In this document: in pieces, positions 1-64,000 of the stretch
Position numbering within the stretch: position 1 is the first letter of the stretch
Layout of the letters: the number at the start of each line of letters is the position of its first letter
Sequence record: PX104380.1
Source: a phage
DNA length: 64,000 nt
Reading direction: 5' to 3' (one strand)
Translations under genes and position numbers: made by a program
Notes under the pieces: model-generated
What the model was told of the DNA's origin: nothing
The model's database searches: none
The model's input: only the letters and a program-made list of their open reading frames with translations

Positions 1-1836
<1,836 letters not shown>

Positions 1837-1864
1837 TATTAAAGCATATTAAAGAGGATTAAAA

Positions 1865-3844
1865 ATGACTTTATTATCTCCGGGCATTGAGCTCAAAGAA
1901 ACTACGGTTCAAAGCACCGTGGTTAATAACTCTACTGGTACAGCAGCTTTGGCCGGTAAATTCCAGTGGGGTCCTGCTTTTCAGATTAAACAGGTTACAA
2001 ATGAAGTAGATTTAGTTAATACTTTTGGTCAACCAACCGCTGAAACTGCTGACTATTTTATGTCTGCGATGAATTTCTTGCAGTACGGAAATGACTTACG
2101 AGTAGTTCGTGCTGTTGATAGAGATACCGCTAAAAACTCATCTCCGATTGCTGGTAATATTGAATACACAATTTCTACCCCAGGTAGTAACTATGCAGTT
2201 GGAGATAAAATCACGGTCAAATATGTTTCAGATGATATTGAAACTGAAGGTAAAATTACTGAAGTAGACGCAGATGGAAAAATTAAGAAAATTAATATTC
2301 CTACTGCAAAAATTATCGCTAAAGCTAAAGAAGTTGGCGAATACCCAGCATTAGGTTCTAACTGGACTGCAGAAATTTCTTCATCTTCTTCCGGTTTAGC
2401 TGCAGTAATAACTCTTGGAAAAATTATTACTGATTCCGGTATTTTATTAGCTGAAATCGAGAGCGCTGAAACTGCTATGACAGCAGTTGATTTTCAGGCA
2501 AATCTTGAAAAATATGGAATTCCAGGAGTAGTAGCTCTCTATCCAGGCGAATTAGGCGATAAAATTGAAATTGAAATCGTATCTAAAGCTGACTATGCGA
2601 AAGGCGCTTCTGCATTACTCCCAATTTATCCAGGTGGTGGTACTCGCGCATCTACTGCCAAAGCAGTGTTTGGATATGGACCACAAACTGATTCACAGTA
2701 CGCCATTATAGTTCGTCGTAATGATGCTATTGTTCAAAGCGTTGTTCTTTCAACTAAGCGTGGTGAAAAAGATATTTACGATAGTAACATCTATATCGAT
2801 GACTTTTTCGCAAAAGGTGGTTCAGAATATATTTTTGCAACTGCACAAAACTGGCCAGAAGGCTTCTCTGGAATTTTAACTCTGTCTGGTGGATTATCAT
2901 CAAATGCTGAAGTAACAGCAGGAGATTTGATGGAAGCTTGGGACTTCTTTGCTGACCGTGAATCTGTTGACGTTCAACTGTTTATTGCGGGTTCTTGTGC
3001 TGGTGAATCTTTAGAAACAGCATCTACTGTCCAAAAACACGTCGTTTCAATTGGTGATGCTCGCCAGGATTGCTTAGTATTGTGCTCACCACCGCGTGAA
3101 ACTGTAGTTGGAATTCCTGTAACCCGTGCTGTTGATAACTTAGTCAATTGGAGAACTGCAGCAGGTTCATACACTGATAATAACTTTAATATCAGTTCAA
3201 CCTACGCAGCAATTGATGGCAACTACAAATATCAGTATGACAAATATAATGATGTGAATCGTTGGGTTCCATTAGCAGCTGATATTGCTGGTTTATGCGC
3301 AAGAACTGATAACGTATCTCAGACTTGGATGTCTCCAGCTGGTTATAATCGTGGCCAGATTCTTAACGTTATTAAACTTGCTATTGAAACTCGCCAGGCT
3401 CAGCGCGACCGTTTATATCAAGAAGCTATCAACCCGGTAACTGGTACAGGTGGTGATGGTTACGTATTGTATGGTGATAAAACAGCTACTTCTGTTCCTT
3501 CTCCATTTGATCGTATTAACGTTCGTCGTCTGTTTAATATGTTGAAAACGAATATCGGACGTAGTTCAAAATATCGTTTGTTCGAATTAAACAATGCGTT
3601 TACTCGTTCTTCATTCCGTACAGAAACTGCTCAGTACTTGCAAGGAATTAAAGCTCTTGGCGGAATTTATGAATATCGTGTAGTTTGCGATACAACAAAT
3701 AACACTCCGTCAGTAATTGATAGAAATGAGTTTGTTGCAACATTCTACATCCAACCGGCGCGCAGTATAAATTATATCCAACTTAATTTCGTCGCAACTG
3801 CTACTGGCGCAGACTTCGATGAGTTAACTGGACTTGCAGGTTAA
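1865..3844 (+). CDS. 18: tail sheath protein gp18
   Basis: 659-aa ORF with ATG and SD; size and position as in T4. Confidence 0.95.
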   Translation: MTLLSPGIELKETTVQSTVVNNSTGTAALAGKFQWGPAFQIKQVTNEVDLVNTFGQPTAETADYFMSAMNFLQYGNDLRVVRAVDRDTAKNSSPIAGNIEYTISTPGSNYAVGDKITVKYVSDDIETEGKITEVDADGKIKKINIPTAKIIAKAKEVGEYPALGSNWTAEISSSSSGLAAVITLGKIITDSGILLAEIESAETAMTAVDFQANLEKYGIPGVVALYPGELGDKIEIEIVSKADYAKGASALLPIYPGGGTRASTAKAVFGYGPQTDSQYAIIVRRNDAIVQSVVLSTKRGEKDIYDSNIYIDDFFAKGGSEYIFATAQNWPEGFSGILTLSGGLSSNAEVTAGDLMEAWDFFADRESVDVQLFIAGSCAGESLETASTVQKHVVSIGDARQDCLVLCSPPRETVVGIPVTRAVDNLVNWRTAAGSYTDNNFNISSTYAAIDGNYKYQYDKYNDVNRWVPLAADIAGLCARTDNVSQTWMSPAGYNRGQILNVIKLAIETRQAQRDRLYQEAINPVTGTGGDGYVLYGDKTATSVPSPFDRINVRRLFNMLKTNIGRSSKYRLFELNNAFTRSSFRTETAQYLQGIKALGGIYEYRVVCDTTNNTPSVIDRNEFVATFYIQPARSINYIQLNFVATATGADFDELTGLAG

Positions 3845-3850
3845 TTGATT

Positions 3851-4489
3851 ATGGGGCTTCGGCCCCTATTCTCGAGGAAACAAGTGATTATTTCTAAGTT
3901 TGTTACAATAAAACCAAGAAATCATTCAAAAATGTGGTCGACAATTCTGGGATATAAAGTATCATATCATGATACAGTATCTGTTCCAATAGAATTAATG
4001 CCAAAGAATAGTAATAAAATAGTTGACGCTAAATGTGATTTGTGTGGTACTAAATTTAGTAGAAGCATTCAGCTTTTAAATAGAACACCCACACATGCAT
4101 GTAGAAAATGTAGCATTAAACAAGTTGCTATTAAAAATTCGGAAGTTCAATCTGGAATAAGCAGACCATGGCAAAGAGGCGATAAACATCCTCGATGGAC
4201 TGGTAAAAGAAAAGAGTTTGCATTATATGCTAGTAGAGTTCATTCTATAACTAAGTCAGCTAAAATAAGAAAAATTTGGTCAAAATGGCCAAATGCTGAT
4301 AAAATAGGAGTGTGTGGCGTAGAAGGTGCTTACCAACTCGATCATAAAGTATCTATCAAATATGGATTTGATAATTTAATTCCGCCGGAAATTATAGCAA
4401 GCGTAAAAAATTTAGAAATAATCACTTGGGAATCTAACCGAGAAAAATCAAAAAGAAATAGTGTAGATCTTTGGGATTTACTAGAATGA
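3851..4489 (+). CDS. free-standing HNH homing endonuclease inserted between genes 18 and 19
   Basis: frame open from TTG 3845 immediately after gp18 stop; in-frame ATGs at 3851 and 3932 (true start uncertain); CxxC...CxxC zinc-finger-like pairs and C-terminal HNH-like motif DHKVS..G..N..N; no gene here in T4 as I recall. Confidence 0.6.
   Translation: MGLRPLFSRKQVIISKFVTIKPRNHSKMWSTILGYKVSYHDTVSVPIELMPKNSNKIVDAKCDLCGTKFSRSIQLLNRTPTHACRKCSIKQVAIKNSEVQSGISRPWQRGDKHPRWTGKRKEFALYASRVHSITKSAKIRKIWSKWPNADKIGVCGVEGAYQLDHKVSIKYGFDNLIPPEIIASVKNLEIITWESNREKSKRNSVDLWDLLE
3853..3866 (+). other. RNA hairpin GGGGC-UUCG-GCCCC directly 3' of gene 18, embedding the ATG at 3851
   Basis: perfect 5-bp GC stem with UUCG tetraloop read from sequence; no U-run after it. 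Confidence 0.5.
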
Positions 4490-4515
4490 TTCTAAAGGCC
4501 TGTTTCGGCAGGCCA

Positions 4516-4523
4516 TATAAATA
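4516..4523 (+). promoter_or_regulatory. late promoter TATAAATA (distal copy), preceded by hairpin 4497-4514
   Basis: GGCCTG-N6-CAGGCC hairpin followed by ATATAAATAC. Confidence 0.45.
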
Positions 4524-4574
4524 CACTATATCCTTAATTCTTTAATTCTATATGCCCTAGGTTAAACATAGGGA

Positions 4575-4582
4575 TATAAATA
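4575..4582 (+). promoter_or_regulatory. late promoter TATAAATA for gene 19, preceded by hairpin 4555-4573
   Basis: CCCTA-N9-TAGGG hairpin followed by ATATAAATAC; 14 nt upstream of ATG 4597 with SD AGAGG. Confidence 0.55.
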
Positions 4583-4596
4583 CTACAGAGGCTAAT

Positions 4597-5088
4597 ATGT
4601 TTGTAGATGATGTAACACGAGCGTTTGAATCTGGTGATTTTGCTCGACCTAACTTATTCCAAGTAGAAATTTCTTATCTTGGACAAAATTTTACGTTCCA
4701 ATGTAAAGCCACTGCTTTACCAGCTGGTATTGTAGAAAAAATTCCAGTCGGATTTATGAACCGTAAAATTAACGTGGCAGGCGATCGTACATTCGATGAC
4801 TGGACTGTTACAGTAATGAACGATGAAGCTCATGATGCTCGCCAGAAGTTTGTTGATTGGCAAAGCATTGCTGCTGGTCAAGGAAACGAAATTACTGGTG
4901 GAAAACCTGCAGAGTATAAAAAGAGCGCTATTGTTCGTCAATATGCTCGTGATGCTAAAACAGTAACAAAAGAAATTGAAATTAAAGGTCTGTGGCCTAC
5001 TAACGTGGGTGAACTTCAATTAGATTGGGATTCAAACAATGAAATCCAAACCTTTGAAGTAACTCTTGCTCTCGATTATTGGGAATAA
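4597..5088 (+). CDS. 19: tail tube protein gp19
   Basis: 163-aa ORF, ATG with SD; T4 size and position. Confidence 0.95.
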   Translation: MFVDDVTRAFESGDFARPNLFQVEISYLGQNFTFQCKATALPAGIVEKIPVGFMNRKINVAGDRTFDDWTVTVMNDEAHDARQKFVDWQSIAAGQGNEITGGKPAEYKKSAIVRQYARDAKTVTKEIEIKGLWPTNVGELQLDWDSNNEIQTFEVTLALDYWE

Positions 5089-5093
5089 AATGA

Positions 5094-5111
5094 ATGGGGA
5101 GAAATCCCCAT
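5094..5111 (+). other. hairpin ATGGGGA-GAAA-TCCCCAT 3' of gene 19
   Basis: 7-bp stem with GAAA loop; no clear U-run, so a terminator role is uncertain. Confidence 0.4.
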
Positions 5112-5120
5112 CCTGCTTAA

Positions 5121-6745
<1,625 letters not shown>

Positions 6746-6746
<1 letters not shown>

Positions 6747-6991
6747 TGGAAGGTTTAATTGAAGCTATTAAATCAAACGACCTCGTAGCCGCTCGTAAAT
6801 TATTTGCTGAAGCCATGGCTGCAAGAACGACTGATTTAATCAAAGAAGAAAAAATCACTATCGCTCGTAATTTCTTAATCGAAGGTGAAGAACCTGAAGA
6901 CGAGGATGAAGATGAAGATGATGACGAAGATAGCGATGATAAAGACGACAAAAAAGACAAAGACTCTGACGAAGACGAGGATGATGAATAA
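6746..6991 (+). CDS. 67: prohead core protein gp67
   Basis: 81 aa with ED-rich acidic C-terminal tail; TAATG overlap with gene 20 stop. Confidence 0.85.
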
Positions 6992-7416
6992 TGATTCTAA
7001 TCCCTGAAACTCATGAATTAGTTCTCGAGAATGTCGAAGCACTTATTCCTGAAGCACAGGGTCGCTTTGACGAGTTGTCTTCTGCTTTAAATAAAGACGA
7101 TATAAATAAAATTATCGAGAATATGCTTGATGATGAAACTGATTTAGCGGTTGCATTAGCTTCTATTAATGAAAATATGCCGTTAAATGAATTCATCGTT
7201 AAACATGTTTCTGCCCGTGGTGAAATTACTCGCACTAAAGATCGCAAAACACGCGAACGTAATGCATTTCAAACTACCGGGTTGTCTAAAGCAAAACGTA
7301 GACAAATTGCTCGTAAAGCTACCAAAACGAAGATTGCCAATCCAGCAGGTCAATCTCGTGCTCAGCGTAAGCGTAAAAAAGCTCTTAAACGCCGTAAAGC
7401 ATTAGGATTAAGCTAA
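6991..7416 (+). CDS. 68: prohead core protein gp68
   Basis: 141 aa; TAATG overlap with gene 67; basic C-terminus. Confidence 0.85.
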
Positions 7417-8054
7417 TGAATGAACCCCAATTACTAATTGAAACTTGGGGTCAACCTGGCGAAATTATTGATGGCGTACCAATGCTTGAATCCCATGATG
7501 GGAAAGACTTAGGTTTAAAACCTGGTTTATACATCGAAGGAATATTCATGCAAGCAGAAGTCGTCAATAGAAATAAACGTCTTTATCCAAAACGCATATT
7601 AGAAAAAGCGGTAAAAGACTATATTAATGAGCAAGTTTTAACTAAACAAGCTCTCGGAGAATTAAATCATCCTCCACGCGCTAATGTTGACCCGATGCAA
7701 GCCGCTATCATTATAGAAGATATGTGGTGGAAAGGAAATGACGTATACGGACGAGCTCGTGTTATTGAAGGTGACCATGGTCCTGGAGATAAATTAGCAG
7801 CTAATATTCGTGCCGGATGGATTCCAGGAGTTTCTTCTCGTGGATTAGGTTCATTGACTGACACAAATAAAGGTTATCGTATCGTAAACGAAGGATTCAA
7901 ATTAACTGTAGGTGTTGATGCAGTATGGGGTCCAAGTGCTCCAGATGCATGGGTAACTCCTAAGGAAATTACAGAATCACAGACGGCGGAAGCCGATACA
8001 AGTGCCGATGACGCCTATATGGCTCTCGCAGAGGCCATGAAAAAAGCGTTATAA
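7416..8054 (+). CDS. 21: prohead core scaffold protease gp21
   Basis: 212 aa; TAATG overlap with gene 68; T4 size and position. Confidence 0.9.
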   Translation: MNEPQLLIETWGQPGEIIDGVPMLESHDGKDLGLKPGLYIEGIFMQAEVVNRNKRLYPKRILEKAVKDYINEQVLTKQALGELNHPPRANVDPMQAAIIIEDMWWKGNDVYGRARVIEGDHGPGDKLAANIRAGWIPGVSSRGLGSLTDTNKGYRIVNEGFKLTVGVDAVWGPSAPDAWVTPKEITESQTAEADTSADDAYMALAEAMKKAL

Positions 8055-8057
8055 ATA
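8050..8057 (+). promoter_or_regulatory. late promoter TATAAATA for gene 22
   Basis: TATAAATA overlapping gp21 stop, 27 nt upstream of ATG 8085. Confidence 0.5.
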
Positions 8058-8084
8058 TTATTATCTAAACAACAGGACTACAAA

Positions 8085-8894
8085 ATGCTTAAAGAACAAC
8101 TGATTGCCGAAGCGCAGAAAATTGATGCTTCCGTTGCTCTTGATAGTATTTTCGAATCAGTTAATATTTCTCCGGAAGCAAAAGAAACTTTCGGCACTGT
8201 ATTCGAAGCTACCGTCAAGCAGCACGCCGTTAAATTAGCTGAATCTCATATCGCTAAAATTGCTGAAAAAGCAGAAGAAGAAGTAGAAAAAAATAAAGAA
8301 GAAGCAGAAGAAAAAGCTGAGAAGAAAATCGCTGAGCAAGCTTCTAAATTCCTTGACCATCTTGCAAAAGAATGGCTCACTGAAAATAAATTAGCAGTAG
8401 ATAAAGGCATCAAAGCCGAACTGTTTGAATCCATGCTTGGTGGATTGAAAGAGCTCTTCGTTGAACACAACGTTGTTGTTCCAGAAGAATCAGTTGATGT
8501 TGTAGCTGAAATGGAAGAAGAACTGCAAGAACACAAAGAAGAATCAGCTCGTCTGTTCGAAGAACTCAATAAGCGTGACGCATATATCAATTATGTGCAG
8601 CGTGAAGTGGCATTGAGCGAAAGTACTAAAGATCTGACTGAGTCTCAAAAAGAAAAAGTCTCTGCTCTGGTCGAAGGTATTGATTATTCAGATGCATTCT
8701 CAAGCAAATTGAGTGCCATCGTAGAAATGGTGAAGAAATCTAATAAAGATGAAAGCACTATTACTGAGAGTATAAATACTCCTGATACTGAAGCAGCCGG
8801 ACTGAATTTCGTCACTGAAGCTGTAGAAGATAAATCTGCACAAGGTGCAGAAGATATTGTAAGTGTATATGCGAAAGTCGCATCTCGTTTCTAA
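8085..8894 (+). CDS. 22: prohead core scaffold protein gp22
   Basis: 269 aa, Glu/Lys-rich coiled-coil composition; T4 size. Confidence 0.9.
   Translation: MLKEQLIAEAQKIDASVALDSIFESVNISPEAKETFGTVFEATVKQHAVKLAESHIAKIAEKAEEEVEKNKEEAEEKAEKKIAEQASKFLDHLAKEWLTENKLAVDKGIKAELFESMLGGLKELFVEHNVVVPEESVDVVAEMEEELQEHKEESARLFEELNKRDAYINYVQREVALSESTKDLTESQKEKVSALVEGIDYSDAFSSKLSAIVEMVKKSNKDESTITESINTPDTEAAGLNFVTEAVEDKSAQGAEDIVSVYAKVASRF
8771..8778 (+). promoter_or_regulatory. late promoter TATAAATA inside gene 22 (P23-like)
   Basis: exact TATAAATA about 135 nt upstream of gene 23 ATG. Confidence 0.45.
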
Positions 8895-8912
8895 TTTTAA
8901 AGGTTAACACAA

Positions 8913-10478
8913 ATGACTATCAAAACTAAAGCTGAACTTTTGAACAAATGGAAGCCATTACTGGAAGGTGAAGGTTTACCGGAAATTGCTAATAGCAAAC
9001 AAGCGATTATCGCTAAAATCTTTGAAAACCAGGAAAAAGATTTCCAGACAGCTCCGGAATATAAAGACGAAAAAATTGCTCAGGCATTCGGTTCTTTCTT
9101 AACAGAAGCTGAAATCGGTGGTGACCACGGTTACAATGCTACCAACATCGCCGCAGGTCAGACTTCTGGCGCAGTAACTCAGATTGGCCCGGCTGTTATG
9201 GGTATGGTACGTCGTGCTATTCCTAACCTGATTGCTTTCGATATTTGCGGTGTTCAGCCGATGAACAGCCCGACTGGTCAGGTATTCGCACTTCGTGCGG
9301 TATATGGTAAAGACCCAATCGCTTCCGGCGCTAAAGAAGCATTCCACCCAATGTATGGTCCAGATGCAATGTTCTCTGGTCAGGGTGCTGCTAAGAAATT
9401 CGCTGCTTTGAAAGCAAGTGATACTCTTGAAGTCGGAACTATTTACACCCACTTCTTCCAGGACACTGGTACTGTGTATCTGCAAGCTACATCAGCTAAA
9501 CAAATTGATTCAGGCGCATCTGACGCAGACAAATTAGATGCTGAAATTAAGAAACAAATGGAAGCTGGTGTACTGGTAGAAATCGCTGAAGGTATGGCTA
9601 CTTCTATCGCTGAACTTCAAGAAGGTTTTAACGGTTCTACCGATAACCCGTGGAATGAAATGGGCTTCCGTATCGATAAACAAGTTATCGAAGCTAAATC
9701 TCGTCAGCTGAAAGCTGCTTACTCTATTGAATTAGCACAAGACCTCCGCGCTGTTCATGGTATGGATGCTGATGCTGAACTGTCTGGTATTCTGGCTACA
9801 GAAATTATGCTGGAAATCAACCGCGAAGTTGTTGATTGGATTAACTACTCCGCTCAGGTTGGTAAATCTGGTATGACCCTGACTCCGGGTTCTAAAGCTG
9901 GTGTATTCGACTTCCAGGACCCAATCGATATTCGTGGTGCTCGCTGGGCGGGTGAATCCTTTAAAGCTCTGTTGTTCCAGATTGACAAAGAAGCAGTTGA
10001 AATTGCTCGTCAAACCGGTCGTGGTGAAGGTAACTTCATTATCGCTTCCCGTAACGTAGTTAACGTTCTGGCTTCAGTTGATACCGGCATTTCTTATGCT
10101 GCACAAGGTCTGGCTACCGGCTTTAACACTGATACTACCAAGTCAGTATTTGCTGGTGTTCTGGGTGGTAAATACCGTGTATATATCGACCAGTATGCTA
10201 AACAGGATTATTTCACTGTAGGTTATAAAGGTCCGAACGAAATGGATGCTGGTATTTACTACGCTCCATATGTAGCTCTGACTCCACTGCGTGGTTCTGA
10301 TCCGAAGAACTTCCAACCGGTAATGGGGTTCAAAACTCGTTACGGTATCGGTATCAACCCATTTGCAGAATCCGCTGCTCAGGCTCCGGCTTCTCGCATT
10401 CAGAGTGGTATGCCTTCTATCCTGAACAGCCTTGGTAAGAACGCTTACTTCCGCCGTGTATATGTTAAAGGTATCTAA
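8913..10478 (+). CDS. 23: major capsid protein gp23
   Basis: 521 aa; sequence and size as T4 gp23. Confidence 0.97.
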   Translation: MTIKTKAELLNKWKPLLEGEGLPEIANSKQAIIAKIFENQEKDFQTAPEYKDEKIAQAFGSFLTEAEIGGDHGYNATNIAAGQTSGAVTQIGPAVMGMVRRAIPNLIAFDICGVQPMNSPTGQVFALRAVYGKDPIASGAKEAFHPMYGPDAMFSGQGAAKKFAALKASDTLEVGTIYTHFFQDTGTVYLQATSAKQIDSGASDADKLDAEIKKQMEAGVLVEIAEGMATSIAELQEGFNGSTDNPWNEMGFRIDKQVIEAKSRQLKAAYSIELAQDLRAVHGMDADAELSGILATEIMLEINREVVDWINYSAQVGKSGMTLTPGSKAGVFDFQDPIDIRGARWAGESFKALLFQIDKEAVEIARQTGRGEGNFIIASRNVVNVLASVDTGISYAAQGLATGFNTDTTKSVFAGVLGGKYRVYIDQYAKQDYFTVGYKGPNEMDAGIYYAPYVALTPLRGSDPKNFQPVMGFKTRYGIGINPFAESAAQAPASRIQSGMPSILNSLGKNAYFRRVYVKGI

Positions 10479-10492
10479 TCTTTGACGATTTA

Positions 10493-10510
10493 AGGGACCT
10501 TCGGGTCCCT
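10493..10510 (+). terminator. hairpin AGGGACC-UUCG-GGUCCCU plus U-run after gene 23
   Basis: 7-bp stem, UUCG loop, followed by TTAGTTGTTTTT. Confidence 0.6.
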
Positions 10511-10526
10511 TTAGTTGTTTTTATGG

Positions 10527-10534
10527 TATAAATA
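10527..10534 (+). promoter_or_regulatory. late promoter TATAAATA for gene 24
   Basis: exact TATAAATA 27 nt upstream of ATG 10562. Confidence 0.55.
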
Positions 10535-10561
10535 AATCATATAAACTGAAAGGAAAGCGCA

Positions 10562-11845
10562 ATGGCTAAAATCAACGAACTTCTGCGCGAATCAACCACA
10601 ACGAATAGCAACTCAATCGGTCGCCCAAATCTCGTTGCTTTGACTCGCGCTACCACTAAATTAATATATTCTGACATTGTAGCAACGCAAAGAACTAATC
10701 AACCTGTTGCTGCTTTTTATGGTATCAAATACCTTAACCCAGACAACGAATTTACATTTAAAACTGGTGCTACTTACGCTGGCGAAGCTGGATATGTAGA
10801 CCGAGAAAAAATCACAGAATTAACAGAAGAGTCTAAATTAACTCTCAATAAAGGCGATTTATTCAAATATAATAATATCGTTTATAAAGTATTAGAAGAT
10901 ACACCATTTGCTGATATTGAAGAAAGTGATTTAGAATTAGCTCTTCAGATTGCAATTGTTCTTTTAAAGGTTCGTCTATTTTCTGACGCAGCGTCAACAA
11001 GCAAATTTGAAAGCTCTGATAGTGAAATTGCGGATGCTAGATTCCAGATTAATAAATGGCAAACCACAGTTAAATCTCGCAAACTTAAAACTGGTATCAC
11101 AGTTGAATTAGCACAAGATTTAGAAGCAAACGGATTCGATGCTCCTAATTTCTTAGAAGATTTGCTTGCAACCGAAATGGCAGATGAAATCAATAAAGAT
11201 ATTCTGCAGTCTTTGATTACAGTATCAAAACGTTATAAAGTTACAGGAATTACTGATACTGGATTCATTGATTTGAGTTATGCATCTGCACCTGAAGCTG
11301 GTCGTTCATTATACCGAATGGTATGTGAAATGGTTTCGCATATCCAAAAAGAATCAACTTATACAGCAACGTTCTGTGTTGCTTCTGCTCGTGCCGCTGC
11401 GATTCTTGCTGCATCTGGTTGGTTAAAACATAAACCAGAAGATGACAAGTATCTTTCACAAAATGCCTACGGGTTCTTAGCTAATGGTTTACCGCTTTAT
11501 TGCGATACTAACAGCCCATTAGATTATGTAATCGTTGGCGTAGTAGAAAATATCGGTGAAAAAGAAATTGTTGGATCAATTTTCTATGCTCCGTATACAG
11601 AAGGTCTTGACTTAGATGACCCTGAACATGTAGGTGCATTTAAAGTTGTAGTTGATCCAGAAAGTTTGCAGCCATCTATCGGTTTATTAGTTAGATATGC
11701 TTTATCTGCAAATCCTTACACTGTAGCAAAAGATGAAAAAGAAGCAAGAATAATTGATGGTGGAGACATGGATAAAATGGCGGGTCGTTCAGATTTGTCC
11801 GTTTTATTAGGTGTTAAGCTACCAAAAATTATCATTGATGAATAA
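10562..11845 (+). CDS. 24: capsid vertex protein gp24
   Basis: 427 aa; T4 size and position. Confidence 0.95.
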   Translation: MAKINELLRESTTTNSNSIGRPNLVALTRATTKLIYSDIVATQRTNQPVAAFYGIKYLNPDNEFTFKTGATYAGEAGYVDREKITELTEESKLTLNKGDLFKYNNIVYKVLEDTPFADIEESDLELALQIAIVLLKVRLFSDAASTSKFESSDSEIADARFQINKWQTTVKSRKLKTGITVELAQDLEANGFDAPNFLEDLLATEMADEINKDILQSLITVSKRYKVTGITDTGFIDLSYASAPEAGRSLYRMVCEMVSHIQKESTYTATFCVASARAAAILAASGWLKHKPEDDKYLSQNAYGFLANGLPLYCDTNSPLDYVIVGVVENIGEKEIVGSIFYAPYTEGLDLDDPEHVGAFKVVVDPESLQPSIGLLVRYALSANPYTVAKDEKEARIIDGGDMDKMAGRSDLSVLLGVKLPKIIIDE

Positions 11846-11850
11846 AACAA

Positions 11851-11868
11851 AGGGACCGAAAGGTCCCT
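11851..11868. terminator. bidirectional hairpin AGGGACC-GAAA-GGUCCCU between convergent genes 24 and rnlB
   Basis: 7-bp stem, GAAA loop, T-rich on both sides. Confidence 0.6.
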
Positions 11869-11874
11869 TTTTAT

Positions 11875-12879
11875 TTAGCTCACCAACTCAATCCAAGCCG
11901 GACGAAGTACATCTTGTACCATTTTAACTAATTCCTTTTTAACCAAAGAAGGATTATCCGCTTGAGTTAGAGTAATACCTTCACGAGAAGTTTCTTCCAA
12001 AATATCTTGAACAGTTAATCCCATTACCTTTCCAAAATCTTTTGGACCAATTTCGCCAATTTTGGAAATAACGTTATTTACTCGGTTCAATGTAACATAA
12101 CAAGCTAAAATTCCAACCAATTTATTATCAGCTTCTGACAATTCAACTTTAGCTTTAATAGGCTTATCAGACTTTTTCTTTTCACTAAATTTAGAATTCT
12201 TGCATTTGATGGCTACACGATTTCCATTATGAAGCCAAGAAGGATAACAAGGTTTCAATACATATCCTTCAGCGGTAAATACTTCGCCTTTTGCTTCAGC
12301 TTTCCAAACGCATTTATTTGCATCAACTAATCCAGCGTGGTCTACTGTAAAATTATAATTTTGGACGACAGAATCTAAATCATTTGGCAATTTAATAAGC
12401 TCTTCAAATTTACCGCGACCTAAAAGTGGAGCCATTTTAAATTTAAATGTATTACAGAATGATTCCATCATATAATCATCGACATAAGTCACATCACCAC
12501 TTTCTGTAGTGACAATAATGTCAAATACATAAAAATCTTTATCACCATAATCAACATTCTTCTGAATGCCAGGTCCAGCGAATTCGCCAAAGACTTGATA
12601 AGATACAACCGCTGAAGTTTCCATAATTTCTTGTACTGCTTTAATGGAATCAGCGTAATTCTTTAGAATAATTTCATACCCAAAGAAATCTTCAGCAGGA
12701 AGAATAGGACCAGTGCGTTTAGCGCAAGTTACTTTATCACGCTCAATAATCAATGAGAAATTTGTGCCGTGAATCTTTTCACGAGCTACCCATTCGCCGC
12801 CAGTCAATCCCAAGCTATAAAGTTTTTCAATAAATTTAGAGTTGTAATGATTTTCAAGACTGCTATACTTTTTAAACAT
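11875..12879 (-). CDS. rnlB: RNA ligase 2
   Basis: 334 aa; nucleotidyltransferase motif I KIHGTN; ATG with SD GAGGA. Confidence 0.9.
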
Positions 12880-12888
12880 AATTAATCC

Positions 12889-13167
12889 TCAAAATGTAAT
12901 TTCTAACCAATCACCATCACGCTGATCACTATTGACTTTAAAATTAAATCCTTCTTTTCTCAGCCAATCACCAATTTCTTCAGTAATCAATTTATCACGA
13001 GCAGTACAATAATAACTAAAATATGTTTTACCTTGTTCAGCTGCTTTATTAGCAAGTTCCGAAAAATCTTTAATAAAACACTCTAGTTTAAACTGTTTGC
13101 TTTTAAGTGCTTTTTCGCGTAATTGATTAGCAAAAGATTCATTTTCATAAAGATCATACTGTTCCAT
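12889..13167 (-). CDS. 24.2: hypothetical protein (T4 24.2 position)
   Basis: 92-aa ORF with ATG and SD; position downstream of rnlB as in T4. Confidence 0.6.
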   Translation of the reverse strand: MEQYDLYENESFANQLREKALKSKQFKLECFIKDFSELANKAAEQGKTYFSYYCTARDKLITEEIGDWLRKEGFNFKVNSDQRDGDWLEITF

Positions 13168-13369
13168 TTTTCACCTTTTTATTAATATGTCTTTTTCTAT
13201 AGACAACTTTTTCTCGAGTTTCAAATTTATTCTTAGCAGTCATAGCTCGAGCCCATAATACAGCCACTTCTTTTGCCTGTAAGTTCAATTCACGAGCAAT
13301 TTCAATGAATGACTTTCCAGACTCATGAAGAGTAAACACCACAACCTCAGTTCTCATAATCAATCTCAT
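13154..13369 (-). CDS. 24.3: hypothetical protein (T4 24.3 position)
   Basis: 71-aa ORF; start ATG 13369 or M5 uncertain. Confidence 0.55.
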   Translation of the reverse strand: MRLIMRTEVVVFTLHESGKSFIEIARELNLQAKEVAVLWARAMTAKNKFETREKVVYRKRHINKKVKNGTV

Positions 13370-13437
13370 GTTATCGAGTTGGTGCCATTATATACATCGT
13401 TTTCTGACTATGTTTTGTGTGCTTTCAAAATGAAGAA

Positions 13438-13453
13438 AGGGGCCGAAGCCCCT
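13438..13453 (-). terminator. hairpin AGGGGC-UUCG-GCCCCU plus U-run 3' of hoc
   Basis: 6-bp stem followed on minus strand by UUCUUCAUUUUG. Confidence 0.55.
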
Positions 13454-13458
13454 TACGA

Positions 13459-14877
13459 TTATGGATAGGTATAGATGATACCAGTTTCTAAAGCAGTTTT
13501 ATGAATGATGTATCCATTACGCGATTCTTGAACATCAACTTCTGGATAATCTTTCATCATCTTCTGAAGAGTGTAACGATGCAGGTAGTACTTACTATCT
13601 GGGTCGTCAGTTTTCCAATCTTTACCTTCTTCAGTCATTTTTTGGATTTCATCCATAACCCACCAACCGCACCAGATGTAAGCTGAAGTACGGTGTGGAA
13701 GAGGATGAACATAAGGCAATTCACCTTCTGGTTCCGGAGCAACTTTATCAGTCACTTGAACTTGACCTGTTGTTTTAACTGTTTTGCTATCATAATCAGT
13801 TGCTGTAACGACAGCAGTAACTTCAATAGTTTGACTTCCAACAGATGAGGTATCGACAGTATATACGTTAGTTGACCCTTCTACAGGAGAAGAATCTTTC
13901 TTCCACGAGTAAGTAATTTGTGCTTCTTCTGGAGCATCCGTAACATTAGCCGTAAATGTAGCTGAAGCATCTTGCTGAACGTTAATAGAAGGAGGAGTCA
14001 ATGTAACCTGTGGATTCATTGTCTTCTTATTAACTGTCAATGATACTTCATTAGAAGTAACTTCCTTTTCATTGTAATTTTCTGCTGTTACTTGGGCTAC
14101 GCATTTAATTCTTTTTACTCCACTTGTAGTTGGAGTATAGCTAAATGTAGAGTTAGTTTCTCCACCAACTTGAGAATCATCTACATACCATTGATACGTA
14201 GCAGACGCTCCATCAGGTTGAGAAGCTAAGGCAGCAGTAAATTGAACTAGGGTTCCAATTACTCCAGCTGAAGGACTATCGGGAGTTACTGCCAAAGTAG
14301 TTGTCTGTGTCTTTTTATTAACAGTCAGTGACACTTCATTAGAAGTAACTTCTTTTGCATCATAATCTGTCGCGGTTACTTGAGCTACACACTTAATTGT
14401 TTTAACTCCACTTGTGTCAGGAGTGTAATTGAATGTAGCAGAAGTCGCTTCGTCTACAGGAGAACCATCAACGTACCATTGATACGTAGCAGATGCACCT
14501 GATGGCTGCGAAGCTAAAGCAGCGGTAAATTTAACAGCTGTTCCAATTACTCCTGCTGGAGGACTATTGGGAGTTACGGCTAAGGTAGTCGTCTGTGTCT
14601 TATTTTTAACTGTGATAGTTGTTGTCGCTTCAGCCGTTTCCGGGCCTCCTTCAGAAAGTGTATTTGTTGCAACAACTTTAATAGTCTTTTGACCAGCAGG
14701 ACCTTTTAATACATAATCAAAAGTTGCTTCAGACCCATCTTGTGGAGCATTATCTACACTCCAAGCATAAGTAATAGTTCCACCTCCAGTTTCACCACTA
14801 GGTGCAGCAGTAAACTGCTTGGTTTCATCAATAACTCCTGACGGTGTTTTAGGAGTTATATCAACTGTAAAAGCCAT
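13459..14877 (-). CDS. hoc: head outer capsid protein Hoc (472 aa, four Ig-like repeats)
   Basis: Ig-like repeats with QWYVD and KCVAQVTA motifs; position between 24.3 and inh; longer than the 376 aa I recall for T4 Hoc. Confidence 0.9.
   Translation of the reverse strand: MAFTVDITPKTPSGVIDETKQFTAAPSGETGGGTITYAWSVDNAPQDGSEATFDYVLKGPAGQKTIKVVATNTLSEGGPETAEATTTITVKNKTQTTTLAVTPNSPPAGVIGTAVKFTAALASQPSGASATYQWYVDGSPVDEATSATFNYTPDTSGVKTIKCVAQVTATDYDAKEVTSNEVSLTVNKKTQTTTLAVTPDSPSAGVIGTLVQFTAALASQPDGASATYQWYVDDSQVGGETNSTFSYTPTTSGVKRIKCVAQVTAENYNEKEVTSNEVSLTVNKKTMNPQVTLTPPSINVQQDASATFTANVTDAPEEAQITYSWKKDSSPVEGSTNVYTVDTSSVGSQTIEVTAVVTATDYDSKTVKTTGQVQVTDKVAPEPEGELPYVHPLPHRTSAYIWCGWWVMDEIQKMTEEGKDWKTDDPDSKYYLHRYTLQKMMKDYPEVDVQESRNGYIIHKTALETGIIYTYP
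14026..14601 (-). repeat. tandem direct repeat, 2 x 288 bp, inside hoc (duplicated Ig-like domain)
   Basis: aa 93-188 and 189-284 of Hoc are nearly identical; both begin KTQTTTLAVTP and end EVTSNEVSLTVNK. Confidence 0.85.
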
Positions 14878-14886
14878 AAGTTATCC

Positions 14887-15567
14887 TTATTTTAATGTTA
14901 CGAAAGAAGAATTGCGTGTTTCACGAATTAAAACTGATCCGTCGCGATTAATGTAATAAATTAAGCTAAACAGAGTTTGGTGTGCTGACGCGTGTTCAAA
15001 ACTAGTTGGATGAGATTTCCAATCAGGAGTTTCAGCGATCCATTGATAAATCCACCAAGGAACCGTACAGAATCCTGGATTTTTCCCCAATAATTGAAGA
15101 TTCGGGCTAAAGTTTTCCGGAAGAGTAAATACAGACGGCTTTTCAGATTCAATAATCTCAGCTACAGCTTGTTCAAACTTTTCTTCAACAAAAGGAGTGT
15201 CTTCAATCAAAACATCAGTATTTTCAGGAATTTTATCCGTTTCTACCACTTCAATTTTAATATCAGATTTAACTGGAGAATCAATCAGAAGTGCTGCTTC
15301 TGGATTGACTTCTTCATCGTCATATTTTAATCCCTCTGCAGCATCAGCAGCATCAATTAAGTCTTTAATAGATAACCCATCAGTCTCTGGCATAGGTTCA
15401 CTAGCGAGCTTCTGGAGGGCTTCTTCAATATCAACAACGATATTATCAAAAGATTTATTCTTTTTGACCTTTATACCAAACTGTTCAGCATATTCAGCTA
15501 ATTTAGCTTTAGCTTCTTTATTATCATCAAGAGCCTTCAGCTCTGCAATATAATCTTTATCTATCAT
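14887..15567 (-). CDS. inh: inhibitor of prohead protease Inh
   Basis: 226-aa ORF, ATG with SD GAGGA; T4 size and position. Confidence 0.8.
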   Translation of the reverse strand: MIDKDYIAELKALDDNKEAKAKLAEYAEQFGIKVKKNKSFDNIVVDIEEALQKLASEPMPETDGLSIKDLIDAADAAEGLKYDDEEVNPEAALLIDSPVKSDIKIEVVETDKIPENTDVLIEDTPFVEEKFEQAVAEIIESEKPSVFTLPENFSPNLQLLGKNPGFCTVPWWIYQWIAETPDWKSHPTSFEHASAHQTLFSLIYYINRDGSVLIRETRNSSFVTLK

Positions 15568-15580
15568 AATATTTCCTCAG

Positions 15581-15588
15581 TATAAATA
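15581..15588 (+). promoter_or_regulatory. late promoter TATAAATA for uvsW
   Basis: exact TATAAATA 29 nt upstream of ATG 15618. Confidence 0.5.
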
Positions 15589-15617
15589 TAGATATATTTA
15601 TTACATGGTATTTAGAC

Positions 15618-17129
15618 ATGACTGACATTAAAGTACATTTTTATGATTTTAGTCACGTGAGAATTGATTGTGAAGAAAGTACATTTCATGAACTCCGTGA
15701 TTTCTTTAGCTTTGAGGCCGATGGATATAGATTTAACCCTCGCTTCAGATATGGCAACTGGGATGGACGAATCCGTCTTTTAGATTATAATCGCCTTCTT
15801 CCATTCGGCTTAGTCGGGCAAATTAAAAAGTTCTGTGATAACTTTGGCTATAAAGTCTGGATTGACCCACAAATTAACGAAAAAGAAGAATTATCAAGAA
15901 AAGATTTTGATGAATGGCTTTCTAAATTAGAAATCTATTCAGGAAATAAAAGAATTGAACCACACTGGTATCAAAAAGATGCAGTGTTCGAAGGATTAGT
16001 TAATCGTCGTAGAATTCTTAATCTTCCAACATCTGCAGGTAAATCTTTAATTCAAGCTTTGCTTGCGCGATATTATTTGGAAAATTATGAAGGTAAAATT
16101 CTTATCATTGTTCCAACAACTGCTCTTACAACTCAGATGGCTGATGACTTTGTTGACTATCGTTTATTCAGTCATGCAATGATAAAGAAAATTGGTGGCG
16201 GAGCATCAAAAGATGATAAATATAAAAATGATGCACCAGTCGTTGTTGGTACATGGCAAACTGTAGTAAAACAACCAAAAGAATGGTTCTCACAGTTTGG
16301 AATGATGATGAATGATGAATGCCATTTAGCAACAGGAAAAAGTATTTCATCTATCATATCAAGTTTAAATAACTGCATGTTCAAATTCGGTTTGTCCGGT
16401 TCATTACGTGATGGCAAAGCCAATATCATGCAGTATGTTGGAATGTTTGGCGAAATATTTAAGCCAGTAACGACTTCTAAATTAATGGAAGATGGGCAAG
16501 TAACTGAGCTAAAAATTAATAGTATTTTTCTTCGTTATCCTGATGAGTTCACTACTAAATTAAAGGGAAAAACTTACCAAGAAGAAATAAAAATTATTAC
16601 TGGGCTCAGTAAAAGAAATAAATGGATCGCTAAATTAGCCATTAAGCTTGCGCAAAAAGATGAAAACGCTTTTGTTATGTTTAAACATGTATCGCACGGT
16701 AAAGCTATTTTCGATTTAATTAAAAATGAATACGATAAAGTTTATTACGTATCAGGGGAAGTTGATACCGAAACCCGCAATGTAATGAAAACTTTAGCTG
16801 AAAATGGTAAAGGAATAATTATAGTAGCTAGTTATGGTGTATTTTCTACTGGTATTTCAGTTAAAAATCTGCATCACGTTGTTTTAGCACACGGTGTTAA
16901 ATCAAAAATCATTGTATTACAAACAATCGGTCGTGTATTACGTAAGCATGGTTCTAAAACAATCGCAACGGTCTGGGACCTCATAGATGACGCGGGCGTA
17001 GTTTCTAAATCAAAAACATCTTCTAAAAAATACTCGCATTTAAACTATCTTTTAAAACATGGACTTGATCGTATTCAGCGTTATGCTGATGAGAAGTTTA
17101 ATTATGTGATGAAAGAGGTTAAACTTTGA
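15618..17129 (+). CDS. uvsW: UvsW helicase
   Basis: 503 aa; Walker A TSAGKS and DExH-like NDECH. Confidence 0.95.
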   Translation: MTDIKVHFYDFSHVRIDCEESTFHELRDFFSFEADGYRFNPRFRYGNWDGRIRLLDYNRLLPFGLVGQIKKFCDNFGYKVWIDPQINEKEELSRKDFDEWLSKLEIYSGNKRIEPHWYQKDAVFEGLVNRRRILNLPTSAGKSLIQALLARYYLENYEGKILIIVPTTALTTQMADDFVDYRLFSHAMIKKIGGGASKDDKYKNDAPVVVGTWQTVVKQPKEWFSQFGMMMNDECHLATGKSISSIISSLNNCMFKFGLSGSLRDGKANIMQYVGMFGEIFKPVTTSKLMEDGQVTELKINSIFLRYPDEFTTKLKGKTYQEEIKIITGLSKRNKWIAKLAIKLAQKDENAFVMFKHVSHGKAIFDLIKNEYDKVYYVSGEVDTETRNVMKTLAENGKGIIIVASYGVFSTGISVKNLHHVVLAHGVKSKIIVLQTIGRVLRKHGSKTIATVWDLIDDAGVVSKSKTSSKKYSHLNYLLKHGLDRIQRYADEKFNYVMKEVKL

Positions 17130-17818
17130 ATTATAAATTAATATACGATAATTTAATTAATAGAGCCCAGAATCGGGCTCGCCTTAATGGATACACTGAA
17201 ACTCATCATATAATTCCTAGATGTATGGGCGGTACAGATGATAAGTGTAATTTGGTAGAACTAACAGCTGAAGAGCATTTTATAGCTCATAAACTTTTAG
17301 CTAAAATTCATCCGAACCATTACGGTATAATTAAAGCCGTTATATGTATGGGGATGAATTCAAAGACTCATGAAAGACACGTTAATAAATCTTACGCCTG
17401 GGAACGTCGTAAAATGGCAGAACTTCAATCAGGTGAAGGTAATCCATTTTACGGAAAACACCATACGGAAGAACACAAACAATATATGTCAAAACTCATG
17501 AAAAATCGTCCAATTACGTGGGGAAGTAAAATTAGTAAAACTAAAAGAATGAACCCAACAAAATGGACTGAAGAAGCTAAAAGATTGCATTCTATCAATC
17601 AATCAGGTAAAAATAATGGCATGTATGGAAGGAAACATTCCGCTAAATCTATTCAGAAAATTAAAGATAACATGCCAGATAATTCAGGAGCTAATAACCC
17701 AGCTGCTAAACCTATAGAAGTAAATGGTGTTAAGTATAAATGCATGAAAGATGCTTCTAAAGCTACTGGATTATCAATGTACAAATTAAGAATACTTAGA
17801 AAAACAGTTAATTTATAA
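17126..17818 (+). CDS. free-standing HNH homing endonuclease, MobE-like paralog
   Basis: TTG start overlapping uvsW stop, SD GAAAGAGG upstream; N-terminus (M)NYKLIYDNLINRAQNRARL parallels the mobE ORF at 44890-45531 (MNYQKIYNDLISRAQAREPL); HNH motif ETHHIIPRCMGGTDDKCNLVELTAEEHFIAH. Confidence 0.75.
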   Translation: MNYKLIYDNLINRAQNRARLNGYTETHHIIPRCMGGTDDKCNLVELTAEEHFIAHKLLAKIHPNHYGIIKAVICMGMNSKTHERHVNKSYAWERRKMAELQSGEGNPFYGKHHTEEHKQYMSKLMKNRPITWGSKISKTKRMNPTKWTEEAKRLHSINQSGKNNGMYGRKHSAKSIQKIKDNMPDNSGANNPAAKPIEVNGVKYKCMKDASKATGLSMYKLRILRKTVNL

Positions 17819-17832
17819 GGGCTTCGGCCCTT
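17817..17832 (+). other. hairpin AAGGGC-UUCG-GCCCUU 3' of the HNH gene
   Basis: 6-bp stem with UUCG loop directly after stop codon; overlaps the SD region of uvsW.1. Confidence 0.45.
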
Positions 17833-17843
17833 TGGAGAAAAAG

Positions 17844-18074
17844 ATGTTACTAGAATTTAAACAATTTCTTTATGAAGCTTCTATTGATGAATTTATGGGT
17901 AAAATTGCCTCTTGCCAAACATTAGAAGGTTTAGAAGAACTTGAAGCTTATTATAAGAAAAGAGTTAAAGAAACTGAATTAAAAGATACTGATGACATCT
18001 CTGTGAGAGATGCTTTGGCAGGAAAAAGAGCTGAATTAGAAGATTCAGACGATGAAGTAGAAGAAAGTTTTTAA
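17844..18074 (+). CDS. uvsW.1: UvsW.1
   Basis: 76 aa from ATG 17844 with SD GGAG (ORF track starts at in-frame TTG 17832); T4 size. Confidence 0.7.
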   Translation: MLLEFKQFLYEASIDEFMGKIASCQTLEGLEELEAYYKKRVKETELKDTDDISVRDALAGKRAELEDSDDEVEESF

Positions 18075-18128
18075 ATAAAAAAGGCCCAACCGAAAAGGAA
18101 GGGCCAAAACTATAGACTAAAGGTCACA

Positions 18129-18296
18129 CTATAGCAAAAGTTGTGTTTCATTTAATTGTTCTTCCGAACTTTCTGAAACTGGTAGTTCTTTAATGTAATT
18201 ATAGCAAGGCCCAGGATGTACAGGACCTTTGTCTGTTTCAACAACCAATGCAGAATCGATTGGAGTTTTACAGACAACACAAATCTTATCTGACAT
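18129..18296 (-). CDS. uvsY.-2: hypothetical protein (uvsY.-2 position)
   Basis: 55 aa from ATG with SD AAGGAG; ORF track start is an upstream GTG that would include a late promoter. Confidence 0.6.
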   Translation of the reverse strand: MSDKICVVCKTPIDSALVVETDKGPVHPGPCYNYIKELPVSESSEEQLNETQLLL

Positions 18297-18321
18297 GATT
18301 GTCTCCTTTTGAATATAGTAA

Positions 18322-18329
18322 TATTTATA
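18322..18329 (-). promoter_or_regulatory. late promoter TATAAATA for uvsY.-2
   Basis: exact TATAAATA on minus strand 25 nt upstream of ATG 18296. Confidence 0.45.
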
Positions 18330-18419
18330 AACCCATTTTAATCCGCATTTCTTGTACACGGATTAAGCAAGCTTCCATCTCTGCTAATAGTCGAAATACT
18401 TCTTTATAATCTGTCATAT

Positions 18420-18647
18420 TTACCCCATATCTCTCATATGCATATCAATGCCCATATCTTTAGAATAAAAATATTCATCAAGATATCCGGCAAATTTTCC
18501 TTTAATATAAAGGACATCTTCACCACATGGGTGGTCGGCCAGGATACGAATATCCTGACGCTTAAGATTATGCTTTTTCGTTAAGAATTGAATTTCCGTT
18601 TCAAATTCTTCTTCATAATTAAAAGCATCATCAATGCTATATCTCAT
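18420..18647 (-). CDS. uvsY.-1: hypothetical protein (uvsY.-1 position)
   Basis: 75 aa; TAATG overlap with uvsY stop. Confidence 0.7.
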   Translation of the reverse strand: MRYSIDDAFNYEEEFETEIQFLTKKHNLKRQDIRILADHPCGEDVLYIKGKFAGYLDEYFYSKDMGIDMHMRDMG

Positions 18648-19060
18648 TATTTTCCGGCCTCAAATGCTCGCATGTCTTGAATATGCTTAATAGCAAATCC
18701 ACGTGATTTAATAGCATCAAGAGCTCCGCTACAGAAATCTAATAAAATTCCCCAATATTGCAATGAAGTATCAACCTTTAAAACATCCTTATCAGCTGAT
18801 AGAACTGTTTTCATTTCTGATTTCTCGTAACGATCCATACTAAATTCATCACCATCTCCTCGTCCCGAGTAGTAATCTAATTTAGCTTTAAGAGCAACTT
18901 TTTTCTGTGCTTCAATTCTAAGCATTTCCTTTTTAATACTTGAATGCTTATTAAGCCATTTACTATATAACATCACATTATTAGCTGCTTCATACTGTAA
19001 TTTAGTCGAATCTATAAACACATCTTTCTTCAATTCTTCTTGAAGATCTTCTAATCTCAT
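18647..19060 (-). CDS. uvsY: recombination mediator UvsY
   Basis: 137 aa; T4 size; position upstream of uvsY.-1. Confidence 0.93.
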   Translation of the reverse strand: MRLEDLQEELKKDVFIDSTKLQYEAANNVMLYSKWLNKHSSIKKEMLRIEAQKKVALKAKLDYYSGRGDGDEFSMDRYEKSEMKTVLSADKDVLKVDTSLQYWGILLDFCSGALDAIKSRGFAIKHIQDMRAFEAGK

Positions 19061-19100
19061 ATTGTTCTCTATTCAATTGTTATTGGATGGACTTAGATTC

Positions 19101-19129
19101 ATTATACCACGTTTATACGTGAAGCATTA
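19101..19129 (-). promoter_or_regulatory. MotA-dependent middle promoter for uvsY
   Basis: MotA box TAATGCTTCA fused to gp25 stop, 13-nt spacer, then TATAAT; about 40 nt upstream of uvsY ATG. Confidence 0.55.
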
Positions 19130-19525
19130 TACTCTATTACTGGAAGCCAGTTGTAGTTTTATCTGCTCAATATCATCAGGGTTATCAATGACTGAAAAGC
19201 GTATTTCTACTATCAGAGTATAATCATCATAAACCGGTATTACATTAACTGCTAATTTATCAATACGTGGCTCATAGTTTCTTACTGCGCTTTCGATATT
19301 ACGCTCAACAGTGTCAGCAGTAAGAGGAGTCATATTCTCAAAAAGTTGGTCAGATAAATCACATCCAAATTCAGGGTCAAACGGTCTTGAACCTTTTCTT
19401 GTTGTAATAATTCCCAAAAGACTGTTTTTAATTGACCTTAATCCAAGTGATCTGGAAACATCTTTGTTCCAATCCATTTTCATCTCTGGGTCAATATCAG
19501 AATAAAGCTTATTAATATTTGCCAT
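19127..19525 (-). CDS. 25: baseplate wedge protein gp25
   Basis: 132 aa; TAATG overlap with gene 26. Confidence 0.95.
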   Translation of the reverse strand: MANINKLYSDIDPEMKMDWNKDVSRSLGLRSIKNSLLGIITTRKGSRPFDPEFGCDLSDQLFENMTPLTADTVERNIESAVRNYEPRIDKLAVNVIPVYDDYTLIVEIRFSVIDNPDDIEQIKLQLASSNRV

Positions 19526-20151
19526 TACAATAGCTCAAAGAATTCTTTGAGTCCTCTTATTACATGAGCGTGAGTTTTTCCACACTCTGGACATTTAATT
19601 GGAACAGCCAAATAAACAGTAGGCTTTAAAAGCATATCTTTTATAGCTACAATATCTGACTCTGTGATGATAGAATATAAATCTTCCAATTCTTTTTCAT
19701 TTAAGTCTTCAACTGGAATGCTTTCACCGTTAGCATGAATCGTTTCTATACATGATACTATCATGTGGGCTATATTTTTATCATCAAAAATTTTAGGGTA
19801 ATGGAATTTAATTTTAATGTCACCCAGTGTATACCAGAGGTCTTCTGGTGCATCTATTTGTGTATGTAATAGATTTATATGGGTTGGTATTTCAGTTCCA
19901 CAGGTGCACTTCCAGGAGTTTTCGTGATTAACTTCGCCAAGAGAATGTGCCCATAAATGAATCAACAATAGTTCTGATTCTTGACGATTTAAATCTTTTG
20001 CATTTGTGCAGTCTTTGATTAGCTTTTTAACAATTACTTCTACGGAACCATTATTTTTGGCAGTAATAAGTTCTAGATATTCTTTAAGAGTAAATGCGCG
20101 ACAATTGATTATTTTAGAACCAACTCTCACATCAAATTTATATTCATACAT
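19525..20151 (-). CDS. 26: baseplate hub protein gp26
   Basis: 208 aa; ATG with SD AGGAG. Confidence 0.9.
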
Positions 20152-20172
20152 ATTTAGCTCCTTTATTTATCA

Positions 20173-20184
20173 TATTTATAAATA
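20173..20184. promoter_or_regulatory. overlapping divergent late promoters (TATTTATAAATA) for genes 26 and 51
   Basis: plus-strand TATAAATA 20177-20184 and minus-strand TATAAATA 20173-20180 share a palindromic core. Confidence 0.55.
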
Positions 20185-20201
20185 GAATAAAAGGAGCATC
20201 T

Positions 20202-20951
20202 ATGGCAAACATTATTCGTTGTAAATTACCAGATGGTGTTCATCGTTTTAAACCATTTACGGTAGAAGATTATCGAGATTTTTTGTTAGTTCGAAACGAT
20301 ATAGAACATCGGTCACCACAAGAACAAAAAGAAATAATTGCTGATTTAATTGCTGATTATTTTGGAGACTATCTAAAGACTTGGCAACCATTTATATTTT
20401 TGCAGGTATTTGTAGGGTCAATAGGTAAAACTAAAGTACCGGTCACATTCATATGTCCAAAATGTAAAAAAGAAAAGACAGTTCCATTTGAAATATACCA
20501 AAAAGAATTAAAGGAACCTGTTTTTGATGTAGCTAATGTTAAAATTAAATTAAAGTTTCCTTCTGAGTTTTATGAAAATAAAGCAAAGATGATTACTGAA
20601 AATATTCATTCTGTTCAAGTAGATGAAATATGGTATGATTGGAAGGAAATTAGTGAATCAAGTCAAATAGAACTTGTTGACGCCATCGAGATAGAAACAT
20701 TAGAAAAAATTCTCGATGCAATGAATCCTATTAATTTAACATTGCATATGTCGTGTTGTAATAAGTATGTAAAAAAATACACTGATATAGTAGATGTGTT
20801 TAAGCTATTAGTTAACCCAGATGAAATATTTACTTTTTATCAAATTAATCACACACTCGTAAAAAGTAATTATAGCTTAAATTCAATAATGAAAATGATT
20901 CCTGCCGAGCGCGGATTCGTATTAAAACTGATTGAGAAGGATAAACAATAA
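20202..20951 (+). CDS. 51: baseplate hub assembly protein gp51
   Basis: 249 aa; SD AGGAG. Confidence 0.9.
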
Positions 20952-22126
20952 TGAGTATGTTGCAACGCCCGGGATATCCAAATCTCAGCGTTAAATTATT
21001 TGATAGCTACGACGCTTGGAGTAATAATAGATTTGTTGAATTAGCTGCTACTATTACCACATTAACTATGCGGGATTCTCTTTATGGCCGAAATGAAGGA
21101 ATGCTGCAGTTTTATGATTCTAAAAACATTCATACAAAAATGGATGGAAATGAAATAATTCAGATTTCTGTAGCTAATGCAAACGATATTAATAATGTTA
21201 AAACACGAATTTATGGATGCAAGCATTTTTCCGTGTCAGTAGATTCAAAAGGCGATAACATCATTGCTATTGAATTAGGAACTATTCATTCTATAGAAAA
21301 TCTTAAATTTGGCAGACCATTTTTCCCTGATGCCGGTGAATCTATAAAGGAAATGCTTGGCGTAATTTATCAAGATCGTACATTATTAACTCCAGCGATA
21401 AATGCTATTAATGCTTATGTTCCTGATATTCCATGGACTAGCACATTTGAAAACTATTTGTCATATGTAAGAGAAGTTGCTCTAGCTGTAGGAAGCGATA
21501 AGTTCGTATTTGTATGGCAAGACATCATGGGAGTTAACATGATGGACTATGATATGATGATAAATCAAGAACCATATCCAATGATTGTCGGTGAGCCAAC
21601 TTTAATAGGTCAATTCGTCCAAGAATTGAAATATCCATTAGCATATGATTTTGTTTGGTTGACTAAATCAAATCCGCATAAACGCGATCCAATGAAAAAT
21701 GCTACTATCTATGCTCATTCATTTTTAGATTCTTCATTACCAATGATTACTACAGGAAAGGGTGAAAACTCTATTGTGGTGTCAAGGTCAGGTGCTTATT
21801 CTGAAATGACTTATAGGAATGGATATGAAGAAGCTATTCGTCTTCAGACTATGGCGCAGTATGATGGTTACGCTAAATGTTCTACTGTCGGTAATTTTAA
21901 CTTGACTCCTGGCGTTAAAATTATTTTTAATGATAGTAAAAACCAATTTAAAACAGAATTTTACGTTGATGAAGTTATTCACGAATTATCAAATAATAAT
22001 TCCGTAACTCATCTTTATATGTTCACTAATGCAACGAAACTGGAAACAATCGACCCAGTTAAGGTTAAAAATGAATTTAAATCTGATACTACCACTGAAG
22101 AAAGTAGTTCTTCCAATAAGCAATAA
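20951..22126 (+). CDS. 27: baseplate hub protein gp27
   Basis: 391 aa; TAATG overlap with gene 51. Confidence 0.95.
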
Positions 22127-22604
22127 AGAAGTTTCTATTCCTAAAATGGGTCTTAAGCATTATAACATTTTAAAAGATGTTAAAGGTCCTGATGAAAATT
22201 TAAAACTTCTTATTGATTCTATTTGTCCGAATTTATCACCGGCAGAAGTTGATTTCGTTTCTATTCATTTATTGGAATTTAATGGAAAGATTAAATCTCG
22301 TAAAGAAATAGATGGCTATACTTATGACATAAATGATGTTTATGTATGCCAAAGATTAGAGTTTCAATACCAAGGAAATACATTTTATTTTAGACCTCCT
22401 GGAAAATTTGAACAATTTTTAACTGTGAGCGATATGTTATCCAAATGCTTGCTTAAGGTCAATGATGAAGTTAAAGAAATTAATTTTCTTGAGATGCCAG
22501 CATTCGTTTTAAAATGGGCAAATGATATTTTTACAACTTTAGCAATTCCTGGCCCTAATGGTCCAATAACTGGAATTGGCAATATTATTGGATTATTTGA
22601 ATGA
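22071..22604 (+). CDS. 28: baseplate hub distal subunit gp28
   Basis: 177 aa from ATG 22071 (ORF track starts at an earlier in-frame ATG 22029 inside gene 27); overlaps gene 27 3' end. Confidence 0.8.
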
Positions 22605-24373
22605 AAAAGCCACAAGAAATGCAAACGATGCGTAGAAAAGTTATTTCAGATAATAAACCAACACAGGAAGCGGCTAAATCCGCTTCCAACACTTTATCTG
22701 GGCTTAATGACATTTCTACAAAATTGGATGATGCTCAAGCTGCTTCTGAATTAATTGCTCAAACTGTCGAAGAAAAATCGAATGAAATAGTTGGAGCAAT
22801 TGGTAACGTAGAAAGCGCAGTGAGTGATACTACTGCCGGTTCTGAGTTAATTGCTGAAACTGTCGAAATTGGCAATAATATTAATAAAGAAATCGGTGAA
22901 TCACTCGGGAGCAAATTAGATAAATTAACGAGTTTACTAGAGCAAAAAATTCAGACAGCCGGAATTCAGCAAACTGGAACGAGTTTAGCAGTAGTCGAAA
23001 ATGCTATTCCTGTTAAAGTCGTCGAGGATGATACAGCTGAATCTGTGGGTCCTTTATTACCGGCTCCTGAAGCAGTTAATAATGATCCTGATGCTGATTT
23101 TTTCCCTACTCCTCAGCCAATTGAACCAAAACAAGAGTCTCCAGAAGAGAAGCAAAAAAGAGACGCATTTAACTTAAAAATATCTAATGCATTAGATAAA
23201 TTAACGAAGACTGTTGATTTTGGATTTAAAAAATCCATTTCAATTACTGATAAAATATCAAGCATGTTATTTAAGTACACCATCAGTGCTGCTATTGAAG
23301 CTGCTAAAATGACTGCAATGATATTGGCTGTTGTTGTTGGAATAGACCTGTTGATGGTTCATTTTAAATACTGGTCAGATAAATTTTCAAAAGCCTGGGA
23401 TTTATTTAATACTGACTTTACTAAATTCTCTAGCGAAACCGGAACATGGGGTCCTTTATTACAGAGCATCTTTGATTCTATTGATAAAATTAAACAACTT
23501 TGGGAAGCGGGAGATTGGGGTGGATTGACAGCAGCTATTGTTGAAGGACTCGGAAGTGTTCTTTTTAATTTAGGTGAACTTATTCAATTAGGTATGGCTA
23601 AATTATCTGCAGCAATTCTTCGAGTCATTCCTGGTATGAAGGATACTGCTGATGAAGTAGAAGGAAGAGCATTAGAAAATTTCCAAAATTCTACTGGAGC
23701 ATCTCTCAATAAAGAAGACCAGGAAAAAGTTGCAAATTATCAAGATAAACGAATGAACGGAGACCTTGGTCCGATAGCAAAAGGATTAGATAAAATTGCT
23801 AATTGGAAAACTCGTGCATCTAACTGGATTCGTGGTGTAGATAATAAAGAAGCACTAACATCTGATGAAGAGAGAGCAGAGGAAGAAGAAAAATTAAAGC
23901 AGCTTTCTCCAGAGGAAGCTAAAATTGCTTTAATGAAAGCTAATGAAGCTCGTGCTGCGATGATTCGTTTTGAAAAATACGCTGATTCAGCTGATATGAG
24001 CAAAGACTCGACAGTTAAATCAATTGAAGCTGCTCATGAAGACCTTAAAAAACGAATGAATGATCCGGATTTAAATAATTCACCAGCGGTTAAAAAAGAA
24101 CTTGCTGCTAGATTTTCTAAAATTGATGCTACTTATCAAGAGCTCAAGAAAAATCAGCCTAATGCCAAACCTGAAACTTCTGCTAAATCACCAGAAGCAA
24201 AACAAGTCCAGGTAATAGAAAAGAACAAAGCACAACAAGCTCCTGTTCAACAAGCATCTCCTTCAATCAATAATACTAATAATGTTATTAAGAAAAATAC
24301 TGTCGTTCATAATATGACACCTGTCACAAGCACAACTGCTCCTGGTGTATTTGGCGCGACGGGAGTTAATTAA
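22601..24373 (+). CDS. 29: baseplate hub / tail length determinant gp29
   Basis: 590 aa; ATGA overlap with gene 28. Confidence 0.95.
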   Translation: MKKPQEMQTMRRKVISDNKPTQEAAKSASNTLSGLNDISTKLDDAQAASELIAQTVEEKSNEIVGAIGNVESAVSDTTAGSELIAETVEIGNNINKEIGESLGSKLDKLTSLLEQKIQTAGIQQTGTSLAVVENAIPVKVVEDDTAESVGPLLPAPEAVNNDPDADFFPTPQPIEPKQESPEEKQKRDAFNLKISNALDKLTKTVDFGFKKSISITDKISSMLFKYTISAAIEAAKMTAMILAVVVGIDLLMVHFKYWSDKFSKAWDLFNTDFTKFSSETGTWGPLLQSIFDSIDKIKQLWEAGDWGGLTAAIVEGLGSVLFNLGELIQLGMAKLSAAILRVIPGMKDTADEVEGRALENFQNSTGASLNKEDQEKVANYQDKRMNGDLGPIAKGLDKIANWKTRASNWIRGVDNKEALTSDEERAEEEEKLKQLSPEEAKIALMKANEARAAMIRFEKYADSADMSKDSTVKSIEAAHEDLKKRMNDPDLNNSPAVKKELAARFSKIDATYQELKKNQPNAKPETSAKSPEAKQVQVIEKNKAQQAPVQQASPSINNTNNVIKKNTVVHNMTPVTSTTAPGVFGATGVN

Positions 24374-24381
24374 GGAATAAT

Positions 24382-25476
24382 ATGGCAATTGTTAAAGAAA
24401 TAACTGCTGATTTAATTAAAAAGTCCGGTGAAACAATTTCAGCCGGACAGAGTACTAAATCAGAAGTAGGAACTAAAACATACACAGCCCAGTTTCCAAC
24501 TGGGCGTGCTAGTGGTAATGACACTACAGGGGACTTCCAGGTAACAGATCTATATAAGAATGGATTATTATTTACTGCATACAATATGTCATCTAGGGAT
24601 TCTGGAAGTCTTAGAACGATGAGATCTAACTACTCTTCTTCATCTTCGAGTATTTTACGTACAGCCAGAAACACTATCAGTAATACAGTATCAAAACTAT
24701 CAAATGGACTAATATCAGATAATAATTCAGGAACAATAAGTAAAGTTCCTGTTGCAAATATTCTTTTACCTAGATCTAAATCTGACGTCGATACGTCATC
24801 ACATAGATTTAATGATGTTCAAGATAGTCTTATTACAAAAGGCGGAGGTACTGCTACTGGTGTGCTAAGCAATATGGCTTCAACCGCAGTATTTGGAGCG
24901 TTGGAAAGTATAACACAAGGTATAATGGCTGATAATAATGAGCAGATTTATACGACAGCCAGAAGTATGTATGGCGGTGCTGAAAATAGAACTAAAGTGT
25001 TTACATGGGATTTGACTCCACGTTCAACAGAAGATTTAATGGCTATTATTAATATCTATCAGTATTTTAACTATTTTTCTTATGGTGAAACAGGTAAATC
25101 TCAATATGCTGCTGAAATAAAGGGATATTTAGATGATTGGTATCGTTCTACGTTAATTGAACCTTTATCTCCGGAAGACGCAGCTAAAAATAAAACACTA
25201 TTTGAGAAAATGACAGCAAGTTTAACGAACGTTCTTGTAGTTTCAAACCCGACAATTTGGATGGTGAAAAACTTTGGTGCAACATCTAAGTTTGATGGAA
25301 AAACGGAAATATTTGGTCCATGCCAAATACAGAGCATTAGATTTGATAAAACACCTAATGGTAACTTTAACGGATTAGCTATTGCTCCAAACCTCCCTAG
25401 TACATTTACTCTCGAGATTACTATGAGAGAAATTATCACGTTAAACCGTGCTTCTTTATATGCGGGGACTTTTTAA
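24382..25476 (+). CDS. 48: baseplate tail tube cap gp48
   Basis: 364 aa; SD AAGGA. Confidence 0.9.
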   Translation: MAIVKEITADLIKKSGETISAGQSTKSEVGTKTYTAQFPTGRASGNDTTGDFQVTDLYKNGLLFTAYNMSSRDSGSLRTMRSNYSSSSSSILRTARNTISNTVSKLSNGLISDNNSGTISKVPVANILLPRSKSDVDTSSHRFNDVQDSLITKGGGTATGVLSNMASTAVFGALESITQGIMADNNEQIYTTARSMYGGAENRTKVFTWDLTPRSTEDLMAIINIYQYFNYFSYGETGKSQYAAEIKGYLDDWYRSTLIEPLSPEDAAKNKTLFEKMTASLTNVLVVSNPTIWMVKNFGATSKFDGKTEIFGPCQIQSIRFDKTPNGNFNGLAIAPNLPSTFTLEITMREIITLNRASLYAGTF

Positions 25477-26441
25477 TGTATTCTTTAGAGGAATTTAATA
25501 ATCAAGCAATAAACGCAGACTTCCAACGTAATAATATGTTCAGCTGTGTTTTTGCTACAACTCCATCAACTAAAAGCTCATCGTTAATAAGCTCAATTAG
25601 TAACTTTGCTTATAATAACTTGGGTCTAAATTCAGATTGGTTGGGATTAACTCAAGGTGATATTAATCAGGGAATTACCACGCTAATTACCGCTGGCACA
25701 CAAAAACTAATAAGAAAATCGGGAGTCAGTAAATATCTTATTGGCGCTATGAGTCAGCGTACTGTTCAGAGTTTATTAGGCTCATTTACAGTTGGTACAT
25801 ATTTAATTGACTTCTTTAACATGGCATATAACTCATCTGGATTGATGATATACTCTGTAAAAATGCCAGAGAATAGATTATCCTATGAAACTGACTGGAA
25901 CTATAATTCTCCTAATATTCGTATAACTGGGAGAGAATTAGACCCTTTGGTTATTTCATTTAGAATGGATTCAGAAGCTTGTAACTATCGTGCAATGCAA
26001 GACTGGGTTAACGCTGTTCAAGACCCAGTAACTGGATTACGTGCTTTGCCACAAGATGTCGAGGCAGATATTCAGGTTAATCTTCATGCTCGTAATGGAT
26101 TACCTCATACTGCGGTGATGTTCACTGGATGCATTCCAATATCAGTGAGCGCTCCTGAGTTATCATATGATGGAGATAACCAAATAACTACATTTGACGT
26201 TACTTTTGCGTATAGAGTGATGCAGGCTGGAGCAGTTGATAGACAAGCTGCCCTTGAATGGCTTGAATCTGCTACTATAAATGGTATTCAAAGCGTTCTC
26301 GGAAATAGTGGAGGTGTTACTGGACTATCTAATTCGCTTTCACGACTTAGTAGATTAGGGGGAACTGCAGGAAGCATTTCAAATATTAATACTATGACAG
26401 GAATTGTCAATTCGCAGAGTAAAATATTAGGAGCAATATAA
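25476..26441 (+). CDS. 54: baseplate tail tube initiator gp54
   Basis: 321 aa; TAATG overlap with gene 48. Confidence 0.9.
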   Translation: MYSLEEFNNQAINADFQRNNMFSCVFATTPSTKSSSLISSISNFAYNNLGLNSDWLGLTQGDINQGITTLITAGTQKLIRKSGVSKYLIGAMSQRTVQSLLGSFTVGTYLIDFFNMAYNSSGLMIYSVKMPENRLSYETDWNYNSPNIRITGRELDPLVISFRMDSEACNYRAMQDWVNAVQDPVTGLRALPQDVEADIQVNLHARNGLPHTAVMFTGCIPISVSAPELSYDGDNQITTFDVTFAYRVMQAGAVDRQAALEWLESATINGIQSVLGNSGGVTGLSNSLSRLSRLGGTAGSISNINTMTGIVNSQSKILGAI

Positions 26442-26443
26442 CA

Positions 26444-26465
26444 ATGGGGACCGAAAGGTCCCCAT
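26444..26465. terminator. bidirectional hairpin AUGGGGACC-GAAA-GGUCCCCAU between gene 54 and the convergent 96-aa ORF
   Basis: 9-bp stem, GAAA loop, T-run on plus side. Confidence 0.6.
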
Positions 26466-26469
26466 ATTT

Positions 26470-26760
26470 TTATTTACGGAATGAAATAAAAGCAGCAACT
26501 GAAGCAACTAAACTGTCTTCAATATAAACTTCAATTTTTACCGGAGCTTCTGATTCAAATTTACCTGTTACTACACCCTGAAAAATACTTTCAGTCTGTT
26601 TTGGCTTTGAAAAATTTTCAGAAGGAAAAATTCCGAACTTTTTATCTGTTCCGAAAATTTTAATAAATTCATCATAAACTGCTTCATTGAAAGCGTTATC
26701 AGCGGGAATAACGCCTTCAACGACGAGTTCTTGACCTAAAAAGCGCAAAGAAGATTTCAT
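26470..26760 (-). CDS. hypothetical protein, 96 aa (alt.-3 position)
   Basis: ATG with SD GAGGA; own early promoter upstream and terminator downstream. Confidence 0.6.
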   Translation of the reverse strand: MKSSLRFLGQELVVEGVIPADNAFNEAVYDEFIKIFGTDKKFGIFPSENFSKPKQTESIFQGVVTGKFESEAPVKIEVYIEDSLVASVAAFISFRK

Positions 26761-26791
26761 TTTGTGTTCCTCATGTTATGTCAGTAAAACT

Positions 26792-26821
26792 ACTATAACA
26801 CAATACGAGGGACTTGTAAAC
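26792..26821 (-). promoter_or_regulatory. T4-type early promoter (GTTTAC-N18-TATAGT, extended -10 TG)
   Basis: -35 GTTTAC fused to stop TAG of the upstream alt paralog; part of a 53-bp element 51/53 identical to 42044-42096. Confidence 0.55.
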
Positions 26822-28878
26822 TACATTTTGAACTTTTTAGACATTCCGTTAATGTTAACCAAAGAAGCCAAGATTTGAGAAACTTCGTTTTCCTCTTCTT
26901 TTGATTCTTCTACAAGGAATTGATTAAATCCAGCCATTGGACGAACTTCACCAGTTTCCATTAGATGGTCGCCATCATATACCGATTCTTCTAATTGTTC
27001 AGAAGGAGGAACGATTGTGCCTTCGATTAGATACTTGTTATAAGCAGTTTCTTTCATCATGTACGTACTCACTTTATTAATCTTCAGCAAAATTCCACGC
27101 GGTAGAATAACTTCAGCTTCCGATGGAAATCCTGATAAATGACCTGGAACGATAACTTTAACTCGTTCAGCTCCTTTAATTACCATACCTACATTAGTTT
27201 CAGCGTCTTCATTCGCATATGTAGAATGACTACCCATATGCATTAAATCTTCAGCATCAACTGAACCTTCTCCTTCACCAGAAAATACTGCTCCGGAATC
27301 ATCTAAGGCCATATAATTTTTACCATATTCACCGAAGATATTTGGCTTGAGTGAAGTAGATACAAAGTTCTTGAAATAGAACATTTTATTTTCTATATTA
27401 TGACGTAAAGTTTTAAAAGTAACTTCTTGGCCACGGTAAAGTGTAGTTCCCGGAGGAAGAACTGAACCTTTAGCAAATGCAGAATCCAACGTCTCAATGT
27501 GCTTAATAGCACGTTCCATATATTCTTCACGTGTAGAATCAGGTTTACCTAAAAGGAATGAGTTCATTTCAACATATGAATCTGCACAATAATCTTCAAT
27601 TACATCAGATTCAGCCTGAGTTAATCCTTTTGGAGTTACTTCAGTGCTTGCATATTCATATGCCTGAGCAGCAGATTCATCAATCAATTTATAAATTCCA
27701 TTCATTACAAATTGAATAATAGCTGTCTTTTCATCTGGCGTAGCTTTAGAACCTTTAACTAAATCATTGATAATTTTCTTAATAACATCAAAGCTATTAG
27801 AAATATTAATGTCAGCAAGATCGCTTAAAATTTTATCAGTTTTATAATCAAAGAATTCTTTATTCTTTAAATATTCTTGAGAACCTTGATATGTTATATC
27901 GCTCTGCAGCTTGATAGATGGATCACGTAAACGTGCATGGGCCAATGCAATATGATTTCGGAAGCTTTCGAGTTCATAATCACTAGATTTAAAACGAGAA
28001 GCGCTTCTCATACCGCCTATAGCTCCTTTGCTGAAGTTTGAACCAATCTGGATAACACCAGAGTTCATCGGACCTTCTGCTTTATATACCGGAACTTTAG
28101 ATTCAAACTCTTGATATTTCTTAGCAGCGAAGCTATCACCCTGAAGTGAAGCATCGACAGTAGAATATTGAGCTTGTGCTGCTAATCGACGACTAATTTT
28201 AGTTTTTTGAATAACAGCTTGATCCGTGCGCTTATCATTTTCTAAAGCAATAGAAGCAGCAACAGCGACAGCTTTAGGAACAGCATTACCGGTTTTAACA
28301 TCTACATAAACATCACCAACATTTGATTCAACTTTTGTGAATAACTCAGTTGAAATAGGAGGTACACCTGGAATGTCTTCTAAATTGGCATTTTTACGGT
28401 AAACCATAATATATGCGTACTTTTTATCATAATCCCAGATTTCCTTTAAAAGAACATATCGACCTGCTCCTTTAGTACGTACTAAACGGTCAGCAATAAC
28501 TTGCATTTGACGAGCTGCGCCATTTGTTTTACTTTTTAGTACGCGGAATAGGCATGCATCAATTTTATACTGCTTTATTGTTTGAAGAGCAGTATCAAAA
28601 ACAGCATTAATGACGCCAATTGGATTTCCACCCAAGTTTTTAAGTTTAACTAATGATAGTTTCTCATTAACACCTATCATTACGATATGCATCATTTTAT
28701 CGCCTGGCTTAACGTTTTTATTTGTATCACCGCCAGAGGTGTATGTACAAAATCTAAATCCAGGAAGCACGCTTTCTTCGCCGGCTTGAATAGCAAAAAT
28801 TTGTGGTATTTTATGCTTAGGATTTAAGTTAACAACCGGCGCCGAAGCGCCGTCAAATAATTCTGTAATAAGTTCCAT
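26821..28878 (-). CDS. Alt-like ADP-ribosyltransferase paralog (685 aa)
   Basis: N-terminus MELITELFDG highly similar to the upstream paralog; ART triad YRGQ / FVSTSL / SEAEVILPRG intact. Confidence 0.85.
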   Translation of the reverse strand: MELITELFDGASAPVVNLNPKHKIPQIFAIQAGEESVLPGFRFCTYTSGGDTNKNVKPGDKMMHIVMIGVNEKLSLVKLKNLGGNPIGVINAVFDTALQTIKQYKIDACLFRVLKSKTNGAARQMQVIADRLVRTKGAGRYVLLKEIWDYDKKYAYIMVYRKNANLEDIPGVPPISTELFTKVESNVGDVYVDVKTGNAVPKAVAVAASIALENDKRTDQAVIQKTKISRRLAAQAQYSTVDASLQGDSFAAKKYQEFESKVPVYKAEGPMNSGVIQIGSNFSKGAIGGMRSASRFKSSDYELESFRNHIALAHARLRDPSIKLQSDITYQGSQEYLKNKEFFDYKTDKILSDLADINISNSFDVIKKIINDLVKGSKATPDEKTAIIQFVMNGIYKLIDESAAQAYEYASTEVTPKGLTQAESDVIEDYCADSYVEMNSFLLGKPDSTREEYMERAIKHIETLDSAFAKGSVLPPGTTLYRGQEVTFKTLRHNIENKMFYFKNFVSTSLKPNIFGEYGKNYMALDDSGAVFSGEGEGSVDAEDLMHMGSHSTYANEDAETNVGMVIKGAERVKVIVPGHLSGFPSEAEVILPRGILLKINKVSTYMMKETAYNKYLIEGTIVPPSEQLEESVYDGDHLMETGEVRPMAGFNQFLVEESKEEENEVSQILASLVNINGMSKKFKM

Positions 28879-28881
28879 GAT

Positions 28882-30975
28882 TTATCCTTGAACGAACTTG
28901 TAAGGCATGTTTGTAATATCTATGCAAGACGCAATAATTCCAAGAGATGATTCTACTTTCTGTTTAACATTTGATGAAACAAATGATGCAAAGTCAACTC
29001 TGTCTTCTACTTTAATATCACCTGTCATTGCAACCAATTCACCAGTTTCCATTAGACGGTCACCGTCATAAATTACCGATTCGGTGAGTTCTTCCGTAGT
29101 CATAACTTCAGCTTGAATGAGTTTTGTATTATTAGATGTTGTTCCGTCATTATTAGAAGCATCAGTTATTTTATTAACTTTGACCATCAATCCGCGCGGT
29201 AGAATAACTTCAGCTTCTGTTGCTATTCCGAGACTTCCTGGATATACAACATTAACTTTATGAGCTCCATCAATTGCCCATCCTATTTGAACTTTAACAT
29301 ATTCAGGATTTTCTTTATACGCTCTTATTTCGTTTGGATTAATAGTTATTCCTTCTTCATTTTTATCAACTGTTAATTCATTACGAGCTTCTGGTTCTAA
29401 AAGACCAATACCAGCATGTGTGATTCCAAAACGTCCAAAAATGATAGGAGTTAAAGAAGTAGATACAAAATTTCTGAAGTAGAACACTTTATTTTTAACT
29501 AACGCTTCATATATAGGAGCAGTCATACTTTGAGCACGATAAACTGTAATGTCTTCTGGTATACGGTCACCATTTTCAAAAGCTGAATCTAAGTTATTTA
29601 TAGCAGATTCAATTTCTTTTTCACTCATTACATCGTATCGTTCTGGATTGTAACGACCTAAAAGAAGATTATTGATGTCAGTATATCCTGAACCGCAATA
29701 TTCTCTAATGCCACGCTTTTGTGATGGAGTATATTTAGAACCATCGCGTGCAATAGTAATATCAATCATTGGACCAGCACCAATTCCAGAAAAACTGTAA
29801 ATCATTCGTTTGAGGAATTTAGTTTTTGCTGCGTTCCAGGAATTTTTAGTTATTTCTTCCCAGACTTCATCTGGCTGCCCTTTACGATTTTTATTATGTT
29901 TATCAAGCCATTTATCTTTGTATTCTTCAAAGAATTTATTAACAGCTGCTGCGTATTTCTCTAAACATTTTATTGAAGTAGTTGGTTCATTTTTGATTGC
30001 GTTAAAAATTACATCTTTAATTTTTTCTGAAACTTCATCAACCTCACTTTTTGAAAAGAATTTATAGTCATAGTGAAGTTCATCTGCGGTTCCTTCGGCA
30101 ATAATTTTTGCTGCCTTAGTTTTAGAAGCTAATGAATTAATTCCAAGCTTCATTTCTTCTGCTTCGGGAATTAAAGGAGCGGTAGCAGGTTTATTGAAAT
30201 TAGCTGCGGTAGATTCATACTTATGGAATAATTCACTTTCAAATCTAGAAGATTCCAACGACTGACTTTGCGCAATTGCTCTACGGGAAATTTTAACTTT
30301 AACGATTACAGCTTGGTCAGAACGTTTATCATTTTCTTGTGCAATAGATGCTGCAATTGCCTCATTTTTAGTTACTTGAGCTCCAGTATCTTTATTGATA
30401 TAAACATCACCGACCTTCGATTCAACCTTAGTAAAGAGCTCGGTACTAATTTCCGGAACCCCTGGAATGTCTTCTAGTGATACATTTTTGCGATGTATAA
30501 GAATATATGCATACTTTTTATCGTAATCCCAGAGTTCCTTAAGAAGGACGTATCTACCACCTGAACGACTGCGGATGAGTCTATCAGCAATAAGTTGAAT
30601 TTGTCGAGCTTGACCGGCGGTTTTAGACTTAAGAATACGAAGCATGCAGGCATCAATTTTATATTGACGCATTGTTTGCATTGCAACAGTAAAAACTGAA
30701 TTGATATAATTAATCGGGCTTGGCCCAAGACCTTTTAATTTAGCAATTGAACCTTTAGCAGTTAATGTAAAAGGAACAATATGCATCATTTTATCGCCCA
30801 TTTTTAAATCGCGATTAGTATCACCTCCAGATGTATAGGTACATAAACGAAAGCCTGGTTGTTCAATTGCATCATCAACATGAACTGAAAAAATTTGCGG
30901 TATTTTCTTCTTTGGATTTAAGTTTGTAATCGGAAGAGTAGTATCTTCGTCAAATAATTCTGTAATTAGTTCCAT
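28882..30975 (-). CDS. alt: Alt ADP-ribosyltransferase (697 aa)
   Basis: N-terminus MELITELFDE; ART triad YRAQ / FVSTSL / TEAEVILPRG; position downstream of gene 30 as T4 alt. Confidence 0.88.
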   Translation of the reverse strand: MELITELFDEDTTLPITNLNPKKKIPQIFSVHVDDAIEQPGFRLCTYTSGGDTNRDLKMGDKMMHIVPFTLTAKGSIAKLKGLGPSPINYINSVFTVAMQTMRQYKIDACMLRILKSKTAGQARQIQLIADRLIRSRSGGRYVLLKELWDYDKKYAYILIHRKNVSLEDIPGVPEISTELFTKVESKVGDVYINKDTGAQVTKNEAIAASIAQENDKRSDQAVIVKVKISRRAIAQSQSLESSRFESELFHKYESTAANFNKPATAPLIPEAEEMKLGINSLASKTKAAKIIAEGTADELHYDYKFFSKSEVDEVSEKIKDVIFNAIKNEPTTSIKCLEKYAAAVNKFFEEYKDKWLDKHNKNRKGQPDEVWEEITKNSWNAAKTKFLKRMIYSFSGIGAGPMIDITIARDGSKYTPSQKRGIREYCGSGYTDINNLLLGRYNPERYDVMSEKEIESAINNLDSAFENGDRIPEDITVYRAQSMTAPIYEALVKNKVFYFRNFVSTSLTPIIFGRFGITHAGIGLLEPEARNELTVDKNEEGITINPNEIRAYKENPEYVKVQIGWAIDGAHKVNVVYPGSLGIATEAEVILPRGLMVKVNKITDASNNDGTTSNNTKLIQAEVMTTEELTESVIYDGDRLMETGELVAMTGDIKVEDRVDFASFVSSNVKQKVESSLGIIASCIDITNMPYKFVQG

Positions 30976-30998
30976 GTTATCCTCTCTAGTGTTTATTC

Positions 30999-31006
30999 TA
31001 TTTATA
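30999..31006 (-). promoter_or_regulatory. late promoter TATAAATA for alt
   Basis: minus-strand TATAAATA 23 nt upstream of alt ATG, following the terminator hairpin. Confidence 0.5.
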
Positions 31007-31011
31007 AAATT

Positions 31012-31029
31012 AAAGGCCCGAAGGCCTTT
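31012..31029 (-). terminator. hairpin AAAGGCC-UUCG-GGCCUUU overlapping stop of the 62-aa ORF
   Basis: 7-bp stem followed on minus strand by U-rich tract. Confidence 0.5.
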
Positions 31030-31216
31030 AGTAATCTAGTGGTAAGAGAGTACGGTATATTTCAAACTTCGGTCCTTTTTCATATGGATCAAATCTTTCC
31101 GTGAATTCATCATATGCTAGTTTATCTGGGAATTCAAGAATAACCTGCGATACCGCAGTGGAAACATCTCCACCTTCTTTTTGAGCCACGACAATTGTTT
31201 CTAAGTAAGCTTTCAT
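31028..31216 (-). CDS. hypothetical protein, 62 aa
   Basis: ATGA overlap with ligase stop. Confidence 0.5.
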   Translation of the reverse strand: MKAYLETIVVAQKEGGDVSTAVSQVILEFPDKLAYDEFTERFDPYEKGPKFEIYRTLLPLDY

Positions 31217-32676
31217 AAACCAGTTACCTCATGAAAATCGCCAAATACATCTTCGAACGTATTAGCTTTAGTTTTATCTTCACGTAAACGAATTGCAATT
31301 GGAAGAAATAGCTTAACGTAATCAGTACGTCCATCTAATTTTACCCAGCCGTTGCATTCGCACTCTAGAATTTTTCCAATATAATAATTTTGGTTTTCCA
31401 TAATGCGAGTACGGTCAAGTTCATGCGATTTTACGCCGGCTTTATCTTTTAAGCCTGAACCAGCATTTACTTTAATTTTTCCACACTCTGATTCAAGAAT
31501 GAAACCACCTGCTTTAGTAGGGTCTTTACGGTGAGGATAAATTCCTACAATTTTTAAATCAACATCAATTACTTCTTTAAATTTATAGAGATTTTTTGAA
31601 CGAGCATTTTCCCATAATCCATCGATATTTTTGAGAATAATACCTTCAAGACCTTGGTCAATATACTTTTTATAAATTACCTTAGCTTCATCTAGGTTAT
31701 TTACTACCTGGTTTTCAATTAAAATTACTTTGTCATATCCTGATGTCATTTGTTCTAGTTTAGAAAAACGTACATCATATTTTAAACGAAATGCTGGAAG
31801 ACTATATATTTCTACTAATGGAACATAATCCCAGACCTGAAACTTCATGCATTGAGCTTCTTTTTCTGAAATAGTTCCCTTTAAAGATTTATTAGCGATT
31901 CCATTAGAAGTAGTACGTGATTCAGCTACTTCGGCGAATTCTTTAGCTTTACTAATTTCAGGATAAGCATCAAAAAGAAAATCTAGGCCTTCTGGCTCCT
32001 TTTTAACTTGCTCATGGTATACCAATTCGCCATCAATTAACACACCTTCTGGATGAATCTGGCGAGCTTCTGCAGTCATTTTGATTAACTCTTCCTTAAG
32101 AAGATCTAATCCTAGATATTCATTACCAGCTCGTGATAAAAGACGAACATCATCTAATTCATCACCTCTAACTTCAGCAAAGCACCGAGCTCCATCAGCT
32201 TTTAACTGGGCAAAAGCTGGAAATTTGATATTCTTATTAATGCCTTTTTCATCATAAGAACTTGCAAGCATTTGAGGTTGTTCAGGAATTAAACCTGGCC
32301 AAACTTTGTTTGCAATAGATACTGATGCACCGCATTCAAGGTCTCGCATCATCACTCGACGCAAAACTTCAACATCATCTTTTTTACCGTCAGTAATATA
32401 TCCAGTTAATTCCTCAATTGCCGCATTTCCAGTCAATTTCCGAGTAGCTAACGTGAATTCAATGAAGTCAAGCATATCGGTAAGAGTCAACATTCCAAAA
32501 CTCTGGGTAGCAATACCAGGTTTAGGCCATTTCTTGATATAATACTGTAACCCACGAGAATAAGTCAGACGATATACTCGTTTAAGCAATTCATTATCTT
32601 TATTCTTTTCAAGAATTGCTTGCTTCTGCTTAGTTGAACCAATAGATGCTATTTCGTTCAGAATTTTAAGAATCAT
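31213..32676 (-). CDS. 30: ATP-dependent DNA ligase gp30
   Basis: 487 aa; active-site motif KADGAR; SD AAGGA. Confidence 0.96.
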   Translation of the reverse strand: MILKILNEIASIGSTKQKQAILEKNKDNELLKRVYRLTYSRGLQYYIKKWPKPGIATQSFGMLTLTDMLDFIEFTLATRKLTGNAAIEELTGYITDGKKDDVEVLRRVMMRDLECGASVSIANKVWPGLIPEQPQMLASSYDEKGINKNIKFPAFAQLKADGARCFAEVRGDELDDVRLLSRAGNEYLGLDLLKEELIKMTAEARQIHPEGVLIDGELVYHEQVKKEPEGLDFLFDAYPEISKAKEFAEVAESRTTSNGIANKSLKGTISEKEAQCMKFQVWDYVPLVEIYSLPAFRLKYDVRFSKLEQMTSGYDKVILIENQVVNNLDEAKVIYKKYIDQGLEGIILKNIDGLWENARSKNLYKFKEVIDVDLKIVGIYPHRKDPTKAGGFILESECGKIKVNAGSGLKDKAGVKSHELDRTRIMENQNYYIGKILECECNGWVKLDGRTDYVKLFLPIAIRLREDKTKANTFEDVFGDFHEVTGL

Positions 32677-32942
32677 TATTCATCCTTCAGAGTTTGGTTT
32701 ACAACTCTATTATAAATCAATTCATCATTAAGCTCAGGCAAAGACTTATGATATGTAGTTCTAACTTTATTTCCTTGCATCCAGTGCTTGACGTAAATGA
32801 AACCTTGCTCTACACATTTTTTAAAAATTCGTTCGTCTTTTTGAGCTCGGAATTCTGGATTGCATCTAAAAAATTGATTTACGTGACCGTAATCACGTGT
32901 AGTATTACCTTCATTTTCATAAATAGTATGAACAACAAACAT
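32676..32942 (-). CDS. 30.1: hypothetical protein (30.1 position)
   Basis: 88 aa; TAATG overlap with ligase start; SD AAGGAG. Confidence 0.6.
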   Translation of the reverse strand: MFVVHTIYENEGNTTRDYGHVNQFFRCNPEFRAQKDERIFKKCVEQGFIYVKHWMQGNKVRTTYHKSLPELNDELIYNRVVNQTLKDE

Positions 32943-33778
32943 TAGAATGCTCCTTGGAAAATATTATCACCACTAGTAGGTCTATTATACAAATACTCTA
33001 TGCCACCAGGTTTAATATAGTTCCATGTCTGAAACGGATGTGTCTGATATGGATGATATAGATTATAAGGATTAAATCCAGGAGTTCTCCAGGTAGTGTT
33101 CCAAGGAAAAGAATCGTTTTTAACCATCTTCTCGATTACATCTTTTATAGCTTTTTCACGATCAAAACTTTCTTTATTTTCCTTCGGTGAAAAAAGCTTA
33201 TTCTCTACATCATTCCATGTATAAACTCGCTGTGCAGTTTTTGGAATACTGTCACGCTCCCCTCGAGCCATCCAATAAACAGGAACATTTAATATTTCAC
33301 TCGCGTGATCGCAGTGGTGAGCGAGATCGTCAATATAACAAATTACGTTATATTTCTCTTTTGCTTTTTTGAACAACTCTTCTTTTGAAGAATCATGACC
33401 ACACATCAATACTTCTGAGAAGGCACCAGGAAAAAGAGCATTCAAATTAAATTGACGATTCAGCAGAGCGTCAATAGAATCACCCAGTGCTGTAACAGCT
33501 ACAAAATTATAATCTTCTTTTAATTTGTTAATTACACACAGAGCATCTTTATATGGAGACAAGTAACGAATAAAATCCGAACGATTGTATTTTTCAATTA
33601 ACTTGACGCCAAGTTCTTCGTCGCAATTAAAGAGTTTACCTGGAGAAATAAATTTCTCATCTTGGATCATTTTTAAAATATGTTCTAACGGAAGATTATA
33701 TTTCTGAGCAAAATAAGGAAGGCCTGATTGCCAGCTTAAACATACTCCATCAATATCAGTTAAAATAGTAGGCTTCAT
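32942..33778 (-). CDS. 30.2: HAD-like hydrolase (30.2 position)
   Basis: 278 aa; HAD motif I LTDIDGV near N-terminus and DD motif YIDDLAHH. Confidence 0.7.
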   Translation of the reverse strand: MKPTILTDIDGVCLSWQSGLPYFAQKYNLPLEHILKMIQDEKFISPGKLFNCDEELGVKLIEKYNRSDFIRYLSPYKDALCVINKLKEDYNFVAVTALGDSIDALLNRQFNLNALFPGAFSEVLMCGHDSSKEELFKKAKEKYNVICYIDDLAHHCDHASEILNVPVYWMARGERDSIPKTAQRVYTWNDVENKLFSPKENKESFDREKAIKDVIEKMVKNDSFPWNTTWRTPGFNPYNLYHPYQTHPFQTWNYIKPGGIEYLYNRPTSGDNIFQGAF

Positions 33779-34233
33779 AGAGAGTCTCTTAATAGGTTTA
33801 ACACATCAATAAATTCAGCTTCGGTTAGTATTGTATCATCTTTTGTTAGACCACTAGCCATGCTATGCTTCAAAATTTTTCCTTTAGAGGCTTGTAAGGC
33901 ATCACGAAACCCCTTGTTTTGAATCGCTGCTTCAAAATATGCATTTGTATACAACTCTTTCCATGCTGCAGAGTATCTTGAAAAGGGAATTCCAAGCCAG
34001 AAAAGCGTCCCACGGTCCGCAGCTCTTGCATAAGCTCTTCCACTTTGCTGGGCGGCCAATCCGGAGAGCCTAAATATACGACGTTGTTGTTCAACATTTT
34101 TCACCTTGCATCCTTGGAGGAATCCTTCAAGACCTCCGAATTGAATACCATCCATGACGAAAGGCCATTGGGCGAAATTACTTAATGCGCATGATGGCCA
34201 TCTAAAATTGCTTCTAATCTCTAACTCAGACAT
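33775..34233 (-). CDS. 30.3: NADAR (YbiA/DUF1768)-family protein (30.3 position)
   Basis: 152 aa from ATG 34233 (ORF track starts at in-frame TTG 34239); NADAR-like segment FRWPSCALSNFAQWPFVMDGIQFGGLEGFLQGCK. Confidence 0.7.
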   Translation of the reverse strand: MSELEIRSNFRWPSCALSNFAQWPFVMDGIQFGGLEGFLQGCKVKNVEQQRRIFRLSGLAAQQSGRAYARAADRGTLFWLGIPFSRYSAAWKELYTNAYFEAAIQNKGFRDALQASKGKILKHSMASGLTKDDTILTEAEFIDVLNLLRDSL

Positions 34234-34432
34234 TTTCAATACTTATAATTTCAACATCAGCCCAATGACCATAGCAAGGAAGACGAAATTCAACTGGCCA
34301 GTTAGGGTCCTTTTCTAATATAATAGACTTAACTTGTGGTTCTTCGTGTTCATCAGTATACGGATTTTTATCTGTTACTTTATATGTGACCTTAATGTAC
34401 TGAATTCCAAAAATCTTATTAATTATATTCAT
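34226..34432 (-). CDS. hypothetical protein, 68 aa
   Basis: ATG with SD AAAGGA; ATGA overlap with upstream gene. Confidence 0.5.
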   Translation of the reverse strand: MNIINKIFGIQYIKVTYKVTDKNPYTDEHEEPQVKSIILEKDPNWPVEFRLPCYGHWADVEIISIENV

Positions 34433-34626
34433 ACTAATTCCTTTAATCCGTAGATAGGAGATAATTCATCACCCATACGAAGGTCTTCATTTCCATCTAC
34501 CCAGGAAACAATATAAGCCTCTTTTACTTGAACATCTCCCAATTTAAATGCGGGTAAAACCTTAGAAATTAATCCAGGTATACCAACTCCCTTTAATTCA
34601 ACAGTTTGGCCTAAAAAGAATTTCAT
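34429..34626 (-). CDS. hypothetical protein, 65 aa
   Basis: ATG with SD GAGG; TAATG overlap. Confidence 0.5.
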   Translation of the reverse strand: MKFFLGQTVELKGVGIPGLISKVLPAFKLGDVQVKEAYIVSWVDGNEDLRMGDELSPIYGLKELV

Positions 34627-34913
34627 TAAAACCTCATCTGAAAACCATGCGATTTAACATTACCGCCATTAATATCAGAACTATTAATTTCACGTGCAAT
34701 TGAGGGATCAATGTCAATTTCGCCATTAAGTTTAACGATAGCTAAAGTATCGCGCCCATTTACAGTACGGAACTCTAAAGGGCAGACTACATTAACGTAG
34801 TTTTTAATCGATTCACTGGTAGGTTGCAAATGAGCAGGAAGGTCTTTAGGCGCCTTAGAGAAAACCACTTCACAGAAATTTTTGCGGGTATCAAAATAAG
34901 TAGTCATAAACAT
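34626..34913 (-). CDS. hypothetical protein, 95 aa
   Basis: ATG 34913 with SD GAGGA; ORF track start is an upstream TTG reading through a UUCG hairpin at 34930-34945. Confidence 0.5.
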   Translation of the reverse strand: MFMTTYFDTRKNFCEVVFSKAPKDLPAHLQPTSESIKNYVNVVCPLEFRTVNGRDTLAIVKLNGEIDIDPSIAREINSSDINGGNVKSHGFQMRF

Positions 34914-34953
34914 AATATTTTCCTCAGTAAGGGGCCGAAGCCCCTGTTTTATT

Positions 34954-35319
34954 TTAAATATCAAATTCGTTAAGAACTACATCAAAGATTGCTTCAAGAT
35001 GCTCAGGTTTAGCTCTATTACTCAGAATATGACGAATCCAAGTTTTAACAAGAAGCTTGCGATTAACGCCATTCCAGCAAGGATGAGCCCCTAAATCACG
35101 TTGACGAAAATCATCATCTAATGCGATTTTAAAAGAAGAACCTTCTTTCGTGATTGAAACTGTAATACCGTTTTCAAATCGCATATACACATAGTTAGGA
35201 GTCATATACTGTTCAATTTCGCATACTGATCCATTTTGATGTTTCCAAAGGCAAATAGTATCAATAGAACCTGCAATACCATTAGAAACATATTTACGTT
35301 CAAAGTTGATGTAGTTCAT
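34954..35319 (-). CDS. hypothetical protein, 121 aa
   Basis: ATG with SD GGAGA; early promoter upstream. Confidence 0.55.
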   Translation of the reverse strand: MNYINFERKYVSNGIAGSIDTICLWKHQNGSVCEIEQYMTPNYVYMRFENGITVSITKEGSSFKIALDDDFRQRDLGAHPCWNGVNRKLLVKTWIRHILSNRAKPEHLEAIFDVVLNEFDI

Positions 35320-35355
35320 TTTTGTTCTCCGAGATGTTTAATTGCGGTACAGGTA

Positions 35356-35385
35356 TATAATATCATATCCTGTACCAAAGTAAAC
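35356..35385 (-). promoter_or_regulatory. T4-type early promoter (GTTTAC-N18-TATTAT) with -10 inside the loop of an 8-bp inverted repeat
   Basis: -35 begins 2 nt after the upstream stop; inverted repeat GGTACAGG / CCTGTACC at 35346-35376. Confidence 0.5.
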
Positions 35386-35387
35386 AA

Positions 35388-35720
35388 TTATTTTACTACT
35401 TTCCAGTGCTGCATGTCAAGTTTACCGACTTTTTTCATCTTCTCAATTAAGCGTTCGGCACGTTGGCGAGCTGTAACATAATACCATTCACCTAATTCAT
35501 TTTGTTCAATTTTTCCAACGATTACTGTATTCAATTCATAAATCCAACCAGTAAAGAAATTATGAACTTGAATTGTAAAGGTGAAATCTGTTCCCATACC
35601 TTCTGTTGTTTCTACTTCAATAATATCACCTTCAACTGCCATTAAGAACCACATAGTTTCATCATATTTACCATTGAAGCATTTAGTTTTAACTGCAGCG
35701 TTCAGATTAATCGTTTTCAT
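35388..35720 (-). CDS. hypothetical protein, 110 aa
   Basis: ATG with SD AAAGGAG. Confidence 0.55.
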   Translation of the reverse strand: MKTINLNAAVKTKCFNGKYDETMWFLMAVEGDIIEVETTEGMGTDFTFTIQVHNFFTGWIYELNTVIVGKIEQNELGEWYYVTARQRAERLIEKMKKVGKLDMQHWKVVK

Positions 35721-35747
35721 TTTATTCTCCTTTGTTTGTGTAAGATA

Positions 35748-35777
35748 ATACTATCACAAAGGAACCATACTGTAAAC
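35748..35777 (-). promoter_or_regulatory. T4-type early promoter (GTTTAC-N17/18-TAGTAT)
   Basis: GTTTAC and TGTGATAGTAT upstream of the 110-aa ORF. Confidence 0.45.
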
Positions 35778-35801
35778 AACTTTGTGCAATCTTTGGAAAA
35801 T

Positions 35802-35825
35802 AAAAAAGGACTCCCGAAGGAGTCC
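35802..35825 (-). terminator. hairpin GGACUCC-UUCG-GGAGUCC plus UUUUUU, 3' of 30.9
   Basis: 7-bp stem followed by six U on the minus strand. Confidence 0.6.
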
Positions 35826-35830
35826 TTAAC

Positions 35831-36007
35831 TTATGCTTTCTGCTTACCAAAACGAGAAGCATCATCTCGAAGAACCGCACGTGCTCGGCGCATGATCTTC
35901 TCAACAGTTTGATTGATACGAGAGTTCGACCCACGCTTGTAGCCAGCGCGTTTAGAATCACCAACTTTCTTTTCAACTGCTTTCTTTGCTTTAGCTTGTT
36001 TTGCCAT
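35831..36007 (-). CDS. 30.9: hypothetical basic protein (30.9 position)
   Basis: 58 aa from ATG 36007 (MAKQAKAKK...); an in-frame ATG at 36049 would give 72 aa. Confidence 0.55.
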   Translation of the reverse strand: MAKQAKAKKAVEKKVGDSKRAGYKRGSNSRINQTVEKIMRRARAVLRDDASRFGKQKA

Positions 36008-36251
36008 TATAAATTCTCTTTTAAATGAAAATGCAGGACTTATTGGCATTGCCTGCGAAAGCCCTCAAAGGGGTACTTAGGTTTTGAATATTTACCGACA
36101 GGATAACCATAAACCCGTCATCATTCACATTCAAGAGGTACACCATAAAACTGCCGGGGTCTTAAAACTATAATGATTCGCAAATCATTAATCAGACAGT
36201 TCGACGGCTCCTCGATTTTAGCTCACACTAAGGCAGTGAATCTCCAATAAA

Positions 36252-36500
36252 TTACTTCAGTGTTACCACAAAGTGACGAACTGCTTTTCGTGCAGCAGAA
36301 GCCAGAGGCTTAGCATATTTAAGTTCATCTTTTTCCTGAAGCTCAGCAGCTAATGCAGTTTGAGCAGGATTCAGATGTTTGAAATAACGCAGGATTTCAA
36401 GAGCTTCGGCTTCAACATCAATAGATGCGCCATAGTTTTCGTGACCATTATTCCATGCGTTTCGTTGCAGTTCAAGAGCGTGTTGTAATTGTTTAATCAT
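36252..36500 (-). CDS. rIII: lysis inhibition accessory protein rIII
   Basis: 82 aa; T4 size and position upstream of 30.9. Confidence 0.85.
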   Translation of the reverse strand: MIKQLQHALELQRNAWNNGHENYGASIDVEAEALEILRYFKHLNPAQTALAAELQEKDELKYAKPLASAARKAVRHFVVTLK

Positions 36501-36647
36501 TTAAAAATTCTCGTTAGAGATTAAAACTCGGTAGTCACGTTCTTCTGAATTTCATCTTCTTTCGACAGATCTCTCAGTTGTAGACTACCACATAGAATTG
36601 TTCGGTTAACTTATTATTCCGACACCCAATTCATATTATTATTTATA

Positions 36648-36983
36648 TCACTTATAAAGACACGGAATAGCTTTATAGTGACAAGTAACGAATTTTTGTT
36701 TAATTTCTTTTGGCTGCTTAAGACCCAGAGCTACAAAAGGATGCGGAACATTTCGAATTTGACCAACTGGAAGAGAAGTCAAATCACCGACTTCGCAGAA
36801 ACCTTCAGGAACATCAGGACCAACAGAGTGAACTACACACAGTTCAGGAACTTCACCTTGAACACGTTTACCGATAATAAGTCCTGATTCTGTAACTTCT
36901 TCATCACCGGCTTGTGCAGGTTCAGAAACTAAAATAACATATTCACCGACAGCACGAATTGGTAGCTGTTGTACTTCAGACAT
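36648..36983 (-). CDS. 31: head assembly co-chaperonin gp31 (GroES-like)
   Basis: 111 aa; SD AAAGGA; T4 size. Confidence 0.93.
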
Positions 36984-37013
36984 CGTTTTTCCTTTTTGTT
37001 AACAGATGAATTA

Positions 37014-37041
37014 ATAATAACAAATAATTCTTAAAGCATTT
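37014..37041 (-). promoter_or_regulatory. MotA-dependent middle promoter for gene 31
   Basis: consensus MotA box AAATGCTTTA fused to the 31.1 stop, 12-nt spacer, then TATTAT. Confidence 0.55.
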
Positions 37042-37348
37042 ATTTACCAATAAATTGAAGCAAATGCTCAACTTTCATACCATTAACGGAAATCAATTTG
37101 TCAATAGAAAAACCTCGCCATGCACCAAGCTCAACATCAAATACTGGAATCATATCCGTAGATTCTTTCCGAGTAGATTCAGTCAATTTACCAGTTTGCA
37201 TGGTTGGCATAAAGTCTGCATCACGAGTACCTTTCATAGTACGAATAGTACCATCAGACTTTTCAAAAACTACGTTTGAAACACCCATGGACAATTTGGT
37301 TTTCAAAATTTCGCGAATTGCTACTTTCTGCTCAGTTGTCAGTTTCAT
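37040..37348 (-). CDS. 31.1: hypothetical protein (31.1 position)
   Basis: 102 aa, ATG start. Confidence 0.6.
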   Translation of the reverse strand: MKLTTEQKVAIREILKTKLSMGVSNVVFEKSDGTIRTMKGTRDADFMPTMQTGKLTESTRKESTDMIPVFDVELGAWRGFSIDKLISVNGMKVEHLLQFIGK

Positions 37349-37585
37349 TTATTTACCTATTACAGTTTTAATATGAGTTGTTCCACGTTCTTTAAGGGTG
37401 GAAAGTAATTTTTGACATTTTTCTAAATCAGATTTCCAACTATATGGTCTATCAATACAAACCCAATTTGTCTTATAATACTGCTTCCATTTAGAGAAAA
37501 AATATTTCTTATACTCTACAGCAAATGAAATATTCTCATTAGAATAAGAACTAATTGCTGTAAGCTTTACCAAACGAAATTTCAT
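37349..37585 (-). CDS. 31.2: hypothetical protein (31.2 position)
   Basis: 78 aa; TAATG overlap with cd. Confidence 0.6.
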   Translation of the reverse strand: MKFRLVKLTAISSYSNENISFAVEYKKYFFSKWKQYYKTNWVCIDRPYSWKSDLEKCQKLLSTLKERGTTHIKTVIGK

Positions 37586-38166
37586 TATTCACCGCAGAAT
37601 TCGTTGATATTTTCCCAGTTTAACTTATTCAAGTTTTTCTTAGGAACATTAAACACTTCAATACCCGCATTTCGCAGAATATCATCCCAGCCAGGTTTAT
37701 TTTTATCGTATGTTTCACAATAAACCAACTTTTTAATACCAGATTGAGCTATCGCTTTTGCACAATCTGGACAAGGAGAAAGTGTTACATACATAGTAGC
37801 ACCTTCAATAGAAGAACCATTTCGTGCAGCAAACAAAATTGCATTTAGTTCAGCATGAATTTCATTTTTAGATGACCATTCCGAGTGAGCACTACGATGT
37901 TCTTTCGCCAAGACAAAACGATCAGTTGAACCAAATGATACGCATTCAGGCTTATGACCTTGAATGATAGTATGTTTAGGTTTATTCAGCAACCAACCTT
38001 GCTCGGCGGCATAATCACAACAGTTCACACCACCGGCAGGCGAACCATTATACCCAGTAGAAATAATACGTCCATTCTTTTCAATTACTGCTCCTACCTT
38101 CCAGGAGCAACATTTTGATTCTTGTGATACTAAATATGCAATTTGAAGTACTGTACTCGCTTTCAT
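37585..38166 (-). CDS. cd: dCMP deaminase
   Basis: 193 aa; zinc motifs HAELNA and SPCPDCAKAI. Confidence 0.93.
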   Translation of the reverse strand: MKASTVLQIAYLVSQESKCCSWKVGAVIEKNGRIISTGYNGSPAGGVNCCDYAAEQGWLLNKPKHTIIQGHKPECVSFGSTDRFVLAKEHRSAHSEWSSKNEIHAELNAILFAARNGSSIEGATMYVTLSPCPDCAKAIAQSGIKKLVYCETYDKNKPGWDDILRNAGIEVFNVPKKNLNKLNWENINEFCGE

Positions 38167-38501
38167 TTCATAATCACCAGATAAGCAGATTTAGCAGTTT
38201 CAACACGATAAATTTCGTGACGAAGTTTAGTTATACTTTTAATAACAGAACTAATTATATTCTGCCCATCTTTAAAGCGGTTTTTCTTGTCAATAAAAAT
38301 TGCGCCAACCATCTTTTTGTGAAGCTCAACTGGATACTTCGTCACAATAATAGCATCATATACAGAAGGATGAATACTATTTACTAGAGTGTCATTCATT
38401 AAAGTTATTCTAATGAACTGTGCTGTTTCAGAGTCAAGCGCTCTATGATCGCCAGTGTCATTTTCAAGACAATTATCAATTATATCAGTTAAATTCATCA
38501 T
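38163..38501 (-). CDS. cd.1: hypothetical protein (cd.1 position)
   Basis: 112 aa; ATGA overlaps on both sides. Confidence 0.55.
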   Translation of the reverse strand: MMNLTDIIDNCLENDTGDHRALDSETAQFIRITLMNDTLVNSIHPSVYDAIIVTKYPVELHKKMVGAIFIDKKNRFKDGQNIISSVIKSITKLRHEIYRVETAKSAYLVIMK

Positions 38502-38737
38502 AGTACGCCATACACCCTTTGTGCTTCAACTAATCCATCAAAATCTAATTTAAGATGCGATATTTGATCGCCATCGCCTGGATTCACAATTACTAATACT
38601 GAACGAGGAGTTTCGGTAATAACACGAACCGATGTTTCAGGAAATCGTTCAGAAACCTTATTTACCAATTCCTGCGCAAATAGCTTAACTTTTTCTTGGA
38701 ATTCTTTAACAGTAATCGGTTTTTCACTTAGCAGCAT
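38498..38737 (-). CDS. cd.2: hypothetical protein (cd.2 position)
   Basis: 79 aa; SD GAGGA; early promoter upstream. Confidence 0.55.
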   Translation of the reverse strand: MLLSEKPITVKEFQEKVKLFAQELVNKVSERFPETSVRVITETPRSVLVIVNPGDGDQISHLKLDFDGLVEAQRVYGVL

Positions 38738-38766
38738 TTTGTTTTCCTCATTTGTTTGGTAGAGCT

Positions 38767-38796
38767 ATAATATCACAACTCTACCGTAAAGTAAAC
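38767..38796 (-). promoter_or_regulatory. T4-type early promoter (GTTTAC-N18-TATTAT) with -10 inside the loop of a 7-bp inverted repeat
   Basis: inverted repeat GGTAGAG / CTCTACC at 38758-38785; -35 begins 2 nt after cd.3 stop. Confidence 0.5.
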
Positions 38797-38798
38797 TA

Positions 38799-39074
38799 TT
38801 AAATTGCTTTGAATTCTGCTGTCTGCGATTCAAAACGAATATCGCCTTTGATGACTAGCTCAGCATCAAGACCGAATACAACAATGATATGCGCGGAACC
38901 TGGATACAGCGTAATGGCAATAGAATCCACCTGGTCTGGAAGCAAAGTGTTCAATACATGAGTCACTTGAGCATGAATTCGAAGCTCGGCTGCGTTATCA
39001 AGCTTTTCAAACATATTATTAGCGATAATTTGACTAAACACTACTTCTACGATTTTAGAATAAGTCGGAAACAT
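38799..39074 (-). CDS. cd.3: hypothetical protein (cd.3 position)
   Basis: 91 aa; SD GAGGT. Confidence 0.55.
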   Translation of the reverse strand: MFPTYSKIVEVVFSQIIANNMFEKLDNAAELRIHAQVTHVLNTLLPDQVDSIAITLYPGSAHIIVVFGLDAELVIKGDIRFESQTAEFKAI

Positions 39075-39076
39075 AT

Positions 39077-39277
39077 TTACCTCACATAATTTTCTTCAAG
39101 CCAATCGATAACATCCAAAGCGTTATCAAAAGTTGAACCATCTACTTTATCTTCTGTTTCATAGTCAAGAACATCTAAACCTACTCTTCCATTAACAATA
39201 GGCCATAAACAAAACAGGTATTTCTTTTCTTTTTCAATTTTATCACAAAGATGATAAATCTTTTCTAGATTATTCAT
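39077..39277 (-). CDS. cd.4: hypothetical protein (cd.4 position)
   Basis: 66 aa. Confidence 0.5.
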   Translation of the reverse strand: MNNLEKIYHLCDKIEKEKKYLFCLWPIVNGRVGLDVLDYETEDKVDGSTFDNALDVIDWLEENYVR

Positions 39278-39463
39278 AAGTTTTCCATGGTAAAGGCAGT
39301 TTAGTTTTCTTTACTGTTAGTTCAACATCAGGATTCTTTTCTCTCAATTTAAGACATTCCTCCCAAGCTCTGATTTCACTAGTGAATACACAAAATTGCC
39401 CATTACTAGTACCGACTAAACCACTATTTACAATAATAGCCCAAGTTTCATGATGCCATGCCA

Positions 39464-39464
<1 letters not shown>
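39270..39464 (-). CDS. cd.5: hypothetical protein (cd.5 position)
   Basis: 64 aa from the ATG that overlaps the pseT stop (TAATG); ORF track start 39494 lies inside pseT. Confidence 0.5.
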
Positions 39465-40664
<1,200 letters not shown>

Positions 40665-40668
<4 letters not shown>

Positions 40669-40901
40669 TTATTTTTCTCAACCAATGATTGAATATAATC
40701 ATGCAGGTCTTTAGATGCTTTACCCCACTTATTTTGATATTCATTTTTGAGATTAGCACGTGATTGAGCTAATAAAACATCATTAGTTGGAGGTAAAGAT
40801 TCTAACCGCTGAATCTGGCGTCCGTAAATCATTGCAGCCATCTCGGATTCATAAATCAATCCTTTGAGATGTTCAAATTGATGCCATGAAATCATTTGCA
40901 T
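40665..40901 (-). CDS. hypothetical protein, 78 aa
   Basis: ATG with SD AGAGGA. Confidence 0.5.
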
Positions 40902-41191
40902 TTATCCTCTTTTAACTCTTGACGATAATAACATATCATAGTTTTCTGATCATGTACATATCGTTTTACATCATTAAGCCAAATACGAAATTCCTGGGAA
41001 TCTTCAAATGGCATACCGACCCAAGCTTTACCATCAATAACTTTAACTTGCCAAGATAGTTTAGCTTCGTCATATGACTTTATTTGTACAGGCCAATTAG
41101 GATGAACTGTTTCTTTCTTTACTTCTAGAGGCTTTGTCGAACAACCAACTAGAAGACCAATAGATAATATTACTGCTGATAGTTTAATCAT
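40892..41191 (-). CDS. pseT.2: outer-membrane spanin lipoprotein (Rz1-like)
   Basis: 99 aa; signal peptide with lipobox LLVGC; directly downstream of the i-spanin. Confidence 0.7.
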   Translation of the reverse strand: MIKLSAVILSIGLLVGCSTKPLEVKKETVHPNWPVQIKSYDEAKLSWQVKVIDGKAWVGMPFEDSQEFRIWLNDVKRYVHDQKTMICYYRQELKEDKCK

Positions 41192-41541
41192 TTAGAAAGG
41201 TCCTGGATGTCTTCTGCGAACTTGTTGAAGGAGTTGTTGATTTGTTTTTCAACCAACCCTGGCTTACGAGCCACCACATCCGCCTTCTTTGTGTCTTTGC
41301 GCAGTTTTTCATTTTCACGCTCAATAGCAGCAATCGCCTCACGATTTTTATTATTCATCGCATCAATATAATTATACTGAATTCGCAAATTATCTAATGC
41401 TAAGGCGTTTTCATTGGCTGTTTTTGTAATTTCAGTAACTGATGTTTCTAATCTTTCTACCTTATTTTTTAAAATAATAGATGTTCCGCCTAATGCTATT
41501 ACAATTAATAGCAAACCTGCTGTAGTATTACTTAATTGCAT
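41188..41541 (-). CDS. pseT.3: inner-membrane spanin (Rz-like)
   Basis: 117 aa; N-terminal TM helix AGLLLIVIALGGTSIIL then coiled-coil-like region. Confidence 0.7.
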   Translation of the reverse strand: MQLSNTTAGLLLIVIALGGTSIILKNKVERLETSVTEITKTANENALALDNLRIQYNYIDAMNNKNREAIAAIERENEKLRKDTKKADVVARKPGLVEKQINNSFNKFAEDIQDLSK

Positions 41542-42038
41542 AAAGTTTTAATAACCTCTACAATATCATCTTGAGAAAGACCGTTAATTAAAATATGATG
41601 TTCAGCCGGAGATTTAGAAATTTTAAAGCATGCCTCAACATCTTCTGCCATATCCGATGCACTACGATTTGGATTACTAATTCCAAGACGATGCTTTCCA
41701 GTCAAAGGATTAACGATGATATAGCATTTGCAGCTATTGATATGAACATTAGGTTGAGTCTGATTAATGAACACTTCACAATCATACTTAGCGAGTTGAT
41801 TTTCTAAAAAGACTTTCATCTCCTCAACCGCATCAGGAAGCATATCACGGGCTTGCTCAAGACGACGATTTCGATATTCTTTAATGGTCGTTTTCCGCTT
41901 GACTTGCTTAGCTAAATCTTTCTTAAGATCGGTGATATATCCAACTCGACGATTTCCTTTAAATACAGAAATCCCATCCGTAGTATCACCGTATGCTTCA
42001 ACAACCATTTCAGTAGTAATAAGCTGCAAATCCATCAT
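41532..42038 (-). CDS. alc: Alc, inhibitor of host transcription
   Basis: 168-aa ORF (T4 Alc about 167 aa); position between rnlA and spanins; early promoter and SD upstream. Confidence 0.8.
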   Translation of the reverse strand: MMDLQLITTEMVVEAYGDTTDGISVFKGNRRVGYITDLKKDLAKQVKRKTTIKEYRNRRLEQARDMLPDAVEEMKVFLENQLAKYDCEVFINQTQPNVHINSCKCYIIVNPLTGKHRLGISNPNRSASDMAEDVEACFKISKSPAEHHILINGLSQDDIVEVIKTLCN

Positions 42039-42066
42039 AAAGTCCTCATGTTATGTCAGTAAGACT

Positions 42067-42096
42067 ACTATAACACAACACGAGGGACTTGTAAAC
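42067..42096 (-). promoter_or_regulatory. T4-type early promoter (GTTTAC-N18-TATAGT) for alc
   Basis: part of the 53-bp element 42044-42096, 51/53 identical to 26769-26821. Confidence 0.55.
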
Positions 42097-42099
42097 AGC

Positions 42100-43687
<1,588 letters not shown>

Positions 43688-43690
43688 AAT

Positions 43691-43711
43691 AAAATGGGCC
43701 TTGCGGCCCAC
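43691..43711 (-). terminator. hairpin UGGGCC-GCAA-GGCCCA plus U-run, 3' of nrdB
   Basis: 6-bp stem, GNRA loop, followed by UUUUAUU on minus strand. Confidence 0.55.
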
Positions 43712-43714
43712 TCC

Positions 43715-44893
43715 TTAAAAATATTTTTTAAAACTCATCATAACTTTATCATCAACATCATTATCAATCTGTGCAACAAGATAAGATGACAGTTCTACTT
43801 CTTGCGGCGCGGATTGAACATTATCAGAATTAAGGTATTCACGAATCCAAGGATATGGATGTTTAACCGGAGCATCGGTAATTGGACATGGAAGACCGCA
43901 CTGTTTCATACGAGATACAGTTAAGTAATCAATAAAGCTCCACATGCTATTTGTATTTAATCCAGGAACATCGCCATCTTTAAATAAATGAACTGCCCAA
44001 TCTTTTTCTTGGCGGTTAACTTCCATGAAAATATCAACTGCTTCTTGTTCACACTCTTGAGCAATTTTAACCCATTCATCACCATCAGTGCCAAGCTGAA
44101 GTTGACGAATAATATATTGAGTGCCTTTAAGGTGAAGTTGTTCATCACGTGCAATGAACTTCATAATCTTGGCATTACCTTCCATGATTTCCATGTTCTT
44201 ATGGAAGTTAAAGGTACATGCGAAAGATACATAAAAACGAATAGCTTCAAGGGCATTAATAACATGCAGACACAGATAAAGCGACTTCATTAGCTCACGC
44301 TTCCAATATGTCTCATGCTCAATAGCATCTTCAATAACGTCTTCGTCTGCATTAATTTCTTTTTGGTATTCGATATCAGCTTTAGCGTTTTCCCAATAAC
44401 GAGTTTTAATCAGAACGTCATCATAATAACGTCCAATGGATTCAGCGCGTTTCATAATAGCTTCATCTAATACAATCTCATCAAATACCTTTGACGGATC
44501 AGTATAAAGATTTCGCATAATATGAGTGTATGAACGACTGTGAATAGTTTCACTAAAAGTCCATGTAGCAACCCATGTATCAAGACTTGGGTCTGAAATT
44601 AATGACATAAGTACAGCAGATGGCGCACGACCCTGAATGCTATCCAAAAGTGATTGATACTTCAGGTTGTTAGTAAAAATATTTTGCTGGTACTGAGGAA
44701 GCTTATTAAACTGTGCAGCATCCATCATTAAGTTTACTTCTTCAGGACGCCAAAAAAATGATAAAGATTTCTCAATAAGTTCTTCAAATACTCTATGTCG
44801 TTGAATATCATATCGAGCTAAACCCAATCCAGAACCAAAAAACATCGGCTCAGTCAAAATATTAACAGGGGATGTATTAAAAACTGTACTCAT
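43715..44893 (-). CDS. nrdB: ribonucleotide reductase small subunit (intron-less)
   Basis: 392 aa uninterrupted; diiron-site segments present; SD AAGGA. Confidence 0.95.
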   Translation of the reverse strand: MSTVFNTSPVNILTEPMFFGSGLGLARYDIQRHRVFEELIEKSLSFFWRPEEVNLMMDAAQFNKLPQYQQNIFTNNLKYQSLLDSIQGRAPSAVLMSLISDPSLDTWVATWTFSETIHSRSYTHIMRNLYTDPSKVFDEIVLDEAIMKRAESIGRYYDDVLIKTRYWENAKADIEYQKEINADEDVIEDAIEHETYWKRELMKSLYLCLHVINALEAIRFYVSFACTFNFHKNMEIMEGNAKIMKFIARDEQLHLKGTQYIIRQLQLGTDGDEWVKIAQECEQEAVDIFMEVNRQEKDWAVHLFKDGDVPGLNTNSMWSFIDYLTVSRMKQCGLPCPITDAPVKHPYPWIREYLNSDNVQSAPQEVELSSYLVAQIDNDVDDKVMMSFKKYF

Positions 44894-45531
44894 TTAGAAT
44901 CCTTAAATTTACATTTATCATAATGCCATCTTAAAGCATTGCCTTTATTAACTTTCTTGCCACAATGCGGACAAGGCGGATACTCTGTACCTTGCTTAGT
45001 TCTCAAAGAAATCAAATCACGGGTTTCTTTAGTATGAGGAACATCTCTTGTCGGAGAAATTGTACCATACATCGGATTAAGCACGCCGACTTTAGCAGCA
45101 GCTATATTCTTTTTAGCTTCTTCGGTTTTAGGTTTTCTCATGCGAGCTAAATGCTCTTTGGTAAATTTCCTTCCTTTAAGAGCTCTACTTATCTTTTCTC
45201 TGGTTTCCATAGAAACTTCACGTCCTATAGCAGCTTCAGATAAACGTCGTCTACCTAATTCGTACAGTTGAGAAGAAATTTTATATGAGCGATTTTTACC
45301 AGTCAAGCACATTAAACCAAAAGCTTTCTTTAATCCTGGGGTGTCATATATTTTACATAAAAGCCAATGAGCTATAAAATGCTCTCTACCTGTTAATTCA
45401 ACTAAATTTTCTTTATCATCAGAACCTCCCATGCATTTAGGGACTATATGATGTGTCTCTTTATATTCGGATAAAGGTTCCCGAGCCTGAGCTCGGGAAA
45501 TTAGGTCATTATAGATTTTTTGATAATTCAT
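44890..45531 (-). CDS. mobE: free-standing HNH homing endonuclease MobE
   Basis: 213 aa between nrdA and nrdB, the T4 mobE position; HNH motif ETHHIVPKCMGGSDDKENLVELTGREHFIAH; TAATG overlap with nrdA, ATGA overlap with nrdB. Confidence 0.8.
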   Translation of the reverse strand: MNYQKIYNDLISRAQAREPLSEYKETHHIVPKCMGGSDDKENLVELTGREHFIAHWLLCKIYDTPGLKKAFGLMCLTGKNRSYKISSQLYELGRRRLSEAAIGREVSMETREKISRALKGRKFTKEHLARMRKPKTEEAKKNIAAAKVGVLNPMYGTISPTRDVPHTKETRDLISLRTKQGTEYPPCPHCGKKVNKGNALRWHYDKCKFKDSK

Positions 45532-47795
45532 TACAATTTACACGCTGCACAATCGTCGGCTTTAGGAGTTTCTATTTCATAATCATCAGTACCAGAACCA
45601 TCACGGGTATTATGATAATAGAAATTTTTAATGCCATAATACCATCCGTATAACATGTCATCAATCATTATTGACATTGGAACCTTTCCTTTTGGAAAAA
45701 TCTGCGGGTCATAGTATGTATTCGCCGAAGCTGATTGACAAACCCATTTCAGCATAATAGCTACCTGCGTAAGATAAGGTTTATTACCTTTCTTAGCTAA
45801 TTTCCATGTATAATCATAGAGGTCTATGTTATGCTCAATATTGGGCACGACTTGATTAAAGGAGCCCTCTTTTGATTCTTTAACAGAGACTGGTCCACGT
45901 GGAGGCTCGATACCGTTTGTACTGTTAGAAACTTGGGAAGATGACTCACATGGCATAAGTGCTGATAATGTGCTATTACGGATGCCAAAGAGCTTAAGGT
46001 CTTCCCGCAGCGACGACCAGTCACAAACGTATTTTGGAGCTGCGATTTGGTCAATCTTTTTATTGTACCAGTCGATAGGTAATTCGCCTCGAGACCAACG
46101 AGTGTCTGAATAATATTCGCAAGGTCCTTTTTCTTTGGCGAGTTTAATGGATGCTTTAATGAGTCCATACTGTAATCTCTCAAATAGTTCATGTGTTAAA
46201 TCGTTAGCATCTTCATAAGAAGCAAAGTTACTTGCCAGCCAAGCTGCATAGTTAGTAACACCTACACCGAGGTTACGACGCTTTTTAGCTTTTTCTGCTT
46301 CAGGAACTGGATATCCTTGGTAATCCAAAAGATTATCAAGAGCACGAACTTGAACTTCTGCCAATTCATTAATTTTATCTTGGTCTTGCCAATCGAAGTT
46401 ATCCAGCACAAATGCAGATAACGTGCACAATCCAATTTCAGCATCGGGGCTATTCACATCATTTGTTGGAATAGCAATTTCACAGCACAAGTTACTCTGA
46501 CGAATAGGTGCCTTTTCACGAATAAACGGAGTATAGTTATTCGTATTATCAATGAACTGTACATAAATCCTTGCTGTTCCTGAGCGTTCAGTCATGAGCA
46601 ATTCAAATAGTTCACGAGCTTTAATACGCTTTTTACGAATATTAGGGTCTTTTTCTGCTGCTTCGTATAATTCACGGAAACGGTCTTGGTCTTTAAAATA
46701 AGAATAATAAAGCTCTCCACCCATTTCATGCGGACTGAACAAAGTAATGTAGTCGTTCTTTCCAAAACGTTCCATCATTAGGTCATTCAGCTGGACGCCA
46801 TAATCCATATGACGGATACGGTTTTCTTCTACACCTTTGTTATTTTTCAAAACGAGAAGATTTTCAACTTCCAAATGCCAAATAGGATAATAAGCAGTAG
46901 CAGCGCCGCCACGAATTCCACCCTGTGAGCATGATTTAACAGCAGTCTGAAAATGTTTCCAAAAAGGAATAACACCAGTATGACGCACTTCACCCATGCC
47001 AATCTTAGAACCTTCGGCACGAATCATACCAACGTTAATACCAATTCCAGCACGTTTGGAGATATATTCAACAATTGAAGCGGAAGCCTTATTGATAGAC
47101 TTTAATGAATCACCTGCCTCAATAACAACACATGAACTAAACTGCCGAGTCGGAGTACGGCAACCAGCCATAATAGGAGTTGGTAATGAAATCTGTCGAG
47201 TAGATACTGCTTCATAAAAACGAATAACATGTTTTAATCTATCAACAGGTTCATCTTGATGCAATGCCATTCCAATAGTCATAAATGCAAACTGAGGAGT
47301 TTCATAAATTTGACCAGTGGTTTTATCTTTAACTAAATATTTTTCTTTTAATTGCATCGCCCCGGAATAAGTAAATTCCATATCCCGCTCGTGCTTAATT
47401 TTTGATTCTAAAAATGTAATTTCTTCTGCTGAATATTTTGACAATAATTCAGGGTCATATTTACCTTCATTTACACAGTAAGAAATATGGTCAATAAATG
47501 AACGCGGTTCATACTGCCCATAAACATGCTTACGAAGAGCGAACATTAGACAACGTGCAGCTACATATTGATAATCAGGCTCTTCAACCGAAATAGAATT
47601 CGCAGCGGCCTTAATGACAATAGTCTGAATATCATCAGTTGTCATTCCATCACGGAGATAAGATTTAATATTTTCATATAATTCATAAGGATCTACTGAT
47701 GTTCCCTCAGCTGCCCAAGATAAAACTTTAATAATTTTTTGTGGGTCAAAGCTCTGAGAAACACCACTACTTTTGATAACATTAATTAATTGCAT
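45531..47795 (-). CDS. nrdA: ribonucleotide reductase large subunit
   Basis: 754 aa; active-site motif SNLCCEIAIP; SD GAGGA. Confidence 0.97.
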   Translation of the reverse strand: MQLINVIKSSGVSQSFDPQKIIKVLSWAAEGTSVDPYELYENIKSYLRDGMTTDDIQTIVIKAAANSISVEEPDYQYVAARCLMFALRKHVYGQYEPRSFIDHISYCVNEGKYDPELLSKYSAEEITFLESKIKHERDMEFTYSGAMQLKEKYLVKDKTTGQIYETPQFAFMTIGMALHQDEPVDRLKHVIRFYEAVSTRQISLPTPIMAGCRTPTRQFSSCVVIEAGDSLKSINKASASIVEYISKRAGIGINVGMIRAEGSKIGMGEVRHTGVIPFWKHFQTAVKSCSQGGIRGGAATAYYPIWHLEVENLLVLKNNKGVEENRIRHMDYGVQLNDLMMERFGKNDYITLFSPHEMGGELYYSYFKDQDRFRELYEAAEKDPNIRKKRIKARELFELLMTERSGTARIYVQFIDNTNNYTPFIREKAPIRQSNLCCEIAIPTNDVNSPDAEIGLCTLSAFVLDNFDWQDQDKINELAEVQVRALDNLLDYQGYPVPEAEKAKKRRNLGVGVTNYAAWLASNFASYEDANDLTHELFERLQYGLIKASIKLAKEKGPCEYYSDTRWSRGELPIDWYNKKIDQIAAPKYVCDWSSLREDLKLFGIRNSTLSALMPCESSSQVSNSTNGIEPPRGPVSVKESKEGSFNQVVPNIEHNIDLYDYTWKLAKKGNKPYLTQVAIMLKWVCQSASANTYYDPQIFPKGKVPMSIMIDDMLYGWYYGIKNFYYHNTRDGSGTDDYEIETPKADDCAACKL

Positions 47796-48112
47796 AAGTC
47801 CTCAACTTGAAAATCGTCTTTAAACAATCGGTTAACTATATGAGCTATTATATCACCATGACACGGCTTTGGTTTACATGTGCATCCTAGCCTCATTCCA
47901 CGTAAAGGCTCTAAATGTGCTTTAGTTATTTCTCCGGATTTAATTCGACGTATAAAATCTTTTTTGAATAATTCAATGGCAGCCTCCCGGCTGCCAGCAT
48001 CTTTACCGACGTAATTTCCCCAAAATGTACCACGGTGAATATTAACATCAAAGTCGGATTTGTATTTATTCACTACCCGACATAGACGGCCCGCGCGGTG
48101 ATAATTCGGCAT
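47786..48112 (-). CDS. hypothetical Cys-rich protein, 108 aa
   Basis: motif [12 protein letters not shown]; overlaps the upstream ORF by 47 nt in a different frame. Confidence 0.5.
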
Positions 48113-48329
48113 ATTGTTTTTCCGTTAAAACAGTAATATCGTAGTAACAGTCAGAAGAAGTTTTAACTGTGGAAATTTTATTATCAAAATACTCACGAGT
48201 CATTTTATGAGTATAATATTTTTTGCCATAAATGATAATAGGCTGATTTGGTCCTGGAACTTCCAGTTCACTTGGATTGGGAAGTTCAAAAAGAACAACA
48301 CCAGAAGTATCTTTAAATCGTAAAATCAT
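48066..48329 (-). CDS. hypothetical protein, 87 aa
   Basis: ATG 48329 with SD GAGGA (ORF track starts at TTG 48341). Confidence 0.5.
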
Positions 48330-48352
48330 ATATCCTCGCAATTAAATTAAAA

Positions 48353-49213
48353 TTATACTGCCATTTTTCCTTTAATTGGCGGGTGAGATACATAGTCGTT
48401 AAGAACAAAATTATGCGGCTTTGCGAATTGACTCAACCAAAATACCTGCGATTCTGTATCCCATTCATCAAATTCATCTGGAAATTTTAATTGTAATTCG
48501 CATAAATCCATAGGTTCACGACGCAAAATTTCTTTACATTGTTCTACGTGATTCATATAGATATGAGTATTACCACCAGAAAATATCAAATCTCCCGGAA
48601 TAAGATTACACATCTTAGCTACAATATGAACTAACGTAGCATATGATGCAATATTAAATGGAAGACCGAGGAAAACATCTACCGAACGTTGATACCACTG
48701 AAGGTCAAGGTATCCATTACGAACATTAAATTGATAGAACATATGACAAGGTGGTAATGCCATCTGCTTGAGTTCAGCTGGATTCCATGCTGAAACAATT
48801 TGACGCCTATCATTTGGCAGTTTTTTAATACGATCAATAACTTCTATAATTTGGTCTACACCACCAAAATCACGCCACTGTTTTCCATAAATTGGACCAA
48901 GTTCACCGCTATGGTATCCTAAATCTTTTGCTTGATTTTCGTAATTTTCATCCCAAACTGTTTTGCCTTGGATTAACGAATCATGTTGAATTAATCGCAA
49001 ATCATTGACATTTGTGCTTCCCGATAAAAACCATATTAACTCAGCAATGCAAGCTTTCCAGGCGAGCTTTTTAGTTGTTACTGCAGGAAAACCTTTAGTT
49101 AAATCCCAGCGTAATTTAGTACCGAACAAAGCAATTGTTCCTGTGCCTGTTCGGTCATCGGTTTCATAACCATTTTCAAAAATGTCTTTAATTAAATCTT
49201 GGTATTGTTTCAT
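48353..49213 (-). CDS. td: thymidylate synthase (intron-less)
   Basis: 286 aa uninterrupted; active-site motif PPCHMFYQF; SD AGGTG. Confidence 0.95.
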   Translation of the reverse strand: MKQYQDLIKDIFENGYETDDRTGTGTIALFGTKLRWDLTKGFPAVTTKKLAWKACIAELIWFLSGSTNVNDLRLIQHDSLIQGKTVWDENYENQAKDLGYHSGELGPIYGKQWRDFGGVDQIIEVIDRIKKLPNDRRQIVSAWNPAELKQMALPPCHMFYQFNVRNGYLDLQWYQRSVDVFLGLPFNIASYATLVHIVAKMCNLIPGDLIFSGGNTHIYMNHVEQCKEILRREPMDLCELQLKFPDEFDEWDTESQVFWLSQFAKPHNFVLNDYVSHPPIKGKMAV

Positions 49214-49228
49214 TTAACACCTATATAA

Positions 49229-49576
49229 TCAATACGGTTTAGCATCAAATTTTCTCTCAATTTCAGGCGTGAAATATAATTCTTTACCGCGTTTGGAAAA
49301 GCGACCAATAATATGATAATTATTCTCATCAAACGTGATATTACCAATATCCATAGCTTTCAACCAAATATCGATATTTCTATCCAGCTTTATGTCAAAA
49401 TTCCAATACGGAGAACTATTACCGAAAATACTGCAAGCGGATTCAGTGAAACAACTGCTATAAATCTTATCTTTAGGAACTACTAATTGATAGACACCTT
49501 TAATAAACTGAGGACCCTGCCACTTTGGCTGTTTCTCGTCTTTTTCTAATAGAATAGGGTAATAATTAAAATTCAT
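49229..49576 (-). CDS. hypothetical protein, 115 aa, inserted between frd and td
   Basis: ATG start; 19-nt and 15-nt spacers to flanking genes; no motif recognised. Confidence 0.6.
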   Translation of the reverse strand: MNFNYYPILLEKDEKQPKWQGPQFIKGVYQLVVPKDKIYSSCFTESACSIFGNSSPYWNFDIKLDRNIDIWLKAMDIGNITFDENNYHIIGRFSKRGKELYFTPEIERKFDAKPY

Positions 49577-49595
49577 ATTTCCGCCACGCGTTATT

Positions 49596-50422
<827 letters not shown>

Positions 50423-50433
50423 ATTATCTCCTA

Positions 50434-50766
50434 TTAAAAAGGATCAGGAACATATCCGCTAGCTTTAATCATTTTAATTAACGTTAACATTCCTTTGTTA
50501 ACTGCTCGTGAGATTTCATCAAAAACTTCATCACTAAAAAGTTCTAACACGCCCTTCTGAACTTTTAATTTACAGCCAACAATTTCTTCATCGCCTATAG
50601 TAAATTCATTACCACCAATTCCACCGAAAAACTTAATTACACCAGTTAACTGTCTTCCACGAGAATATGGGTCGTGTGATAAAGTAATATGAGTCACCCC
50701 GAGTACAGTTTTAAATTGGCAGCGAATATTTACTTGTGAAATTCCAGTTACATGAATGTCAGACAT
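50434..50766 (-). CDS. hypothetical protein, 110 aa
   Basis: SD GAGGA. Confidence 0.55.
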   Translation of the reverse strand: MSDIHVTGISQVNIRCQFKTVLGVTHITLSHDPYSRGRQLTGVIKFFGGIGGNEFTIGDEEIVGCKLKVQKGVLELFSDEVFDEISRAVNKGMLTLIKMIKASGYVPDPF

Positions 50767-50776
50767 AATATTTTCC

Positions 50777-51019
50777 TCAAATAGACTTTTTCACAATTTT
50801 CCAATCAGCTTTAAACTGATCGACGTCAGAGTGATAAATCCAAAATCCTGCGCTTTCACCGTCTTCATAAAGCGGACACCCATCACATTCATCTTCCCAT
50901 CCCATACCACGTAAAAGATGTTCAGCTTTTTCAACAAGTTCAGAATCTTTACCGATGATATTAAAATACCATTTACCTCTAACTTCTGAATCTTTGATGC
51001 TTTGGCGTTGTAATCTCAT
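50777..51019 (-). CDS. hypothetical protein, 80 aa
   Basis: ATG 51019 with SD GAGGAG; ORF track start is an upstream GTG inside the promoter. Confidence 0.5.
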   Translation of the reverse strand: MRLQRQSIKDSEVRGKWYFNIIGKDSELVEKAEHLLRGMGWEDECDGCPLYEDGESAGFWIYHSDVDQFKADWKIVKKSI

Positions 51020-51048
51020 TTTATTCTCCTCATGTAGTTGATAGGGTA

Positions 51049-51078
51049 ATAGTATCACACTACTACCCTACCGTAAAC
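51049..51078 (-). promoter_or_regulatory. T4-type early promoter (GTTTAC-N18-TACTAT)
   Basis: -35 fused to stop TAG of the upstream gene; -10 flanked by short inverted repeat GGGTA / TACCC. Confidence 0.5.
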
Positions 51079-51443
51079 TACTTTTTGAAAGTTTTTCGCA
51101 AAAGTTCAATGATTTCATCTACATTGTTTTCATCTACAATGCAGTGAATTTTTGTTACGCCAGAAACCGGGTCTTTGACTTCATCTTTTTCAGAAGTCGG
51201 TTCTTTATACTCACGAAAACAATGAAATTCGTCTTCACAAACGTTAAAGTAAAAATGCTTTCCATTTGCGCATTCAATGTGTTTTATTACTCTAAATCCA
51301 TCAACAAAGAAAGCTTCTTTAACTTCAAACCATCCGCCATTTTCTTGAATAATTTTAACTATTGCTGAATTAGAACGTGGGCAATAATTAATAAATGTAT
51401 CAATAAGTCTTGGAACAAGTTCATACTTTTTACCGATATACAT
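51078..51443 (-). CDS. hypothetical protein, 121 aa
   Basis: SD GAGGA. Confidence 0.55.
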   Translation of the reverse strand: MYIGKKYELVPRLIDTFINYCPRSNSAIVKIIQENGGWFEVKEAFFVDGFRVIKHIECANGKHFYFNVCEDEFHCFREYKEPTSEKDEVKDPVSGVTKIHCIVDENNVDEIIELLRKTFKK

Positions 51444-51487
51444 TATGTTTTCCTCATTTTAACGGGGCTGTAATAGCCCCTTGATAA

Positions 51488-51715
51488 TTATTGTTCAATC
51501 AATCCCATGTAAAATTCTGCGTCTTCAGAATCCATACCATCACAATATTCATTAGCCATAAAGCGGGTGAGGTCTTCAAGAGGACCTTCAATAACGATTT
51601 GAATACTCCAAAACTTAGAATCTTGCACGCTTGTGATACTAAGTTCAGGATAACGATTACGAATAATTTCTTCGATATATTCAAAATCAACGATGTCAAT
51701 ATCAACTTTAGCCAT
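51488..51715 (-). CDS. hypothetical protein, 75 aa
   Basis: ATG 51715 with SD AAGAGGA; ORF track start would read through the gene 32 terminator. Confidence 0.5.
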
Positions 51716-51758
51716 ATTATTTTCCTCTTTAATCATCAGCAGTATTGCCGATAGTTGT

Positions 51759-51788
51759 ATAGTACCATGGAAGGACAAGGATGTAAAC
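51759..51788 (-). promoter_or_regulatory. T4-type early promoter (GTTTAC-N18-TACTAT)
   Basis: lies between the gene 32 terminator and the 75-aa ORF. Confidence 0.5.
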
Positions 51789-51804
51789 CGTTTTGTGAAA
51801 AAAT

Positions 51805-51839
51805 TTTTGAAATAAAAAAAGGGGACCCTAGAGGTCCCC
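51805..51839 (-). terminator. rho-independent terminator 3' of gene 32
   Basis: hairpin GGGGACC-UCUAG-GGUCCCC (51821-51839) followed by UUUUUUUAUUU. Confidence 0.65.
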
Positions 51840-51861
51840 AATTAATTAGTAATATAATCTA

Positions 51862-52770
51862 TTAAAGGTCATTCAAAAGGTCATCTAGGTCCGTGTCATC
51901 AGCACTAGATGAACTGCCAGAGCTTGAGCTCATAAAATCATCTTCAGTTTTTGTATTGAAGTCATCAACATTGAATGCATCCAAATCATCAGCAACTTTA
52001 TCAGCTTTCTTAGCAGCAGTTGCAGCAGCACCGCCCATCACAGCAGTTCCCATAACTTGACCGAATTTAGTGCTCAGTTCTTCAAACGATTTGAATTTAT
52101 CTTTAGAAGTCATTTCAGAAAGGTCAACCATTTGTTCGAACAGTTCTTTCTGGAAAGATTCATCGTCAATGTTTGGAATCGCAGATTGATTCAGGAATTT
52201 AGATTCGTCGTAGTTACTAAAACCAGAAACTTGTTTAACTTTCAGTACAAAGTTAGCACCTTCCCACGGACAAGTTACATCAACCGGAGTTTCACCCATT
52301 TCAACATCAACTGCAATCATTGCATTGATTTTATCCCAGATTTTCTTACCGAAACGGTATTTAAATACTTTACCTTCGTTTTCTGGAGTAGCTGGGTCTT
52401 TTACAACAAGAATGTTAGCCCAGTAAGAAGTTTTGCGTTTAACAAGACTGTACTCTTTATTGTCAGTGTTGTACAGATCATTTTTACTGATGTATTGACA
52501 TACTGGGCAAGAATCGTAATCACCGTGGGTAGATGAACATGTTTCAATATACCATTTACCATTTTTCTTGAAACCGTGATTTACAAGAATTGCGAATGGT
52601 GCTTGTTCATCATTTTTAGACGGAAGAAAACGAATTACTGCTTGACCGTTACCCGCATTATCGAGTTTCAGTTTCCACTCGCCTTTATCTTCAGAAGAAA
52701 AACCACCTTTATTGCCATTCAGTTTAGCCATTTGTGCAGCGAGTTCAGCAGTAGATTTACGTTTAAACAT
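51862..52770 (-). CDS. 32: single-stranded DNA-binding protein gp32
   Basis: 302 aa; zinc-binding His/Cys cluster in [15 protein letters not shown]; acidic Ser/Asp-rich C-terminus. Confidence 0.97.
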
Positions 52771-52831
52771 TTTATTTCCTTTTTAACTTAATTTAATTAA
52801 CAGTTGGTGCTATGACACTTTACCTCATAGC
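52771..52831 (-). promoter_or_regulatory. gene 32 autoregulatory translational operator (pseudoknot plus AU-rich leader)
   Basis: 7-bp stem GCUAUGA / UCAUAGC with loop GGU able to pair with downstream ACC; then UUAAUUAAAUUAAGUUAAAAAGGAAAUAAAAUG. Confidence 0.55.
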
Positions 52832-53454
52832 TGGCATAATTTGCAATACTCTGGGTCTTCGAGAGGTATCCAACCTGAGTTGAAATACTTTACCATCGAT
52901 TTAGCAGTTGTATCAGTTATATTTATATTACCTTTAACTCTTCGCCATCCAGGAGTTTTACCGTACAGATTAGAAGATAATAACACATAATTCTCGTAAG
53001 CAATATGAGATAATTTCCAAGACTCTATATTAGCTCGTGATGTTTTCCAAGGTCTAAAATCGTCACGGTTCATATAATTAGCCAATCTCATATGCTCTCT
53101 AACTTCCGGGTCTTTGGCTGGATGAGTTTCACCACTCACACCAAATCCGCCGCCAGCATATACCAGATTAAAATAGTCTGGATTATCTCTGGCATTTACT
53201 TCAAGTTGGTATTTTCGTTCTGCTTCAATAACATCCAAGCCATCATCAATTTGAATTATTTTAACGCTCGGTTTTTGAAGCATTACCGCATTCAAAAATC
53301 TTTTTTGTTTACATGAACTCCAATATTCCTTTCCGGAAGAGTCATATATTATTCCGTTCTCAAATGAGCAATTTAATTTACTACCGATATAGTAGTATGG
53401 CGGAGTCTTATTTTTGACACGGTCTTCAAATGTAAACCAATATACTATATTCAT
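52825..53454 (-). CDS. segG: GIY-YIG-like homing endonuclease (segG position)
   Basis: 209 aa between genes 59 and 32; N-terminal IVYWFTF...YYYIGSK resembles a GIY-YIG motif; no SD; stop codon inside the gene 32 operator. Confidence 0.6.
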   Translation of the reverse strand: MNIVYWFTFEDRVKNKTPPYYYIGSKLNCSFENGIIYDSSGKEYWSSCKQKRFLNAVMLQKPSVKIIQIDDGLDVIEAERKYQLEVNARDNPDYFNLVYAGGGFGVSGETHPAKDPEVREHMRLANYMNRDDFRPWKTSRANIESWKLSHIAYENYVLLSSNLYGKTPGWRRVKGNINITDTTAKSMVKYFNSGWIPLEDPEYCKLCQL

Positions 53455-53455
53455 A

Positions 53456-54109
53456 TCAATACTTACAAGATTTCACAGTTTCAATGAAAACATTTTTAGC
53501 TTTCTGTGAATCAATATTTAAAATTTTTCTATAAGCCTTTAACTTTATAGAATAATTATTCCAGACTAAATTATCAGTCTGTTCATCATGTTTATCAATT
53601 ATATTTAAAAATGAATCAAGCAAAATAAACGTTTCAAACGAAATTATGTTCGACTGAAGCAGTTTAAAAATATAACTTGATTGAACTTTTGGATTATATT
53701 CAAAGATTTCTTTAAAAGCAGAAACTTCAACTTTCTTACTAAAATAATAAATGTTGCGAATATCTTCTTCAAACTTAAATTTAATTTGCTTTAAGCGTCC
53801 GATATATTCACGATAAAACACAAGTGCATCAGCGTCAGAGATATCACCAATCCAAGCATCTTGGTTAGCAACCAAATTACTTATAAAGATTAAAGCAAGT
53901 TCCTTTAATTTATATTTTTCTGATAACTTCTGGAAAAAATACTTATCCCTTCGCTTTTGATAAGCGGCATCAGACACCCGCATGCACCAATTATACTTAA
54001 TAACATCATACTTTCCATTCATATGTTGTTTTATCATTAAGTATAATTTATAAACTGATTTACCATCAATGTATCTTTCACCACCAGCAGGCATGCGGAG
54101 TTTAATCAT
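53456..54109 (-). CDS. 59: helicase loader gp59
   Basis: 217 aa; ATGA overlap with gene 33. Confidence 0.95.
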   Translation of the reverse strand: MIKLRMPAGGERYIDGKSVYKLYLMIKQHMNGKYDVIKYNWCMRVSDAAYQKRRDKYFFQKLSEKYKLKELALIFISNLVANQDAWIGDISDADALVFYREYIGRLKQIKFKFEEDIRNIYYFSKKVEVSAFKEIFEYNPKVQSSYIFKLLQSNIISFETFILLDSFLNIIDKHDEQTDNLVWNNYSIKLKAYRKILNIDSQKAKNVFIETVKSCKY

Positions 54110-54444
54110 AGCAGAAAATCTAATGTATTAGTTTTTTCACAACGAACAACAGAAGGACGTAAAAGATTTTCGTCAATAGCTTCCGACTGAATTTTTTCAA
54201 TTATACCCGAAGGAATAAATTTAGCAAATTGAGTTTCAGGAATAGAGTTTTCTTCCAAGAATGCTGTTGTAGCTTCAAGATAACTCATTCCAAACTCTTC
54301 TACCATTTTTTCAATAATAAATCCATTTTCTTGACGATCAAGAAGCTTTGCTATTTCATCCTTTTCTTTCTTGATTGAAAGTTCTTTTTCTGAAAGCCCG
54401 GCCTCATCGACCGGGCGAATATCATTTAGAGAAAACTGTGTCAT
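54106..54444 (-). CDS. 33: late transcription accessory protein gp33
   Basis: 112 aa from ATG 54444 (ORF track starts at TTG 54453); overlaps dsbA 3' end. Confidence 0.9.
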   Translation of the reverse strand: MTQFSLNDIRPVDEAGLSEKELSIKKEKDEIAKLLDRQENGFIIEKMVEEFGMSYLEATTAFLEENSIPETQFAKFIPSGIIEKIQSEAIDENLLRPSVVRCEKTNTLDFLL

Positions 54445-54691
54445 AAAGTTCAACTACCTCTTCAGTTTCAGCTTCAAACACATCACGGTTATCTTTATGA
54501 TACAAAGCTAATAGACGATTAAACATCTTGCCATCAACACCAAGTTCATCTTTAGCACGAATTCGAATATCTTTAATCAGTTCATTATAACCGGAAATTT
54601 TCAGTTTATGATCAGATGCTTCTTTAATAAATTTAGCCAAGTCTTCGCCGTGGATAGCTTCATCAAATTCAACCATTTCTTTTTTAGCCAT
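54422..54691 (-). CDS. dsbA: DsbA, dsDNA-binding late transcription protein
   Basis: 89 aa; SD GAGGT. Confidence 0.9.
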   Translation of the reverse strand: MAKKEMVEFDEAIHGEDLAKFIKEASDHKLKISGYNELIKDIRIRAKDELGVDGKMFNRLLALYHKDNRDVFEAETEEVVELYDTVFSK

Positions 54692-54699
54692 TATTCACC

Positions 54700-55617
54700 T
54701 CAAAATTCATTAATGCTATTAGTTAATTTAGAAAGACCCGCTTTTACAAAATATGAATAAATTTTGCCACGCGGTGGTAATTTATATGAATTATAGTAAT
54801 TCACAATGTTTGAAGCAATATTATCAGGAATATAATCAAAATCAATTAGAACTAAATTTTCTTTATAACGATTATATTCAGATTCTGTAAGAAGCACCTT
54901 AGCTTGCTCACGGTCATTAGCAATAGCTTCAACGATTGAAGTTTTCATTGAAGGAGTTCGTTCACCTTCAACTCTGGTAAACCAAAAGTCAGATCGTACT
55001 TTAACTGAAGCAACGTTATCCTTTTTGTCGCCTTTAAGGATTTTAGTCATACAGTCAATTTCAGCAGAACCGCTTTTAATTTTAACCCATTTCTTATGCA
55101 TCGGTGACCATTGCTTAACATTTGGGTATTTGTGAAGCTGTGTAAAGTCACCATCCGATGAAATGATTAAAATCTTGTGTCCTTCTAAAGAGAATTTTTT
55201 AACAAGAACAGCAATGTGGTCATCTGCTTCATACTTATCAATATCCATAACAATGTATGGCATATAAGCTTTCAATTCATCTATAACTTTATGACTGGAT
55301 TCAAAATAACCTTCCCAGTCCCAAGTAGATTCTTCTCGTGCTTTTCCACGGTTTTTCTTGTAATAGTAAGCAAAATCACGACGCCAGTATCCAGATTTCG
55401 CGTTATCAATACACAGTACAATTTTAGTGTATCCAAGCGTTTTTGCTTTTTTGACATTAAACTTAATTGAGTTCAATATCAAATGACGAACCATTGATAA
55501 ATTAATTTTTTCTTTATCTGGGAAGTTTACTAAAGCAGTTGAAAGCGCAATTTGACTAAAGTCAATAAAGCAAATTCCTTCTTTGTAATCTTCATCCAGC
55601 ATCATTTCTAAATCCAT
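54700..55617 (-). CDS. rnh: RNase H (5'-3' exonuclease, FEN family)
   Basis: 305 aa from ATG 55617 with SD GAGG (ORF track starts at TTG 55632); acidic active-site clusters DDH and SSDGDF. Confidence 0.93.
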   Translation of the reverse strand: MDLEMMLDEDYKEGICFIDFSQIALSTALVNFPDKEKINLSMVRHLILNSIKFNVKKAKTLGYTKIVLCIDNAKSGYWRRDFAYYYKKNRGKAREESTWDWEGYFESSHKVIDELKAYMPYIVMDIDKYEADDHIAVLVKKFSLEGHKILIISSDGDFTQLHKYPNVKQWSPMHKKWVKIKSGSAEIDCMTKILKGDKKDNVASVKVRSDFWFTRVEGERTPSMKTSIVEAIANDREQAKVLLTESEYNRYKENLVLIDFDYIPDNIASNIVNYYNSYKLPPRGKIYSYFVKAGLSKLTNSINEF

Positions 55618-55646
55618 ATGAACCTCGTTCAATTAGTGAGATTTCT

Positions 55647-55676
55647 ATTATATACCATCCAAATCTTAAAGTAAAC
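55647..55676 (-). promoter_or_regulatory. T4-type early promoter (GTTTAC-N17-ATATAA) for rnh
   Basis: GTTTAC and TATATAAT upstream of rnh; divergent from the gene 34 late promoter. Confidence 0.5.
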
Positions 55677-55679
55677 AAG

Positions 55680-55687
55680 TATAAATA
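55680..55687 (+). promoter_or_regulatory. late promoter TATAAATA for gene 34
   Basis: exact TATAAATA 34 nt upstream of ATG 55722. Confidence 0.55.
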
Positions 55688-55721
55688 CTTATTATTGAAA
55701 ACACAATAGGAGCCCGGGAGA

Positions 55722-58700
55722 ATGGCCGAGATTAAAAGAAAGTTCAGAGCAGAAGACGGTCTGGACGCAGGTGGTGATAAAATAATCAACGTAGCTTTAG
55801 CTGATCGTACCGTAGGAACTGACGGTGTTAACGTTGATTACTTAATTCAAGAAAACACAGTTCAGCAATATGATCCAACTCGTGGATATTTAAAAGATTT
55901 TGTAATCATTTATGATAACCGCTTTTGGGCTGCTATAAATGATATTCCAAAACCAGCAGGAGCTTTTAATAGCGTACGATGGAGAGCGTTACGTACTGAT
56001 GCTAACTGGATTACGGTTTCATCTGGTTCATATCAATTAAAATCTGGTGAAGCTATTTCGGTTAACACCGCAGCTGGTAATGATATTACATTTACTTTAC
56101 CATCTACCCCAATTGATGGTGATACTATCGTTCTCCAAGATATTGGAGGAAAACCAGGAGTTAACCAAGTTTTAATTGTAGCTCCGGTGCAAAGTATTGT
56201 AAACTTCAGAGGTCAACAAGTACGTTCAGTACTAATGACTCATCCAAAATCGCAGATAGTTTTAATTTTTAGTAATCGTCTGTGGCAAATGTATGTTGCT
56301 GATTATAGTAGAGAAGCTGTAGTTGTAACGCCTGCGAGTCTCTATCAGGCGCAATCAAACGATTTTATCGTACGTAGATTTACTTCTGCTTCAGCAATTA
56401 ATATTAAACTTCCTAGATTTGCTAATCATGGGGATATTATTAATTTTGTTGATTTAGATAAATTAAATCCGTTATATCATACTATCGTTACTACATACGA
56501 TGAAACGACTTCAGTACAAGAAGTTGGAACTCATTCCATTGAAGGCCGTACAACGATTGACGGTTTCTTAATGTTTGATGATAATGAGAAATTGTGGAGA
56601 TTATTTGACGGGGATAGTAAAGCACGTTTACGCATTATAATAACTAATTCTAATATTCGTCCAAACGAAGAAGTTATGGTATTTGGTGCGAATAACGGAA
56701 CAACTCAAACAATTGAGCTTCAGCTTCCAACTAATATTTCTGTTGGTGATACTGTTAAAATTTCCATGAATTACATGAGAAAAGGACAAACAGTTAAAAT
56801 CAAAGCTGCCGGTGAAGATAAAATTGCTTCTTCAGTTCAATTGCTGCAATTCCCAAAACGTTCAGAATATCCGCCTGAAACTAAATGGGTGACTGTCCAA
56901 GAATTAGTTTTTAACGGTGAAACTAATTATGTTCCAGTTTTACAGCTTGCTTATATAGAAGATTCTGATGGAAAATACTGGGTTGTACAGCAAAACGTTC
57001 CAACTGTAGAAAGAGTAGATTCTTTAAATGATTCTACTAGAGCAAGATTAGGCGTAATTGCTTTAGCTACACAGGCTCAAGCTAATGTCGATTTAGAAAA
57101 TTCTCCACAAAAAGAATTAGCAATTACTCCAGAAACATTAGCTAACCGTACTGCTACAGAAACTCGTAGAGGTATCGCAAGAATAGCAACTACTGCTCAA
57201 GTGAATCAGAACACCACATTCTCTTTTGCAGATGATATTATCATCACTCCTAAAAAGCTGAATGAAAGAACTGCTACAGAAACTCGTAGAGGCGTCGCTG
57301 AAATTGCTACACAGCAAGAAACTAATGCAGGAACCGATGATACTACAATCATCACTCCTAAAAAACTTCAAGCTCGCCAAGGTTCTGAATCATTATCTGG
57401 TATTGTAACTTTTGTATCTACTGCAGGTGCTACTCCAGCTTCTAGCCGTGAATTAAATGGTACGAATGTTTATAATAAAAACACTAATAACTTGGTTGTT
57501 TCGCCTAAAGCTTTGGATCAGTATAAAGCTACTCCAACGCAACAAGGTGCAGTAATTTTAGCAGTTGAAAGTGAAGTAATTGCTGGACAAAGCCAAGAAG
57601 GATGGGCAAATGCTGTTGTAACGCCAGAAACGTTACATAAAAAGACATCAACTGATGGAAGAATAGGATTAATTGAAATTGCTACGCAAAATGAAGTTAA
57701 TACAGGAACTGATTATACTCGTGCAGTCACTCCTAAAACTTTAAATGACCGTAGAGCAACTGAAAGTTTAAGTGGTATAGCTGAAATTGCTACACAAGTT
57801 GAATTCGACGCAGGCGTCGACGATACTCGTATCTCTACACCATTAAAAATTAAAACCAGATTTAATAGTACTGATCGTACTTCTGTTGTTGCTCTATCTG
57901 GATTAGTTGAATCAGGAACTCTCTGGGACCATTATACCCTTAATATTCTTGAAGCAAATGAGACGCAACGTGGTACACTTCGTGTAGCTACACAGGTCGA
58001 AGCTGCTGCAGGAAAATTAGATAATGTTTTAATAACTCCTAAAAAGCTTTTAGGTACTAAATCTACTGAAGCACAAGAAGGTGTTATTAAAGTTGCAACT
58101 CAGTCTGAAACTGTGACTGGAACGTCAGCAAATACTGCTGTATCTCCAAAAAATTTAAAATGGATTGTGCAGAGTGAACCTACCTGGGCAGCTACTACTG
58201 CAGTAAGAGGCTTTGTTAAAACTTCATCTGGTTCAATTACATTTGTCGGTAATGATACAGTCGGTTCTACCCAAGATTTAGAACTGTATGAGAAAAATAG
58301 TTATGCAGTATCACCATATGAATTAAACCGTGTATTAGCAAATTATTTGCCATTAAAAGCAAAAGCTGCAGATAGTAATTTATTGGATGGTCTAGATTCA
58401 TCTCAGTTCATTCGTAGGGATATTGCGCAGACGGTTAATGGTTCACTAACCTTAACTCAACAAACGAATCTGAGTGCCCCTCTTGTATCATCTAGTACTG
58501 CTACGTTTGGTGGTTCAGTTACAGCAAATAGTGTACTAACAATTTCTAATACTGGAACAGCAACTCGATTGATTTTTGAGAAAGGACCTCAAACTGGAAC
58601 AAACCCAGCCCAAACGATGACTGTTAGAGTGTGGGGAAATCAATTTAGTGGGGAATCAGATACAACACGTTCTACCGTATTTGAAGTTAGTGATGAAACA

Positions 58701-59591
58701 TCTAGTCATTTTTATTCTCAGCGCAATAAAGCCGGAAATATAACATTTAATATCAACGGTACAGTAACACCGATAAATGTTAATGCTTCAGGAACATTGA
58801 ATGCAAATGGCGTAGCAACATTTGGTAATTCAGTCACTGCAACCGGTGAAATTATTTCTCGAAGCGCAAATGCTTTCCGTGCTATTAACGGAAATTATGG
58901 TTTCATTGTTCGCAACGATGGATCAGTAACGAATTTTATGCTTACTGCATCGGGTGATCAGACTGGTGGATTCAACGGATTACGCCCATTAGCTATTAAT
59001 AATGCATCTGGTCAAGTAACGATTGGTGAAAGCTTAATCATCGCCAAAGGTGCTACTATAAATTCAGGTGGTTTAACTGTTAACTCGAGAATTCGTTCTC
59101 AGGGTACTAAAACCGCTGATTTATACACCCGTGCACCGACATCTGATACTGTAGGATTCTGGTCAATCGATATTAATGATTCAGCTACTTATAACCAATT
59201 CCCGGGTTATTTTAAAATGGTTGAAAAAACTAATGAAGTGACTGGACTTCCATATTTAGAACGTGGCGAAGAAGTTAAATCTCCTGGTACATTGACTCAG
59301 TTTGGTAACACACTTGATTCGCTTTACCAAGATTGGATTACTTATCCAACAACCCCAGAAGCGCGTACCACTCGTTGGACCCGCACATGGCAGAAAACCA
59401 AAAATTCCTGGTCAAGTTTTGTTCAGGTATTTGATGGAGGTAACCCTCCTCAACCGTCTGATATCGGTGCTTTACCATCTGATAATGCTACAATGGGTAA
59501 TCTTACTATTCGTGATTTCTTACGAATTGGTAATGTTCGCATTATTCCTGACCCAGTGAATAAAACTGTTAAATTTGAATGGGTTGAATAA
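55722..59591 (+). CDS. 34: long tail fiber proximal subunit gp34
   Basis: 1289 aa; T4 size; internal TETRRG-type repeats. Confidence 0.97.
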   Translation: MAEIKRKFRAEDGLDAGGDKIINVALADRTVGTDGVNVDYLIQENTVQQYDPTRGYLKDFVIIYDNRFWAAINDIPKPAGAFNSVRWRALRTDANWITVSSGSYQLKSGEAISVNTAAGNDITFTLPSTPIDGDTIVLQDIGGKPGVNQVLIVAPVQSIVNFRGQQVRSVLMTHPKSQIVLIFSNRLWQMYVADYSREAVVVTPASLYQAQSNDFIVRRFTSASAINIKLPRFANHGDIINFVDLDKLNPLYHTIVTTYDETTSVQEVGTHSIEGRTTIDGFLMFDDNEKLWRLFDGDSKARLRIIITNSNIRPNEEVMVFGANNGTTQTIELQLPTNISVGDTVKISMNYMRKGQTVKIKAAGEDKIASSVQLLQFPKRSEYPPETKWVTVQELVFNGETNYVPVLQLAYIEDSDGKYWVVQQNVPTVERVDSLNDSTRARLGVIALATQAQANVDLENSPQKELAITPETLANRTATETRRGIARIATTAQVNQNTTFSFADDIIITPKKLNERTATETRRGVAEIATQQETNAGTDDTTIITPKKLQARQGSESLSGIVTFVSTAGATPASSRELNGTNVYNKNTNNLVVSPKALDQYKATPTQQGAVILAVESEVIAGQSQEGWANAVVTPETLHKKTSTDGRIGLIEIATQNEVNTGTDYTRAVTPKTLNDRRATESLSGIAEIATQVEFDAGVDDTRISTPLKIKTRFNSTDRTSVVALSGLVESGTLWDHYTLNILEANETQRGTLRVATQVEAAAGKLDNVLITPKKLLGTKSTEAQEGVIKVATQSETVTGTSANTAVSPKNLKWIVQSEPTWAATTAVRGFVKTSSGSITFVGNDTVGSTQDLELYEKNSYAVSPYELNRVLANYLPLKAKAADSNLLDGLDSSQFIRRDIAQTVNGSLTLTQQTNLSAPLVSSSTATFGGSVTANSVLTISNTGTATRLIFEKGPQTGTNPAQTMTVRVWGNQFSGESDTTRSTVFEVSDETSSHFYSQRNKAGNITFNINGTVTPINVNASGTLNANGVATFGNSVTATGEIISRSANAFRAINGNYGFIVRNDGSVTNFMLTASGDQTGGFNGLRPLAINNASGQVTIGESLIIAKGATINSGGLTVNSRIRSQGTKTADLYTRAPTSDTVGFWSIDINDSATYNQFPGYFKMVEKTNEVTGLPYLERGEEVKSPGTLTQFGNTLDSLYQDWITYPTTPEARTTRWTRTWQKTKNSWSSFVQVFDGGNPPQPSDIGALPSDNATMGNLTIRDFLRIGNVRIIPDPVNKTVKFEWVE

Positions 59592-59599
59592 GAGGTATT

Positions 59600-60715
59600 A
59601 TGGAAAAATTTATGGCAAAGTTTGGACAAGGATATGTCCAAACGCCATTTTTATCGGAAAGCAATTCAGTAAGATACAAAATAAGTATAGCGGGTTCTTG
59701 CCCGCTTTCTACCGCAGGACCATACGTTAAATTTCAAGATAATCCTGTAGGAAGTCAAACATTTAGTGCAGGTCTTCATTTAAGAGTTTTTGACCCTTCC
59801 ACGGGAGCATTGGTTGATAGTAAGTCATATGTTTTTTCGACTTCAAATGATACTACATCAGCTGCTTTTGTTAGTTTCATGAATTCTTTTTCAAACAACA
59901 GACTTGTTGCCATATTAACTAGCGGAAAGGTTAATTTTCCTCCTGAAGTAGTATCTTGGTTAAGAACGGCAGGAACATCTGCTTTTCCATCTGATTCTTT
60001 ATTGTCAAGATTTGATGTATCATATGCTGCCTTTTACACTTCTTCTAAAAGAGCTATCGCACTAGAGCATGTTAAACTGAGTAACAGAAAAAGCACAGAT
60101 GACTATCAAACTATATTAGATGTAGTATTTGACAGTTTAGAAGATGTTGGAGCGACAGGATTTCCTAAAAGAACATATGAAAGCGTTGAGCAATTTATGT
60201 CAGCTGTTGGTGGAACTAATAACGAAATTGCACGTCTACCTACAGCATCTGCAATAAGTAAACTTTCTGACTATAATTTAATTCCTGGAGATGTTCTTTA
60301 TCTTAAAGCACAACTATATGCTGATGCTGATTTACTTGCTCTTGGAACTACAAATATATCTATCCGTTTTTATAATGCGTCGAATGGATATATTTCCTCG
60401 ACACAAGCTGAGTTTACTGGACAGGCTGGGTCTTGGGAATTAAAGGAAGATTATGTAGTTGTTCCTGAAAACGCTGTAGGATTTACGATATACGCACAGA
60501 GAACTGCACAAGCGGGTCAAGGCGGTATGAGAAATTTAAGCTTTTCTGAAGTGTCAAGAAATGGCGGCATTTCAAAACCTGCTGAGTTTGGCGTCAATGG
60601 TATTCGAGTTAATTATATCTGCGAATCTGCTTCACCTCCAGATATAATGGTACTTCCTACGCAAGCATCGTCTAAAACTGGTAAAGTGTTTGGACAAGAA
60701 TTTAGAGAAGTTTAA
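59600..60715 (+). CDS. 35: long tail fiber hinge connector gp35
   Basis: 371 aa; begins MEKFMAKFGQGYVQTPF. Confidence 0.95.
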   Translation: MEKFMAKFGQGYVQTPFLSESNSVRYKISIAGSCPLSTAGPYVKFQDNPVGSQTFSAGLHLRVFDPSTGALVDSKSYVFSTSNDTTSAAFVSFMNSFSNNRLVAILTSGKVNFPPEVVSWLRTAGTSAFPSDSLLSRFDVSYAAFYTSSKRAIALEHVKLSNRKSTDDYQTILDVVFDSLEDVGATGFPKRTYESVEQFMSAVGGTNNEIARLPTASAISKLSDYNLIPGDVLYLKAQLYADADLLALGTTNISIRFYNASNGYISSTQAEFTGQAGSWELKEDYVVVPENAVGFTIYAQRTAQAGQGGMRNLSFSEVSRNGGISKPAEFGVNGIRVNYICESASPPDIMVLPTQASSKTGKVFGQEFREV

Positions 60716-60720
60716 ACTGA

Positions 60721-60743
60721 GGGAGCCTTCGGGTTCCCTTTTT
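60721..60743 (+). terminator. hairpin GGGAGCC-UUCG-GGUUCCC plus UUUUU, 3' of gene 35
   Basis: 7-bp stem (one G-U pair), UUCG loop, then five U. Confidence 0.6.
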
Positions 60744-60746
60744 CTT

Positions 60747-60754
60747 TATAAATA
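60747..60754 (+). promoter_or_regulatory. late promoter TATAAATA for gene 36
   Basis: exact TATAAATA 23 nt upstream of ATG 60778. Confidence 0.55.
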
Positions 60755-60777
60755 CTATTAAAATAAAGGGGCATACA

Positions 60778-61434
60778 ATGGCTGATTTAAAAGTAGGTTC
60801 AACAATCGGAGGCTCTGTCATTTGGCATCAAGGAAATTTTCCATTGAATCCAGCCGGTGACGATGTACTCTATAAATCATTTAAAATATATTCAGAATAT
60901 AATAAACCACAAGCAACTGATAACGATTTCGTTTCTAAAGCTAATGGTGGTACTTATTTAAATAAAGTAATTTTTAATAAAGGAATGACTGTTCCTGGTG
61001 CTGGGTCAGGTGACAACGGTATTTTTGCCGGTCCTGGTGATAATGCCACATATGATACTACAAATATGGATATTGTTTCATGGTATGGTATCGGCTTTAA
61101 ATCATCACAAGGAGCAGCAGGTAGAACTGTAGTAATTAACACACGAAACGGAGATATTAGCTCAAAGGGTGTAATTGAAGCATCACAAATACGCGCAACT
61201 TCGCTATCACCAGTAAATAATTATGACCTTACGAGAAAAGATTATGTTGATGGAGCAATAAATATTGTTACAACAAATGCAAACTCTAGAGTATTACGCT
61301 CTGGAGACACTATGACAGGAAATTTAACTGCGCCAAACCTTTTTTCACAGAATCCTGCATCTCAACCCTCGCATGTTCCGCGATTTGACCAAATCGTAAT
61401 TAAGGATTCTGTTCAAGATTTCGGCTATTATTAA
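60778..61434 (+). CDS. 36: long tail fiber distal connector gp36
   Basis: 218 aa; SD AAGGGG. Confidence 0.93.
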   Translation: MADLKVGSTIGGSVIWHQGNFPLNPAGDDVLYKSFKIYSEYNKPQATDNDFVSKANGGTYLNKVIFNKGMTVPGAGSGDNGIFAGPGDNATYDTTNMDIVSWYGIGFKSSQGAAGRTVVINTRNGDISSKGVIEASQIRATSLSPVNNYDLTRKDYVDGAINIVTTNANSRVLRSGDTMTGNLTAPNLFSQNPASQPSHVPRFDQIVIKDSVQDFGYY

Positions 61435-61442
61435 GAGGACTT

Positions 61443-64000
61443 ATGGCTACTTTAAAACAAATACAATTTAAAAGAAGCAAAACGGCAGGTCAACGTCCAG
61501 CTGCTTCAGTATTAGCCGAAGGTGAATTGGCTATAAACTTAAAAGACCGTGTACTTTTTACTAAAGATGACCAGGGAAATATTATTGATTTAGGTTTTGC
61601 TAAAGGCGGTAGTATTGACGGGAATGTTATTCATAAAGGCAATTATAACCAAACTGGCGATTATACTTTAAACGGTACATTCACCCAGACTGGTAATTTT
61701 AATTTAACCGGTATTGCTCGAGTAACTCGTGATATTATTGCTGCTGGGCAGATTATGACTGAAGGCGGAGAACTTATTACAAAAAGTTCAGGTACATCAC
61801 ATGTTCGTTTTCATGATTCAGCTGACCGTGAACGTGGAATCATTTTTTCTCCTGCTAATGATGGATTAACTACACAAGTAATTAACATCAGAGTTCAAGA
61901 TTACAAAGCCGGTTCAGAAAGCACTTTCGCTTTTAATGGAAATGGTTTGTTTTCTTCACCAGAAGTTTTTGGGTGGAAATCTGTATCAACTCCGGTAATT
62001 TATACCAATAAAGTTATCACCAATAAAAAAGTTAAAGATGATTATGACATCTATTCGATGGCAGACAATGTTCCATTGTCTGAAAGCACTACTGCTATTA
62101 ATCATCTACGTGTCATGCGCAATGCAGTCGGTTCTGGTATTTTCCATGAAGTTAAAGATAATGATGGAATAACTTGGTATAGTGGAGATGGATTAGATGC
62201 TTATCTGTGGTCATTTACCTGGAGCGGCGGAATTAAATCAAGTCACTCAATTTCCATCGGTTTAACACCCGGACCTAAGGATTACTCAATATTAGGACCG
62301 TCTAGTATCGCTTTAGGAGATAATGATACTGGATTTAAATGGCATCAAGACGGATATTATTTCAGTGTTAACAATGGCACAAAAACGTTTTTATTTAGTC
62401 CAAGCGAAACAACTAGCCTAAGAAAATTTGTAGCTGGATATTCTACTAACGGAACCGATTTAACTACTCCTCCAACTGAAAATTATGCTCTTGCTACTGT
62501 AGTGACATACCATGATAATAACGCGTTTGGGGATGGTCAGACTCTTTTAGGATATTATCAAGGCGGTAACTATCATCATTATTTCCGCGGCAAGGGCACT
62601 ACAAACATTAATACTCACGGCGGGTTGTTAGTTACTCCAGGCAATATTGACGTTATTGGTGGTTCTGTTAATATCGATGGTAGAAATAATGCTTCTACAG
62701 CGATGTTTAAAGGTAACACAACAGGTAGTAGTTCTGTGGATAACATGACAATTTCTGTGTGGGGTAATACATTTATTAATCCAAGCGAAGGCACCCGCAA
62801 AAATGTCATGGAAATTTCCGATGCAACTAGCTGGATGAGCTATATTCAAAGACTTACTACTGGTGAAGTAGAAATGAACGTTAACGGTTCATTTGAATCA
62901 TCTGGTGTTACTGCTGGAAATAGAGGAGTTCACACAACAGGCGAAATTTCATCTGGAGCAGTGAATGCGCTTCGCATTTGGAATGCAGATTATGGAGCCA
63001 TTTTTAGACGTTCAGAAGGAAGTCTTCATATTATTCCAACTGCTTACGGTGAAGGCAAAAATGGTGATATCGGTCCACTTCGTCCATTTAGTATTGCTTT
63101 GGATACTGGTAAGGTTGTTATTCCAGATTTAGAATCAAGTTATAACACGTTTGCTGCAAATGGCTACATTAAATTTGCTGGTCATGGGGCTGGTGCCGAC
63201 GGTTATGATATTCAGTATTCACAAGCTGCTCCTATTTTCCAAGAAATCGATGATGCTGCTGTAAGCAAATATTATCCTATTGTTAAACAGAAGTTTTTAA
63301 ACGGTAAAGCCGTTTGGTCTTTAGGTACTGAAATTAATTCAGGTACTTTTGTTTTACATCATTTGAAAGAAGATGGTTCACAAGGCCATACATCAAGATT
63401 TAATGCTGATGGTACAGTTAATTTCCCCGATAACGTTCAGGTCGGCGGCGGTGAAGCTACTATTGCTCGTAATGGTAATATTTTCTCAGATATTTGGAAA
63501 TCGTTTACTTCTGCGGGAGAAACCACAAATATTCGCGATGCAATAGCTACTCGTGTTTCTAAAGAAGGCGACACGATGACTGGTAAATTGACTTTATCGG
63601 CAGGCAATGATGCTCTCATTTTAACTGCGGGCGAAGGTGCTTCATCACATATCCGTAGTGATGTAGGTGGTACAGGTAACTGGTATATAGGCAAAGGCGG
63701 CGGCGACAATGGTCTAGGTTTTTATAGTTACATTACACAAGGCGGTGTATACATAACAAATAACGGCGAAATATCGCTTTCTCCTCAAGGTCAAGGAACA
63801 TTTAATTTTAATAGAGACCGCCTTCATATAAACGGTACACAATGGGTTGCGCACCAAGCTGGTGATTGGGGAAACCAATGGCGACAAGAAGCGCCAATAT
63901 TTGTAGATTTTGGCAATGTCGGTAATGATAGTTATTACCCGATTATCAAAGGAAAATCTGGTATTACTAATGAAGGATACATATCGGGTGTTGATTTTGG
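61443..64000 (+). CDS. 37: long tail fiber distal subunit gp37 (5' partial, runs off window end)
   Basis: ATG 61443 8 nt after gp36 stop; begins MATLKQIQFKRSKTAGQRPAASVLAEGELA; frame open to nt 64000; not in ORF track because no stop is reached. Confidence 0.93.
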   Translation, partial: MATLKQIQFKRSKTAGQRPAASVLAEGELAINLKDRVLFTKDDQGNIIDLGFAKGGSIDGNVIHKGNYNQTGDYTLNGTFTQTGNFNLTGIARVTRDIIAAGQIMTEGGELITKSSGTSHVRFHDSADRERGIIFSPANDGLTTQVINIRVQDYKAGSESTFAFNGNGLFSSPEVFGWKSVSTPVIYTNKVITNKKVKDDYDIYSMADNVPLSESTTAINHLRVMRNAVGSGIFHEVKDNDGITWYSGDGLDAYLWSFTWSGGIKSSHSISIGLTPGPKDYSILGPSSIALGDNDTGFKWHQDGYYFSVNNGTKTFLFSPSETTSLRKFVAGYSTNGTDLTTPPTENYALATVVTYHDNNAFGDGQTLLGYYQGGNYHHYFRGKGTTNINTHGGLLVTPGNIDVIGGSVNIDGRNNASTAMFKGNTTGSSSVDNMTISVWGNTFINPSEGTRKNVMEISDATSWMSYIQRLTTGEVEMNVNGSFESSGVTAGNRGVHTTGEISSGAVNALRIWNADYGAIFRRSEGSLHIIPTAYGEGKNGDIGPLRPFSIALDTGKVVIPDLESSYNTFAANGYIKFAGHGAGADGYDIQYSQAAPIFQEIDDAAVSKYYPIVKQKFLNGKAVWSLGTEINSGTFVLHHLKEDGSQGHTSRFNADGTVNFPDNVQVGGGEATIARNGNIFSDIWKSFTSAGETTNIRDAIATRVSKEGDTMTGKLTLSAGNDALILTAGEGASSHIRSDVGGTGNWYIGKGGGDNGLGFYSYITQGGVYITNNGEISLSPQGQGTFNFNRDRLHINGTQWVAHQAGDWGNQWRQEAPIFVDFGNVGNDSYYPIIKGKSGITNEGYISGVDF

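Follow-up and report, generated by a model that had tools for sequence, protein, structure and literature searches.

In the 64,000-nt stretch of phage record PX104380.1 that was analysed here (the window), which belongs to a T2-like phage, two minus-strand ORFs encode proteins of 697 aa (AltA) and 685 aa (AltB) and are separated by a spacer of only 3 nt (TAA-ATC-ATG). As listed in Table 1, the pair lies between the DNA ligase gene (gene 30)/alt.1 and alt.-3/gene 54, behind a late promoter. The coordinates and the common start MELITELFD given in a preliminary description of this DNA were verified. The terminator upstream of AltA is the same element that is annotated as a terminator in vB_EcoM_G4507, and the late promoter upstream of alt is conserved in T4, T2, ECML-134, and G4507. 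These two signals had been said to precede the upstream copy only; both are indeed there, but a second copy of the promoter motif was found within AltA. T2 AltA conserves this internal TATAAATA, which may be fortuitous or may act as a late promoter within the gene, and in the latter case could provide AltB with a separate transcript. To judge from the consensus motifs, the TATAAATA promoter ahead of AltA would drive joint transcription of both genes late in infection. The 3-nt spacer and the Shine-Dalgarno sequence inside the last AltA codons make it probable that AltB translation is coupled to that of AltA.

Table 1. Features of the alt locus, in window coordinates.
Feature	Position	Strand	Remark
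Intrinsic terminator hairpin, TAAAGGCCTTCGGGCCTTTA then T run	31011..31030	(-)	Closes the upstream gene 30/alt.1 transcript
T4-type late promoter TATAAATA	30999..31006	(-)	23 nt ahead of the AltA start
AltA	28882..30975	(-)	697 aa; positional orthologue of T4 alt, 'T2-type' centre+ART cassette
AltA predicted N-propeptide, residues 1-6	30958-30975	(-)	
AltA N-terminal alpha/beta domain, residues 7-238	30262-30957	(-)	
AltA helical centre, residues 239-416	29728-30261	(-)	
Second TATAAATA, inside AltA (codons A-I-N-N, 458-461)	29595..29602	(-)	717 nt upstream of the AltB start
AltA ART domain, residues 417-632	29080-29727	(-)	
AltA R480	29536-29538	(-)	
AltA S505-T-S507	29455-29463	(-)	
AltA E587-A-E589 ExE motif	29209..29217	(-)	Catalytic columns invariant in the homologue alignment
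AltA predicted C-propeptide, residues 633-697	28885-29079	(-)	
Shine-Dalgarno AAGGA for AltB	28885..28889	(-)	Embedded in the last AltA codons
AltB	26821..28878	(-)	685 aa; second full-length Alt paralogue
AltB predicted N-propeptide, residues 1-6	28861-28878	(-)	
AltB N-terminal domain, residues 7-238	28165-28860	(-)	
A5 run, AltB codons ~54-55	28715..28719	(-)	One A shorter in T4; the frameshift splits the remnant into alt.-1/alt.-2
9-bp direct repeat CTAAAAAGT, upstream copy	28531..28539	(-)	Left edge of the T4 deletion
AltB-specific helical centre, residues 239-420	27619-28164	(-)	
AltB ART domain, residues 421-631	26986-27618	(-)	
AltB R482	27433-27435	(-)	
AltB S507-T-S509	27352-27360	(-)	
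AltB aromatic ARTT residue F584	27127-27129	(-)	
AltB E587-A-E589 ExE motif	27112..27120	(-)	
AltB L629-E-E631, predicted C-terminal gp21 cleavage site	26986..26994	(-)	Aligns with T4 Alt LTE-619 (PMC5694885)
AltB predicted C-propeptide, residues 632-685	26824-26985	(-)	
9-bp direct repeat CTAAAAAGT, downstream copy	26832..26840	(-)	Right edge of the T4 deletion
Sigma70-like promoter of alt.-3	26820-26792	(-)	
alt.-3	26470..26760	(-)	96 aa, DUF5498; downstream neighbour (PMC11618068)
Bidirectional terminator after alt.-3	26444-26465		

How closely are the two proteins related? Both are predicted to be four-part proteins, with a short propeptide at either terminus enclosing an N-terminal alpha/beta domain, a helical centre, and a C3/VIP2-like R-S-E ADP-ribosyltransferase (ART) domain that carries an ExE motif. 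AltA and AltB share 41% identity overall (BLASTP, E=2e-156). Residues 1-238, of which the first ~230 had been described as very similar, are ~66% identical in amino acids, while the third-codon-position identity is ~0.5 and dS is 1.65 in this part. Thus, the similarity reflects an old duplication and not a recent conversion. The ART domains are 36% identical. In the centre (residues 239-~420), the identity is 17-32%, and homology over the ~190 residues was undetectable by profile-profile comparison (hhalign, probability 0.3%); the claim of unrelated central regions therefore stands as to sequence similarity, its extent being ~190 residues and not ~250. A search of the AltB centre against 1.84 billion representative proteins gave two matches only, both of the AltB lineage. 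In AlphaFold predictions of moderate confidence (pLDDT 73-75), the centres of both proteins are all-helical domains of similar size and position. The likeness of the central folds was taken from secondary-structure strings, and the two centres may represent the same fold with a different surface.

Both proteins match Pfam PF03496 (E=4e-38 for AltA and E=5e-20 for AltB) and the full profile of PHROG 802, 'Alt-like RNA polymerase ADP-ribosyltransferase' (E=9.5e-272 and E=6.8e-256, respectively), and PF26846 'Tevenvirinae_ADPRT' is among the precomputed Pfam hits of AltB, AltB orthologues, and AltA/AltB hybrids. Both C-terminal domains carry the catalytic residues of the R-S-E (C3/VIP2) class, namely the Arg in YRAQ/YRGQ (R480/R482), the S-T-S in FVSTSL, and the E-x-E in EAE (E587/E589 in both proteins), so that every residue of the triad reported as intact in both copies is in place. 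Among 20 diverse homologues, R482, S507, S509, E587, and E589 of AltB do not vary. In a profile alignment with PDB 4xsg (a 219-residue ADP-ribosyltransferase), the YRG falls on the YRG arginine of 4xsg, and the AltB EAE aligns to the Q-x-E/E-x-E positions of 4xsg and the binary toxins. The ExE motif would mark both AltA and AltB as arginine-specific. The residue three positions before ExE, in the ARTT loop, is a conserved F/Y in the AltB lineage, I in AltA, and P in T4 Alt. An aromatic residue is found in the ARTT loop of the C3 and iota toxins, and by this analogy the difference may be a sign of distinct AltB substrates. In T4 Alt, an E-to-A change, given as E577A, abolishes activity (PMC11404850); counted on the RefSeq protein, the two glutamates of ExE are numbered E574 and E576.

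A packaged Alt-type enzyme would be expected in the mature head at ~40 copies and would be ejected into the host. It is known from mass spectrometry of T4 heads that T4 Alt is cut at ITE-6 and LTE-619 (PMC5694885). The cleavage motifs of gp21, the prohead protease, are kept at the aligned positions: MELITE followed by L in both proteins, LTE632 followed by S in AltA, and LEE631 followed by S in AltB. E631 of AltB is invariant across the homologue alignment, and in the AltB model (AlphaFold) the confidence collapses, with disorder, from residue 629 onwards. Trimming by the gp21 protease at ITE-6 and at the LxE site (E632 in AltA and E631 in AltB) would give mature proteins of ~70 kDa for AltA and ~69 kDa for AltB; the same calculation on T4 Alt gives the published mature value of 68.2 kDa. 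The mature AltA and AltB would then be ejected with the DNA into the host. The segment YDGD[RH]LMETGE, which had been pointed out as common to both C-termini, is present in both, but it sits in the C-propeptide, a part that mature T4 Alt no longer has. The biochemistry of packaged Alt-type enzymes is known for T4 Alt only (PMC5512222, PMC9503650), and the literature search found neither virion proteomic data on AltB nor a paper on its packaging, activity, or targets.

Is a second intact copy unusual? The T4 record has one intact alt gene and the short alt.-1 and alt.-2 ORFs (NP_049810, NP_049809), as the preliminary description correctly stated. Codons 1-~117 of AltB are matched by T4 DNA at 96% identity, and the stretch from the last 20 nt of AltB through alt.-3 at 95%; the alt.-1 and alt.-2 proteins match AltB residues 1-55 and 62-115 almost exactly. 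Judging from these alignments, the T4 alt.-1/alt.-2 region is the AltB gene with a 1-nt frameshift and with 1,699 bp deleted between two 9-bp repeats, and T4 is a natural AltB deletion mutant. The wording of the T4 record, 'duplication of the first part of gene alt', was rejected because the alignment reveals the stump of a full-length paralogue. In the window, the A5 run is intact and the two 9-bp repeats are present with 1,690 bp between them; the window thus holds the undeleted gene and not a T4-type remnant. By the preliminary description's own standard, its premise of an unusual second intact copy is largely refuted: the downstream gene is the collinear, intact counterpart of alt.-1 plus alt.-2.

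In the phage collection, the AltB centre was found in 402 records at a nucleotide identity of at least 93%, and the T4-type deletion junction in 91 records, T4 included. The two-gene state is therefore that of the majority, contrary to the earlier premise. About 4/5 of the sequenced Tequatrovirus records carry AltB, including the classical T2, and the pair is annotated alt_1/alt_2 in many of them; the tandem pair is already known as the ordinary, previously annotated state of most T-even phages. Of the tblastn matches, 20 AltB-type rows were sampled from throughout the ranking, and each was a single, full-length match; some protein clusters are shorter (624, 528, and 415 aa). The two-gene arrangement was also found in a Tequatrovirus with a T4-type Alt. 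AltB is dispensable, since 91 records including T4 have the deletion. The sole alt gene of ECML-134 is a hybrid of the AltA N-terminal part and AltB, and this phage survives. On the other hand, the intact AltB gene is under strong purifying selection, with dS=0.25, dN=0.008, and dN/dS=0.033 against T2 and low values in every domain; dN/dS is 0.062 for AltA against T2.

The T2 counterpart of AltB is a hypothetical protein named 'alt.-1' (AYD82791), which is 98.2% identical, equal in length, and encoded after the same 3-nt gap behind alt. The entries named alt_2 or 'Alt-like RNA polymerase ADP-ribosyltransferase' in ~400 Tequatrovirus genomes are AltB orthologues in the same arrangement. Outside this genus, Dhakavirus was compared by means of the vB_EcoM_IME341 pair and JS10 Alt. 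Phage vB_EcoM_IME341 has two full-length alt genes (gp076/gp077), 3 nt apart, with alt.1 and alt.-3 on either side. Of these, the upstream one is of the AltA lineage (94% identity in the ART domain and 65% in the centre), and the downstream one, which has the aromatic ARTT residue, is of the AltB lineage (58% and 43%). Thus, the alt duplication is older than the split of the genera. In contrast, the N-terminal domains are genus-specific, being 42-46% identical between Dhakavirus and Tequatrovirus and 66-67% identical between the paralogues within each genus.

AltA shares its flanking genes, terminator, and late promoter with T4 Alt (gpAlt, NP_049811), the virion-packaged NAD:arginine mono-ADP-ribosyltransferase, whose four-part architecture, R/STS/ExE residues, and both gp21 motifs are common to AltA and AltB. 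AltA matches T4 Alt at 99% identity over the N-terminal domain and 95% over the C-propeptide, with 66% over the ART domain and 33% over the centre; since dS is 1.2-1.4 in the centre and ART domain but 0.13 in the flanks, this cassette has been replaced between the two. AltB is 42% identical to T4 Alt overall and 36% in the ART domain, with an unrelated centre and an aromatic ARTT residue.

From these comparisons, it seems somewhat probable that AltB is a second packaged and injected arginine-specific enzyme with targets of its own, and that AltA and AltB are co-transcribed, ancient duplicates within the Tevenvirinae Alt family. AltA would act like T4 Alt and ADP-ribosylate RNA polymerase alpha and other host proteins, while AltB would modify different host arginines by means of a centre and substrate-recognition loops of its own. 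More tentatively, the host targets of AltB, as a second virion-delivered arginine-specific ADP-ribosyltransferase, may be unlike those of Alt, the candidates being translation, RNA-metabolism, and anti-phage-defence proteins. Because the ExE arginine signature is common to both paralogues, their targets, such as RNA polymerase alpha, may also overlap. It is unlikely, however, that AltB, packaged and active, shares the targets of AltA, RNA polymerase alpha Arg265 among them, and serves to raise or buffer the injected dose. The common family, architecture, and ExE signature are consistent with such redundancy, and so are the loss of either gene (AltB in T4-type phages, the AltA effector half in ECML-134-type hybrids) and the description of T4 alt itself as non-essential (PMC9026906). 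Nevertheless, unrelated centres and 36%-identical ART domains would not be expected under a dN/dS of ~0.03-0.06, nor would position-specific orthology across two genera, and the ARTT-loop residue differs systematically between the AltA and AltB lineages.

It is rather improbable that AltB is not injected and acts in the producing cell or the prohead, as a late intracellular enzyme or as a structural protein of head assembly or the core. Its location behind a late promoter would suit this role, Alt forms part of the prohead core (PMC9026906), and it may have a structural role besides catalysis (PMC11404850). However, a purely structural role would not need invariant catalytic residues, AltB has the N-terminal domain and the terminal processing motifs of the injected T4 Alt, and the parts thought to govern packaging show no distinction between AltB and AltA. 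That AltB is a decaying duplicate, only apparently intact in the window and heading to the state of a pseudogene as in T4, is very improbable and already disfavoured: the deleted, frameshifted remnant in T4 and 90 other records and the shorter protein clusters speak for it, whereas the low dN/dS over the full length, the 402 records retaining the centre, the full-length tblastn matches, and the orthologue kept in Dhakavirus speak against it.

The functional knowledge of injected phage ADP-ribosyltransferases comes entirely from T4, which has lost AltB, a strongly conserved, apparently catalytic, and apparently packaged protein with an unrelated substrate-facing centre. If AltB is indeed a second injected enzyme with targets unlike those of Alt, most T-even and Dhakavirus phages deliver two distinct host-modifying enzymes to the cell, and T4, the model for all knowledge on 'alteration', naturally lacks one of the two. 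The N-terminal domain, specific to each genus, would then be an exchangeable packaging module, and the centre and ART halves would be swappable effector cassettes. The targets of AltB could point to another activity in host takeover or counter-defence, and AltB could account for some of the host-range differences between T2 and T4.

The early, non-packaged ModA and ModB of T4 belong to the same R-S-E class, and their R, S, and ExE positions align with the Alt ART domains. Unlike AltA and AltB, they consist of the ART domain only (200-207 aa), without the N-terminal packaging domain or propeptides; their identity with the Alt ART domains is 15-20%, and their genes lie elsewhere in the genome. 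The bacterial secreted toxins Vis, C3bot, VIP2, iota Ia, CDTa, and Certhrax show 17-24% identity and lack phage packaging domains.

It was found that two Alt-type ADP-ribosyltransferase (ART) genes, AltA and AltB, lie in tandem at the position of the T4 alt locus, flanked on the upstream side by DNA ligase (gene 30) and alt.1 and on the downstream side by alt.-3 and gene 54. The preliminary description had set the second intact copy apart from the single intact alt of T4, and its interpretation is supported in part. The pair is real and separated by 3 nt, but it is an already annotated and widespread arrangement. The window is a segment of a Tequatrovirus (T2-like) genome; over the 4.9 kb surrounding the pair, identity to phage ECP52 is 97.6%, and 345 phage records cover over 80% of this region. 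Many records are already annotated with alt_1/alt_2 or with "Alt-like RNA polymerase ADP-ribosyltransferase (x2)". The second enzyme was overlooked mainly because T4 lacks AltB.

Features of the alt locus, with positions in the window
Feature	Position	Strand	Remarks
Hairpin terminator	31030-31011	-	followed by the late promoter
Late promoter TATAAATA	31006-30999	-	23 nt before the AltA ATG
AltA start context	30976-30990	-	reads GAGAGGATAACATGGAAC; single ATG
AltA	28882-30975	-	697 aa
Second TATAAATA	29602-29595	-	perfect late-promoter consensus inside AltA (codons A-I-N-N), 717 nt upstream of AltB
AltB Shine-Dalgarno AAGGA			within the last AltA codons
AltB	26821-28878	-	685 aa
A5 run	28719-28715		one A shorter in T4
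9-bp repeat CTAAAAAGT, copy 1	28539-28531	-	AltB nt 340
9-bp repeat CTAAAAAGT, copy 2	26840-26832	-	AltB nt 2039
sigma70-like promoter of alt.-3	26820-26792
alt.-3 (DUF5498)	26470-26760	-	bidirectional terminator after the gene

AltA and AltB are 41% identical (BLASTP, E=2e-156), and both match Pfam PF03496 and, end to end, PHROG 802 (Alt-like RNA polymerase ADP-ribosyltransferase). Neither has a match in NCBIfam or PADLOC. A PDB sequence search with AltB as the lone query gave no match, and C3-like and binary toxins were reached solely by the Alt family profile. As described before, the ART triad is intact in both proteins: the catalytic Arg (R480 in AltA, R482 in AltB), S-T-S and E-A-E (E587/E589), none of which varies among 20 aligned, diverse homologues. 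T4 Alt loses its activity when a Glu of the ExE motif is replaced by Ala (PMC11404850); the substitution was reported as E577A, and counting along the RefSeq sequence places the two glutamates at E574 and E576. By every feature testable in sequence and fold, AltB clearly belongs to the Alt family.

AlphaFold models of AltB and AltA (pLDDT 74.6 and 72.6, respectively) have a common four-part architecture: an N-terminal alpha/beta domain (residues ~12-215) followed by a short low-confidence linker, an all-helical centre modelled with high confidence (~250-414, the last helix having 34-40 residues), an ART domain (~421-622), and a disordered C-terminal tail. The identity between the paralogues is 66% in the N-terminal domain, 36% in the ART domain, and 41% in the tail, and falls to 17-32% in windows of the centre (21% in a domain-wise comparison). 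Homology between the two centres was rejected, since the hhalign profile-profile probability was 0.3% and thus no homology is detectable. AltB residues 235-440 gave only two matches among 1.84 billion representative proteins, both of the AltB lineage.

As the preliminary description noted, a terminator and a late promoter precede AltA. Neither a terminator nor a promoter was found at the AltA-AltB junction, and the AltB Shine-Dalgarno sequence lies inside AltA. Thus, the simplest reading of these signals is that the two genes would be co-transcribed late with coupled translation. The late promoter upstream of alt is kept in T4, T2, G4507, and ECML-134, and the window contains 19 copies of TATAAATA versus 8.6 expected. 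The TATAAATA inside AltA is also kept in T2, while no internal TATAAATA was found in T4 alt, which reads A-I-D-N at the aligned codons. This internal element may work as a promoter or may simply match the consensus by chance. As for the separately promoted alt.-3, T4 can escape the CmdTAC defence through mutations that extend the Alt.-3 C-terminus and keep the CmdA antitoxin from being degraded (PMC11618068).

In T4 heads, mass spectrometry revealed that the prohead protease gp21 cuts T4 Alt at ITE-6 and LTE-619, removing 63 C-terminal residues to give a 68.2-kDa protein (PMC5694885; also PMC9026906). The 68.2 kDa was recovered when these sites were applied to the T4 Alt sequence. The aligned motifs are MELITE↓L and LTE632↓S in AltA, and MELITE↓L and LEE631↓S in AltB. 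The Glu of the C-terminal site does not vary across the Alt family, and the AlphaFold confidence of AltB drops sharply from residue 629 on. The predicted mature masses are 70.3 kDa (AltA) and 69.1 kDa (AltB), and therefore near co-migration on gels is expected. The YDGD[RH]LMETGE segment, which had been counted as part of both enzymes, is indeed shared but falls within the predicted C-terminal propeptide. That it is conserved there suggests that it would act ahead of head assembly or in its course (for example in targeting, tethering, or auto-inhibition) rather than in the enzyme once injected. Two papers differ on the length of the N-terminal propeptide, giving 6 and 7 residues. Upstream of alt, T4, T2, ECML-134, and G4507 have ...GAGAGG(A/C)TATGATGGAAC with two adjacent ATGs, while the window has one; the two counts may reflect one versus two start ATGs.

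Judged from sequence, the odds lean slightly towards both AltA and AltB being late, packaged, trimmed, and injected arginine-specific mono-ARTs. Produced late, both would enter the prohead core and be trimmed at both ends before injection, after which AltA would act as T4 Alt does and AltB on targets of its own. Several features point to distinct specificities. The centres are unrelated, and the 36% identity of the ART domains may be compared with 27% between ModA and ModB, which have different targets in the annotation of the T4 record. The insertion between S-T-S and ExE differs between AltA and AltB, although it is poorly modelled in both. The residue three positions before ExE is F or Y throughout the AltB lineage, Ile in AltA, and Pro or Gln in T4-type and related sequences. 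In C3 and iota toxins, this position holds the aromatic residue of the substrate-recognition (ARTT) loop that contacts the substrate. The shared triad would also suit AltB as a redundant dosage copy; set against these pointers to specificity, this is rather improbable. A role of AltB without injection, which would leave the gp21-type motifs at both of its ends to be accounted for, is less likely still. In the literature searched, no characterisation of a second Alt paralogue, no virion proteomics of a two-alt phage, and no paper on AltB packaging, cleavage, activity, or targets was found.

That AltB is a decaying duplicate is very hard to credit, being contradicted by the selection data. Between the window and T2, AltB has dS=0.25, dN=0.008, and dN/dS=0.033, low in all four regions (dN/dS=0.062 for AltA), while dS between AltA and AltB is saturated throughout. 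Thus, AltB is under selection and the duplication is old. Dhakavirus IME341 likewise has a tandem Alt pair, 3 nt apart and in the same context. Its upstream copy is 46% (N-terminal domain), 65% (centre), and 94% (ART) identical to Tequatrovirus AltA, and its downstream copy 44%, 43%, and 58% identical to AltB, while its two copies are 67%, 18%, and 38% identical to each other. Across genera, the effector halves therefore track position, indicating two effector lineages older than the genus split, while the N-terminal domains track genus. The N-terminal domains (window 28165-28860 and 30262-30957 versus L009:1913-6124, the Dhakavirus sequence) are 66-67% identical within a genus and 42-46% between genera, whichever paralogues are compared. 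This looks like concerted within-genome evolution via tandem gene conversion and/or co-adaptation to the head of the phage's own genus, which fits the N-terminal domain being a packaging module. Recent gene conversion was rejected as the source of the similar N-termini (third-position identity ~0.5, dS 1.65), while older or patchy conversion is suggested by their genus-specificity.

Relative to T4 Alt, AltA is different solely in the cassette formed by the centre and ART domain (window 29080-30261). Identity is 95-99% in the N-terminal domain and C-propeptide, with dS of 0.13, in contrast to 33% (centre) and 66% (ART) with dS of 1.2-1.4, indicating that the cassette was replaced by recombination. 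The 94% identity of the T2-type ART domain to the Dhakavirus upstream alt suggests that effector cassettes are swapped even between genera.

Between the end of alt and alt.-3, the T4 DNA matches the window in two aligned blocks (96% and 95% identity) that meet at the 9-bp repeat CTAAAAAGT. T4 has a single copy and lacks the intervening 1,699 bp. T4 alt.-1 and alt.-2 match AltB residues 1-55 and 62-115. Thus, these short ORFs are the stump of a full-length paralogue, left by a frameshift and a microhomology-bounded deletion, and the T4 record's own wording, "a duplication of the first part of gene alt", is slightly inaccurate. Both alt.-1/alt.-2 and the full-length duplicate of alt in phage 44RR already figured among the paralogous duplications given by Nolan et al. 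in 2006 (PMC1524935).

In a collection of 50,697 phage records, the AltB centre was found in 402 at ≥93% nucleotide identity and AltB in 403 at ≥80% protein identity (tblastn); all 20 AltB-type rows sampled across the tblastn ranking were single full-length matches. The T4-type deletion junction is present in 91 records. In the upstream gene, the cassette is of at least two types: that of T2, as in the window (321 records), and that of T4 (175). At least four locus states exist: T2-type AltA with AltB (the window and T2, whose proteins are 97.8% and 98.2% identical to window AltA and AltB), T4-type Alt with intact AltB (vB_EcoM_G4507), Alt with the remnant (T4), and a lone hybrid gene (ECML-134 and metagenomic contigs).

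The hybrids, the only alt gene in these sequences, fuse an AltA-type N-terminus in frame to the AltB centre and ART domain. The switch lies near codon 157 in ECML-134 (L007:3102-5162) and at nt ~547 and ~665 in the contigs (L004:6001-8055, L005:6001-8061), so that the fusion occurs at three or more different places (near codons 157, 183, and 221). Protein clusters P0003 and P0004 seem to represent additional breakpoints, at about codons 50 and 105. Such a hybrid is the product expected from unequal crossing-over between the tandem N-terminal coding regions. Assembly artefacts were rejected, since the longest exact stretch shared by AltA and AltB is just 23 nt and the finished ECML-134 isolate genome has the hybrid. 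Across the strabovirus family, alt seems to be an unstable locus in general. Among BFVD matches, Acinetobacter phages ZZ1 and Henu6 have split Alt genes, and Citrobacter CF1 and Aeromonas phages have several Alt fragments or copies.

Follow-up and report, generated by a model that had tools for sequence, protein, structure and literature searches.

An adfN allele and a predicted HAD-superfamily phosphatase gene upstream of the DNA ligase gene in a Tequatrovirus genome

Results

Organization of the locus

The window analyzed here, the whole stretch of 64,000 nucleotides of phage DNA from record PX104380.1, carries at positions 32942-34233 a pair of intact Tequatrovirus ORFs that overlap, both on the minus strand, as are all features described below. 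The upstream ORF (33775-34233, with its ATG at 34233) encodes 152 aa and is the orthologue of T4 gene 30.3, adfN; the ORF list generated by program starts it at a TTG at 34239 instead. The downstream ORF (32942-33778) encodes 278 aa and is the orthologue of gene 30.2, with a product ~97% identical to T4 gp30.2. The stop codon of 30.3 and the start codon of 30.2 share a 4-nt ATGA overlap (33775-33778), and the junction sequences reveal that this overlap is one link in a chain of overlapping ORFs, 30.4/30.3/30.2/30.1/30. Gene 30 (31213-32676) encodes an ATP-dependent DNA ligase (Pfam PF01068, E=1.3e-32) in which the gp45-binding loop (31936-32013) is retained, as judged from the loop sequence and the published loop (PMC6212786). 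The gene order 30.4-30.3-30.2-30.1-30-alt.1-alt is the same as in T4. A previous sequence-only reading of this DNA had assigned the two ORFs to the 30.2 and 30.3 positions, which agrees with their orthology and order, and had placed both beside DNA ligase. The ligase gene is indeed nearby, but it is not directly next to the NADAR gene, from which it is separated by 30.2 and by the 88-aa gene 30.1 that sits between 30.2 and the ligase gene.

Searches with tblastn found the 152-aa protein in 1511 phage records and the 278-aa protein in 1453. Judged by their sequences, both ORFs are real genes, chance ORFs being excluded by family matches, phage-wide homologues and identity to T4. Scans of both proteins with PADLOC and NCBIfam gave no meaningful match, and a sigma-70 promoter scan of 31000-37000 yielded 23 sites versus 20.7 expected from shuffles, that is, no enrichment. 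A further overlapping ORF, 30.3', is open in close relatives only and drifts quickly, and was therefore not counted as a conserved gene.

The gene 30.3 product is an AdfN-type NADAR protein

The 152-aa protein matches Pfam PF08010 along the entire model (positions 1-138 of 138; E=2.8e-67, 225.2 bits, gathering cutoff 36) and phrog_652 (1.2e-49). Among Pfam models the protein itself matches PF08010 only; among 47 members of its family, 22 additionally hit the Pfam NADAR model (PF08719; best E=2.8e-7). In PDB searches, significance was reached for both proteins of the locus with family profiles only and not with single sequences: E. coli YbiA (PDB 2b3w), the founding member of NADAR/DUF1768, was matched at E=0.0058 by the family profile and at a sub-significant E=0.48 by the 152-aa protein alone. 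The AF2 model (pLDDT 93) and the family profiles agree on a NADAR fold, and the NADAR/YbiA-type segment noticed earlier, FRWPSCALSNFAQWPFVMDGIQFGGLEGF, occupies residues 10-38 (34120-34206). The catalytic Glu and Lys with which NADAR proteins touch ADP-ribose, E36 (codon 34126-34128) and K43 (codon 34105-34107), are both present; across 47 diverse homologues E36 is invariant and K43 is conserved in at least 90%. In T4 AdfN, the E36A and K43A substitutions each weaken the protein (PMC11825919).

Two further features connect the protein to the phage subfamily. H123 (codon 33865-33867) is invariant in both AdfN homologue alignments and lies at the end of the last β-strand, which spans residues 120-122 in the model. 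In phage gp30.3-type NADARs a last-strand His, for which no residue number was given, replaces the Glu of YbiA and the Asp of the DarT-linked, DarG1-type NADAR antitoxins (PMC11125620). From conservation and the model, H123 is probably the His of this subfamily signature. The predicted C-terminal helix, EAEFIDVLNLLRDSL, at residues 138-152 (33778-33822), is intact; it is placed at 138-151 in the model, and the C-terminal 56 nt of the gene are identical to T4. In RB69, which is sensitive to DarTG1 and whose allele is inactive, a frameshift removes this helix (PMC11825919). Overall, 144 of 152 residues (94.7%) are shared with T4 gp30.3, including an identical C-terminus. The eight differences, at positions 55, 64, 67, 72, 82, 89, 120, and 125, all lie outside conserved columns, and none falls in an invariant column of the homologue alignment.

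T4 gp30.3 has been described as AdfN, the anti-DarT factor NADAR (Johannesman et al., Nat Commun 2025, PMC11825919). In that study DarT1 modified guanosine with ADP-ribose, AdfN stripped ADP-ribose from DarT1-modified DNA and was alone able to release ADPr from DNA in vitro, T4 and T2 formed plaques on DarTG1 hosts only with AdfN, whose deletion abolished plaquing, and no interaction between T4 AdfN and DarT1 was detected by two-hybrid analysis. The ADPr-removing activity has been reported in vitro a second time (PMC11125620). That a phage NADAR counters DarT by taking ADP-ribose off guanine in DNA, which the sequence-only reading had put forward as a hypothesis, is therefore an experimental result for the T4 orthologue. 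With 94.7% identity, intact catalytic and invariant residues and an intact C-terminal helix, we infer the same de-ADP-ribosylation and DarTG1 resistance for the present allele, which also shares its length and genomic position with T4 adfN. The upstream gene would thus encode a stand-alone NADAR-fold DNA ADP-ribosyl-glycohydrolase. DarT1, the toxin of the host DarTG1 system, attaches ADP-ribose to guanine bases of phage DNA, and AdfN would cut the N-glycosidic bond and free the ADP-ribose, making the template replicable again; DarT1 would be countered enzymatically, without binding of the toxin. An enzyme whose main substrates are not DNA adducts but soluble ADP-ribose derivatives or signals, or, as for YbiA, riboflavin-pathway intermediates, is extremely unlikely in view of the direct genetics and biochemistry by which the T4 orthologue de-ADP-ribosylates DNA and counters DarTG1 (PMC11825919), while a further soluble substrate beside DNA is possible. 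The phage NADAR is a textbook-style case of an antitoxin-like enzyme that has been borrowed to erase a DNA-level immune mark. Since the anti-DarT role of gp30.3-type NADARs is already known, having been published for T4 in 2024-2025, the window adds just one more adfN allele.

The known NADAR proteins differ from the present one in several respects. YbiA is host-encoded, belongs to a LexA-controlled operon and gives no in vivo protection against DarT1 (PMC11125620). DarG1-type NADARs are encoded in DarT1-NADAR operons, such as that of Geobacter lovleyi (PDB 8bat), whereas the present gene is an orphan without a cognate toxin. Identity to the G. lovleyi protein and to a Phytophthora NADAR (8bau) is only 16-20%. 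Moreover, T4 AdfN fails to neutralize DarT1 in uninfected E. coli and cannot replace DarG1 there (PMC11825919).

The gene 30.2 product is predicted to be a HAD-superfamily phosphatase

Residues 1-195 of gp30.2 form a core of the Rossmannoid HAD fold with a helical C1 cap; a helix follows at 202-220, and the tail from 227 to 278 is disordered. HAD motif I has the form DxDx[TV], and the second Asp, at +2, is the mark of phosphatases. The earlier reading had pointed to a motif I and a DD pair, and both are found: LTDIDGV occupies residues 6-12 (33743-33763), with D8 as the nucleophile and D10 as the general acid/base, and D150-D151 form motif IV within YIDDLA (33320-33337). Motifs II and III are represented by T96 (33485-33499) and K132 (33383-33385). 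D8, D10, R108, and K132 are invariant among 104 sequences reaching down to ~22% identity. D8 and D10 are likewise invariant in a 49-sequence family alignment, in which conservation is at least 90% for T96, D150, and D151, as it is for D151 in the 104-sequence set.

The protein matches phrog_420 (7.3e-93), and no Pfam model was matched at E<=1, the HAD models PF00702 and PF13419 and NT5C included. Pfam HAD models gave only sub-threshold matches in its relatives (13/49 and 21/104). These models do not capture so divergent a family, and the HAD assignment rests on fold and motifs. The Pfam NT5C model (PF06941) is matched at E<=0.01 by 40 of the 104 relatives (best E=4e-10), and P0350 reaches 32.1 bits where the cutoff is 24.8. 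The family profile aligned over its full length with the Staphylococcus epidermidis structure 3bwv (E=6.9e-7) and also matched the mdN, cdN, and SDT1 nucleotidases, whereas the single-sequence search reached cdN at a sub-significant E=1.4. The viral structural neighbors of gp30.2 carry a 5' nucleotidase annotation. From these matches gp30.2 would best be placed on a divergent branch that is sister to the NT5C 5'(3')-deoxyribonucleotidase lineage, whose members (human and mouse mdN and cdN, S. epidermidis 3bwv) appear to be its closest relatives. It differs from them in falling below the Pfam threshold, in an extra helix and in a disordered tail of ~50 residues. gp30.2 would be an aspartyl-phosphate phosphatase of the HAD superfamily and, like the superfamily, would presumably depend on Mg; its most likely reaction is dephosphorylation of a (deoxy)nucleoside monophosphate or another small phosphomonoester of this kind.

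Literature searches on gp30.2 found no characterization, and few uncharacterized early genes of T4-like phages are as widely conserved. Long relatives (P0280, P0332, P0231, P0270), inspected for fusion partners, have extra regions in which no Pfam domain was found. The T5 protein Dmp, a functionally characterized phage deoxynucleoside-5'-monophosphatase, was considered as a characterized homologue and rejected (hhalign probability 3.7%; Dmp has no Pfam match). It possibly belongs to the same reaction class as gp30.2, converting a dNMP to the deoxynucleoside, but has no detectable sequence relationship to it. Host nucleotides are discarded by T5 and recycled by T4.

Gene 30.2, and not the NADAR gene, is the constant neighbor of the ligase gene

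The ligase gene lies within 6 kb of the NADAR gene in only 19 of 80 NADAR loci, and 30.2 in only 21 of the 80. In contrast, 74 of the 79 loci carrying 30.2 have a ligase gene within 6 kb of it, and among very divergent T4-like phages 66 of the 67 loci with full flanks have 30.2 directly upstream of ligase. Contig coordinates of several complete T4-like genomes place the NADAR gene ~55-70 kb away from the 30.2 and ligase genes. In Rhizobium phage AF3, what follows the NADAR gene is a helicase gene and neither a HAD nor a ligase gene. No conserved same-strand neighbor of the NADAR gene was found in the 59 loci without 30.2. Across T4-like phages, it is 30.2 that accompanies the ligase gene; the NADAR gene relocates, and the NADAR-ligase neighborhood is a case of lineage-specific synteny. 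Proximity to ligase, from which the sequence-only reading had argued for a role of the NADAR in DNA repair or anti-defense, is thus uninformative on the NADAR gene, as it is not conserved. This negative result is the more useful one: the association that motivated the analysis is not conserved, and the constant neighbor of the ligase gene is the one for gp30.2.

These distributions bear on whether gp30.2 and AdfN work together as a two-enzyme module. The HAD phosphatase would then be the T-even-specific helper on which AdfN seems to depend, for example by acting on modified nucleotides, or by processing a phosphorylated intermediate or the ADP-ribose that AdfN sets free. T4 AdfN is fully active during T-even infection only, an additional T-even protein having been proposed by the authors, and its rescue of T5 and Bas25 is poor (PMC11825919). 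RB69, which is rescued by T4 AdfN, carries a 30.2 gene, and the dNMPase of T5 is unrelated to gp30.2. The sets of Straboviridae genomes that carry the two genes are very much alike (the 1511 and 1453 records), and their ATGA overlap suggests translational coupling. However, such an overlap is not confined to 30.3 and 30.2, as the chain of overlapping ORFs spans the whole block from 30.4 to 30, and the T-even phenotype would fit many other T-even-specific genes equally well. AdfN alone suffices for removal of ADPr from DNA in vitro (PMC11825919), and neither the low frequency with which 30.2 accompanies the NADAR gene nor the wide separation of the two in complete genomes is expected of such a module, which we regard as very unlikely. 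The locus is very probably made up of two consecutive same-strand genes, for an AdfN NADAR glycohydrolase and a HAD phosphatase, that do not constitute an obligate module.

A candidate clamp-binding motif in the tail of gp30.2

The disordered tail of gp30.2 contains a conserved short motif, GGIEYLYNRPT (32975-33007), whose GIEYLY lies 14 residues from the C-terminus and resembles the T4 sliding-clamp-binding motif LDFL[FYL]. The comparison was made with gp45-binding motifs from T4 gp43 and gp55, from gp33 of the window and from the ligase loop (PMC6212786). GIEYLY shares with their pattern, [ST/G]-L-D-F-L-[FYL], the general arrangement, three consecutive hydrophobic or aromatic residues and a disordered setting, and it differs by four substitutions (I/E/Y/Y for L/D/F/F). 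A possible contact of the tail with gp45 is a lead only, for which the tail peptide KPGGIEYLYNRPTSGDNIFQGAF is the candidate ligand.

Such a contact would allow gp30.2 to work with ligase as a phosphatase of DNA ends or replication forks, tethered to the gp45 clamp by its tail and, for example, clearing 3'-phosphates at nicks so that ligase can seal them. The near-constant position of 30.2 directly upstream of the ligase gene, the disorder of the tail and weak matches to polynucleotide-kinase phosphatase models (phrog_415; PF25109 in 1 of 104 relatives) are consistent with this reading. GIEYLY also fits the pattern [STG][LI][DE][FY]L[FYL], which among the window ORFs is otherwise matched only by GLDFLF of ligase and TLDFLL at the gp33 C-terminus, both belonging to known gp45 binders (Shi et al. 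2018, PMC6212786); the three matches compare with 0.076 expected, for a pattern that was relaxed after the gp30.2 motif had been seen. Besides this post hoc loosening, the tail motif does not co-vary with the clamp-binding loop of ligase across the 79 loci, is replaced by GDAGYFNRLT in some close T4 relatives, and belongs to a family in which many members are tail-less or have other terminal motifs. The large C1 cap and the affinity to NT5C suggest small-molecule substrates. T4 already has a 3'-phosphatase, PseT, and the adjacency of 30.2 and the ligase gene may simply be ancestral, given the strong synteny of T4-like genomes. On balance, a clamp-tethered DNA-end phosphatase is unlikely.

A broader version makes gp30.2 a DNA-recruited phosphatase instead of a free-living nucleotidase, with a tail (GIEYLY...NIFQGAF) that would dock on gp45 beside ligase; we consider it quite unlikely. 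A gp30.2 recruited in this way might be the missing T-even factor for full action of AdfN in vivo, a reading that as a whole has a similarly small chance of being correct; if true, it would imply a clamp-organized heal-and-seal or nucleotide-sanitizing step in T4-like phages. With its intact catalytic motifs and conserved short tail motifs, gp30.2 is a reasonable, though not surprising, small target for biochemistry.

Gene 30.3 encodes the NADAR hydrolase AdfN

The window comes from a T4-type phage genome. Around genes 30.3 and 30.2, 1.9 kb of sequence matches many Escherichia and Shigella Tequatrovirus records at 96–98% identity, and the minus-strand gene order is that of T4 (cd, 31.2, 31.1, 31, rIII, 30.9...30.4, 30.3, 30.2, 30.1, 30 (DNA ligase), alt.1, alt). 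The segment 32942–34233, in which a sequence-only reading had recognized a HAD-like hydrolase and a NADAR protein, covers exactly two ORFs, 30.3 and 30.2, and both motifs quoted for them are present at the places described. Gene 30.3 extends from an ATG at 34233 to 33775 (−; 152 aa; a mechanical ORF list extends it to a TTG at 34239) and gene 30.2 occupies 33778–32942 (−; 278 aa), so that 30.2 and 30.1 lie between the NADAR gene and the ligase gene. Successive overlaps of 8, 4, 1 and 1 nt (ATGTCTGA, ATGA, TAATG and TAATG) join 30.4, 30.3, 30.2, 30.1 and 30 (32676–34432, −), and such overlaps suggest that the whole block is translationally coupled as a unit.

The 30.3 protein gave a full-model match to Pfam PF08010 (Phage_30_3; 225 bits). 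A single-sequence search of the PDB barely detected the Escherichia coli protein YbiA (E = 0.48), while a profile of 47 gp30.3 homologues matched it at E = 0.0058, and 22 of the 47 also matched Pfam NADAR (PF08719; best E = 2.8e-7). Residues E36, G37, Q40 and H123 are invariant among homologues down to ~35% identity, and K43 is conserved in at least 90%. The protein is identical to T4 AdfN at 144 of 152 positions, with a C-terminus identical at the DNA level; none of the eight substitutions (positions 55, 64, 67, 72, 82, 89, 120 and 125) falls in an invariant column, and the catalytic residues E36 and K43 are both retained. Gene 30.3 is thus a NADAR gene, namely adfN. Phage NADARs were reported to carry His at the last strand, in place of the Glu of YbiA and the Asp of DarT-linked NADARs (PMC11125620); no residue number was given there, and we tentatively assign this histidine to the invariant H123, which lies after the final modelled strand.

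The proposal that such a protein counters DarT by removing ADP-ribose from guanine in DNA is supported, yet it is not new, having been demonstrated for the T4 orthologue. Guanine-ADP-ribose hydrolase activity of T4 gp30.3 had earlier been reported in vitro by the Suskiewicz laboratory (Toxins 2024; PMC11125620). Johannesman et al. (Nat Commun 2025; PMC11825919) mapped T-even resistance to DarTG1 to gene 30.3, renamed it adfN, and found that T4 or T2 lacking it no longer formed plaques on DarTG1 hosts. Supplied in trans, adfN rescued RB69, in which a frameshift has removed the last helix of the phage's own protein; the substitutions E36A and K43A impaired AdfN; purified AdfN took ADP-ribose off DarT1-modified DNA; no AdfN–DarT1 binding was seen by two-hybrid assay; and the thymidine-specific DarTG2 was unaffected (PMC11825919).

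Gene 30.2 encodes a HAD phosphatase related to the NT5C lineage

No model in Pfam, NCBIfam or PADLOC matched gp30.2, and PHROGs returned phrog_420 (function unknown) with a marginal match to phrog_415 (polynucleotide kinase). Among 49 homologues, D8, D10, G11, W16, S18, Y64, S67, D78, N84, R108, N111, K132 and R172 are invariant and T96, D150 and D151 are conserved in at least 90%; D8, D10, R108 and K132 remain invariant in a set of 104 sequences reaching down to ~22% identity. The conserved residues map to HAD motifs I (DxDGV), II, III and IV. The +2 Asp in motif I marks phosphatases. In the AF2 model (pLDDT >90 over residues 1–195), a Rossmannoid core takes up a helical cap after motif I; a helix (202–220) follows, and the tail beginning near residue 227 is disordered.

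An exhaustive profile search recovered 1300 cluster representatives, and those sampled matched Pfam NT5C (40 of 104; best E = 4e-10), PF00702 (21 of 104) and HAD_2 (14 of 104). The broadened profile aligned over its full length with 3bwv (E = 6.9e-7) and also matched mitochondrial and cytosolic 5'(3')-deoxyribonucleotidases and SDT1-type pyrimidine nucleotidases. Among viral structural neighbours, most either lack a name or carry the annotation 5' nucleotidase. The HAD call therefore stands, with fold and active site both shown, and from conservation, structure and the NT5C-lineage links we assign gp30.2 as a HAD phosphomonoesterase, expected by the superfamily rule to be Mg-dependent and most likely acting on (deoxy)nucleoside monophosphates. 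A literature search found no paper characterizing gp30.2, which appears to be an uncharacterized, unremarkable conserved phosphatase. The experimentally known deoxynucleoside-5'-monophosphatase Dmp of T5 (124–858 of the fetched T5 locus) is a possible functional analogue with no detectable relationship: Pfam gave no match for it, and profile comparison with the gp30.2 family gave nothing significant. Four metagenomic relatives carry large fused regions (P0280, 591 aa; P0332, 660 aa; P0231, 430 aa; P0270, 365 aa), and these regions (~385–500 aa N-terminal or ~150–200 aa C-terminal) matched no Pfam family.

Gene 30.2, not the NADAR gene, is linked to the ligase

The sequence-only reading had taken proximity of the NADAR gene to the ligase as a functional hint. 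We fetched viral loci with 6 kb on either side, 80 carrying a gp30.3-family NADAR and 79 a gp30.2 homologue, and scored them with 30.2 and 30.3 profiles and with the ligase and gp30.1 sequences of the window. Within 6 kb of the NADAR gene, 30.2 was found in 21 of 80 loci and the ligase in just 19, which deprives the hint of support. Around 30.2, the ligase was present in 74 of 79 loci (66 of 67 with full flanks), on the same strand and usually directly downstream or past the small 30.1 alone, and NADAR in 36 of 79. Several complete T4-like genomes (e.g., Erwinia phage Cronus and Klebsiella-phage-type contigs) have NADAR ~55–70 kb from the 30.2–ligase pair; in Rhizobium phage AF3 a helicase gene follows it, and no conserved same-strand neighbour emerged in the 59 loci without 30.2. 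The NADAR gene thus behaves like a mobile accessory gene, placed beside 30.2 and near the ligase in the T4/RB69 lineages only, and the gene linked to the ligase is 30.2. Strong ancestral T4-like synteny could explain this linkage without functional coupling.

Full function of T4 AdfN only in T-even infection led its discoverers to propose an additional T-even protein (PMC11825919). That this helper is gp30.2, apparently translationally coupled to adfN here and present in RB69, is nevertheless quite unlikely, because the adfN–30.2 linkage is not conserved, AdfN is active alone in vitro and other T-even-specific genes are numerous.

A short motif in the gp30.2 tail resembles clamp-binding peptides

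The tail (residues 227–278; 32945–33100, −) is hypervariable in length and sequence. Across the window and loci L084–L162 of the fetched viral set, it sorts into a few discrete classes by terminal motif. T4-, RB69- and Klebsiella-phage-type proteins share the motif G-I/T-E-Y-L/W-x-N-x-Q/P-P-T; in other members the tail ends in [DS]LRA[YS][YF], PDYVLLN..ANDS or PEWAKFPRLT..., or is absent. These classes have the look of docking peptides that differ by lineage and sit on a conserved enzyme core. The GIEYLY of gp30.2 resembles peptides binding the T4 sliding clamp gp45 in gp43 (...SLDFLFG; T4 record), gp55 (...SLDFLYEAND; T4 record) and gp33 (...TLDFLL; window). The pattern [STG][LI][DE][FY]L[FYL], widened after gp30.2 had been seen, occurs three times in the 135 ORFs of at least 50 aa in the window against 0.076 expected from shuffles: in gp33, in gp30.2 and as an internal GLDFLF of the ligase. 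The last is a gp45-binding loop with a Kd of ~11 µM and a crystal structure (Shi et al. 2018; PMC6212786). This loop (31936–32013, −; ligase residues 222–247) always contains a short hydrophobic clamp-type peptide in 74 T4-like ligases, though the sequence varies (LDFLF, LGFLF, LFSMF, LDDIFG, LSALM, FSLAGFM...). No co-variation between tail motif and ligase loop was seen among phages, and in some 93%-identical T4 relatives GDAGYFNRLT replaces the GIEYLY-type motif. A clamp-tethered role for gp30.2 is conceivable but unlikely.

Other features of the gene block

An overlapping ORF retained here, 30.3' (33870–34097, −; 75 aa), lies in the +1 frame within 30.3; T4 annotation lists it as a product of internal translation. 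It is open at 53–75 aa in T4- and RB69-type phages, drifts far faster than 30.3 and is missing from distant gp30.3 genes, and is therefore probably not under purifying selection in its own right. Two strong terminator-like hairpins with T-runs lie upstream of the 30.8–30.3 block (35806–35827, −; AAGGACTCCTTCGGGAGTCCTT) and between alt.1 and alt (31011–31030, −; TAAAGGCCTTCGGGCCTTTA); nine terminator-like sites were found in 31000–37000 against 3.8 expected from shuffles (~2.4-fold enrichment). About 2.8 kb downstream of adfN lies the gene for the Alt ADP-ribosyltransferase (28882–30975, −; 697 aa; Pfam ADPrib_exo_Tox, E = 4e-38). One gene block thus carries on the same strand both a writer of ADP-ribose, which T4 annotation describes as modifying host RNA polymerase, and an eraser for the phage's own DNA.

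Follow-up and report, generated by a model that had tools for sequence, protein, structure and literature searches.

Promoter-early stem-loops (PeSLs) were defined in the phages phi1 and RB49 by Arbiol et al. 2010 (PMC2839356). In these phages a PeSL starts at the stop codon of the upstream gene with an AT-rich stretch, and its stem-loop mostly lies between the -35 and -10 elements of the promoter or overlaps the -10 (PMC2839356). When a PeSL stem-loop of phi1 was inserted between a promoter and lacZ, expression fell about as much as with rrnB T1, which the authors read as termination; PeSLs were also found to recombine, excising or inserting ORFs, with mini-circles shown (PMC2839356). Related structures are known from T-even phages, in which the IP loci carry weaker, AT-rich, analogous stem-loops on T4 early promoters (Repoila 1994, as cited in PMC2839356). 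Comeau et al. 2014 then extended PeSLs to T4/PST and nt-1/KVP40; in the legend of their PST figure, the stem-loops are described as lying “just upstream” of the promoter (PMC4122927).

A different arrangement of promoter and hairpin has been reviewed for the T4 genes e, soc, 49 and I-TevI, in which a helix that sequesters the RBS contains an internal promoter, so that translation is open only to transcripts begun at that promoter (PMC3014915). The same review describes the shut-off mechanism of T4 early promoters as incompletely understood, and neither it nor a second review (PMC2988021) mentions early promoters with an inverted repeat around the -10. Our literature search found no T4 TSS or term-seq data.

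Here we describe three early promoters whose -10 element is bracketed by an inverted repeat in a phage DNA stretch of 64 kb (the whole analysed stretch, hereafter the window). This pattern agrees with the PeSL design already published for T4-type phages, and the elements are not of a new kind; since the class has been described before, the novelty of the three sites is low. They share with the PeSLs of phi1/RB49 the start at a stop codon, the early promoter, the stem-loop at the -10 and the closing SD and start codon, and the wider set of cassettes in this genome shares with them the many copies and the gene indels. The promoters of phi1/RB49 PeSLs are near the consensus TTGACA/TATAAT, however, whereas those found here are of the T4-type GTTTAC, and the phi1/RB49 stems are polyG/polyC while ours are AT-richer, cassette-specific and without a U-run. 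The cassettes are analogues of the phi1/RB49 PeSLs and not sequence homologues, and the PeSL authors likewise call the T-even IP elements analogous rather than homologous (PMC2839356). The T4/PST PeSLs (PMC4122927) and the IP-locus elements come from the same phage group, have the same consensus TTTACW-N17-TAYWAT and, like the cassettes here, consist of stem-loops at early promoters near indels. Our three loci are possibly already among the PeSLs of a figure in that paper. The “just upstream” position given in the PST legend matches two terminator-promoter pairs of the window (35827/35777 and 51839/51788) and not the geometry with the -10 in the loop. The idea of a combined terminator and promoter, which the original prediction had suggested for the repeats, is also not new, being the published interpretation of PeSLs (PMC2839356, PMC4122927).

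The three promoters and their repeats

We assigned the window to a Tequatrovirus (T4-like) genome, as a 6-kb stretch around the repeats, containing cd, pseT, gene 31 and rIII, aligned at 96-97% identity with many Tequatrovirus genomes. In the part that holds the three sites, every gene is on the minus strand. Alignment with T4 showed that site 1 (-35 at 35385, minus strand) is the promoter between 30.8 and 30.7 (T4 129918), that site 2 (38796, minus strand) is the promoter between cd.3 and cd.2, listed as Pe133295 in the T4 record, and that site 3 (51078, minus strand) is the orthologue of T4 146143, downstream of frd.2. All three carry the sequence GTTTAC-N17/18-TGn-TAnnAT and are on this ground predicted to be strong sigma-70 T4-type early promoters, an identification that was part of the original prediction and that the orthology of site 2 with Pe133295 bears out. 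The TGn before each -10 forms an extended -10, which is typical of T4 early promoters (PMC2988021). On the minus (coding) strand of the window, 9 of 19 GTTTAC motifs are followed by N17/18-TGnTAnnAT, and on the plus strand none are. Altogether there are 8-9 such cassettes in the window and about 41 early promoters in T4. The gap between the upstream stop codon and the -35 is -1 nt at 51078 and 26821, 2 nt at 38796 and 35385, and 3 nt at 42096; the close abutment of GTTTAC on the stop, including the TAG overlap at 26821 and 51078, had been described correctly. At sites 1-3 the SD and start codon of the downstream gene close the 3' end of the cassette. A search of Rfam gave no family match anywhere in the window.

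Site 1 reads TAA-TT-GTTTAC-TTT-GGTACAGG-ATATGA-TATTAT-ATA-CCTGTACC on the minus strand. The stop codon TAA (35388-35390) lies 2 nt from the -35 GTTTAC (35380..35385), the 5' arm GGTACAGG (35369..35376) falls within the promoter spacer, and the -10 TATTAT (35357..35362), preceded by TGa, lies in the hairpin loop or upper stem. The 3' arm CCTGTACC (35346..35353) spans the region in which transcription is expected to start, and it is followed by the SD GGAG (35327-35330) and the ATG (35317-35319) of the 30.7 homologue. The repeat is a perfect one of 8 bp, as had been proposed, with a 15-nt loop, but the spacing of N18 given with it is wrong, with 17 nt separating GTTTAC from TATTAT. RNA folding placed the MFE helix at 35377..35345, with -19.5 kcal/mol on the sense strand (z = -6.0 vs dinucleotide shuffles) and -18.3 on the antisense strand.

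Site 2, also on the minus strand, reads TAA-TA-GTTTAC-TTTAC-GGTAGAG-TTGTGA-TATTAT-AG-CTCTACC. The upstream TAA is at 38799-38801 and the -35 GTTTAC at 38791..38796, and the arms GGTAGAG (38779..38785) and CTCTACC (38758..38764) form a 7-bp stem, again as predicted, with a 14-nt loop that includes the -10 TATTAT (38767..38772), whose orthologue is that of Pe133295. The SD GAGG (38746-38749) and an ATG (38735-38737) precede and begin the cd.2 homologue. The sense fold reaches -16.3 kcal/mol (z = -3.6 vs dinucleotide shuffles). The number in Pe133295 is, as we take it from T4 naming convention, the start coordinate; this start is 7 nt past the -10 and is the fifth base of the 3' arm of site 2.

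At site 3 the minus strand reads TA(G)TTTAC-GG-TAGGGTA-GTAGTGTGA-TACTAT-TACCCTA. Here the last base of the stop codon TAG (51078-51080) is the G of GTTTAC, so the -35 (51073..51078) overlaps the stop. The arms TAGGGTA (51064..51070) and TACCCTA (51042..51048) bracket the -10 TACTAT (51049..51054), and the SD GAGGAG (51026-51031) and ATG (51017-51019) follow. This repeat had been noted as a weaker GGGTA/TACCC pair of 5 bp; the repeat is there, but it is neither that short nor weak, as TAGGGTA/TACCCTA is a Watson-Crick stem of 7 bp that RNAfold lengthens to a helix of about 15 bp once G·U pairs are allowed (MFE helix 51072..51040, G·U pairs included). Its sense fold is -25.6 kcal/mol (z = -5.4 vs dinucleotide shuffles), and at sites 2 and 3 the sense fold is more stable than the antisense fold by 7-8 kcal/mol.

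At all three sites the promoter is inside the helix: the arms flank the -10, which occupies the loop or the upper part of the stem, in agreement with the central claim of the original prediction. The expected +1, 7 nt past the -10, falls in or before the 3' arm. With the start site inside the 3' arm, the promoter's own transcript would lack the 5' arm, and the hairpin should therefore form only on read-through RNA. The stable sense folds accord with the further proposal that such read-through transcripts carry a hairpin just upstream of the next SD. The SD itself is not part of the hairpin, and the MFE folds of sites 1-3 leave it free.

Stem length and stability against shuffled sequences

In an AT-rich genome such repeats could arise by chance, and they are indeed frequent: the window contains 156 perfect repeats with a stem of at least 7 bp and a loop of 8-25 nt, or one per ~410 bp, so a single repeat of this kind is unremarkable. 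This count is nonetheless above that of three kinds of shuffle (~92-96 +/- 9), and the position of the repeats is more telling than their number. For nine strict promoters on the coding strand of the window (GTTTAC-N17/18-TAnnnT), we scored the longest perfect stem formed by a 5' arm from the spacer and a 3' arm from the 25 nt past the -10. Four of the nine have -10-bracketing stems of 7-8 bp, and a fifth has 6 bp. Stems of this length are rare in the shuffled controls, with per-promoter values of p = 0.008 at 35385, 0.029 at 38796, 0.021 at 51078 and 0.011 at 35777, and the comparison with shuffled sequence, against which the repeats had been expected to be judged, thus came out in their favor (p 0.008-0.03 at 4/9 promoters).

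The same layout occurs at many T4 early promoters, often in a far stronger form. Working with a T4 genome assembled from five pieces and the early promoters listed for it, we scored stems on 37 promoters and folds on 41. Examples are the stems of T4 57990 (AGTTGACAAGATT/AATCTTGTCAACT, 13 bp), T4 65799 (TCCTAGAATTGTGA/TCACAATTCTAGGA, 14 bp) and T4 73939 (TGATGAGGTA/TACCTCATCA, 10 bp). Summed over the 37 promoters, the best Watson-Crick stems come to 225 vs 160 +/- 5.5 in shuffles (z = 11.8); the sum rises to 301 vs 213 +/- 7.1 (z = 12.5) when G·U pairs are allowed, while allowing A·C pairs, the antisense equivalent, gives a z of only 8.5. Individually, 14 of the 37 have a bracketing stem with p <= 0.05. 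The RNA from spacer to AUG at the 41 promoters has a mean sense energy of -12.8 kcal/mol vs -6.9 in shuffles (Wilcoxon 6e-6), and the antisense mean is -9.7 kcal/mol, the sense strand being the more stable (p = 1e-4). Some T4 early promoters, about one in four to one in three, are without a notable hairpin.

Two other counts did not depart from expectation and were dropped as evidence. An MFE helix enclosing the -10 is found at 30 of the 41 T4 promoters vs 31.8 +/- 2.4 in the shuffle null, and the SD is paired at 17 of the 41 vs 20.0 +/- 3.4, so neither is in excess. For T4 early promoters, the significance is confined to stem length and stability. Within these bounds the -10-in-stem-loop pattern is real and non-random by position. 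The enrichment at the -10 (4/9 promoters in the window, z of ~12 across T4), the fold z of -3.6 to -6.0 at sites 1-3, and the conservation and covariation seen in other genera (see below) leave a chance origin with almost no credibility, and we consider it refuted by the -10 stem enrichment in the window and in T4 and by the fold statistics.

The strength of the hairpins also depends on what lies upstream. The -35 is within 2 nt of a stop codon at 15 of the 41 T4 promoters and within 10 nt at 21 of them. These 21 have a mean fold z of -3.8, with 14 at z <= -3, and the remaining 20 have a mean of -1.2, with 4 at z <= -3 (Mann-Whitney p = 0.004). As hairpins are stronger beside an upstream stop, they are more readily explained by a role on read-through RNA than by one that belongs to the promoter itself.

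Termination, SD access and sister cassettes

The original prediction had suggested that the hairpins could act as terminator or processing sites as well as promoters. As a terminator, the hairpin would halt or attenuate transcription arriving from upstream, and each gene would be expressed mainly from its own promoter. With folding energies of -16 to -26 kcal/mol the hairpins are stable, and they are placed exactly between cistrons, directly after a stop codon, as those of intrinsic terminators are, and a PeSL stem-loop of phi1 lowered lacZ expression about as rrnB T1 did (PMC2839356). Intrinsic terminators, however, have a GC-rich stem, a short loop and a U-tract, and sites 1-3 have none of these. 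No T-run follows the three hairpins, whose tails are A-rich (GCAATTAA, AAACAAAT and TCAACTAC), and the loops are long, either spanning 14-15 nt or held closed by nothing more than weak A-U and G·U pairs. A consensus terminator scan of the window did not report sites 1-3, yet it reported canonical terminators with a GC stem, tetraloop and T-run at 35827-35806 and 51839-51821, each directly upstream of another early promoter (35777 and 51788). The presence of these canonical terminators nearby suggests that the phage uses ordinary terminators where they are needed. The phi1 result disagrees with this, having been read as termination, but the element tested there comes from another phage and has a GC-rich, polyG/polyC stem unlike the AT-rich stems found here. 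Because the U-tract is absent, and with long loops, AT-rich stems and a negative scan besides, the terminator role proposed for the three hairpins finds no support: they are, judging from these features, probably not intrinsic terminators, and we regard termination or attenuation as an unlikely explanation of the cassettes.

Intercistronic hairpins without a U-tract are known from E. coli operons, where REP elements act as stabilizers. Sites 1-3 resemble REP elements in lying between cistrons, in lacking a U-tract and in offering a possible barrier to 3' exonucleases that would shield the upstream message, but REP elements are not promoters.

The window contains three further cassettes beyond the hairpin sites of the original prediction, all on the minus strand, at 35777, 42096 and 26821. 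The cassette at 35777 (35727..35777; -35 at 35772-35777, -10 at 35748-35753) lies directly downstream of the canonical terminator at 35827-35806 and forms an 8-9 bp helix, TCCTTTGT/ACAAAGGA (35764..35727), with the SD under the 3' arm. At 42096 (42040..42096; -35 at 42091-42096, -10 at 42067-42072), the spacer is joined to the region of the SD and AUG in a long helix (42090..42040) that includes G·U pairs, and the T4 orthologue of this cassette is at 136336. The cassette at 26821 (26766..26821; -35 at 26816-26821, overlapping the stop TAG) is near-identical to that at 42096, and here too the SD pairs with the spacer, in a helix at 26813..26766; in variants of this 26821/42096 cassette, C-G, U·G, G·U and A-U pairs are swapped. 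There are two geometric classes of cassette, one that leaves the SD free, as sites 1-3 do, and one that covers it. Pairing of the spacer with the SD was found at 10 of the 41 T4 promoters (per-promoter p <= 0.05 vs spacer shuffles). Because the spacer pairs with the SD in the sister cassettes, read-through and promoter-proximal transcripts of these genes should differ in translatability.

This second class is close to the e/soc/49/I-TevI arrangement. As in the cassettes here, the promoter of those genes is in the 5' strand or loop region of the helix, and long transcripts fold in a way that transcripts from the internal promoter cannot. Those genes have a late (or middle) promoter and a covered SD/AUG, whereas sites 1-3 have an early promoter and a free SD; the covering of the SD is also seen at 35777, 42096 and 26821. 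In a longer read-through construct, the probability that the SD is unpaired was 0.70 for the T4 orthologue of site 1 and 0.83 for that of site 3, and 0.08 for that of site 2, where the pairing comes from outside the hairpin. Mean SD accessibility over the 41 T4 promoters was not significantly under the spacer-shuffled null (z = -1.7), and SD sequestration was accordingly set aside as a general function: specific sequestration is seen at only 10 of the 41 T4 promoters and at none of sites 1-3.

Arm changes in relatives and the possible role of the cassettes

To place the repeats in a comparative setting, we used IMG/VR loci around the 30.7 gene, including JS98 (Dhakavirus) and vB_EcoM_VR20. The arms of site 1, GGTACAGG/CCTGTACC, are invariant across three lineages of Tevenvirinae (Tequatrovirus, JS98 (Dhakavirus) and VR20-like), while substitutions and indels occur in the loop and above all in the linker to the SD. 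The single arm change found in relatives is a C to T in one locus (L029), which gives a G·U pair. The comparative signal at site 1 is one of conservation, without covariation. At site 2, JS98-like phages have GGTAGGACT/AGTCCTACC in place of GGTAGAG/CTCTACC, with three pairs changed on both sides, and another relative (L033) has GGTGGAG/CTCTACC, giving a G·U pair. Across the site 2 family, 92% of cells are paired vs 22-53% when the 3' partners are slid, in a small sample of 7-8 distinct sequences with few independent events. A similar exchange, from GGGACC/GGTCCC to GGGAGC/GCTCC(C/T), was found in the family of T4 7215. All of the one-sided arm changes seen in relatives yield G·U pairs on the sense strand. 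These compensatory and G·U changes, with their bias to the sense strand, indicate selection on RNA pairing. Taking them together with the enrichment at the -10, the dependence on an upstream stop codon and the two geometric classes, we argue that selection acts on the stem-loops as RNA structures of read-through transcripts and that they are not intrinsic terminators.

This evidence bears directly on the possibility that the palindrome acts as DNA, either by cruciform or hairpin extrusion that affects promoter melting or as the operator of a dimeric protein such as a shut-off factor. The incomplete understanding of T4 early-promoter shut-off (PMC3014915) leaves room for such a factor, several near-perfect palindromes with a free SD fold about equally well on the antisense strand (-19.5 vs -18.3 at site 1; also T4 129918, 65799 and 73572), and a report of the site 2 loop in inverted orientation in T4 (see below) implies that the repeat can act as DNA. 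The arms differ between promoters, however (GGTACAGG, GGTAGAG, TAGGGTA and others), which argues that there is no common protein site. Moreover, the stems are lengthened by allowing G·U and not by allowing A·C, the sense strand gives the more stable RNA fold (p = 1e-4), and one-sided changes in relatives give G·U pairs on the sense strand, while the tie between hairpin strength and an abutting upstream gene would be unexpected if the role were purely intrinsic to the promoter. Stems of 7-8 bp with loops of 14-15 nt are also poor cruciform formers, which counts further against this explanation. We therefore find a DNA-level role improbable.

A further possibility is that the cassettes are promoter modules of ~60-100 bp kept for gene shuffling, as in the PeSL mini-circles, with a stem-loop that has no function as RNA. 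Excision and mini-circles were shown for PeSLs in phi1/RB49 (PMC2839356), the cassettes at 42096 and 26821 are near-identical, and in close relatives the site 2 cassette is joined to different first genes, and an ORF indel falls precisely on the SD/ATG border. The association with indels was looked at for this one locus; a protein search for relatives of cd.2 yielded only 5 loci, of which four lack the promoter, and these were informative for the indel alone. Recombination requires similarity between cassettes, though, and not complementarity inside one, and the arms vary from cassette to cassette while each remains self-complementary, with compensatory changes. As the sole explanation, shuffling thus has little to recommend it in our view, but a role in recombination is compatible with the composite cassette that we favor and does not exclude it.

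We think it reasonably probable that sites 1-3 are PeSL-type composite cassettes, in which a promoter is combined with a predicted intercistronic RNA hairpin. At the DNA level, such a cassette would be a strong sigma-70 T4-type early promoter set directly after the upstream stop codon. At the RNA level, the promoter spacer is complementary to the first ~10 transcribed bases, and in read-through RNA the ~45 nt that derive from the promoter would fold into a hairpin whose loop holds the -10. We infer that this hairpin may be a post-transcriptional intercistronic element of the read-through mRNA: the promoter would be looped out, the untranslated gap from stop to SD would be kept short and structured, and the upstream cistron might gain an exonuclease-resistant 3' hairpin after cleavage at the downstream SD, for example by RegB at GGAG.

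By themselves, the three sites matter little, since they re-identify PeSL-type cassettes that have been proposed to insulate transcription units and mediate modular shuffling. More useful than three examples are the -10 enrichment, the sense-strand and G·U bias, the compensatory changes, the dependence on the stop codon and the two classes. It is tempting to go further and suppose that the hairpins, across the whole genome, add to T-even early gene expression a layer of riboregulation that depends on the start site, but this larger idea is speculative and we hold it to be doubtful. If it were true, about half of the early promoters would be built into sense-strand RNA helices, and the immediate-early (promoter-proximal) and delayed-early/middle (read-through) transcripts of one gene would differ systematically. 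In the class that hides the SD, the SD would be closed on read-through RNA unless a ribosome terminating 7-13 nt upstream melts the base of the helix, which would amount to enforced translational coupling or to a restriction to immediate-early expression. In the loop-out class, which includes sites 1-3, the gap would be short and Rho/RNase-resistant and the hairpin would act as a 3' stabilizer after RegB cuts the next SD. The gene e/soc/49 paradigm would then reach beyond a few late genes into the program of early transcription. Confirmation of the narrower view, that the stem-loops are selected as RNA structures of read-through transcripts, would clarify how T4 distinguishes the immediate-early expression of a gene from its expression by read-through. 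For the engineering of T4-like therapeutic phages, it would also mean that deleting or swapping “intergenic promoters” removes RNA elements as well.

A minor observation concerns the loop of site 2. The T4 record notes that positions 133300-133313 were once reported as the inverted complement, and this segment is exactly the 14-nt loop of site 2. Inverting the loop would destroy the spacing of the -10. The inverted allele had no exact match in IMG/VR, and among phage records spanning the full 118-nt query the top identity, 94.9%, was to the normal allele. With the inverted allele found neither in IMG/VR nor in these phage records, we dropped the idea of an invertible -10 loop as a natural polymorphism or switch; the inversion reported in T4 is probably an old cloning or sequencing artefact.

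The site-2 promoter, its loop and the genes behind it

Site 2, the minus-strand early promoter with its -35 element at 38791-38796, corresponds to Pe133295 of phage T4, and its 14-nt loop has already been the subject of a correction. Both the GenBank and RefSeq records of T4 carry a misc_feature at 133300-133313, described as 'inverted complement of previously reported sequence; corrects the early promoter Pe133295', which coincides exactly with the loop between the 7-bp arms (window 38765-38778). Searches of IMG/VR and of 118 full-length phage records turned up no inverted allele of this loop.

The gene behind this promoter and hairpin differs among the loci that we compared (L017, L019-L021, L026, L027, and L029). 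In the window and in T4, the cassette (window 38735-38800) directly drives cd.2 (MLLSEK...), while in close relatives the same cassette drives an extra ORF (MSEWFE...) that is followed by cd.2 lacking a promoter of its own. This is a one-gene indel, with its junction between the Shine-Dalgarno sequence (SD) of the cassette and the ATG. The ORF that starts at the promoter-proximal ATG of cd.2 also differs: in the T4 reference (133270 region, L002) it has only 17 codons, MLLSEKPITVKGIPRKS*, whereas in the window the same ATG opens one of 79 codons (38498-38737). The start annotated for cd.2 in T4 lies 9-10 nt further downstream than this ATG, which suggests that the two sequences differ by a frameshift or that the reference contains an error.

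Pairing around and within early promoters

At site 3, the minus-strand promoter with its -35 at 51078, the potential for pairing extends beyond the promoter. The motif ATCAACTAC is conserved downstream of many early promoters of T4, and it can pair with the hexamer GTAGTT, which is made up of the TAG stop codon and the first bases of the -35 (window 51030-51085). At site 3 this pairing adds an outer helix around the whole promoter (MFE -25.6 kcal/mol). A similar pairing at site 1 (-35 at 35385, minus strand) joins the -35 (TGTTTA) to a TAAACA further downstream.

Two further minus-strand cassettes, 26766-26821 and 42040-42096, are nearly identical over ~58 bp despite lying 15 kb apart, and share the sequence GTTTACAAGTCCCTCGTrTTGTGTTATAGTAGTyTTACTGACATAACATGAGGA. 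In both, the promoter spacer pairs with the SD in a long G·U-rich helix. As direct repeats, they are potential substrates for recombination.

Terminators, a further promoter match and inverted repeats

Canonical intrinsic terminators with a GC stem, a 3-4-nt loop, and a T-run are found on the minus strand at 35806-35827 and 51821-51839, immediately upstream of the early promoters 35777 and 51788, respectively. The T-run of each terminator also serves as the AT-rich upstream region of the promoter that follows, and these pairs represent the form of promoter-early stem-loop (PeSL) with a 'stem-loop just upstream of the promoter'.

A GTTTAC-N18-TACAAT match also occurs at 56204 (minus strand; T4 151291), antisense within the region of the long-tail-fibre gene 34, with no SD or ATG downstream of it.

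Perfect inverted repeats (stem of at least 7, loop of 8-25) are in general excess over the whole window, with 156 observed, compared with ~92-96 +/- 9 in shuffles of three kinds (mononucleotide, Markov-1, and 100-nt block), and the promoter hairpins make up only a small part of this excess.

Follow-up and report, generated by a model that had tools for sequence, protein, structure and literature searches.

The 244-nt interval between rIII and 30.9 (positions 36008-36251) of a T4-type (Tequatrovirus) phage segment is an array of independent recombining RNA cassettes and not one RNA. It is non-coding, it has a conserved RNA structure that shows covariation on the transcribed strand, and no toxin gene adjoins it. 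From sequence comparison we read it, with moderate confidence, as a transcribed array that holds orphan single units of two type III antitoxin families, one TenpI-like (module E) and one diverged and ToxI-like (module A), which are probably decoys. Type III antitoxin RNAs bind their endoribonuclease toxins directly and thereby inhibit them, and ToxIN and TenpIN are widespread plasmid-borne type III abortive-infection defences of enterobacteria. The comparison points to conserved, unannotated homologs of both antitoxin families, each a single unit, in one intergenic array of T4 and of hundreds of related phages.

Architecture and conservation of the interval

The window, that is, the whole stretch of 64,000 nucleotides that was analysed, has about 99% identity to phages ACG-C40, Aplg8 and RB14. 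The features of the locus, in the order of transcription, are as follows.

36252-36500, minus strand: rIII, an ORF with a match to phrog_1457, named rIII in annotated relatives; upstream neighbour of the array
36214-36246, minus strand: module A, putative diverged ToxI-like unit in single copy, UGGAGAUUCACUGCCUUAGUGUGAGCUAAAAUC, immediately past the rIII stop codon
36127-36218, minus strand: module B, branched hairpin of about 88 nt with helices at 36135-36213; its apical hairpin is an 8-bp inverted repeat at 36171-36190
36076-36121, minus strand: module E, TenpI-like H-type pseudoknot in which helices P1 and P2 covary
36056-36078, minus strand: module F, small conserved hairpin (A)AGUACCCC-UUUGA-GGGCUUU with weak pairing support
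36033-36056, minus strand: module G, hairpin GCAGG-(CAAUGCCAAUAAGUC)-CCUGC; a U-rich tract and a weak 30.9 ribosome-binding site come after it
35831-36007, minus strand: 30.9, a very basic protein of 58 aa with a match to phrog_1427 (unknown function); downstream neighbour of the array
35806-35827, minus strand: intrinsic terminator past 30.9, found by a terminator scan and annotated as an early terminator in phage Aplg8; it ends the unit that contains the array

The lack of a plausible minus-strand ORF, from which the original prediction set out, is borne out. The gap holds minus-strand ORFs of 41 and 20 aa only, and the longer one, which has an ATG start and occupies 36021-36146 of the transcribed strand, is hit by 1-base indels in near-identical relatives (+G and -T in Aplg8, a net +1 in T4) and is therefore not a conserved gene. 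The start of 30.9 is the ATG of MAKQAKAK at 36007, which is kept across relatives; the upstream ATG annotated for T4 (36049) is not kept and is missing in RB69 and others, for example. The 30.9 protein has no match in Pfam, PADLOC or the PDB. Its identification with TifA was ruled out, TifA being gp61.4, and the neighbouring genes rIII and 30.9 are not toxins and gave no Pfam or PADLOC match. Gene 30.9 is found together with the spacer in most Straboviridae loci and relatives without 30.9 are also without the spacer, while in one locus (L038) a weak 30.9-like match goes with a gap of almost zero.

A scan of the minus strand revealed neither a sigma-70-like promoter nor an intrinsic terminator inside the interval, in agreement with the earlier failure to see a clear promoter. 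Together with the terminator after 30.9, this makes it most likely, judging from the gene order, that the interval is part of the 31-rIII-30.9 transcription unit. The neighbouring genes, described earlier as nearly all overlapping or less than 60 bp apart, are so in part only, since the gaps 31-rIII, 30.9-30.8 and 30.8-30.7 measure 147, 110 and 68 nt, respectively. An element resembling hairpin G2, a longer counterpart of G in some relatives, is also found ahead of rIII in the window, at 36536-36583.

The expectation that the interval is structured on its transcribed strand is confirmed: compared with dinucleotide shuffles, the minus-strand RNA has the better fold (z = -2.24, with 4 of 200 shuffles equally good), and the plus strand shows no such advantage (z = -0.22). 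Conservation of the interval extends to 771 phage records, with 95-99% identity across hundreds of isolates and about 70-76%, still recognisable, in RB69-type phages. The length of the spacer shifts in blocks, from 244 nt in T4 and the window to about 260 in RB69, 288 in T6 and 397 in ACG-C40. In the rIII-to-30.9 spacers gathered from 40 IMG/VR loci and several GenBank phages, these blocks are discrete modules that are present or absent and are reordered from phage to phage. The order in the window is A-B-E-F-G, and relatives also carry modules C, D, H and G2. The 153-nt module C, which occurs in 404 phage records, is placed precisely between B and E in ACG-C40, and a 45-nt module D occupies the same junction in T6 and RB69. 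Klebsiella- and Enterobacter-type phages have the order H-E-A-C-F-G2, with F-E-D and F-C-E as further arrangements. The inserted cassettes have common fixed junctions (GAATGT / insert / ATGATG), and a small palindromic hairpin is present in both orientations in L023 and L026. Since a single RNA with one global fold would be intolerant of such reordering, the units are independent cassettes. Thus, of the proposal of a small non-coding RNA or a long structured leader, the non-coding, structured and conserved character has held, and what has to be replaced is the single RNA or simple leader, as the interval is neither. The identity of cassettes E and A had been missed in that earlier reading.

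Module B has at its apex the inverted repeat reported earlier, TAATGATT-(tgcg, minus strand)-AATCATTA, which lies at exactly 36171-36190 and has compensatory changes (UAUCGAUU/AAUCGGUA) in L022. For 12 distinct variants of B, RNAalifold predicts 25 pairs, five of which have compensatory double changes, and only 3 of 300 cells are broken. In one column, for example, the pair changes from G:C to G-U (in the window) to A:U. Three G-U pairs are conserved, which argues for a structure on the transcribed strand. Among the loci sampled, B is restricted to those of Tequatrovirus, RB69 and JS98 type.

Most of the spacer-bearing loci that were read have module F, which may precede or follow E and in some of them comes directly after the rIII stop codon. 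The GAGGGCUUU of F resembles the 3' half of the tenpI terminator of plasmid pYLMB22, a likeness that is unproven. The GCAGG...CCTGC stem of module G is present as predicted (36052-36056 / 36033-36037), but the palindrome GGCAATGCC that it was said to enclose overlaps the 5' arm of the stem instead. This stem covaries, changing from GCAGG/CCUGC to AACUGG/CCAGUU in L021 and L036, with the sequence of its 14-15-nt loop conserved, and in Klebsiella-type phages G is replaced by the longer hairpin G2. Hairpin G probably affects 30.9 translation too, and a leader role for this 30.9-proximal element is possible. Pairing of the G loop with UUAUUGG after the rIII stop, which occurs in the minimum-free-energy fold, was rejected because it is missing in RB69 and JS98-type phages.

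Searches with Rfam 15 over the interval (E <= 10) and over the spacers of relatives gave chance-level matches only and no family for any module, including B. The weak match of G to DUF2815 (14.6 bits, E = 4.8; the gathering score is 41.2) had no equivalent in L021, and matches to Atu_C8 and Phe-leader are the 30.9 terminator. The window holds no tRNA or tmRNA (ARAGORN for tRNA). BLAST searches of plasmids and E. coli genomes gave no bacterial match for any of B, C, D, F, G, G2 and H. Modules B, F and G correspond to no defence element so far described, a point against the decoy reading.

Module E and the TenpI antitoxins

Module E is present in every spacer-bearing locus collected, implying that it is the core element of the array. 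In the window, P1 is formed by GACGGG/CCUGUC and P2 by pairing of the loop UUUA-U-GGUU with AACC-UAAG, and the A-rich linker is GGUAAAUAUUCAAA, the conserved form of which is ACG(U/G)UAAAUAU.CAAAA. Over 37 distinct sequences, 78% of all cells are paired, and the covariation for both helices is 0.266, compared with 0.122 for shuffles, none of 500 of which reaches the observed value, and with at most 0.139 when the partners are slid. One P1 column pair is UA in 19 sequences, AU in 17 and GC in one, and another is CG in 27, GC in six and UA in four, while double changes are seen in five of the seven P2 pairs. The loop-tail duplex is more stable for cognate than for non-cognate partners (-5.5 versus -3.5 kcal/mol). 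Covariation analysis, which had been suggested in the original prediction, is therefore positive for pseudoknot E as well as for hairpin B, and structural conservation in relatives is present.

A covariance model built from phage E sequences only (R1) identifies the window copy clearly (70.6 bits, E ~2e-16, at 36068-36130) and as the single copy in the window. According to a 2025 survey, the repeats of TenpI are longer and often non-identical, and they fold as an H-type pseudoknot in which the position of an A stretch suits A-minor contacts with stem 1 (PMC12283969); E has this same anatomy. On the 3.7-kb E. coli plasmid pYLMB22, named in the same paper, the two best matches of R1 (E = 0.006 and 0.025) are on the correct strand of the ~110-nt promoter-terminator region upstream of tenpN, where they pick out two non-identical units with the architecture of E. 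On eight further, diverse tenpN plasmid loci, whose toxins have 37-56% protein identity to the Yersinia toxin, 15 of the 16 R1 matches at E <= 1 are in tandem units just upstream of tenpN, the best at 3e-4. Altogether, R1 finds antitoxin units in all 12 tenpN plasmid loci searched.

The reverse comparison used a model from eight bacterial TenpI units only (R2), with units supplied by homologous loci of Pseudomonas, Yersinia and Edwardsiella; the downstream toxin ORFs pass the curated TenpIN cutoff of NCBIfam in four of the four cases tested. In 329 kb of phage loci, R2 has six matches at E <= 1 and all six are E modules (L148, 1.5e-4; L058, 3.5e-4; L029, 0.025; L034 and L031, 0.08; L021, 0.72). 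The scores of R1 on TenpI are near noise in a large search space, and the evidence therefore rests on the positions of the matches and on the reciprocity of R1 and R2. R2 has no match to the window's own T4-type E copy, in which P1 is diverged (GACGGG/CCUGUC), and the link of this copy to TenpI is therefore transitive, by way of its clear membership in the E family. On these comparisons, the E family is homologous to TenpI, with the window copy included transitively. The window copy is a single unit flanked by B and F, with no arrangement of terminator and tenpN. It is thus an orphan unit and not a TenpIN system, the toxin gene and the repeat array both being absent.

Pattern scans of IMG/VR followed by R1 searches locate E outside T4-like phages as well, in contigs with a different terminase, a different portal and an HK97-type capsid and with no rIII or 30.9 match nearby. 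In one contig (L081), the 58-nt gap that separates tRNA-Asp from tRNA-Pro in an array of 12 tRNAs is taken up exactly by E, and in two others that differ in terminase, portal and capsid type (L058 and L155) it adjoins tRNAs. In a T4-like contig (L045/L098), the whole A-B-E-G block is inside an array of 15 tRNAs. An 18-nt stretch of E, UUAUCCAGACGUUAAAUA, is identical across unrelated contexts, and E is thus a mobile, self-contained RNA unit. Within tRNA arrays, tRNA processing would probably free E as a separate RNA some 57 nt long.

When 185,579 genomes were scanned with exact patterns for bacterial counterparts of E, none came up; the patterns were too strict, and the link is seen only with covariance models on tenpN loci. 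Assignment of E to the preQ1-I or guanidine-III riboswitches is supported in neither case by Rfam. A role of E or of the spacer as a stimulator of readthrough or frameshifting at the rIII stop codon was also rejected, as E lies anywhere from about 5 to 125 nt past the stop codon and no downstream frame is open.

Module A and the ToxI antitoxins

The reference for module A is the ToxI repeat AGGTGATTTGCTACCTTTAAGTGCAGCTAGAAATTC, which is present in 5.6 tandem copies on plasmid pNMEC-O75B, followed by a terminator and a gene for a toxin of the ToxN/AbiQ family; a published ToxI primer contains the same sequence (PMC5772629). The relatives of A are close to this repeat. In Klebsiella-type phages the module is GGTGATTTGCTACCAAAGTGCAGCTAGAAA, with 30/36 identity to ToxI, and this unit matches 65 small plasmids in 3-10 places each. 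The unit of L017 and L018 is AGGTGATTCGCTACCTT(A)AGTGCGGCTAGAAAATC, and the match to ToxI is 31-32/36 in the JS98-type loci L017, L018 and L020 and in L099, with the compensatory pair U9C/A25G present. The relatives of A are, on this comparison, homologous to ToxI. In L017, L018 and L020, the unit is positioned as A is in the window, between the rIII stop codon and the start of B, and window A, the positional ortholog of the L017/L018 unit, has 27/35 identity to it and the same flanks.

Compared directly with ToxI, window A has 26/37 identities, and its nhmmer match is not significant (E = 0.86), though it is the top match in the 64 kb. When ToxI was aligned locally to the window by a crude tiled procedure, a chance site within the terminase gene (window 20-60) outscored A, which was outside the top eight, and the similarity of A to ToxI therefore cannot stand alone. 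By positional orthology alone, window A would be a diverged ToxI-like unit. Its central stack is kept, with U9:A25 changed to C:G, G10:C24 changed to A:U and pair 11:23 as C:G; the first of these pairs is taken from a published study (PMC3475682) and pairs 10:24 and 11:23 were inferred in this analysis. The unit also retains GCUA, including C27 and U28, which contact ToxN, while G30 is lost and U4:A13 has become A-G. As to its boundaries, AAAAU is present on the 3' side and the 5' flank UAAUUUAUU is without AAAU, and neither the 5' flank of A nor that of E has an obvious A-rich toxin cleavage site. There is no toxN gene adjacent to window A, and the unit is single, with no repeat array.

Phage mimicry of a type III antitoxin has been described for the pseudo-ToxI of the Pectobacterium phage PhiTE, where escape depends on antitoxin RNA supplied by the phage (Blower et al. 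2012, PMC3475682). Wild-type pseudo-ToxI is inactive until its repeats are expanded, as 1.5 repeats encode no full unit according to the authors (PMC3475682). Captured ToxI, like expanded pseudo-ToxI, keeps the toxin inhibited. Because the 1.5 repeats of PhiTE are not a full unit, they are an imperfect guide to the apparently complete single units found here. T4 has been reported to be blocked by an E. coli toxIN system and to escape via the protein TifA (PMC10853763), which indicates that, at native dosage, the A unit of T4 type does not inhibit that ToxN effectively.

Proposed decoy function, other explanations and known systems

ToxIN is triggered when transcription in the host is shut down by the phage, with the loss of the labile antitoxin RNA by decay. 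According to the model of the TifA study, activation of ToxIN takes place in the course of phage infection (PMC10853763). If the units are decoys, the array would be made within the 31-rIII-30.9 transcript, and as a T4-type infection stops host transcription and the labile host antitoxin RNA decays, the phage units would occupy the antitoxin-binding groove of endoribonucleases of the TenpN/ToxN family and keep them inactive. With the toxins held inactive, abortive infection would be prevented, as with the expanded pseudo-ToxI of PhiTE and with captured ToxI. The units would serve against TenpN-type toxins and, at least in relatives, against ToxN-type toxins. Cassette exchange by recombination at the fixed junctions would explain both the patterns of presence and absence and the changing order, and such exchange may adapt the set of units to the defences that each phage lineage meets. 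Transcription through the spacer, processing of the units, toxin binding and benefit to the phage are all steps that we infer.

A different possibility is that the interval acts in cis, as a structured leader or an intercistronic stabiliser that protects the 3' end of rIII mRNA and the 5' end of 30.9 mRNA from RNases or tunes 30.9 translation, so that the antitoxin likeness would reflect origin only. The association of the spacer with 30.9 in most Straboviridae loci is in line with such a role, as are the constant presence, directly ahead of the 30.9 ribosome-binding site, of G or G2, whose stem covaries and whose tail is rich in U, the G2-like element ahead of rIII and the lack of an internal promoter or terminator. 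However, E is also found without 30.9 or rIII between tRNA genes of unrelated phages, the modules vary in order and lie at distances of about 30 to 250 nt from the start codon, and a generic stabiliser needs neither an identical 18-nt stretch nor homology to a trans-acting antitoxin. We therefore regard a purely cis-acting element as unlikely.

It is likewise doubtful that the cassettes are relics, that is, fragments of plasmid type III toxin-antitoxin loci and of other RNAs that were captured and are drifting with no present function here. The divergence of window A from ToxI and the sensitivity of T4 to E. coli toxIN would be expected of relics, and cassettes such as the 153-nt C and the 45-nt D are indeed gained and lost among close relatives. 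Against this, identity is maintained at 95-99% over hundreds of isolates and at about 70-76% in RB69-type phages, the substitutions in B and E are compensatory or compatible with G-U pairing, which points to purifying selection on RNA structure, and T4-type genomes are compact elsewhere. A role of the interval as DNA, be it as a recombination hotspot, as a homing site or as an origin, would account for the insertion of cassettes at common fixed junctions and for the palindromic hairpin that occurs in both orientations in L023 and L026, but it is very improbable, since the conserved G-U pairs would turn into A-C mismatches on the opposite strand, the minus strand alone folds better than shuffles and the covariation of the pseudoknot has no rationale at the level of DNA. 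Less probable still is a missed small protein gene, for which the 41-aa ATG ORF and the hypothetical proteins annotated here in some records can be cited, as the frame is disrupted by 1-base indels in near-identical relatives, the ORF is absent or different in distant ones and the substitutions track RNA pairing and not codons.

The decoy reading may be extended, as a tentative possibility that goes well beyond the two antitoxin families, to a swappable RNA anti-defence island after rIII in T4-like phages. Such an island would hold decoys of the RNAs of several immune systems, with B, C and D mimicking others, 30.9 as a possible partner and tRNA arrays as platforms for expression and processing.

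Phage RNA mimicry of type III antitoxins is already known, and what is new here is the second family (TenpI), the multi-cassette array of the T4 family and the carriage in tRNA arrays. Literature searches found pseudo-ToxI in PhiTE only and nothing on antitoxin-like RNAs in T4-like phages. The phages concerned include therapeutic candidates against E. coli, Klebsiella, Shigella and Salmonella, and unrelated phages carry the TenpI-like unit about in their tRNA arrays as well. To our knowledge, the pseudo-ToxI of one Pectobacterium phage is the only documented RNA counter-measure to type III systems, and we know of no solved structure of the TenpN antitoxin. If the decoys work, they would help to explain differences in host range on tenpIN and toxIN strains and would provide the first natural ligand-like probes for TenpN, and phage intergenic 'spacers' could then be anti-defence loci that are invisible to protein-centred screens.

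Among known RNAs, E is closest to TenpI, with which it shares the H-type plan, a 5' (A/U)UGUGG-like strand paired with a CCCCAC-like strand, the motif ACG(U/G)UAAA, the A-rich linker and the pairing of a 3' strand with the loop. The likeness is visible by eye in the primary sequence, which is CCUGUCGGUAAAUAUUCAAAACC in the window and CCCCACGGUAAAAACCCAAAUUCC in the E. coli O157 plasmid pNE92-2. The arrangement is different, as TenpI has two or more tandem units, whereas E is a single unit that lacks tenpN as well as any promoter or terminator of its own and is carried in a phage transcript or a phage tRNA array. Likewise, window A keeps the central-stack pairs and the GCUA of ToxI, but it is present in single copy, without G30 and without a nearby toxN.

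The stable RNAs rnaC and rnaD of T4 are small and structured, are located in the tRNA cluster and have no assigned function. They have in common with E that they are small structured phage RNAs next to tRNA genes, E being found in the tRNA arrays of other phages. There is no likeness of sequence by eye, and the E model has no match in the T4 tRNA region, including rnaC and rnaD.

TifA (T4 gp61.4) is a counter-measure of the T4 family to type III toxin-antitoxin defence, for which the spacer units are candidates as well. TifA, however, is a protein that is encoded elsewhere in the genome and is experimentally validated, whereas the spacer units are RNAs and candidates only. A parallel in kind is the pseudo-ToxI of PhiTE, which is also a non-coding antitoxin-like sequence in a phage intergenic region, and its reported compensatory pair U9C/A25G is present in the L017/L018 and window units as well. 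PhiTE is an rv5-like phage with 1.5 repeats that expand in escape mutants, whereas the phages considered here are T4-like and have no expansion in the records examined; in these phages the ToxI-like unit is one of several unrelated cassettes and is accompanied by a second antitoxin family, the TenpI-like one.

Module C and the hairpin 3' of module E

The spacer between rIII and 30.9 can carry a further unit, module C, in relatives of the window phage. The copy from phage ACG-C40 has the following coordinates.

Module C in a comparison phage contig
L002 1956-2108, 153 nt, CGGCAAGUGCAUGCUACCCCGAGG...GCUAACGGUGUGCAACAGAUAAGAG

Inverted repeats of 8 nt (CTTATAGC/GCTATAAG) delimit the unit. The window lacks module C; the corresponding insertion point there falls between 36126 and 36127. 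Module C is present in 404 phage records of many genera, always as a single copy and at 85-100% identity; these records either leave it without annotation or wrongly list it as a hypothetical protein. Searches against Rfam, plasmids and E. coli returned no match to it. Module C is a strong structured-RNA candidate.

A small hairpin located 3' of E, the TenpI-like pseudoknot module, is found in the spacers of two other comparison contigs, L023 and L026, in opposite orientations (GAGAGGTGTAAGACCTCTC vs GAGAGGTCTTACACCTCTC). Its appearance is that of a palindromic, terminator-like cassette inverted at the DNA level.

Spacer-type elements at other loci

The gap between gene 31 and rIII (window 36501-36647, 147 nt), which has no ORF, includes a 48-nt segment with 85% identity to module G2, the large hairpin ahead of 30.9 in Klebsiella-type phages. 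With G2 placed before 30.9 in those phages and a G2-like segment before rIII in the window, one and the same leader cassette is used for different genes in different phages.

G2-like segment in the window
36536-36583, minus strand, CUACAAC.GA.AGA.CUGUCGAAAGAAG.UGAA...

A block of four modules, A (ToxI-like), B (branched hairpin), E and G (the hairpin before 30.9), lies within a 15-tRNA array of a T4-like contig, which is represented by two comparison sequences, L098 and L045. After the block comes a chimeric ORF that joins the leader and ATG of 30.9 to the 40 C-terminal codons of rIII; TTTATTGGAGATT is next and directly abuts a tRNA-Gln. The same 13-nt sequence also stands 3' of rIII in the window, and its occurrence at both places suggests that the spacer and the tRNA region have recombined.

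In the non-T4 phage contig L081, where E lies between tRNAs, the tRNA array is adjoined by a gene for a 473-aa protein matching phrog_850, 'RNA-binding protein' (E = 2e-143), which is suspected to be Ro60/TROVE-like. In this array, several other inter-tRNA gaps span 100-400 nt, and additional small RNAs may lie in them.

Regions of the tRNA-associated contigs
L098 about 8300-8720, region of the A-B-E-G block
L045 1413-1700, region of the A-B-E-G block
L081 8939-10357, phrog_850 gene beside the tRNA array

Gene starts and resemblance to known RNAs

The annotated start of the 72-aa 30.9 of T4 and several relatives is an ATG within hairpin G (the extra part being window 36008-36049); the start kept across genera, at 36007, is the ATG of MAKQAKAK and yields a protein of 58 aa.

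The best Rfam matches near the spacer, at window 35792-35875 (Atu_C8, E = 4e-4, and the Phe leader), were rejected as homologs, since they reflect only a GC-rich terminator hairpin and U-tract 3' of 30.9. A ToxI resemblance at window 20-60 (plus strand, CCACCCTTTAAATGAAGCTGGAAAAATT) outscored module A in a crude local alignment; it is inside the terminase large-subunit gene, a coding region, and was taken as a coincidence.

In the TenpIN system of the E. coli plasmid pYLMB22 (L205), the RefSeq tenpN toxin CDS (2001-2627) is over-extended at its 5' end and spans the terminator and both units of the RNA antitoxin TenpI. A shorter ORF starts near 2477, and the alignment of the NCBIfam TenpIN profile begins at its residue 17.

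Follow-up and report, generated by a model that had tools for sequence, protein, structure and literature searches.

Two mobile elements of T-even phages represent the closest described systems for the locus studied here, i.e., the free-standing homing endonuclease gene mobE, located between nrdA and nrdB in T4, and the group I intron of nrdB with its endonuclease I-TevIII. In T4 × T2 crosses, mobE is inherited super-Mendelianly, and an HNH deletion in T4 mobE eliminates the strand-specific nicking of T2 nrdB at nt 122-126 (PMC2790892). Nicking by T4 MobE has been observed in vivo only, never in vitro, and the authors left an indirect role possible; they also proposed that polymorphisms at nt 114-131 of nrdB protect the carrier genome, and located the recombination point in mobE-positive progeny within the first 189 nt of nrdB (PMC2790892). 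I-TevIII cuts 14/16 bp upstream of where the intron is inserted, and its CX2CX12-13HX3C fingers bind zinc and DNA (PMC1865063). T2 and T6 are both without the nrdB intron (PMC1865063). The mobE entries of T6 and LZ7 were used by Wilson & Edgell 2009 (PMC2790892), who compared T6, LZ7, RB15 and other T-even sequences with and without mobE (Methods, Figures 4 and 8).

The window, i.e., the whole 64,000-nt stretch of phage DNA analyzed here (PX104380.1), represents Tequatrovirus (T4-like coliphage) DNA, and all genes of its nrdA-nrdB region are located on the minus strand according to the ORF list (Table 1). Annotated Tequatrovirus genomes match a 4.5-kb block collinearly, with identity of up to 97.5%, and nrdA, mobE and nrdB can thus be considered real genes rather than chance ORFs; nrdA is collinear with the annotated nrdA of T4, T6 and KarlGJung. 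Over 24 kb, the best identity to any record in the phage collection was ~96%, indicating an ordinary mosaic T4-like phage and no copy of a listed genome. An earlier note on this DNA had described an intact HNH gene between nrdA and nrdB that is tightly coupled to both neighbors, which the ORF list and the raw sequence bear out. At the nrdA/mobE junction, plus-strand positions 45529-45533 read CATTA (TAATG on the coding strand), so that one base belongs to both the nrdA stop and the mobE start; at the mobE/nrdB junction, plus-strand positions 44890-44893 read TCAT (i.e., ATGA), and the nrdB ATG overlaps the mobE TGA. The uninterrupted nrdB ORF matched Pfam Ribonuc_red_sm with 126.4 bits, and the FFWRPEE radical-transfer region is conserved. 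Sandegren et al. reportedly surveyed mobE in T-even phages in 2005.

Table 1. Features in the window's nrdA-nrdB region (positions are those of the 64,000-nt stretch)
Feature	Position	Strand	Basis
nrdA, class Ia ribonucleotide reductase large subunit, 754 aa	45531..47795	-	Pfam ATP-cone, Ribonuc_red_lgN, lgC
mobE, T6-type allele, free-standing HNH homing endonuclease gene, 213 codons, intact	44890..45531	-	
Stem-loop in mobE 5' end, 9-bp stem, 4-nt loop, -16.7 kcal/mol	45478..45499	-	fold, z -2.8
HNH catalytic motif region, MobE residues 24-55, KETHHIVPKCMGGSDDKENLVELTGREHFIAH	45367..45462	-	Pfam HNH residues 21-44
Best-scoring NUMOD3 repeat, MobE residues 103-121	45169..45225	-	Pfam
C-terminal zinc-finger-like motif, C187-x2-C190-x12-H203-x3-C207	44911..44973	-	read from translation
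TGCTTTA, MotA-box-like, mobE 3' end, 39 nt upstream of nrdB ATG	44932..44938	-	pattern search
nrdB, class Ia ribonucleotide reductase small subunit, single unbroken ORF of 392 codons	43715..44893	-	
First 200 nt of nrdB, tract co-inherited with mobE allele	44694..44893	-	sequence comparison
nrdB nt 114-131, equivalent of polymorphic MobE nicking region	44763..44780	-	
Empty intron insertion site and I-TevIII homing-site equivalent	44190..44250	-	alignment; cleavage positions from PMC1865063
denA (endonuclease II, GIY-YIG by Pfam), downstream neighbor as in T4	43277..43711	-	
rnlA	42100..43260	-	

T6 (MH550421, AP018814, AY262134) shares with the window the gene order nrdA-mobE-nrdB-denA, a 213-codon mobE, the TAATG and ATGA junctions, and an intron-less nrdB with identical nt 1-200, including the codons for Lys-Ser-Leu discussed below; the two MobE proteins show 98.6% amino acid identity over all 213 aa. 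Differences from T6 include the length of nrdB (388 codons in T6 versus 392 in the window), a T4-like patch at nt ~500-600 of T6 nrdB where the window carries a KarlGJung/Aplg8-like patch (83% identical to T2), and the td intron with I-TevI, which is present in T6 and missing from the window. Compared to T4, the window shows the same mobE insertion site, UAAUG coupling and hairpin, and the nrdB promoter region embedded in mobE is common to both. The relationship between the two proteins is modular: the N-terminal 54 aa (the HNH module) and the C-terminal 83 aa (containing the zinc-finger motif) are nearly identical, while codons ~55-130 differ from the T4 allele, although this divergent center can still be aligned. 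T4 MobE, which comprises 232 aa in resequenced genomes, also has one more NUMOD3-like repeat than the window protein. On sequence comparison, the gene between nrdA and nrdB in the window is a T6-type allele of mobE; the earlier note was right in placing an HNH gene at the T4 mobE position, whereas full collinearity with T4 mobE does not hold, as codons ~55-130 are those of the T6-type allele. Moreover, T4 nrdB encodes Arg-Gln-Ile at codons 42-44 and carries a 598-nt intron with a defunct I-TevIII, neither of which is found in the window.

The T4 reference (AF158101/NC_000866) annotates a 141-aa mobE followed by a separate 83-aa nrdB.1. This split arises from two extra single nucleotides; in the resequenced T4 genome MT984581, as well as in ECO4 and ELT1, mobE is a single 232-codon ORF, and a truncated 141-aa T4 mobE plus nrdB.1 was thus rejected by comparison with resequenced T4.

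The mobE genes of RB3, SH7, SF2-1, bov9_1 and Aplg8 (RB3-type) occupy the same site as the window gene and share its first ~55 residues (HNH module and hairpin). Their C-terminal 190 residues, on the other hand, are unrelated and lack the CX2CX12HX3C finger, and the nrdB genes of these carriers mostly encode a T2-like Lys-Gln-Leu, unlike the window. These differences suggest that RB3-type mobE may have another target or another mode of protection. I-TevIII of RB3 resembles the window MobE in belonging to the HNH family, in the CX2CX12-13HX3C pattern of its zinc finger, and in having nrdB as its target, but it is intron-encoded, acts as a dimer and makes its cut as a double-strand break (PMC1865063).

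Searches with the 213-aa window protein supported its assignment to the HNH homing endonucleases, with Pfam matches to HNH (23.1 bits; cutoff 21.4) and NUMOD3 (35.9 bits) and a match to the homing endonuclease family phrog_655 (E 1.7e-66). The region containing H27/H28, N42 and H51/H55 is conserved in all alleles compared. A PDB sequence search with MobE found no significant relative; the HNH motif aligned with that of a group II intron maturase at E 0.1, which is suggestive at most, and I-HmuI was not among the matches, the I-HmuI-like two-domain architecture of MobE being taken from the literature. The NUMOD3 repeat is located in the variable central linker/DNA-binding region (residues ~55-130), which differs among T6-type, T4-type and RB3-type alleles. 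The C-terminal motif showed local blastp similarity to residues 242-269 of RB3 I-TevIII (E 5e-4) and fits the CX2CX12-13HX3C pattern of I-TevIII-type fingers, with putative zinc binding.

All 7 T6-type alleles compared are intact 213-codon ORFs, including those of Mexia (87% nucleotide identity) and LF82-1 (74.5%), and the dN/dS ratios of T6-type alleles against the window gene ranged from 0.12 to 0.22, with dS of up to 1.1. As judged from these ratios, mobE is under purifying selection, and the possibility that the window gene is a pseudogene, which the earlier note had named as a refutation of its reading, can be dismissed. The HNH residues and the zinc-finger Cys and His residues are invariant across alleles, except that RB3-type alleles are without the finger.

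The stem-loop in the 5' end of the window mobE is identical in sequence to that of T4 mobE, which was mapped as a weak intrinsic terminator ~27 nt after the AUG (PMC2790892). The window hairpin, a predicted terminator, corresponds to this T4 element; a generic terminator scan missed it because its U tract is short. The window gene thus displays the features of a promoterless cassette, i.e., the UAAUG overlap with nrdA and the internal hairpin, as found in T4 mobE. The last ~250 nt of the window mobE are also nearly identical to T4, and the TGCTTTA stretch in the 3' end is identical in both. In T4, the nrdB middle promoter has been placed within the 3' part of mobE (PMC2790892); judged by its identity with T4, the TGCTTTA stretch presumably represents the nrdB middle promoter inside the window mobE. 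In one IMG/VR locus (L030), the 168-nt spacer represents an internally deleted mobE in which the start region, a hairpin and the last ~90 nt are kept. This scar is in line with the proposal in the literature that retention of the mobE 3' end is due to its requirement for nrdB expression.

Alignment of the nrdB genes of the window, T4, T6 and KarlGJung placed the 598-nt T4 intron between ...TATGTATCTTTTGCGT and GTACCTTTAAC..., and the window nrdB is contiguous at ...TATGTATCTTTCGCAT|GTACCTTTAAC... (44218|44217). The statement in the earlier note that nrdB is without group I intron and I-TevIII thus holds exactly at this position, with the insertion site located on the T4 nrdB sequence and with no split, degenerate or remnant intron found there in the alignment. 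Viewed across genomes, the window nrdB is missing a ~0.6-1.1 kb insertion between ...TTTYGCRT and GTACCTTT..., the length of which is 598 nt in T4 and ~1.09 kb in RB3 and SHFML-26; I-TevIII is likewise absent from the window, according to the nrdB alignment at the insertion site. The I-TevIII homing site of the window differs from the T4 delta-intron substrate that has been tested at two positions (-2 and -5, both synonymous) and from T2 at one. As the homing site is nearly intact, it is plausible that an RB3-type intron with an active I-TevIII could home into the window nrdB.

We then compared the nrdB region nicked by T4 MobE among 48 loci from related phages, a small sample comprising 7 loci with T6-type mobE, 3 with T4-type mobE and 38 others. 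The window equivalent of the T2 nick positions (nt 122-126; PMC2790892) is 44768..44772, and codons 42-44 of the window nrdB are AAA TCT TTA (Lys-Ser-Leu) as compared to AAG CAG TTG (Lys-Gln-Leu) in T2. Lys-Ser-Leu was encoded at these codons in all 7 phages with T6-type mobE (AAA/AAG TCT ...), Arg-Gln-Ile was encoded in all 3 with T4-type mobE, and Lys-Gln-Leu was found in 36 of the 38 loci with an empty site, another occupant or RB3-type mobE, the exceptions being Aplg8 and L036. An exact-pattern search of IMG/VR for the Lys-Ser-Leu variant found none, which fits linkage between allele and variant. Aplg8 combines RB3-type mobE with Lys-Ser-Leu, and the link is therefore breakable; as RB3-type phages keep the T2-like "sensitive" sequence, a protective variant is also not universal among the genes called mobE.

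Over its first 200 nt, the window nrdB shows 100% identity to T6 and KarlGJung and 79-83% identity to T2, and past this tract the best-matching phage changes. In extent, the tract matches the published recombination point (PMC2790892). The association between mobE allele and nick-site variant could reflect simple linkage over ~125 bp and not selection for self-protection. A modest addition to the 2009 picture is that every mobE allele is accompanied by a distinct version of the first ~200 nt of nrdB.

To score the nrdB intron among phages with T6-type mobE, which was found in 50 phage-collection records, we used a query spanning mobE, the 5' exon and 118 nt past the insertion site. This query listed 48 records, 43 of which were collinear across the site and thus had no intron, including T6 (MH550421, AP018814, AY262134), LZ7 (DQ178119), KarlGJung, the slur phages and the LF82 series; the remaining 5 carried the intron (e.g., SHFML-26, HY03 and vB_ECOLIGBLB0003). 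Absence of the nrdB intron is therefore the majority state for T6-type mobE (43/48 among the matches listed). In the phage collection, ~118 records were considered carriers of the nrdB intron at a query coverage of at least 80%; the 302 records that matched the T4 intron query overestimate the number of carriers, as this query held 51 nt of exon.

Among the loci fetched, T4-type, T6-type and RB3-type mobE were each found both with and without the nrdB intron. For T4-type mobE, ECO4 has no intron, ELT1 has one encoding full-length I-TevIII, and T4 itself has the intron whose I-TevIII is defunct; T6-type mobE was present without intron in the window, T6, KarlGJung, HMD-9, LF82-1 and Mexia and with an intron encoding full-length I-TevIII in SHFML-26. 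RB3-type mobE was found without intron in SH7, SF2-1, bov9_1 and Aplg8 and with a full-length I-TevIII intron in RB3, while T2 has an empty mobE site and no intron. The defunct-I-TevIII intron was not seen together with T6-type or RB3-type mobE among these loci. A NrdB query of IMG/VR provided 34 loci, which served as empty-site and other-occupant controls and did not include a T6-type mobE allele; a MobE query of IMG/VR matched distant HNH-NUMOD proteins alone (≤66% identity, N-terminal part only), with no T6-type allele among them.

Overall, mobE beside an intron-less nrdB is a known and common state and nothing new, and the genotype of the window is ordinary because its arrangement is the same as in T6 and dozens of sequenced relatives. 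The earlier note had concluded that persistence of MobE does not require the intron. This is true, but it is not a new lesson, given the precedent of T6 and the frequency of intron-less records reported above; such independence is expected because MobE is an autonomous element and the T4 intron its passenger.

By homology with T4 MobE, we consider the following account of the locus probable (roughly 0.85), with a T6-type mobE occupying the nrdA-nrdB junction and the intron as an optional passenger. Lacking its own promoter, mobE would depend on the nrdA promoters for transcription and on the UAAUG coupling to nrdA for translation, with the weak intragenic hairpin terminator attenuating its expression. 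In a mixed infection with an empty-site phage (e.g., T2), MobE would nick nrdB near nt 122-126, and repair of the nick would transfer mobE together with ~200 nt of neighboring nrdB sequence to the recipient, while the nrdB of the carrier would presumably be protected by nick-site substitutions, in this case Gln43 to Ser (AAA TCT). Loss of mobE by deletion would be disfavored because the presumed middle promoter of nrdB lies in its 3' end and its stop codon is coupled to the nrdB start; the nrdB intron would ride in this region as an independent and optional passenger. For the window locus, we infer nicking activity, self-protection and promoter function from functional evidence that comes wholly from T4 MobE, the central third of which differs from that of the T6-type protein. 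The locus can be regarded as a textbook free-standing homing endonuclease gene, and as such it matters little.

It is very unlikely that mobE has become a domesticated or inactive resident, i.e., a gene that has lost its endonuclease action and whose ends are kept for coupling to nrdB and for the promoter. The promoter-like element and the ATGA coupling in its 3' end would fit such a history, as would the scar in L030, which retains both ends alone after the body of the gene was lost, and the fact that MobE activity, T4 included, was never demonstrated in vitro (PMC2790892). Purifying selection nevertheless extends over the whole ORF (dN/dS 0.12-0.22, to dS 1.1), and the HNH and zinc-finger residues are invariant across alleles, whereas a spacer kept for regulation alone would degenerate, as has happened in L030. 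It also appears improbable that the window nrdB formerly had an intron that was precisely lost, as opposed to never having been invaded. As SHFML-26, HY03 and vB_ECOLIGBLB0003 combine T6-type mobE with an intron that encodes full-length I-TevIII, lineages of the T6-type allele have met the intron; on the other hand, no remnant is present at the window insertion site, and the exon flank of the intron-containing T4, RB3 and SHFML-26 is TTTTGCGT|GT while that of the window is TTTCGCAT|GT, the same as in the intron-less KarlGJung and Aplg8 (T2 has TTTTGCAT|GT). Recombination with an intron-less allele wipes out such evidence, so that loss and lack of invasion are not rigorously separable.

The view of the earlier note that the window is an informative genotype for the independence of MobE and a natural recipient for homing experiments with T4 is doubtful. 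The intron is absent and mobE intact, and the I-TevIII site shows only the few differences described above, so an active I-TevIII of the type found in RB3, SHFML-26 or ELT1 could plausibly mediate homing, and for an intron with active I-TevIII the recipient claim can stand. It is not expected to hold for the MobE pathway of T4. [quoted passage not shown] A cross of T4 with the window phage is not expected to drive the intron in because T4 I-TevIII is inactive, and MobE-driven trans-homing is not expected either because the nick site is the T6-type, mobE-associated variant (Lys-Ser-Leu); as both phages would carry mobE, the recipient would also offer no empty site to convert. A T6-type MobE is unlikely to nick the window nrdB, and the nick-site variant and the MobE of this phage together make it a poor recipient for the MobE pathway, for which T2 is the proper one. 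The independence of MobE, moreover, is already documented by T6 and LZ7 (PMC1865063, PMC2790892) and by the 43 intron-less records among the 48 listed.

I-HmuI and I-HmuII compete in SPO1 and SP82, and T6-type and T4-type mobE might similarly be specificity or immunity variants of one element, possibly competing by nicking each other's nrdB, although we regard this as improbable. Lys-Ser-Leu goes with the T6-type and Arg-Gln-Ile with the T4-type allele, each allele having its own central NUMOD3 region, and Lys-Gln-Leu may, if the alleles are such variants, be the ancestral state of the nick site. If such competition did occur, the T4 intron could still enter the window phage through T4 MobE. 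For the design of experiments, a phage with mobE and a linked nick-site variant is the wrong recipient for tests of MobE trans-homing, and T2-like phages with an empty site are the right ones. The amino acid change at the nick site lies 3-5 codons before the radical-transfer tryptophan motif FFWRPEE.

As td is uninterrupted in the window, no fewer than two of T4's three introns are missing from the phage. In this respect its td resembles that of T2, which is also uninterrupted, and differs from those of T4, T6 and the closest relative, KarlGJung, all of which carry the td intron with I-TevI.

Features located in the window
Feature	Position	Strand	Basis or remarks
td (thymidylate synthase)	48353..49213	-	uninterrupted ORF, 286 codons, 861 nt
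Mosaic patch, distinct from nrdB 5' tract	44294..44393 (nrdB nt 501-600)	-	identity comparison
MobE C-terminal zinc-finger-like motif, C-x2-C-x12-H-x3-C	44911..44973	-	spacing and local similarity

The mosaic patch within nrdB showed 100% identity with KarlGJung and Aplg8 and 83% identity with T2, but only approx. 50% identity with T4, T6, ECO4 and SH7; a 12-nt length difference accounts for the size of NrdB in the window (392 aa, as compared to 388 aa). In I-TevIII (locus L038, 807-1613), the other HNH endonuclease targeting nrdB, both zinc fingers that bind DNA have the Cys/His spacing seen in the C-terminal motif of MobE, and this motif shows local similarity to these fingers (E = 5e-4).

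Two loci depart from the usual pairing of mobE allele with nick-site variant (nrdB codons 42-44). Aplg8 (L040) combines an RB3-type mobE with a T6-type nrdB 5' end (Lys-Ser-Leu). In locus L036 (IMG/VR UViG_2974742932), nrdA and nrdB are separated by a 1.6-kb insert, nrdB contains an intron, and the nick site presents an additional variant, Arg-Ser-Leu. In another IMG/VR locus, L030 (UViG_2974546015), which has the T2-like nick site Lys-Gln-Leu, the 168-nt nrdA-nrdB spacer (3330-3500) consists of an internally deleted mobE that retains ATGAATTATCAAAAAA, a GC-rich hairpin and the final ~90 nt of the gene through the ATGA overlap. This spacer is a scar left by loss of the endonuclease, with the regulatory ends preserved.

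The T4 reference genome (L001, AF158101, 3700-4400) divides mobE in two, giving a 141-aa mobE and an 83-aa nrdB.1. As resequenced T4 (L044, MT984581, 2501-3199), ECO4 and ELT1 all contain a single 232-codon mobE ORF, and as the split could be traced to two extra single nucleotides in AF158101 as compared to MT984581 (i.e., one within an A run and a C), nrdB.1 is likely to be an artefact of that reference. The SHFML-26 record (L039, 3642-5906) presents nrdA as two adjoining CDS (3642..4835 and 4836..5906), a division that could represent a frameshift or a sequencing error. Klebsiella phage Mexia (L125) carries an intact T6-type mobE with 213 codons (2601-3242), of which the record annotates only 138 aa. 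In the same phage, an additional homing endonuclease gene (407-1021) separates denA from rnlA.
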